Shown piece by piece: positions 1 through 20,000 of a DNA stretch of 20,000 nt; positions within the stretch are counted from its first letter, which is position 1, and each line of letters begins with the position of its first letter. The stretch comes from an uncultured virus (IMG/VR IMGVR_UViG_3300046692_000581) (taxonomy: Duplodnaviria > Heunggongvirae > Uroviricota > Caudoviricetes): the IMG/VR virus record IMGVR_UViG_3300046692_000581. One strand, given 5' to 3'. Below the pieces are notes generated by a model. That model ran no database searches, had not been told where the DNA came from, and saw nothing but the letters and a program-made list of their open reading frames with translations. The position numbers and the translations under genes are program-made.

Positions 1-101
1 TTGTGCCACTTACGAAATGCCTTATGGAGATCAAATAGCATCTTGAATGCCAATAAGGTGGCTATGACAGCGGCAATATAGAAATATGTTGTGTCAGACA
101 T
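1..101 (-). CDS. N-terminal part of a small membrane protein (runs off the window edge)
   Basis: Manual translation MSDTTYFYIAAVIATLLAFKMLFDLHKAFRSGT...; ATG at 101 with GAAGG upstream; hydrophobic N-terminal segment; same strand as the neighbouring genes. Confidence 0.55.
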   Translation of the reverse strand, partial: MSDTTYFYIAAVIATLLAFKMLFDLHKAFRKWH

Positions 102-189
102 CGCGTGACCTTCATGAAGTAAGTGGGGAGTTTAAATTGAGCCTACCTTGGAATCATGACAAATAAAGTAAGCCAAAATTCGAGTGTGT

Positions 190-393
190 TTAAGCGAGAA
201 TAACTCTGCGGCCTTTGTAGCCTTTTAGCATTTGATCCAGGCGGTCTTTTGCATAGCAGTGTGCACACGCCCGGTCTTCCCGTGGGAGGCAGCGACCATG
301 TGGTTGTTGCATATCCCGGTAGCATTCCATGGCTTCATGATAAAGTTCAGCGTGGATTGCTAGATTTGGATCTGGCTTTGTTTGGTGAGTCAT
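190..393 (-). CDS. hypothetical protein, 67 aa (Cys/His cluster HGRC...CAHC)
   Basis: ORF track; AGAGGA RBS upstream; co-oriented with the 442..1212 ORF. Confidence 0.7.
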   Translation of the reverse strand: MTHQTKPDPNLAIHAELYHEAMECYRDMQQPHGRCLPREDRACAHCYAKDRLDQMLKGYKGRRVILA

Positions 394-441
394 TAAAATA
401 ATCCTCTTATTTCGGTGATCATTAGTAAATTGCCCGAATTA

Positions 442-1212
442 TTAGGTTTTTAGATTGCTGTACTGTCCAATTGGCGCGAGTACGATATCTGCGGGCGTCA
501 ATTCAATCGGATCTGGGTTCCATTTAGGATGCATTGCATCAATCGTGACGCTCCCATAATCAATAATAGCGTTCTCTGCGTTAATTCCGGCGATAGCCAA
601 CTCAATTGATTCTTGTCGCAACCGCTGTTTCGCCAGAATATTTCGGGCGTCGACCTCATCTTGGATCTTCTTATCCTGGAGATTGCGCGTCTCAGCATCT
701 TGCTGTTGACGAATGTATTCTTCCCTTCGACGTCGTTGATCGTCCAGTTTTTTTGCCTGTTCTTCCGGATCAATCGCGGTGATGGATATAACCGGCGCTT
801 GGATCGCCGATTCAAATTCCACATGCTCAAAGTCCTCACTTTTAACCAAAGTGGCATCAAGTTCGGCTTCTGGGGCATCTTCGAAGACTGCTGCTGTGCT
901 GGCACTGGCCGGAAGGGATTTGTCGTTAGCCATGACACTCAACTCCTCATTGGCGCGACTCACGGACTCGTTTTCGAATTGCCTTACGTCGCGACGCCAT
1001 CTGCGCCACAATTGATGATCGACATGACGATGATCGCTGGGTGGTATCCGCTTGTTTCCAACCGAGCAAATTGACCACTTAGGTTCAATCAAGATCTTTT
1101 TTTCTTGATCTTGCCCTGCACTGTTCAGAGATTTTTTGTGTGAGGCGGTATTCTGAGATGTGGTTTTTTGCTTGTTACCAAATAGGGACATGAAACGCTT
1201 GAAAAACCGCAT
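442..1212 (-). CDS. hypothetical protein, 256 aa, charged coiled-coil-like region
   Basis: Long ORF with a Q/R/E-rich helix (EEQAKKLDDQRRRREEYIRQQQ); promoter upstream. Confidence 0.75.
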   Translation of the reverse strand: MRFFKRFMSLFGNKQKTTSQNTASHKKSLNSAGQDQEKKILIEPKWSICSVGNKRIPPSDHRHVDHQLWRRWRRDVRQFENESVSRANEELSVMANDKSLPASASTAAVFEDAPEAELDATLVKSEDFEHVEFESAIQAPVISITAIDPEEQAKKLDDQRRRREEYIRQQQDAETRNLQDKKIQDEVDARNILAKQRLRQESIELAIAGINAENAIIDYGSVTIDAMHPKWNPDPIELTPADIVLAPIGQYSNLKT

Positions 1213-1276
1213 TCTTTATACCTTATAGCTGTTTTATTGGATTATGTCGCGCTCATTTTAGCAACCACATCCAGCT

Positions 1277-1306
1277 ATAATATCGAAATATGACCAAATA
1301 TGTCAA
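1277..1306 (-). promoter_or_regulatory. sigma70 promoter TTGACA-18-TATTAT
   Basis: Read from the reverse complement; upstream of 442..1212. Confidence 0.6.
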
Positions 1307-1315
1307 GGTATACGG

Positions 1316-1609
1316 CTAGGCGGCTATCTTTATGCTTCTCAAATGAAGGGGGGTTTTTTGTGAGGCAGCCAAATGAATTTTCTTTTTCGGCAAGGTGAAT
1401 TTTCGTTCGTCCGGCACTCGCTCGATCAATCCCATTTTGGTCATCATCCATACGTCGCCGCCTGTTAGAGACAAGCGTACCCAGGTATCATTGCTTGTGC
1501 GAGCATGCCAAGCGGCGGAGCTTGCTTGTGCTTGTGAAAGCTGGTCGCAACCACTGCGTAGAGCAGAGAGGCAGCGAATTTGACGATGGTTAAGCTGTTT
1601 ATTTTTCAT
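1316..1609 (-). CDS. small basic hypothetical protein, possibly winged-helix-like
   Basis: ORF 1316..1621 with the ATG at 1609 preferred; dedicated promoter at 1636-1663. Confidence 0.55.
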   Translation of the reverse strand: MKNKQLNHRQIRCLSALRSGCDQLSQAQASSAAWHARTSNDTWVRLSLTGGDVWMMTKMGLIERVPDERKFTLPKKKIHLAASQKTPLHLRSIKIAA

Positions 1610-1635
1610 GGCGCAATCCAAAATCGAAGGGCAAT

Positions 1636-1663
1636 ATTATAGGGTTATATTTTATTTTGTCAA
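1636..1663 (-). promoter_or_regulatory. sigma70 promoter TTGACA-16-TATAAT
   Basis: Perfect -35 and -10 hexamers on the minus strand. Confidence 0.7.
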
Positions 1664-1788
1664 TAAACATGGTGGTGTCATTTTGTTGTCTTTACTGGAA
1701 GAATTGCTCTATTTCTGTCATGATTCATCACAAAATATGTGCTGATCATTTCAGCTCAAAATGTTCTGCCTCATTAAAAGGAATTGTA

Positions 1789-2295
1789 ATGTTGCTTGAA
1801 TCTAAAATTGAGTCCAACACTAGACATCTTGAATCGATCATGGAGCAGGCAGACCTCTATGCTTTCCAGTTCAGCGATCTGGGCTTGAACGGGCAATCAA
1901 TAGATAAGTCCGTCAGCGAGACTCATAAAGTTAAGGCCTTTCAAGAGCTTCAGAAACGAATTGCCCAAGCGCCCTTCAATGAGAGGGAAAAAGGCTTTGT
2001 GCTACAAAAAGCGAATGATTATGCGCAGGCTAAGGCCAGCGTTGATTCGGAGAGCGACCCCGGATTTTGCTTTGAAGAGGCTCAGGACGCTCGATACGAG
2101 CTACGAAAACTGGTCATCACGAGCTTGCTTGCAAAAGGCCAAGGGAATGCTTTTGAGGGGGCTATGAAGGCCGCAGAGGCGTTTGCAGTCAAGTCGGCAA
2201 GCATTGACTCGGCCTCTGACCAAAGAAAGGCGCTTATCGAGGCACATGCAGCCAAAGATGCGTTGGCTGATTCGATTATGCGCCTCATAAGTTGA
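1789..2295 (+). CDS. hypothetical all-alpha protein, 168 aa, with three internal repeats
   Basis: AAGGA RBS before ATG 1789, in frame with ORF 1657..2295; repeated (Q/K/A)A(D/N/E)x(Y/F)A...L helical-hairpin units. Confidence 0.75.
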   Translation: MLLESKIESNTRHLESIMEQADLYAFQFSDLGLNGQSIDKSVSETHKVKAFQELQKRIAQAPFNEREKGFVLQKANDYAQAKASVDSESDPGFCFEEAQDARYELRKLVITSLLAKGQGNAFEGAMKAAEAFAVKSASIDSASDQRKALIEAHAAKDALADSIMRLIS

Positions 2296-2310
2296 ATGTT
2301 TAGCGCTGCA

Positions 2311-2667
2311 TCAATCCTTCAGATCCATGAAAGTCTCCACCGGGATTTTAAGGTGCTGATGCAGCTTCTGGATCATGGCATCTGTCAGGGGGCTCTCGCC
2401 CGAGATAATCGACTCAACCTCTGAGGGCGATCCCAGATACTGCCCCATGTCTGAGGCAGACAGATTCAGGCGATCCATCTGAAATTGGAGCATTTCATGG
2501 GGCTTAGGCTTTTCCATCGGAAACCGAACGGCTTCATACGCATGGACAATGTCGACCAGCGCGTTCAGCTCTTCCAGTTCCGGGCCGTCTTGAGCGCCGA
2601 AAATCTCTTCAACTCGCTTAAGTGCGATATTCAGTTCTTCATCGTTTGTAACGCTGGTAATGGTCAT
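2311..2667 (-). CDS. higA: HigA-like antitoxin / XRE HTH protein (orphan)
   Basis: Pattern TNDEELNIALKRVEEIF...ELNALVDIVHAYEAVRFPM...P..MLQFQMD..NL...DM..YLGS.S.V..I.SG..PLT..MIQKLH..LKIP matches the HigA (E. coli YgjM-type) family. Confidence 0.8.
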   Translation of the reverse strand: MTITSVTNDEELNIALKRVEEIFGAQDGPELEELNALVDIVHAYEAVRFPMEKPKPHEMLQFQMDRLNLSASDMGQYLGSPSEVESIISGESPLTDAMIQKLHQHLKIPVETFMDLKD

Positions 2668-2690
2668 CGGTAATCCTAATGTAATTTACG

Positions 2691-3011
2691 TTATCGAAAT
2701 TCGATCTCGCTGGCGTCAATCTTGGCAATGATTCCACCGTCAAGCATCCGAATCAATCGCCCATCATCAAACTCAACAATGATCTGATCGTAAGAGAATG
2801 AGCTGTGTTTAGCCCCTTTTTCCGCAGTCGACTTTGTCCATTTGTTGGACTCCATGATCGAAGTCAAGCTCCGCCAGGAATCTTCTTTTTTGCCGCAGTA
2901 ATCGCTCCAGTACATGACGGCATAAGCGGTTTTGACGCCTTTCCCCAGCAAGTCCTTCACGATGGCGGTAACAACGGGCGAACGCTTCGCCAAAAACAAG
3001 GAGTCATTCAT
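2691..3011 (-). CDS. hypothetical protein, 106 aa
   Basis: ORF overlapping the upstream HAD gene by ATGA (translational coupling). Confidence 0.75.
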   Translation of the reverse strand: MNDSLFLAKRSPVVTAIVKDLLGKGVKTAYAVMYWSDYCGKKEDSWRSLTSIMESNKWTKSTAEKGAKHSSFSYDQIIVEFDDGRLIRMLDGGIIAKIDASEIEFR

Positions 3012-3571
3012 GAATAGGTGCCTTCAGTCTCTTCTATTGGATTGGCTGCTACCAGTACGCGAGCTTCCTTCAATTTCATTTTTGCTGGAAAGCTCGTCCA
3101 GGCATCGAGGGTTTCGTCGTTGTAGATCCCACTCAAATGTTGAATGAACACGATTGCCTCAACAGGCAGCCCATCGTAATTGGCCTTGATATGATGAATG
3201 CCATTGACTTCAACGGGCTCGTCGTCGATGGCAAAATACACCTCGCCCTCTTCGTAGCCGTATTCATCCATCCAGGCTTGAATTTCTTTTGTGCGCCCAT
3301 TGCTTTGACCTTCGTCGCAATTTTGTGTGTAGCCAGTTCGCCATACGTGGTGAAAGGTCATGCCGCGCAGGCCGTATTTTCTTTCCAACAGCTCAGCGGC
3401 GTGTACGGGGTCTTTACAAGCCGACCTCACGGTTGATGCCAACACAAGGCGCACTCCCGGTACTTGCAGTAGATTATTGACGACTGCCACGGCAACAGGA
3501 TCGTATTTCAGGCTCGCCAAGCCGCTTCTCATACTTTGTATTGGGCCGTCGATATCCAAAAACACGATCAT
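3008..3571 (-). CDS. HAD-superfamily phosphatase (Swiss-Army-Knife RNA-repair-like HAD domain)
   Basis: Motif I FLDIDG, motif II LVLASTVR, GR..EI..W, motif IV YFAIDDE; AAGGA RBS. Confidence 0.8.
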   Translation of the reverse strand: MIVFLDIDGPIQSMRSGLASLKYDPVAVAVVNNLLQVPGVRLVLASTVRSACKDPVHAAELLERKYGLRGMTFHHVWRTGYTQNCDEGQSNGRTKEIQAWMDEYGYEEGEVYFAIDDEPVEVNGIHHIKANYDGLPVEAIVFIQHLSGIYNDETLDAWTSFPAKMKLKEARVLVAANPIEETEGTYS

Positions 3572-3660
3572 AGAGAAGTATCCTTATTGTTACGTTCTGA
3601 CAAATTTGTGGGTTTGGAGCAATGCATGACACGCTTTGCGTGAAGGTTCCAGCGGGTGCT

Positions 3661-3690
3661 AGTCTACTCTTTGCACTTTTGATTTGTCAA
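3661..3690 (-). promoter_or_regulatory. sigma70 promoter TTGACA-18-TAGACT for the HAD-hypothetical-higA operon
   Basis: Read from the reverse complement. Confidence 0.55.
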
Positions 3691-3700
3691 TATAATAAAC

Positions 3701-3728
3701 ATAAAAGCCCAGGCATTGGCCTGGGCTT
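3701..3728 (-). terminator. intrinsic terminator
   Basis: AAGCCCAGGC/GCCTGGGCTT 10-bp stem with a T-run on the minus strand, just after the 3732..3986 ORF. Confidence 0.8.
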
Positions 3729-3731
3729 AGA

Positions 3732-3986
3732 TTACAGCAAATGCGCGGATTGCCGGTTCCTGTAGTAGTTTTTCTTGGCCTCCTTGAACACAACCTCACC
3801 TCCGTCTGGTTTAAGGTATGGCACAAGCTGAAGCTTCGATACAGCAAGAAGACGCCATTGCTGGTAGACGTTCAGTTCGAGCGTGGTCAAGTGCTCGCCA
3901 TTGCGTTTACGCACAATGATTTCATACAGGTTGATTGGAACCCAACGTTCTTTGCGCTTGTGTTGAATGTGTGACGTTTCCATCAT
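3732..3986 (-). CDS. hypothetical basic protein, 84 aa
   Basis: GGAG RBS; terminator immediately downstream. Confidence 0.7.
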   Translation of the reverse strand: MMETSHIQHKRKERWVPINLYEIIVRKRNGEHLTTLELNVYQQWRLLAVSKLQLVPYLKPDGGEVVFKEAKKNYYRNRQSAHLL

Positions 3987-4083
3987 GATCTCCAGTTAGA
4001 CTAGACCCATGAGTACCACCGAACCGCTGGATAGATTCGCCGAAAGGCGGTTACGGGGGAAGTTAAGCCCTCCCCCGTTCGTG

Positions 4084-5583
4084 TTAGATAATCTGAAACG
4101 AAATGCGGCCTTCTCGCAAGTTAAGACTCACGGTATGGAATTGAGTAAGGGTCATCGCCTTTTCCCACATCACCACGGGCACATTCATCTCGCGACCTAC
4201 AACAGCAAGGTGAGCTAGTTTTCCACCTGTGGCGCAGATCAGTGCTGATTTATGCTGGCTCGCAGATCGAAGCGCGGCATCGTATTCAACCCCTGCATGC
4301 GGAATGACCCCGATTTGTCCTTTCTTCAGGGTCTCCCCAGGCTGAAGCAACCGCACTTTGCCGGATACGTACTGCCGATCAGACTTCGACAGGGGAATGA
4401 AGTCAAAGCTTGCCAATTCAGAGACAACTTCCATCCGGTAGTGGTAGCTGCTCAGCTCGATGGCACGCTCTTTATCGTAAAACGCATCAAGATCAAGCCC
4501 GGCACCAATTACCCAATCACTGTGATACGGATTGTCATTTGGCATTTTCATGCCCGTAGGGCAAACAGAACGCCATTCATCATGAATACCCAGCTCCACA
4601 CCCGGCACATTGTCTAGCGACCATTTGTAAAACGCCAGTTTTGGAACCAACAGGAACCGGTCAAATGCCGAGGTGTCGATTTCAGCTTGCTGACCCTTTT
4701 CTTGAGGGCTTTTCAATTTGTAGATAGGCAGCTTCAACCACCCTTCCCCGTCTTGTGGGCCCGCTTTTTCGATAATTTCCTTGCGCAATTGCGTAATGCC
4801 ATCGGCGCGAAGCATATCCTCAACGTCGTACTTGTCTTGCTCCTCTTCAGGAGTCAGGCGATTGGTTCGATCCATCAGGTAAGCAGCATAGGCTTTAGGA
4901 TCAGAACGTTTCTTGTCGAGCACTTCGCTCCAGGCGCCCGTTTCCTGAAGGGTGCGGCGTTCCACGTAAGCCTCTATGGCTTCATATGGATCGGTATGAG
5001 GCGTAATCCATAGTGGATAGTCAGAAACCTGTTTCCAGATCACTGCCATCTCCTCAGGGCGTGTGGCATCGCGAAATTCCATGCGAATGGTGTTTCCACG
5101 ATCAGTCGGGAACGTAGCGAAGCGCGTTTCATTGGCATAGTGCAGGATTCGTGCTTTCAGGAACTGGTCGTCGTACCATTCGCACTGCTCGGACAGTTCA
5201 AGCAAAGGTTCGTAGTCTTCAGGGCCAAGTACGCCGATCTTGTATTCCGGTTGGTAGACGTTATCGCCTTCGCGGTACAGGCCAGCATATTGAAAGCCGA
5301 GAGTATCCAGATAGCCCAGGATTTGCGGATTCTTAGGATCAGCCTCGAAAATGCACATGTCAGCATTGGCTGTGGAGCCTTTCATGTCCAGGCGCCCCTC
5401 AAGAAGACCGAGTGCCAGTTCCATGGTGATGTGCTCAGGATCAGTGCCGATCAACAGCTTCAGCGCCCCGCGCCAGTCCTTGGACAGCACTTGCAGTCGA
5501 GCATGCTCGATGATGGCCGAGCTATCAATATTGAAGCTCACACTGACTTGCTTGAGGGCGGCGTTTCTCATTGACTGATCCAT
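4084..5583 (-). CDS. 499-aa protein with a C-terminal PEP-utilising enzyme mobile (phospho-His swivel) domain
   Basis: C-terminal SGKV....GETLKKGQIGV...SALICATGGKLAHLAVVGREMNVPVV resembles the GG.tsH.aivaRE.g.P.v signature; N-terminal ~400 aa unrecognised. Confidence 0.75.
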   Translation of the reverse strand: MDQSMRNAALKQVSVSFNIDSSAIIEHARLQVLSKDWRGALKLLIGTDPEHITMELALGLLEGRLDMKGSTANADMCIFEADPKNPQILGYLDTLGFQYAGLYREGDNVYQPEYKIGVLGPEDYEPLLELSEQCEWYDDQFLKARILHYANETRFATFPTDRGNTIRMEFRDATRPEEMAVIWKQVSDYPLWITPHTDPYEAIEAYVERRTLQETGAWSEVLDKKRSDPKAYAAYLMDRTNRLTPEEEQDKYDVEDMLRADGITQLRKEIIEKAGPQDGEGWLKLPIYKLKSPQEKGQQAEIDTSAFDRFLLVPKLAFYKWSLDNVPGVELGIHDEWRSVCPTGMKMPNDNPYHSDWVIGAGLDLDAFYDKERAIELSSYHYRMEVVSELASFDFIPLSKSDRQYVSGKVRLLQPGETLKKGQIGVIPHAGVEYDAALRSASQHKSALICATGGKLAHLAVVGREMNVPVVMWEKAMTLTQFHTVSLNLREGRISFQII

Positions 5584-5603
5584 GAAGTTGATTCGATGGA
5601 GTG

Positions 5604-5632
5604 ACTATAGCGGAAAATGAATTTGATGTCAA
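5604..5632 (-). promoter_or_regulatory. sigma70 promoter TTGACA-17-TATAGT
   Basis: Just upstream of ATG 5583; the -35 lies inside an 11-bp inverted repeat (5623-5647). Confidence 0.7.
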
Positions 5633-5671
5633 TGCAATTGACATCAATGAGCATTTTTGTGTGATCAATGG

Positions 5672-5824
5672 TCAGTGCCTGGACATCAAAAGCTCAGCGC
5701 CCTTTGGACTATCTGGTTCCACTTCAGTGGGTGGTAGGTTGATTGTGAGCACCATAATAACGGTGGCAATAATCACAATCGTGGGCATGACATACCACGC
5801 CCAGGGCTTATCTTTGTTAGACAT
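5672..5824 (-). CDS. small single-pass membrane protein, 50 aa (not in ORF track)
   Basis: MSNKDKPWAWYVMPTIVIIATVIMVLTINLPPTEVEPDSPKGAELLMSRH*; clean TM segment; fills the gap between promoters. Confidence 0.55.
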   Translation of the reverse strand: MSNKDKPWAWYVMPTIVIIATVIMVLTINLPPTEVEPDSPKGAELLMSRH

Positions 5825-5933
5825 GAATGGGAGCCTATTATTGTGTAGGGCTATGATCTATAATTGGCCAATAATATACCGGATATTGGATAAAAAGCCA
5901 GCCGACCTCCACTTTTAATTCGTGACAATGCTA

Positions 5934-5962
5934 TTGACATTAATGTGTGTTTTGGCTATATT
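5934..5962 (+). promoter_or_regulatory. sigma70 promoter TTGACA-17-TATATT
   Basis: Upstream of ATG 6025. Confidence 0.7.
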
Positions 5963-6024
5963 GAGTTCATTAAATACGAACTGGCCAATTTGGCACTCTC
6001 CAACGAATAGAAAGGATACTTGTC

Positions 6025-6501
6025 ATGAACAACGGCGCAGCAGTGAAAACGAATGATCTTCTCCAGATCGGAGATGTGTTTGCTGTAAAGTCTGGGTTGA
6101 AAATCATGGTGAAGATCCCTGAGATGTTCATCTTCGATAACAAGCGAACTTCCAAAGAACTTGGAAGCACCATCATTTCAGTAGGTGAAGTTAAGGACAA
6201 CGGTGGCCGCAAAAAATTCAAGACGTCGCAGTTTGAAGGTGAATACTTGGTTGTGGATGCCAAGATGGATGGTGGCAGTGATTATAATGATCGCGACTAC
6301 TATCCTCCAGGTCACCATGTGACGGCCAAGAAAATGGGCGCTGATGGCCAACCAGATGAAAATGGCGTGACCATCGACTTTTACCAGTCCGGATCGTTTA
6401 CCCATCGCAATGATCCGCAGACCACGCCTGTCCTGCGTCGTTATACCCGTGAAGTTCAGGTTATTTGGAAATCAGTTTCAATGCTTTTTCCAGAGGCTTG
6501 A
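6025..6501 (+). CDS. hypothetical beta-rich protein, 158 aa
   Basis: AAGGA RBS, own promoter and terminator; motifs GG...YPPGHHV and DFYQSGSF. Confidence 0.8.
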   Translation: MNNGAAVKTNDLLQIGDVFAVKSGLKIMVKIPEMFIFDNKRTSKELGSTIISVGEVKDNGGRKKFKTSQFEGEYLVVDAKMDGGSDYNDRDYYPPGHHVTAKKMGADGQPDENGVTIDFYQSGSFTHRNDPQTTPVLRRYTREVQVIWKSVSMLFPEA

Positions 6502-6528
6502 TACTCCTAGGCCCCACGAATATTCAAT

Positions 6529-6563
6529 AAAAAGCCCAAGCGCCTGAAGCACTTGGGCTTTTT
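6529..6563. terminator. bidirectional intrinsic terminator
   Basis: AAAAAGCCCAAG...CTTGGGCTTTTT between convergent genes. Confidence 0.85.
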
Positions 6564-6570
6564 AATGGCG

Positions 6571-8379
6571 TTAATTGAAATACTTCAGCGGGACAATTAG
6601 TTCGGCCTTGTTGGCATCATGAACTGTTTCAAAGTTGTCCATTGAATATGTCATTACAACATCTTTCAGCCAGTTCTTGGCAGTGCGATAATCCATTCCC
6701 TTCTGAATCTTCATAACAATGGCTTGAAGGCTTAGCTCGTCAAGAGTGAATGAGATTTTATTGCTGACGTCCATTTCAGAAATGGCGTCTTTGTACAAAT
6801 TCCTAGCAATTATAGGTGTATCACTGGATTTTGGCTGTTCAATATCAAAGACTCGGATTCGTTTTTTAAGAGCTTCATCCAGGCCATTAAGGTGATTGGC
6901 CGCGAAAATCCAAGAAACCCTACTTAAATCAACCGGGCATCGTGTGCACCCATCTACGAAGTTTTTTGCTTCTGCGGGATCTAGAAGGCTATTCAGCGCG
7001 TTCTCTGCCGGAATGCCATTAGAGTAGGGTTTGTTTATCAGGCCATGGAACTCATCAATAAACACAATGGGATTGATTCTGGATGTGTCGTTGACGAGTT
7101 GTGTAACCATGCCTTGACTGGAGGAGTTCCAGGTTTTTTGCAAGCCGGTTAAAATGCTGCCACAAGTAATCTGAGCGGAATGAATCAAGAGCTTGGGCAG
7201 GCTTAAAGTGACCGCTAGCTTTATACAGAAAGCCGTTTTACCCGTGCCACTTGGCCCCTTTAAACAAATTGGAGGGAAATTAAATGGTTTCTGATTGATA
7301 AGCGAGAGTTTTGCTTGTTGCTCAATAAAGCCAAGAACTTCATGGAAGTTCGGAAATTCCAACTTCATGTTTGTTATTTTCTGTACTTTCTCCTTCGTCA
7401 TAAGTTCAAAGAAAATATCTTTGGCCTCATTTTCATCTTTGGTCCAATAGAATTTAAATGTCCCATACAGTTGATTTGTGTCCGAGACAATGTTTGTTTT
7501 AGATAATACTGGAGGGATGATGGGTGTTAATTCAGAGCTGTTATATTCAGCGATTAGTTGCTTTTCTAATTCGCTTAGTTGCGGATTGGCTTTCATCAAT
7601 TTGTTTTTGTACATATGAAGTACGAATAGGCCAGCCTGTGGTTTGTGGGTAATATTACTAATCATGGCTGAACAAAATAGGCTGGATAGAGCTGTATTGA
7701 ATTGATCTCTGTCGAAATAAAAATCCATGCCCATGCGGAGTCCAAAACTTTCATCATCTTGCGTGCAGATGGCGTAGGCTAGCATGAGAAGGTATGCGCT
7801 TGCACTGCCTTCAACGGAATGATAGAAAGTTTTCACTTTATCGTCATCAACGATAATCATGATAGTGGACTTGATATCTTTGGCGATGGCTATCTTGTTC
7901 GCCTGGGATTCTAGCTTGGCGATTTTGTAGGTAATGCATGCCGCCAGGAATGCGGCAGCAGTATCGGTGGTGGCAGTTGCTTTATATCCTTCAATGGATA
8001 ACTTAAAGAGAGTGCTTTCTACATGCTTATAATTTTGCTTGAGATTAGTAGGAAGCATCCAATCGAAGTGCTTGATAATAAAATTCTTGGCAATATTTTG
8101 TGGTCGCTGCCGTTGAGCTTTAATGCCGATATTGAAGTCATGTTTGATGATCTTTTCAGACATGGCCTTAAAATCATCGCGATAACCCCAGTTAGATGAG
8201 TCGTCATGATTTACTGAGGCGATATAAATATCATTAATGTCTAAAAACACTTGCTTTTGAGAGTTCTGCTCACTGGCAGTTGAGTTTTCAAGGGATTTTT
8301 CATCCATGACCAGCAGTGCCTCAACAAGCTTTTTGATGTCTTCACCCTCATTGGTAATTTCTTTATTATTTTCAGCCAT
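6571..8379 (-). CDS. Lon-like AAA+ ATPase lacking the protease domain, 602 aa
   Basis: PPICLKGPSGTGKT (Walker A), NPIVFIDE (Walker B), LLDP...F.D.....PVDLS.V.WIFAAN...L...LK.R, as in the Lon AAA module; no Ser-Lys protease domain follows. Confidence 0.85.
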   Translation of the reverse strand: MAENNKEITNEGEDIKKLVEALLVMDEKSLENSTASEQNSQKQVFLDINDIYIASVNHDDSSNWGYRDDFKAMSEKIIKHDFNIGIKAQRQRPQNIAKNFIIKHFDWMLPTNLKQNYKHVESTLFKLSIEGYKATATTDTAAAFLAACITYKIAKLESQANKIAIAKDIKSTIMIIVDDDKVKTFYHSVEGSASAYLLMLAYAICTQDDESFGLRMGMDFYFDRDQFNTALSSLFCSAMISNITHKPQAGLFVLHMYKNKLMKANPQLSELEKQLIAEYNSSELTPIIPPVLSKTNIVSDTNQLYGTFKFYWTKDENEAKDIFFELMTKEKVQKITNMKLEFPNFHEVLGFIEQQAKLSLINQKPFNFPPICLKGPSGTGKTAFCIKLAVTLSLPKLLIHSAQITCGSILTGLQKTWNSSSQGMVTQLVNDTSRINPIVFIDEFHGLINKPYSNGIPAENALNSLLDPAEAKNFVDGCTRCPVDLSRVSWIFAANHLNGLDEALKKRIRVFDIEQPKSSDTPIIARNLYKDAISEMDVSNKISFTLDELSLQAIVMKIQKGMDYRTAKNWLKDVVMTYSMDNFETVHDANKAELIVPLKYFN

Positions 8380-8405
8380 GAAGTTTGCCTTTTAAGTTTG
8401 AATTT

Positions 8406-8433
8406 ATTGTACGTGAAAACCATAAAATGACAA
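8406..8433 (-). promoter_or_regulatory. sigma70 promoter TTGTCA-16-TACAAT
   Basis: Upstream of the AAA ATPase. Confidence 0.5.
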
Positions 8434-8466
8434 CTTGAAATCCATGGCTCATTTCGGCGCCAAACG

Positions 8467-8492
8467 AAAAAAGCCCCGCAAGCGGGGCTTTT
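8467..8492 (-). terminator. intrinsic terminator after chaA
   Basis: AAAAAAGCCCCGC-AA-GCGGGGCTTTT. Confidence 0.85.
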
Positions 8493-8503
8493 AAGCGGTG
8501 ACC

Positions 8504-9646
8504 TTAAAGGCCGATAAATGAAAGATAGATGAAGGTCGCAAACAAGACGAAATGCACCCCGCCTTCAATCGCATTACTCTCACCGTCAGAAACGTTAAGT
8601 GCAGAAATTACCAGGGTTAGGCCGACCATTGCCATTTGAACTGGGGTCAGCGCCATGTCAATCTCATGCCCGGTAAACAGAGAGATTAGTTCAATTACCG
8701 GGATTGTTAGAATCACGGTAGATAGGCTGGCGCCGAGGGCGATATTGACAACAACTTGCATTTTGTTATCCATTGCTGCACGCATCGCAGTTAGGATTTC
8801 TGGACTTGCGGAAATCAGTGCTACTACCAATCCAGCGAAAATTGGAGGAAACCCGCTGCCTTCCAATCCAACATTCATGGCTTTCGACATGACTTCTGCG
8901 AGTAGGCCGGTGACAATAATGCCAGCAATAAGCATGACAGCAGAGAAACTGGTGCTTTCGTGTTCTTGTTCCAAATCGTGCTGCGCCATTTCTTGTCGGT
9001 GTTTCGACTTTTCGTAATTGTACGAGAAGAAATAACTGTGTTCTTTAGTTTGCATCCGCAGAAACAAACTGTACAAAACGACCATGGAAATGATGGTAAA
9101 AACCGAGAAGGATTTCCAATGTTCAATAGTCACGAACTTAGGAATAACCATGGAAATGCCAACCGCCGCCATGATCATAATCACATACGAGCGCCCAGAA
9201 TCATCATTGTAAGGTTGTTCACCATGTTTGAATCCACCAAACAAAGCAGCCAAGCCGATAATCATATTCATATCAATTTGGAGGCAAGCGTAAATAGTAT
9301 CGCGAGCCAGCGTAGGTGATGGATTGTTCATCATCATAATGGCCAGAATTACAACTTCTACAAGCACCGCAGCGGTTGTAAGTATCATGGTGCCGTAGGG
9401 ATCACCCACTTTCTCAGCCAGCACTTCAGCATGATGCGCAACACGAATGGCGGTCAGGATAATTGCACCGATGAGTGCAAAGGTTGCAATCAATGCAGGT
9501 ACTTGTCCATGGGATACCAGCGTGTGCTCGATAGCGTAAGCCAAAATGGCCATTAGCAGTGCGGCGATGATCAGCTTCTCACCCTTGATGTTTTGAAGGG
9601 TAAAGGCCTTGGTGCCTACATCAAGCGTGGAGCTTCCTACGGTCAT
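8504..9646 (-). CDS. chaA: Ca2+(Na+)/H+ antiporter, CaCA family
   Basis: About 10-11 TM segments; RVAHHAEVLAEKVGDPYGTMIL...VEV, alpha-2 repeat VALISASPE, NIALGASLSTVILTIP, SDGESNAIEGGVH. Confidence 0.92.
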   Translation of the reverse strand: MTVGSSTLDVGTKAFTLQNIKGEKLIIAALLMAILAYAIEHTLVSHGQVPALIATFALIGAIILTAIRVAHHAEVLAEKVGDPYGTMILTTAAVLVEVVILAIMMMNNPSPTLARDTIYACLQIDMNMIIGLAALFGGFKHGEQPYNDDSGRSYVIMIMAAVGISMVIPKFVTIEHWKSFSVFTIISMVVLYSLFLRMQTKEHSYFFSYNYEKSKHRQEMAQHDLEQEHESTSFSAVMLIAGIIVTGLLAEVMSKAMNVGLEGSGFPPIFAGLVVALISASPEILTAMRAAMDNKMQVVVNIALGASLSTVILTIPVIELISLFTGHEIDMALTPVQMAMVGLTLVISALNVSDGESNAIEGGVHFVLFATFIYLSFIGL

Positions 9647-9683
9647 GGATAATTCCTTGAAAATAATTGGTTTGAGGCTTTTT

Positions 9684-9730
9684 GCGGCCTTAAATCTTGA
9701 TGATCACAGGACTCGCCTGCTAAACAAGAT
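9684..9730 (-). ncRNA. putative nhaA-II-like (Li+-II) riboswitch aptamer in the chaA leader
   Basis: AUCUUG-UUUA-GCAGG-CGAGU-CCUGU-GAUCAU-CAAGAU-UUA-AGGCCGC: nested P1/P2 stems plus a GGCCGC tail, upstream of a cation antiporter. Confidence 0.55.
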
Positions 9731-9732
9731 GA

Positions 9733-9761
9733 ATTATATTTTAATTTTGAATTTTAGTCAA
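9733..9761 (-). promoter_or_regulatory. sigma70 promoter TTGACT-17-TATAAT
   Basis: Upstream of the chaA leader. Confidence 0.7.
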
Positions 9762-9798
9762 TATAATAAACGATATTTAGGCTTTAAATCGTTGTGAA

Positions 9799-9999
9799 TC
9801 ACTGATCCAGGCACACGCCAATGGCTTGGAATTTGTAATGTTTATCGATGATAAGGGTGTATTTCTCTTCCAATTTAAGCTTGGCTTGAGAGCATTTCGA
9901 TGAGTCTGCAAAGGGGATCAGCAATGTGCTTGTGTTGCCTGCTCGGGTAATGCTTTCTACTGGCGTTGCATAGATGACTAGACTGAGAATTACGCTCAT
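9799..9999 (-). CDS. small hypothetical protein, 66 aa (possibly secreted; two Cys)
   Basis: Hydrophobic N-terminus; F...C..A....C pattern typical of small phage/plasmid proteins. Confidence 0.55.
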   Translation of the reverse strand: MSVILSLVIYATPVESITRAGNTSTLLIPFADSSKCSQAKLKLEEKYTLIIDKHYKFQAIGVCLDQ

Positions 10000-10045
10000 G
10001 GATTATACCGATGAACCTCGTTGCACGAGGATTGTCCAGGGTGTT

Positions 10046-10069
10046 GTGGCCTCCTTCCTGGGAGGCCAC
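10046..10069 (-). terminator. GC-rich hairpin after the 10077 ORF
   Basis: GTGGCCTCC/GGAGGCCAC perfect 9-bp stem; no U-tract. Confidence 0.5.
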
Positions 10070-10076
10070 TCGCTTG

Positions 10077-10706
10077 TCAGGTGCGCACTTGTTCGTTTTC
10101 TGGGATGGTCATGGGTTTGCGCTTGAACACGACGAGGATTGCGCCCTCAGCTCGGCTACCTTGCAGACTGATGCGATCATAGGCGCTTAGCTTGAACTTG
10201 CCCTTCTCCATTGCTGTGTCGACACCATCGAGGTAATTGCTTGTGCCGGTCTGTTTGCGCTGTGGCTTGATTTCGATGGCGTTGGCTGGAATCATGCCCT
10301 CAGCATTGCAGGGAACGGCGATGTGACGCGCTGTCGGATTGCCATTCACGTCGCGAGTGAAGTCGTAAATTTTCACCAGGACGTACTCTGCCGAGGCGAT
10401 TTTCTGCGCTTCGTCGCAGACATGCTCCTCGTAGTATTCGGCGAAATACTTGGCAGCCTGCTTACGATCTTCAGGTTTAAATATCTTGTTCCAGTTGCCT
10501 TCTTTATCAAATTGCTTGGCATAGCTTTTGGCTGCTTCATCGGCGAGGTTTTCCCACACTTTGATGGCCTCTTCTGCCTTGTAGTTGCCAGCAGCGAGAT
10601 GCTTGCTCAGGTTGATACAGATTGGCATCACTCGCGAATCGTACAGGGTGCCGTCGTTTACGGCAAACAGGGATAGTTCATTTGCAGCTTCAGACATAGT
10701 GGACAT
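10077..10706 (-). CDS. hypothetical phage/plasmid-type protein (~209 aa)
   Basis: ORF 10077..10742; ATG 10706 has an AGGA RBS; helical N-terminal domain EL.LFAVNDGTLY...Y....A.K.W...AAK.Y.K.F. Confidence 0.75.
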   Translation of the reverse strand: MSTMSEAANELSLFAVNDGTLYDSRVMPICINLSKHLAAGNYKAEEAIKVWENLADEAAKSYAKQFDKEGNWNKIFKPEDRKQAAKYFAEYYEEHVCDEAQKIASAEYVLVKIYDFTRDVNGNPTARHIAVPCNAEGMIPANAIEIKPQRKQTGTSNYLDGVDTAMEKGKFKLSAYDRISLQGSRAEGAILVVFKRKPMTIPENEQVRT

Positions 10707-10748
10707 GATCGATTCCTGGGTGACTTCGGAGTTTGTTTTCATGTGTCC

Positions 10749-10776
10749 ATTATAAGGCGATTTAGAATATTGTCAA
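10749..10776 (-). promoter_or_regulatory. sigma70 promoter TTGACA-16-TATAAT
   Basis: Perfect hexamers. Confidence 0.7.
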
Positions 10777-10820
10777 CCATATTGTCATTGCGTAGATGCT
10801 CTACTGCAAGAAAAGTGTAA

Positions 10821-10879
10821 ATCGGCAATATAATGCATACAAGAGGCATAAAATGGGAGATTATCGGCAATATAATGCA
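10821..10879. repeat. two 17-bp direct repeats ATCGGCAATATAATGCA, 42-bp period
   Basis: Exact copies at 10821-10837 and 10863-10879. Confidence 0.9.
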
Positions 10880-10932
10880 GATTGTGAAAGGATTGTGGCG
10901 AGGATTTGGAGATGGCGCGTTTAGTCGTGAAT

Positions 10933-11085
10933 TCATTTGGCCTGAATGCAAGAAGGCCACGCTTGTTCAGCATGGCCTTTGTTGTGCTTGCGATAACCGC
11001 GCTTATCGTCTTTACGGCGATCACGGTGCACCGCTGCTCGGCTGGTGGAGTGGAGGTTTTTTGCAACCAAATTGCCCTTTGCCAT
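10933..11085 (-). CDS. 50-aa basic ArfA-like (alternative ribosome rescue factor-like) small protein (not in ORF track)
   Basis: MAKGNLVAKNLHSTSRAAVHRDRRKDDKRGYRKHNKGHAEQAWPSCIQAK*; AAGGGA RBS; own promoter; K/R-rich with a GY.KH motif; hairpin inside the CDS right after KH. Confidence 0.7.
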   Translation of the reverse strand: MAKGNLVAKNLHSTSRAAVHRDRRKDDKRGYRKHNKGHAEQAWPSCIQAK

Positions 11086-11117
11086 TTTCCCTTACCTATT
11101 TGGTGTGTTGTTGATTT

Positions 11118-11146
11118 ATTTTACCGCAACGTAAAATAGACGTCAA
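11118..11146 (-). promoter_or_regulatory. sigma70 promoter TTGACG-17-TAAAAT overlapped by palindrome TATTTTAC-N6-GTAAAATA
   Basis: Directly upstream of the ArfA-like ORF. Confidence 0.7.
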
Positions 11147-11207
11147 TATGATTGACTGAGGTTATGGGGCGTAAGCGCTGCATACGCCCTGTCGTCTAAA
11201 TTAGCGC

Positions 11208-11948
11208 TTATTCGCCTTCCTCGTCTACGTCATTCTGGGAGCAGGAATCCAGTCGCCCCCTGAGCATTTCGAGGTCGTCTTCCAGCTGTTCATCATCATC
11301 CAGATTCAGGTCCATCATGATGGCCATGATCATGTCCCCGAGTGACAGTGAGTGTGCGTTGGCCATGAAGATGTGTAGCTCGCGCCTTTCGTAATCGATA
11401 TTTGTTCTGTCTTCTGTTGCGTAATTCAGTTCCAGCTTGTATTTGTCGTTCAGGATTTTGATTGGCTGGTAGAACACATCCCTGAGCGGCGTATAGGAGA
11501 GGCTCTGGTCACCTGCGATGGAGTGCCCGCAGAAGTGCGTTCCCACATTGACCGACATTGATGGGGTGTCGCTCCAAACCATTCTGAATCCGTTTTCTGG
11601 ATCGTCGAAGTCCGCGTGCCCGGTGAGTTCGTTTTTCGAGGTGATTCCGTATTGTTGCAGCGTTAGGTACTGTATTTCGCCTTCGCCCCACGCTTGATCG
11701 GCTGGTCGGATGACTCCGACTCTTGCTGGGACTTTTTCTGCGTGTGCCATGAACGAATCTGTCCATGAGGTGAGCAGTCTTAGCGTTGGGTATTTGGTCA
11801 GGAGTCGTTTGACTGACAGGAGGCTGAAATTGCTCTCTGTTCCTGGCGCCAGTTGGAAGATTGAATGTGTATTTTCGAGTATTTTATCGTCGCATACGAG
11901 TTCTTCGTCGCGGAATACTTCGCCGGTACGTGCATTGAATGTGATCAT
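11208..11948 (-). CDS. hypothetical protein, 246 aa, acidic C-terminus
   Basis: Long ORF; downstream hairpin 11167-11189; upstream promoter. Confidence 0.8.
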   Translation of the reverse strand: MITFNARTGEVFRDEELVCDDKILENTHSIFQLAPGTESNFSLLSVKRLLTKYPTLRLLTSWTDSFMAHAEKVPARVGVIRPADQAWGEGEIQYLTLQQYGITSKNELTGHADFDDPENGFRMVWSDTPSMSVNVGTHFCGHSIAGDQSLSYTPLRDVFYQPIKILNDKYKLELNYATEDRTNIDYERRELHIFMANAHSLSLGDMIMAIMMDLNLDDDEQLEDDLEMLRGRLDSCSQNDVDEEGE

Positions 11949-12071
11949 TTTGATGTCTCTTTTCAGTTATAAGATAAGCATATTAGACATACAGGTCTCT
12001 CCCAGTAGCGCTCAGAAGGAAATCAAATATTTAGATTATGCGGCGGGAGCGGAACCACCGCAAAGATGTTT

Positions 12072-12100
12072 ATTATGCATGAATGATCATGTTTTGTCAA
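12072..12100 (-). promoter_or_regulatory. sigma70 promoter TTGACA-17-CATAAT
   Basis: Read from the reverse complement. Confidence 0.65.
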
Positions 12101-12117
12101 CAATAATAGCTTGTTAA

Positions 12118-12510
12118 TTAAGCACTGCTACTCTGTTCCGTTTTTTTTGCTATTTTCTGTTCATTGAATCGTGTCACGGCCTTTTTCCCGGCGCTGGCCA
12201 GCCATGGCACCATGAACTCTGGGACTCCAGCTTTCTCTGCAATTTTGGCAATGGCCATGTCGACATATTCCGTTGCATCCCCCTCCCCTTTGCTAATATT
12301 TTTGAGGTTGGAAAGGTGTGACTTTACCTCTCGATAATCTAGGTACATCAGTACCGGCAAAACGAGAATGATCGTGCCGATGAATGCAAAAAAGGCAAGG
12401 GTTGGAAGCAATCCATCAAAAGACAATGTGGCTAGGATCCAGACCACCAATGAGCCAAATACCCACATGAGGTATGTTGGGAGATGACGCTTGAGAATCA
12501 TAAAAAACAT
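12118..12510 (-). CDS. membrane protein with 2 TM helices, 130 aa
   Basis: AGGAG RBS; two hydrophobic segments. Confidence 0.8.
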   Translation of the reverse strand: MFFMILKRHLPTYLMWVFGSLVVWILATLSFDGLLPTLAFFAFIGTIILVLPVLMYLDYREVKSHLSNLKNISKGEGDATEYVDMAIAKIAEKAGVPEFMVPWLASAGKKAVTRFNEQKIAKKTEQSSSA

Positions 12511-12519
12511 GTTTGGCTC

Positions 12520-13146
12520 CTATGCCAGTTGCGGTAGATCGTAAGAATTAATAAGAAGAAAGGACATGCATTTTCTGGCAATGTCCTGTTGATCATAGTC
12601 GGGCTGTAGTGCGGATCCCTTTTCAATCGGATAGGCGGCATGCAGGAATTCGTCAGCCAGCAATACAATCTGTCCTTTAACAACTGGGGTTTGCGTTCCC
12701 CAATTGGTCAAAATTGTACAGCCCTTGGGTGCATCCAATACCATAACCAGGGATCCGATTTGGGCGTCTAGATGACGCGACTCATCGGTATGCGCTGACA
12801 TAAATGAGCATGTCAAAAACTCGAAACACCCTTGTTTCAGGCTCAATAGATGACCCCAGCCTTCGATCAGAGGGGAAAGGCATGCTGAGTCCATTTCAAC
12901 GGCCTCAGTCCAGTAGGCGTCCATATCTCCGTCCATATTGAGGTCAGGGTGGTAATTGATGTCGACAGATTTAATTGCTCCGCCGACGTTTTGTCCTTTC
13001 ATGAATGCAGGAATGGTTCTTTCAAGGCAGGCCGTCAGCAACCTTGTACGCGCCGAATCACTGAGTTGTCCTATGTGCAGAATTCCTGTTTCATTCGGAT
13101 GATCGAAGCCAAGCGTATTGGCCAGAAACGTTTTCTGCGCGATCAT
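12520..13146 (-). CDS. putative Fe(II)/2OG-oxygenase-like (double-stranded beta-helix) protein, 208 aa
   Basis: SAHTD (HxD)...SLVMVL...GQIVLL...LHAA (distal His); ATGA overlap with the upstream gene. Confidence 0.55.
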   Translation of the reverse strand: MIAQKTFLANTLGFDHPNETGILHIGQLSDSARTRLLTACLERTIPAFMKGQNVGGAIKSVDINYHPDLNMDGDMDAYWTEAVEMDSACLSPLIEGWGHLLSLKQGCFEFLTCSFMSAHTDESRHLDAQIGSLVMVLDAPKGCTILTNWGTQTPVVKGQIVLLADEFLHAAYPIEKGSALQPDYDQQDIARKCMSFLLINSYDLPQLA

Positions 13147-13499
13147 TTTCCGCGCTCCAGGATATCGCCATCAATTCCAATGGCGAAAGTGTAGGGGCTT
13201 CCATGATATTTGTTGTCTGGTGGGCAGGTGCGGTACGTTACTGAGCCATCAGTATTAACGCGAATTGGGCTCCGCAAATTTCCACACATCGGGCATGCAA
13301 GTTCCGGATAGCCCTTATGCGGATTAATTTTCAGCGTCTCAACATCAAATTTACCGATGCCTGCTGCATCGCCATTCAGCTTTTTAAGGTTGATGTACTC
13401 TCTCACGCCGTTGGCGGCATCATCCCGAAAAACTCGATTACCATTCAGCAGGTGCTGATAAAAAACGAAGTGTGGTGAATCTGGCGTGATCGGATTCAT
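13143..13499 (-). CDS. hypothetical protein with a putative Zn-ribbon, 118 aa
   Basis: CPMC...TC.....YH; first gene of a three-gene operon. Confidence 0.7.
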   Translation of the reverse strand: MNPITPDSPHFVFYQHLLNGNRVFRDDAANGVREYINLKKLNGDAAGIGKFDVETLKINPHKGYPELACPMCGNLRSPIRVNTDGSVTYRTCPPDNKYHGSPYTFAIGIDGDILERGK

Positions 13500-13655
13500 G
13501 GCTTAACCTTGTGGAAATTCGTCGAGGTGATCTGTGCGAGGCATCTATTATATTATCGAAAGATACACATTAAGTCGACAGTTGTCAATTTTGATGACAT
13601 ATATTATGGTTGAAACTTGGAGTGTGATATAATATCTGTAAAAAGGAGATCCTAC

Positions 13656-14645
13656 ATGAACCAGCCTTGTTTCAATCAGGCATTGTTGTGCGCAAGGGTT
13701 AAGGACCTGGACGGTCTGAAGCGTGCGCTTGAGCAATTCCCACCAGCTACTCAAGGGCCAAGAAATTTTTACGTATCCTCTGTCGTGACGATTGCGATGA
13801 GTGAGGGCTGGGCGCAAGGTCTGGATGCCGTATTGAGTATCAAGCCAACAACATTTCCAGCCTCAAATGAGTTTCCCAACGCCTCGATTCGCGATGCTTT
13901 GCCTGCTTTGATGAAATATAACGAACACTCGAACATGAAGCTTGAAGACACACTTGGTGTCTTGGCCAAACATGCGGGTAATATGGCCCCTACCTTGAAG
14001 GCAGACTTGGCCTTTGAAGTAGGCCCTTATATTCCTGAACAGCTGTATGTCAGATGTCGCTCCGTAGGGCTTCTGGATGCTTCCAAGACGACAAGCGTCA
14101 GCCACCGTCTGACGGGCGCAGGGCAAAGTAATACGGCCCATCCTGAGCGCGTGGCAACCTTTATTGCCGAAATGCCTGCCGAGACCAAGGCGAAGCTGTA
14201 CAACGCCTATTTTACCAATGACAAAGTGGTCAAGACATTTTCTACGAGTTTTCTGGCAGGCGTACTGAATGACCCCGCCTTTTTCGAAGATAAAAACGTC
14301 AACGAAAAGAAATTCAAGATTGATAAGGAATTTATCAATGACCCTGATTTTTCCGCAGTCCTTATCAACAAGGGGCTTCTAGATCAGGATCGTGCTTTTA
14401 CAGCTTTTTGGCGGAACCCAGGCCATGTGAAATTGGCGAATGAGCTGGTGGCAAATTTGAATAAAGGCACATCAGGTAGCCTGGACGTACAGAAAAATGA
14501 GGGGTGGTTACGTTTGGTCTCTGATTCTTTGTTGTCTTCAACAGATGCCACAACTCGACTCAACGCCGTCAAAGTTTTCAATCAGCTGAAAACAAATCTT
14601 GGTCTGCCAATTCAAGATAATCAGCTGTCACACAAAATTGCCTGA
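13656..14645 (+). CDS. hypothetical alpha-helical protein, paralogue A (329 aa)
   Basis: AAGGAG RBS before ATG 13656; extended -10 TGATATAAT at about 13625-13633; aligns with 14697..15521. Confidence 0.85.
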   Translation: MNQPCFNQALLCARVKDLDGLKRALEQFPPATQGPRNFYVSSVVTIAMSEGWAQGLDAVLSIKPTTFPASNEFPNASIRDALPALMKYNEHSNMKLEDTLGVLAKHAGNMAPTLKADLAFEVGPYIPEQLYVRCRSVGLLDASKTTSVSHRLTGAGQSNTAHPERVATFIAEMPAETKAKLYNAYFTNDKVVKTFSTSFLAGVLNDPAFFEDKNVNEKKFKIDKEFINDPDFSAVLINKGLLDQDRAFTAFWRNPGHVKLANELVANLNKGTSGSLDVQKNEGWLRLVSDSLLSSTDATTRLNAVKVFNQLKTNLGLPIQDNQLSHKIA

Positions 14646-14696
14646 TCCATAGGCTTTAGATTCTACCGACACAACGTAAGTATTTTAAACAGAGGG

Positions 14697-15521
14697 ATGT
14701 ATATGTCAGGGATACCAAATATGCCGATTTTCAATGCGGAAGTCAGTGCAGAAAACAGAAACATGGATGGTCTTTACGAAGCATTGAAAGGCATTGATTC
14801 ATTGCCGGAACACGATAAATCGGCAGCAGTCTCGGGCCTAGTTCAAACGGCAATGATGGGCAAGTGGGTTGAGGGTGTTGCAGTGCTCCTTAACGTAAAG
14901 GGGGCTGCTTTTCCTGCGGAGAGTATTCGTGACGGCTTGGATAGTTTTGTCACCCCGTACAATGAGGCAAGGGGAGAAGATTTGTTGAGGGTGCTTTCGT
15001 ATCACCAGAACAAAATGCCGCCTTCATTGAAGGCCGAAATCGGCATTGAGTTTGGTCCTTACATGAGCAAATCTAACTGGGATCGGCACCGCGCAAGTGG
15101 CTTGATCAGCGCTGTGGATAATGAAAAAACCACTTTCAGAATGCACGGTGCTACGCCACTACAGGGAGCGTTGGCGCCAAGCCGCGTCGCCGAACTGATT
15201 ATGGAGATGCCTGAAAAAACACGCGCCCAAATTTATAATCGACAGTTGACGGCGGGCATTACAGGCGTTGCCCGTGAAGTGGGGCACTTTTCGGCTGAGT
15301 TCATGGCTAAGATCATGAAGGATGACGTCCTTTTCAATAATGACATGACTACTGAGAAGAAGTTTGTAGTCAACGCCAATCATTTAAAAAACCCGGAGTT
15401 TTTCATTGCCGCAGAAGAGCGTGGGATGCTGTCGGAAAAGGACAAGATCTTGACTAAAGGTCCTGGGCCGACGATGCGAAATGATTCAGGAATTAAATCA
15501 ATGTTGGGCCTAGGTTGTTAA
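14697..15521 (+). CDS. hypothetical alpha-helical protein, paralogue B (274 aa)
   Basis: Collinear similarity to 13656..14645; followed by a terminator. Confidence 0.85.
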   Translation: MYMSGIPNMPIFNAEVSAENRNMDGLYEALKGIDSLPEHDKSAAVSGLVQTAMMGKWVEGVAVLLNVKGAAFPAESIRDGLDSFVTPYNEARGEDLLRVLSYHQNKMPPSLKAEIGIEFGPYMSKSNWDRHRASGLISAVDNEKTTFRMHGATPLQGALAPSRVAELIMEMPEKTRAQIYNRQLTAGITGVAREVGHFSAEFMAKIMKDDVLFNNDMTTEKKFVVNANHLKNPEFFIAAEERGMLSEKDKILTKGPGPTMRNDSGIKSMLGLGC

Positions 15522-15544
15522 CGGCCCATGTGTTTTATTTTAGA

Positions 15545-15692
15545 TGAAAAAATAAAGCCTCCGAAGTGGAGGCTTTATTCGTTTTACGTTACAGATCTAA
15601 TCTTTGGCAAGTTTCCCTGCGTATCCTGCTCACGGGCTAGGGGTGTTTCCACCGATATCGCAGACCCCTTTCGGGTCTCAGTTTCTGCGACA
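15545..15692 (-). ncRNA. putative novel structured small RNA (~145 nt)
   Basis: Promoter TTGCAA-17-TATCAT (15698-15726), four hairpins (three GAAA tetraloops), ends in the terminator; no ORF on this strand. Confidence 0.55.
15551..15579. terminator. bidirectional intrinsic terminator
   Basis: AATAAAGCCTCC-GAAGT-GGAGGCTTTATT. Confidence 0.85.
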
Positions 15693-15729
15693 ACTGGATG
15701 ATAAGTATGGCGCTAAGAATTTGCAATTA

Positions 15730-16266
15730 CTAGTTAACAGATTCCGGGGCTTTAAATACTTCGGAAGCGGCCTTGTAGCTTTTATACAGCTCGTTTGGCG
15801 ACGTTTCTTTCAGGTGATTGAGAATATGACTTCTGACTTGCTCGTCGGAAAGTTTACCCGGTCCTTCAACCAAAAGCGCTTTCGCGCAAAAGCCCAGGTG
15901 CTTGTCTTCCCAGTCCGCGATAATGATGTGAAGCGCTGGAGAAGCGTGCTTCTCTATGGGGGACTCCCAGATATTGGAAAGTTTGATCAAATTGACAAAA
16001 GAAAAGACCAAAAACTGCTGGCATACGCCTTTCAAAGCTTTTGCAGAATCAGTTTCATTGGTGAGTGCATCGTAATGAGCTGCTAGTTTTTCAACCAACT
16101 TAACAGGCTCAATATGACCAAATTTTTCACGAACTTCGTTACCAATTCTATGGTGAATTCGTTCATTTCCTTTGGTGTAAGCTTCGTAATTAAACTTAAG
16201 CTTCAGGCGCATGCCGGTCGGAACTGAATGGTTGTACATGAACACGTTTTCGCAAACCAGGGACAT
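15730..16266 (-). CDS. hypothetical protein, 178 aa
   Basis: GGAG RBS; promoter TTGGCA-16-TATAAT at 16294-16321. Confidence 0.75.
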   Translation of the reverse strand: MSLVCENVFMYNHSVPTGMRLKLKFNYEAYTKGNERIHHRIGNEVREKFGHIEPVKLVEKLAAHYDALTNETDSAKALKGVCQQFLVFSFVNLIKLSNIWESPIEKHASPALHIIIADWEDKHLGFCAKALLVEGPGKLSDEQVRSHILNHLKETSPNELYKSYKAASEVFKAPESVN

Positions 16267-16375
16267 TGACTAGACTCCGTAACTGAGGGGTCTATTATAG
16301 TGTGCCGGGTGAAAATGCCAAGTCAGTTGAGGAAAAGTGCCGGTTTAGACGTTTCGGTCGATGCCGAACTCAATG

Positions 16376-16403
16376 AAAGGAGCCCCTATTTTGGGGCTCC
16401 TTT
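16376..16403 (-). terminator. intrinsic terminator after alkB
   Basis: AAAGGAGCCCC/GGGGCTCCTTT 11-bp stem. Confidence 0.8.
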
Positions 16404-16409
16404 TTCTCA

Positions 16410-17006
16410 TTAGATTAGACCTCGATAGGTCAAACTGACTCGGCCCTCACACTCTTGAGAGTGTTTTGGAATTCGATGCAAGTGAGTTTGTTGCATCCCA
16501 GGAGGCATATAAAAGAGCGAGCCGCTTTCCAACAAGATTTTTTGCGGTTCAGCCTTGTGGTCTTTAATGCCCATCCGCTCCAGATAATCTGGTCGAGGTT
16601 TTATCCAGATCTCTCGCTTTGCACCAAAGCTGTAGACCAAAATAGGTCGTTTAGGATCAATCGAGGGGCTGTCATCTGCATGCCATCCCAAGTGCTGACG
16701 AGGTCCCTCATAGCCATTGCAAAAGCAAGCTTCAAAGCGACTGCCAAACTCAGCTTCAGCCTGCAATTTAATGTCCCTAACGATTTTGTTCCACTCGGCC
16801 AGTGGCGAGACGGGAAAATACTGACGCTCCCCTCGCCCGCTGCCATAGGTATAAGGCAGTCCGGACTCGTTATAGAATGCTTCCCGGCGCGGCGCATCCT
16901 CCCGCTGCTCCCAATGGAGTTGTGTCCAGAGATGCTGAAAAACAGCCCCTGGGTTTTCAACTGCATTGGGGCGGTAAAACATGCCGGTGACGATTGCCGG
17001 ATCCAT
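16410..17006 (-). CDS. alkB: AlkB-family Fe(II)/2OG dioxygenase (ALKBH2/3-like)
   Basis: PRR...Y.Y, CFCNGY....HLGWHADD (HxD), SFGAKR, LESGSL..M....Q....HRIPK, RVSLTYR; ATG 17006 with AAGGA RBS. Confidence 0.9.
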   Translation of the reverse strand: MDPAIVTGMFYRPNAVENPGAVFQHLWTQLHWEQREDAPRREAFYNESGLPYTYGSGRGERQYFPVSPLAEWNKIVRDIKLQAEAEFGSRFEACFCNGYEGPRQHLGWHADDSPSIDPKRPILVYSFGAKREIWIKPRPDYLERMGIKDHKAEPQKILLESGSLFYMPPGMQQTHLHRIPKHSQECEGRVSLTYRGLI

Positions 17007-17032
17007 GGTGCATTCCTTTTGGGGTTGGTGGT

Positions 17033-17239
17033 TTACAAATAATCTTTTTGAGTCCAATTGCCGCTTTTCAGAGCAACGACAGCTTGTTCTTCTGTATTGA
17101 AATACTCAAGCGATTCACGGCTTACAGGACCGGATGAGTCGGCAGTGCCAATGTAGAATCCCCTGCCACTTTGCAGGACTTCAATGTGAAGTCTATATCC
17201 CGCTTCCAGAGCGAGGACGCCAAATTTTGTAGGTGACAT
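17033..17239 (-). CDS. small conserved mobile-element hypothetical protein, 68 aa
   Basis: EVLQS..GFYIGT....GPVSRES.EYF motif, a family I recall from ICEs, plasmids and phages; GGAG RBS; promoter TTGACA-17-GATAAT at 17267-17295. Confidence 0.8.
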   Translation of the reverse strand: MSPTKFGVLALEAGYRLHIEVLQSGRGFYIGTADSSGPVSRESLEYFNTEEQAVVALKSGNWTQKDYL

Positions 17240-17467
17240 TGTGCTTACTCCAATTCAATTGCATTTATTATCTAGCAAGAAATTTATTTTGTCAATGCAG
17301 CTATCATTCGTTATTTTTTGATGGCGTTAGGTATGGCGGAACATTAATTATTTATCGTCGCCTGGGTACTTGTCAGGCTTGAAACTGCCCCACAAGAATC
17401 TTTTCTTTTTGACGCATTAACAATTGGCGTCTAGCATTAATCGATCATCGATAACCAATCTGAAGGT

Positions 17468-18081
17468 ATGAAAATGTCAACTAAAACTATCGTGTTGATC
17501 CGAGTTGAACCAGATTTTTCGGATGTGGAGCGCGTACGGTGGAGACGTACCGAGTGAATGTGCCAGATTTGAAATTTGGTGAGCTTAAGGACTTTTTTGA
17601 TCAAAATGTGTGCGCTGGGTGCAAGGTAGACTTGAGAATTGCAAACGACTATTTGGATGTTGGCAGCGTAGAGTTTTCAAAGATTACAGGCCAGCTCATG
17701 GAGGGCCTGCTCGCATACTGTGCGAAAGTAGTAAAAGACTCGCCGCCGATGCGAGGCCAAGCAAAGGTTATTGATGTTTCAAAAGGTTGGAGCGAGGACT
17801 TCATCATTCCTGAGCGCCATAATGCGCCACCTCCAGCCGTAATTTTCTTGGAAGCCAGCGCTTCAAGCATCATCAACCTTGGACTTTGGATCAATGAGCT
17901 TCAAAATCTGTTGGGTGATTCCGAGAAGGGTGTGGAAATGAATTCGGACCTCAATAAATTCCTGCAAAAGTTTTTCGGTATGCCGTTCAAGCCATGTGCA
18001 ATGGTCTCTCATCAGTCTTCAGCCACGCCTTCTGATCTTAAAAAGGCTTTAGGTAGAACGATTTTGGGATCAAATTTTTAG
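17468..18081 (+). pseudogene. hypothetical gene split by an apparent 1-nt deletion in a T5 run (or a sequencing error)
   Basis: Promoter TTGACG-17-TAGCAT (17409-17437) and GAAGG RBS precede ATG 17468/17474; adding one T at 17515-17519 fuses this frame to ORF 17539..18081. Confidence 0.55.
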
Positions 18082-18092
18082 ATTTTTGCTGG

Positions 18093-18115
18093 CGCCTTTC
18101 ATGCATTGAAAGGCG
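18093..18115. terminator. hairpin terminator between convergent units
   Basis: CGCCTTTCA-TGCAT-TGAAAGGCG. Confidence 0.65.
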
Positions 18116-18264
18116 TCACGATTTCACTGTGTTAGTTCTTGAAGCTGATGGGCAATCAAACTCGGTGTTGGATCGACAAGGGTGTCTGGCCGTGGTGCCG
18201 GGCTTATAGCGTTCTACATGCAGCATGGACATTGGATGCCCTTTGTTCTTTATCAGGACTTGTG

Positions 18265-18450
18265 CAACATGTCCTATCAAGTCGCCGTTCCTTAAAACTT
18301 GTTCAAACCTACTCATGTCTGAACAGACGCCACCCGAACGCGCTTTGGTGGCTTGATGCAACACGCTAGAACGGAATCGTTCGACAGGCCCCTGACGTGG
18401 CGAGAACGCATTCTCGTACGCGGGAGGCCTGCATCCAGGCGTGTTTCACC
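18265..18450 (-). ncRNA. putative TnpB omegaRNA (reRNA) scaffold, right end and guide
   Basis: Series of hairpins overlapping the tnpB 3' end, subterminal stem TGTTCAGAC/GTTTGAACA, then TTTAAGGAACGG; boundaries approximate. Confidence 0.55.
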
Positions 18451-20000
18451 CATGTCGCATAGTGCACACTCAGCTTTTTTAGGCACTGTTCACCTGTTCT
18501 GGCATCCGCTGGTGCCACAAAAGTCAATGTCTGCTGACGCACACGGCACGGGCTTGAGCGCGGAACGCGCTCCTTAAGTCCCATGCCACGACGACCAATC
18601 ACCCAGGCCGCAGCCTGATGAGTATTAAAATCGGTGTCCCGGTTGTATTTCAGCTTGCCGAGCAAGCTGGTGTAGGCCGGGTTGACTTGCACCAAGGCCA
18701 CGCCCTGCTTGAGGCACTGCATGGTCAGGCTTTGGCGAAACAGTCGGTAGCTCAGGCTGCTGAGCATGGCGTTGTAGCGCGCCTGACCCTGCTCACCTTT
18801 TTGCAGCGAGGATTTCTTTCGCGCAAAATCCAGTGATTCGATGACGATTGGTTTTTGTTCGGCGTTGGCCTGATCAACGATTTGAATGGCCAAGGCTTGC
18901 ATCGCGGTTTTGTTCTGCCGGGAAGTGGCCTGAAGGCGTGCATAAGGCCTGTCCACCAGCGACTGCTTGTGGCCCGAAGGATTCAGGTTTGCCACCGACA
19001 CGAACCCCGCATTGAAGTCGATGCCGAGCGCGCCCTTACTGAAGTCGGCGTCTGTGGCCTCAAACGGCACGCTGGTGCTGATCAGCACGCGCCAGCCTTT
19101 GCGGTCGCGCACGAAGCGGTAACTCAGGGCTTGGCCCAGTCCTTCAAGAAACTCGGATTCCTTGACCGAAGCGTCAAGTTCACCGGATTTTTTCTGCGCC
19201 AAAAAAGCTTTCTTACGTTCACTACGAAGCTGTTGGCGCGCATGCGCCTGTTCGATCACGTGGCCCTGATAAGAGAAGCTGATGCCGTCCAGATAGGCGT
19301 ATTTGCCATGCTCGGCGATCAAGGCTTCGGGCAAGCGCACTTGCAACAGCCACGTACCGTTTTCACCGGGCAGCAGTACGCAGCCTTGACAGCCGCCGTT
19401 TTCATCGCTGGAGCCGAGCACGAAAAATTGATTGGAGCGTGAAGCCTGCCAGTCGTTTTTCCAGGCCTGATGATCCGCGTAGTCGTTTTTGGCCAAGTGA
19501 TGTTGCGCGTTGAACAGCCGCTTGGAGCCGAAGCAAATTGCAGTGGTTTTACTCTTGATGCGTTCAGCCAGCTGCTTGGCTTCACTATGCAGATGCTGGA
19601 TCTTGCTGCGCATCCCTGGCAGGGAGCGCCAGAGTTTTTGAGCACGGTCCTTTTGACCTTTCGCATCCAGCACCTGAGCCTTTTCGCGGTTGGCGATCAG
19701 GCGCTTTTCCAGGCGCTCAGCTTTCTGCTGGGCTTGCGTCAGGTAGCCGGGCAGGTTGCCGATCTGCGACTGCACCATGCCTTCAACACTGACCTTCACG
19801 GCGTTAAACTGCCGTGCCGTCAGGCCATGCTCGCGAGAAAACACGGGCTTCTTGGGCGCCTCGCCCTTTTTTGCGGCACTGTAGTAATGGCGTGTGGAAC
19901 GAGAAAACAGTGCGGCATACGCCTTCAGCGCCCGATCAGCGTCATCGGTCAGGGACCGAGGCAGGCGCGTTTCGAGGGTCAAAGGCTGAAGTGTTATCAT
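18285..20000 (-). mobile_element. IS200/IS605-family element (right part), GC-richer than its flanks
   Basis: tnpB-related gene plus subterminal hairpin; left end and any tnpA lie outside the window. Confidence 0.75.
18366..20000 (-). CDS. tnpB: IS200/IS605 TnpB-related RNA-guided RuvC protein (544 aa; the start may extend beyond the window)
   Basis: RuvC-I ALGIDFN, RuvC-II IVIESLDF, VNPAYTS, RuvC-III region HQAAAWVIGRR; no CxxC zinc finger. Confidence 0.88.
   Translation of the reverse strand: MITLQPLTLETRLPRSLTDDADRALKAYAALFSRSTRHYYSAAKKGEAPKKPVFSREHGLTARQFNAVKVSVEGMVQSQIGNLPGYLTQAQQKAERLEKRLIANREKAQVLDAKGQKDRAQKLWRSLPGMRSKIQHLHSEAKQLAERIKSKTTAICFGSKRLFNAQHHLAKNDYADHQAWKNDWQASRSNQFFVLGSSDENGGCQGCVLLPGENGTWLLQVRLPEALIAEHGKYAYLDGISFSYQGHVIEQAHARQQLRSERKKAFLAQKKSGELDASVKESEFLEGLGQALSYRFVRDRKGWRVLISTSVPFEATDADFSKGALGIDFNAGFVSVANLNPSGHKQSLVDRPYARLQATSRQNKTAMQALAIQIVDQANAEQKPIVIESLDFARKKSSLQKGEQGQARYNAMLSSLSYRLFRQSLTMQCLKQGVALVQVNPAYTSLLGKLKYNRDTDFNTHQAAAWVIGRRGMGLKERVPRSSPCRVRQQTLTFVAPADARTGEQCLKKLSVHYATWVKHAWMQASRVRECVLATSGACRTIPF

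Follow-up and report, generated by a model that had tools for sequence, protein, structure and literature searches.

A predicted small RNA gene of the SraL/RyjA family, from a divergent mobile-element-associated branch, in a 20-kb sequence of an uncultured virus

SraL is described, in passages of two papers, as a conserved enterobacterial ProQ-dependent small RNA (sRNA) (PMC9977716, PMC3753932), and a passage of a third puts its share of ProQ ligands at ~50% or above in stationary-phase Salmonella (PMC8136791). ProQ-specific RNAs are marked, according to the relevant part of a further paper, by an A-rich 5' flank that is paired to the U-tail (PMC7367173). In the published passages on SraL that were available, no plasmid-borne relative is described.

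A 20,000-nt stretch of DNA from an uncultured virus (IMG/VR record IMGVR_UViG_3300046692_000581), the whole of which is called the window here, carries on its minus strand an RNA gene that we compared with these systems. A preliminary description, made from the letters of the sequence, had proposed a stand-alone-looking structured noncoding RNA gene at 15545-15726, with a promoter-like site, a terminator, a 5' helix (P1) and three GAAA-capped stems. This picture was borne out, and the minus-strand sequence was present exactly as it had been written. We consider it likely, with a probability of roughly 80%, that the gene encodes a ~145-nt sRNA of the SraL/RyjA family and represents a divergent, mobile-element-associated branch of it.

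Extent and folding of the RNA

The predicted transcript and its surroundings are listed in Table 1. The 5' end was set at 15691 from the promoter geometry and the model boundary, and the 3' end was placed within the U-run. No minus-strand ORF of at least 40 aa was found in 15545-15726, in agreement with the preliminary description. The folding energy of a 151-nt stretch was -52.3 kcal/mol, compared with -36.3 +/- 3.8 for shuffled sequences (z = -4.18), and none of the 200 shuffles folded as stably. Three GAAA-capped stems of at least 3 bp were clustered inside 58 nt; across the whole 20 kb, such stems numbered 14 on the minus strand and 6 on the plus strand.

Table 1. Predicted features of the RNA gene and its neighbors, in window coordinates
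Feature	Coordinates	Strand	Basis or remarks
Predicted sRNA transcript	15545..15691	(-)	~143-147 nt; Rfam RF01408 41.0 bits, R1 34.6, R3 39.6 (body)
-35-like hexamer TTGCAA	15721..15726	(-)	Promoter scan
-10-like hexamer TATCAT	15698..15703	(-)	Promoter scan
5' domain, P1 = GUCGCAGA (15691-15684) / UCUGCGAU (15664-15657)	15657..15691	(-)	Model pairs, comparison
Junction domain, closing P2 = AUC (15656-15654) / GAU (15602-15600)	15600..15656	(-)	Covarying closing trinucleotides
Hairpin Ha, GGUG-GAAA-CACC	15642..15653	(-)	Pair probability 0.98-0.99
Hairpin Hb, CCU(A)GC-CCGUGA-GCAGG, then AUA	15625..15641	(-)	Pair probability 0.93-0.95
Extra hairpin Hc, GCAGG-GAAA-CUUGC	15607..15620	(-)	Pair probability 0.96
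Intrinsic terminator, 13-bp stem	15547..15580	(-)	Terminator scan, both strands
178-aa orphan gene, upstream of RNA	15730..16266	(-)	Same strand; own promoter-like site 16321-16294, 11/12
274-aa orphan gene, convergent with RNA	14697..15521	(+)	Tandem paralogue of 13617-14645

The three hairpins Ha, Hb and Hc and the terminator hairpin had all been claimed in the preliminary description, and each was predicted with pair probabilities above 0.93. The proposed 5' helix GUCGCAGA/UCUGCGAU was supported by comparison with relatives, but thermodynamically P1 was only ~5% populated (and P2 ~2%); the best fold with this helix reached -49.7 versus -52.5 for the MFE, which favors AGACCC-GAAAG-GGGUCU. 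P1 encloses CCC-GAAA-GGG (15675-15666), whose counterpart in P. fragi, at the same place, is UCCC-GAAA-GGGA. All seven P1 model pairs were formed in the window RNA, and in five both partners differ from those in E. coli SraL. P2 was closed in the MFE of just three of eight isolated junction domains. An alternative closure of the junction by UAUC/GAUA was unsupported, because GGAUA is invariant in the relatives while the 5' strand varies; that strand covaries instead with a trinucleotide further downstream (AUC/GAU).

The SraL homologue of Ha is GGG-GAAA-CCC, whose middle G-C pair has become U-A in the window RNA, and no block is better conserved than Hb among the plasmid-type relatives described below. 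Hc is found neither in chromosomal SraL nor in the plasmid RNAs of enterobacteria and Vibrio, and the two Pseudomonas plasmid RNAs contain CGACG-GCAA-CGUCG at the same site. A GNRA-capped Hc is therefore common to the window and Pseudomonas plasmid RNAs, which points to a four-way junction. The strong terminator was confirmed as a 13-pair hairpin (15580-15550) followed by a T-run, in the lower part of which the A-rich 5' flank GAAUAAAG is paired with the start of the U-tail. It is predicted to be bidirectional and faces the convergent gene ending at 15521.

Several kinds of repeated element were considered for the locus. No second copy of the RNA was found elsewhere in the window by blastn, and an insertion sequence end was ruled out for this single-copy RNA. 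A TnpB guide RNA was also ruled out, since four ORFs and 2.7 kb separate the locus from the end of the TnpB-related gene. The 5' 35 nt resembled a CRISPR repeat (RF01346) with only 14.8 bits, compared with a gathering score of 38 (E = 0.31), and a CRISPR array was rejected, these 35 nt being single-copy in the window with up to 3 mismatches allowed and blastn yielding no further copy. No replication or transfer gene was detected among the 21 window ORFs scanned, and the longest contig given for the neighboring protein in the protein database measures 876,603 bases. Contigs from two rhizosphere metagenome DNA runs were identical to the window wherever they overlapped it, and therefore provided no variation to use.

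Membership in the SraL family and its plasmid-borne relatives

The preliminary description had not recognized the RNA as belonging to a known family, and in this respect it was contradicted. The Rfam sraL model (RF01408) matched over its positions 1-142 with 41.0 bits (E = 4e-6; gathering score 39) and was the sole Rfam model to reach its gathering score within the 20-kb window. The margin was 2 bits, with ~21 of the 41 bits coming from the terminator, and enterobacterial SraL genes score 139-165 bits with the same model. By itself, the terminator scored 20-26 bits with the unrelated Rfam families Phe_leader, ohsC and rimP, indicating that it is not family-specific; since it supplies about half of the sraL score, the body was tested separately. 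Without the terminator, sraL was the best of 4227 families, at 19.9 bits (E = 0.0068).

Two further covariance models were applied. R1, made from four chromosomal SraL genes, gave 34.6 bits (E = 1e-7) on the window RNA, the next best score in the window being 14.8, and its sequence-only version gave 13.8 bits (E = 0.0013), so that structure contributes ~21 bits. R3, a terminator-free model made from seven plasmid RNAs only, with the window RNA left out, gave 39.6 bits (E = 4.3e-7) against a best noise score of 13.8 in 45.5 kb; chromosomal SraL genes scored 41-50 and the Pseudomonas RNAs 66.2. The R3 result was the decisive test of family membership.

The relatives came to light through a weak similarity. 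BLAST of a 1-kb region against plasmids and phages, and of the RNA against E. coli genomes, yielded no match at default settings or at E <= 1. When the RNA-only search was relaxed to E <= 10, a weak match (E = 1) led to an RNA on a 3.4-kb E. coli plasmid that scored 89.1 bits with Rfam sraL, and BLAST from this RNA retrieved 40 plasmid records. Unannotated SraL relatives were present on plasmids of Escherichia, Klebsiella, Dickeya, Vibrio and Pseudomonas, with sraL scores of 85-89 bits on E. coli plasmids, 59-63 in Vibrio and 28 in P. fragi. Examples are E. coli NZ_CP092640.1, Vibrio sp. 0908 p0908, P. fragi pAd12 and P. silesiensis pPL2. Among 5426 complete E. coli genomes, 20 contained the plasmid-type RNA, which was plasmid-located every time, and none of the 14 records listed, out of 21, annotated the RNA. 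The block CCYAGCCNGUGAGCRGGAUA was nearly invariant in all ten aligned sequences, including the window.

A convergent gene of ~160 aa was found at the RNA 3' end in all nine plasmid loci examined, with mutual homology of these genes checked in five of the nine, and its protein matched NCBIfam YjaZ weakly (21-25 bits). This gene was not found in the window, either by tblastn (best E = 0.43) or by hmmsearch of 247 six-frame ORFs. Viral contigs yielded nothing in a pattern scan or in scans with the two neighboring proteins, and a second sequence of the exact window subtype from a related organism was not found.

We then compared base pairs across the family. The window RNA formed 28 of the 38 model pairs; compared with E. 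coli SraL, both bases had changed in 11 of these, a single base in 1 and neither in 16, and the remainder comprised 1 non-pair and 9 gapped pairs. In an alignment of 12 distinct family sequences, which was fitted to the model, 95.7% of cells paired and both-side changes occurred in 14 of 23 pairs, a count that was matched by none of 500 shuffles and stood against at most 3 in slid controls. P1 had both-side changes in seven of its eight pairs across these sequences. The closing trinucleotides of P2 were AUC/GAU in the window, GCC/GGC in E. coli and Dickeya plasmids, GUC/GGC in Vibrio, UUC/GAA in Pseudomonas and GUC/GAC in chromosomal SraL, with four forms of P2 covariation. As judged from the aligned sequences, compensatory changes have preserved P1, P2, Ha and Hb. 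The analysis established family membership, a conserved architecture and compensatory changes, and the sequence comparisons identify the locus as a predicted SraL-family sRNA gene, not a new RNA class.

If this were instead a structured RNA of a new kind with no relation to SraL, for instance a ribozyme or a motif that binds protein, its matches to sraL would be chance effects of the GAAA hairpin and a generic terminator. The Rfam score is indeed borderline, weak sraL matches also occur in the unrelated genomes of B. subtilis and Caulobacter (E <= 0.001 per genome), and in primary sequence the body resembles chromosomal SraL only modestly (z 2.2-5.5, falling to z 0.3-3.2 without the GAAA hairpin). 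This explanation, already disfavored, appears very unlikely in view of the terminator-free plasmid model and its low noise, the near-identical 20-nt block in the relatives, the extra hairpin at an insertion point identical to that of Pseudomonas, the covariation of P2 and a noise level of at most 18.8 bits in two whole genomes. Rfam ribozyme families did not match even at E up to 10, and the ribozyme hypothesis of the preliminary description was unsupported. A sponge titrating CsrA/RsmA, suggested there because of three GGA motifs, is more improbable still, to the point of being barely credible. The motifs do lie close to hairpin loops, but they are partly buried, with the G residues of each GGA within a predicted stem; the CsrB, CsrC, RsmX, RsmY and RsmZ models were unmatched even at E up to 10, and the GGA of Ha is not kept as a loop motif in the relatives, whose loops are CAAA, UCACA, UUAG and GUAAA.

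Origin of the transcript and the neighboring genes

The promoter proposed in the preliminary description was only partly substantiated: TTGCAA-17-TATCAT was found at 15726-15698 with 9 of 12 matches, but it is weak evidence, not above chance, the surrounding 1.2 kb containing 3 promoter-like sites versus 1.5 +/- 1.2 in shuffles. The TTGCAA hexamer lies 4 nt past the stop codon (15730-15732) of the 178-aa gene, and a TGGCGA/TGGCAA hexamer is similarly spaced in enterobacterial sraL upstream regions, going by a count made for Citrobacter alone. Overlapping TATCAT is the motif GCCATACTTA (15711-15702), which was set against the sigma-S consensus with an RpoS-dependent promoter in view. It resembles the Klebsiella sraL -10 region at 9 of 10 positions, a likeness that is not significant, being equaled by 387 of 2000 shuffles. 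G15691, on which position 1 of the sraL model match also falls, comes 7 nt after the end of TATCAT. We propose that the sRNA would be transcribed from this promoter-like site, which immediately follows the stop codon of the 178-aa gene, and that read-through from the gene may also yield it.

Alternatively, the RNA might be a structured 3' untranslated region of the 178-aa gene without a promoter of its own, either serving only in mRNA stabilization or termination or being processed to release a 3'UTR-derived sRNA. The lack of a detected terminator between the stop codon and the RNA and the strong promoter-like site of the 178-aa gene fit this arrangement, as does the internal site with its 9 of 12 matches, of a kind not enriched over shuffles. 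We nevertheless regard it as unlikely, given the coincidence of the predicted start with position 1 of the family models and the AT-rich -10-like sequence that precedes the 5' end in every aligned relative. Moreover, the elements upstream of the relatives' RNA vary (RNAI, mobF or a 115-aa ORF), which suggests that the RNA is the conserved unit rather than the tail of a particular mRNA. Such an origin would be compatible with SraL-family ancestry and would alter how the RNA is made. Another alternative is action in cis on a neighboring protein gene rather than on distant targets, through antisense overlap at the 3' end or a shared terminator with the convergent gene, or as an RNA partner of the 178-aa protein. 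Wherever the RNA was encountered, a protein gene converges on it, the 3' end of that gene lying against the RNA: soxR on chromosomes, the ~160-aa gene in all nine plasmid loci and the 274-aa gene in the window. However, the convergent partner proteins are unrelated to one another, the overlap is limited to the terminator, and complementarity to start regions in the window was not above chance. The 178-aa protein, proposed as a partner in the preliminary description, is unrelated to the ~160-aa plasmid partner and was beside the RNA in none of the nine relatives' loci examined, which argues against that role. We consider cis action quite unlikely, and prefer the SraL-like trans-acting sRNA transcribed from its own site.

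The 178-aa protein had an AlphaFold pLDDT of 40.1 and matched nothing in Atlas, PHROGs, PADLOC or NCBIfam. No loci of its relatives were found in viral contigs, and metagenome contigs contained no match to the protein or to an alignment of its three homologues. A 42-residue match in a Pyrinomonadaceae MAG was spurious.

Likely mode of action and comparison with known systems

By analogy with SraL, the window RNA is probably a base-pairing regulator of the ProQ/Hfq type. It would act in trans, dependent on a FinO/ProQ-type or Hfq chaperone that would bind its terminator region, and pairing between A-rich flank and U-tail is visible in its sequence. It probably has different targets from SraL: in place of the single-stranded ACCGGAAC stretch that is conserved in the 5' domain, the window RNA has ACUGAGAC. 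Within the window, the best target duplex energy equaled the shuffled null, and the longest exact complement was 11 nt versus 9-14 in the null. With regard to the SraL seed, RNAduplex on the E. coli tig and rho leaders gave implausibly long duplexes only.

Taken together, the findings could also be read the other way around, with SraL as no more than the chromosomal branch of a mobile RNA family of greater breadth, although we hold this to be doubtful. Such a family may have spread on plasmids and islands through Enterobacterales, Vibrionaceae and Pseudomonas as well as one or more uncultured bacteria of the rhizosphere. Its conserved junction core (four- or three-way), in which Hb is invariant and the loops are of the GNRA type, may be a folded module for docking protein or RNA that has its own function. 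The function of the core could then lie in plasmid maintenance or with the YjaZ-like gene, instead of its being a mere seed scaffold, and the window RNA would be a copy that lost its usual protein partner.

Under the preferred reading, as an SraL-family sRNA, the practical outcome for the window is annotation of an SraL-family sRNA gene. The family extends well beyond Enterobacteriaceae, onto plasmids, which bears on the origin and spread of core-genome sRNAs. The four-way-junction form is barely detected by the Rfam model (window 41 and Pseudomonas 28 bits versus a cut-off of 39), and the natural variation, with its covarying P2 and invariant Hb, is useful for dissecting SraL structure and ProQ recognition.

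The window host is not close to E. coli or Klebsiella, its ChaA-like protein being nearer to alphaproteobacterial homologues (57-60% identity). SraL adjoins soxR tail-to-tail, whereas the neighbors of the window RNA are orphan genes without a MerR/SoxR domain; the plasmid relatives at 85-89 bits also lack soxR, indicating that soxR adjacency is a hallmark of the chromosomal orthologue rather than of the family. Inside P1, the window RNA lacks the two small hairpins of enterobacterial SraL (six of six pairs gapped), which are replaced, as in the plasmid relatives, by a single hairpin, here CCC-GAAA-GGG. Unlike SraL, the window RNA carries the extra Hc, and its Hb differs in sequence. With the plasmid relatives it has a covarying P2 in common, and with the Pseudomonas plasmid RNAs also the extra GNRA hairpin and the four-way junction, whereas it has ACUGAGA where the plasmid RNAs have an invariant single-stranded ACCGGAA in the 5' domain. 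Other ProQ/FinO-class sRNAs, such as RaiZ, FinP and RepX, resemble it in having a highly structured body and a U-tail partly paired to an A-rich flank, without sequence or model similarity in Rfam scans. SraL itself (E. coli K-12 ryjA b4459) is 141 nt, similar in length to the window RNA. The two have in common the helix order P1, P2, Ha (with a GAAA loop) and Hb, the GAYRUCGG and GGAUA motifs, a terminator flanked on its 5' side by A-rich sequence, and a convergent protein gene that shares this terminator.

A structured RNA on the minus strand of the window

The preliminary description of a structured RNA with a promoter-like site, a terminator and GAAA-capped stems was borne out, and the observation in the window is real. 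The 151-nt stretch had a folding energy of -52.3 kcal/mol, compared with -36.3 ± 3.8 kcal/mol for shuffled sequences (z -4.18), and none of the 200 shuffles was as stable. Three GAAA-capped stems lay inside 58 nt, the totals over the 20 kb being 14 on the minus strand and 6 on the plus strand, and no further copy of the element was found across the window. Thermodynamic prediction gave pair probabilities above 0.93 for GGUG-GAAA-CACC, CCU(A)GC/GCAGG, GCAGG-GAAA-CUUGC and the terminator. The promoter-like site showed 9/12 matches, and such sites were no more frequent than in shuffled DNA; it is the weakest element of the confirmed observation. With no terminator between the two, the mRNA of the 178-aa gene may also yield the RNA as its 3' end. 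A CRISPR repeat match (RF01346) to the 5' 35 nt (14.8 bits, E 0.31; cut-off 38), present as a single copy, was judged to be due to chance.

Coordinates of features in the window and in plasmid loci of SraL relatives (L-numbers; each locus in its own numbering)
Feature	Position	Strand	Remark
178-aa ORF	16266-15730	-	Stop codon TAG
Promoter-like site, TTGCAA-17 nt-TATCAT	15726-15698	-	Begins four bases past the 178-aa ORF stop
Terminator hairpin, 13 pairs, then T-run	15580-15550	-	3' of the sequence quoted in the preliminary description
sraL (RF01408) match	15549-15691	-	Full model
CRISPR repeat (RF01346) match	15657-15691	-	Rejected
Tandem paralogous orphan genes	13617-14645, 14697-15521	+
AlkB-like 2OG-Fe(II) oxygenase	16410-17057	-
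TnpB-related ORF	18366-20000	-	Reaches window end
HAD_SAK_2 domain protein	3008-3571	-	'Swiss Army Knife RNA repair'
AAA/Lon-like ATPase	6571-8379	-	602 aa
Plasmid RNA	L009:380-514, L015:701-835, L016:701-834, L017:701-834, L018:701-835
Plasmid RNA	L010:2001-2139, L011:2001-2136, L012:2001-2152, L013:2001-2152
Convergent ~160-aa protein	L014:942-1958, L010:2149-2634, L011:2146-2631, L012:2164-2652, L013:2164-2610

Relationship to the SraL family

The sole gathering-level Rfam match in the window was sraL (41.0 bits, E 4e-6; cut-off 39), which places the RNA in a known family, contrary to the preliminary description. The match was initially suspect because it was far lower than those of genuine SraL genes (E. 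coli 153, Salmonella 165, Citrobacter 149 and Klebsiella 139 bits), because unrelated families that carry a terminator (Phe_leader, ohsC and rimP among them) matched the terminator by itself at 20-26 bits, and because unrelated genomes also gave weak sraL matches. Without the terminator, sraL was still top among 4227 families, with only 19.9 bits (E 0.0068). With a model built on the SraL genes of four chromosomes, the window RNA scored 34.6 bits and the next best match in the window 14.8 bits; the sequence-only twin of this model scored the RNA at 13.8 bits. Plain sequence similarity of the RNA body (the RNA minus its terminator) to chromosomal SraL gave z values of 2.2-5.5, or 0.3-3.2 upon removal of the GAAA hairpin, suggesting that this modest similarity rests largely on that hairpin. 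Before plasmid relatives came in, kinship with SraL would have had about even odds.

BLAST with the RNA alone (E<=10) returned chance-level matches (E=1, 79% over 53 nt) on five small enterobacterial plasmids. On one of these, the E. coli plasmid NZ_CP092640.1 (3367 bp), Rfam detected RNAI and, directly behind it, sraL at 89.1 bits, an arrangement found in small ColE1-type plasmids. With the NZ_CP092640.1 RNA as query, BLAST retrieved 40 plasmid records from PLSDB (Escherichia 19, Klebsiella 6, Vibrio 5, Enterobacter 3, Citrobacter 2, Pseudomonas 2, and Salmonella, Serratia and Dickeya 1 each). The plasmid-type RNA occurred in 20 of the 5426 complete E. coli genomes in RefSeq, at 24 places, all on plasmids. 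Of 21 records, 14 were listed; in these the match lay over no annotated feature in 12, over the neighbouring hypothetical protein in 2 and over an RNA in none. RF01408 scores formed a gradient: 85-89 bits for E. coli plasmids, 59-63 bits for Vibrio plasmids, 41 bits for the window and 28 bits, under the cut-off, for a P. fragi plasmid.

R3, a terminator-free covariance model of 91 positions and 23 pairs, was built from seven plasmid RNAs (five enterobacterial, two Vibrio), with the window excluded, and searched against 45.5 kb with filters off. It scored the Pseudomonas plasmid RNAs at 66.2 bits, chromosomal SraL of Salmonella, Citrobacter and Klebsiella at 49-50 bits, that of E. coli at 41.1 bits, the window RNA at 39.6 bits (E 4.3e-7) and the best noise at 13.8 bits. 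In its body, therefore, the window RNA stands about as near to the plasmid RNAs as does the SraL of E. coli, and the kinship is independent of the terminator and of the Rfam threshold. Judged from sequence and predicted structure, the window holds a putative sRNA gene, divergent within the SraL family and of a four-way-junction, probably mobile subtype; it is no new RNA class.

In a MAFFT alignment of ten sequences, CCYAGCCNGUGAGCRGGAUA (hairpin Hb and its flank) was nearly invariant, and an extra GNRA-capped hairpin straight after it occurred only in the window RNA (GCAGG-GAAA-CUUGC) and two Pseudomonas RNAs (CGACG-GCAA-CGUCG). P2, the 3-bp helix closing the junction, has covarying strands: AUC/GAU in the window, GCC/GGC in E. 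coli and Dickeya plasmids, GUC/GGC in Vibrio, UUC/GAA in Pseudomonas and GUC/GAC in chromosomal SraL. Variation in the supposed partner of GGAUA, itself invariant, contradicts the UAUC/GAUA closure proposed earlier. By thermodynamics alone, the 5'-domain helix P1 and P2 had probabilities of ~5% and ~2% in the window RNA, and the P1-enforced fold lay 2.8 kcal/mol above the MFE; neither helix is favoured by thermodynamics, and it is the comparative evidence that supports both as predicted pairings. When 12 distinct sequences were placed on R3, 95.7% of cells paired and 14 of the 23 pairs showed both-side changes (shuffles as high, 0/500; slid controls, <=3), in an alignment that was fitted to R3, is biased towards it and puts P2 in the wrong place in both subtypes with the extra hairpin, Hc.

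Genomic setting

In the chromosomal loci examined, the SraL RNA lies tail-to-tail with soxR. A 453-kb Salmonella IncHI2A conjugative plasmid (NZ_OM317741.1, 182602-183342) carries a chromosomal-type soxR-sraL segment (sraL 165 bits), indicating that the chromosomal form can be mobilised too. In all nine plasmid loci examined, the RNA adjoins the 3' end of a convergent ~160-aa gene (148-164 aa in eight, 109 aa in one), which in small E. coli plasmids is preceded by a 172-aa ORF. The encoded proteins are 30-36% identical between genera (five of nine aligned), and share invariant motifs (H, P, FG.H.FTD.K, RY and AY..WG). They belong to no Pfam family, and their NCBIfam match to YjaZ is weak (21-25 bits; cut-off 324). 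The RNA and this protein look like a conserved RNA-protein module, and the unannotated plasmid branch with its protein neighbour is the more interesting by-product. The literature excerpts retrieved contain no description of such a branch; the Rfam full alignment may already list these copies.

The plasmid-type gene was absent from the window, where the RNA is flanked by a convergent 274-aa orphan and the upstream 178-aa orphan, both unrelated to the plasmid partner; a search of 5.8 billion sequences gave the 178-aa protein only three homologues other than itself. No family in Pfam, NCBIfam, PHROG or PADLOC matched the tandem paralogues (33% identity over 263 residues, E 8e-41). The AlkB-like gene matched a phage 'alkylated DNA repair' PHROG (E 9e-55) and, over a short stretch, a P. 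silesiensis megaplasmid (70.8% nucleotide identity). The best relative of the 544-aa TnpB-related protein (IS200/IS605 accessory, Cas12f-like TNB), on a Pseudomonas megaplasmid, was 40% identical. Among 72,556 plasmids, the only nucleotide similarity to the window lay in short stretches of TnpB and AlkB-like sequence on Pseudomonas megaplasmids. The HAD_SAK_2 protein and the ATPase sit among numerous orphan ORFs, and the region has the look of an accessory island. The window sequence was present in rhizosphere metagenome runs. Its ChaA-like protein has its closest homologues in alphaproteobacteria (57-60% identity), so the host is not closely related to E. coli.

Proposed mode of action and comparison with SraL

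SraL is RpoS-dependent; by base-pairing, it represses tig and guards the rho leader against premature termination (PMC3753932; PMC6582626). [quoted passage not shown] ProQ-specific RNAs are described as having an A-rich stretch 5' of the terminator paired to the U-tail (PMC7367173). The window RNA has the same feature, GAAUAAAG being paired with CUUUAUUU. On these grounds, it would be expected to act as a chaperone-dependent regulator that base-pairs in trans, which we infer is probably its mode of action. No target was found within the window.

When compared with E. coli SraL (38 model pairs), 28 pairs form in the window RNA, 1 is a non-pair and 9 are gapped, namely those of the two small hairpins at the 5' end and the inner pairs of Hb. 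Among the 28 formed pairs, 11 are changed on both sides, 1 on one side and 16 are unchanged; in P1, 5 of 7 pairs are changed on both sides. The 5'-domain single strand reads ACUGAGA in the window RNA, compared with ACCGGAA, invariant in the other plasmid-type members of the ten-sequence alignment; the targets of the window RNA probably differ from those of SraL.
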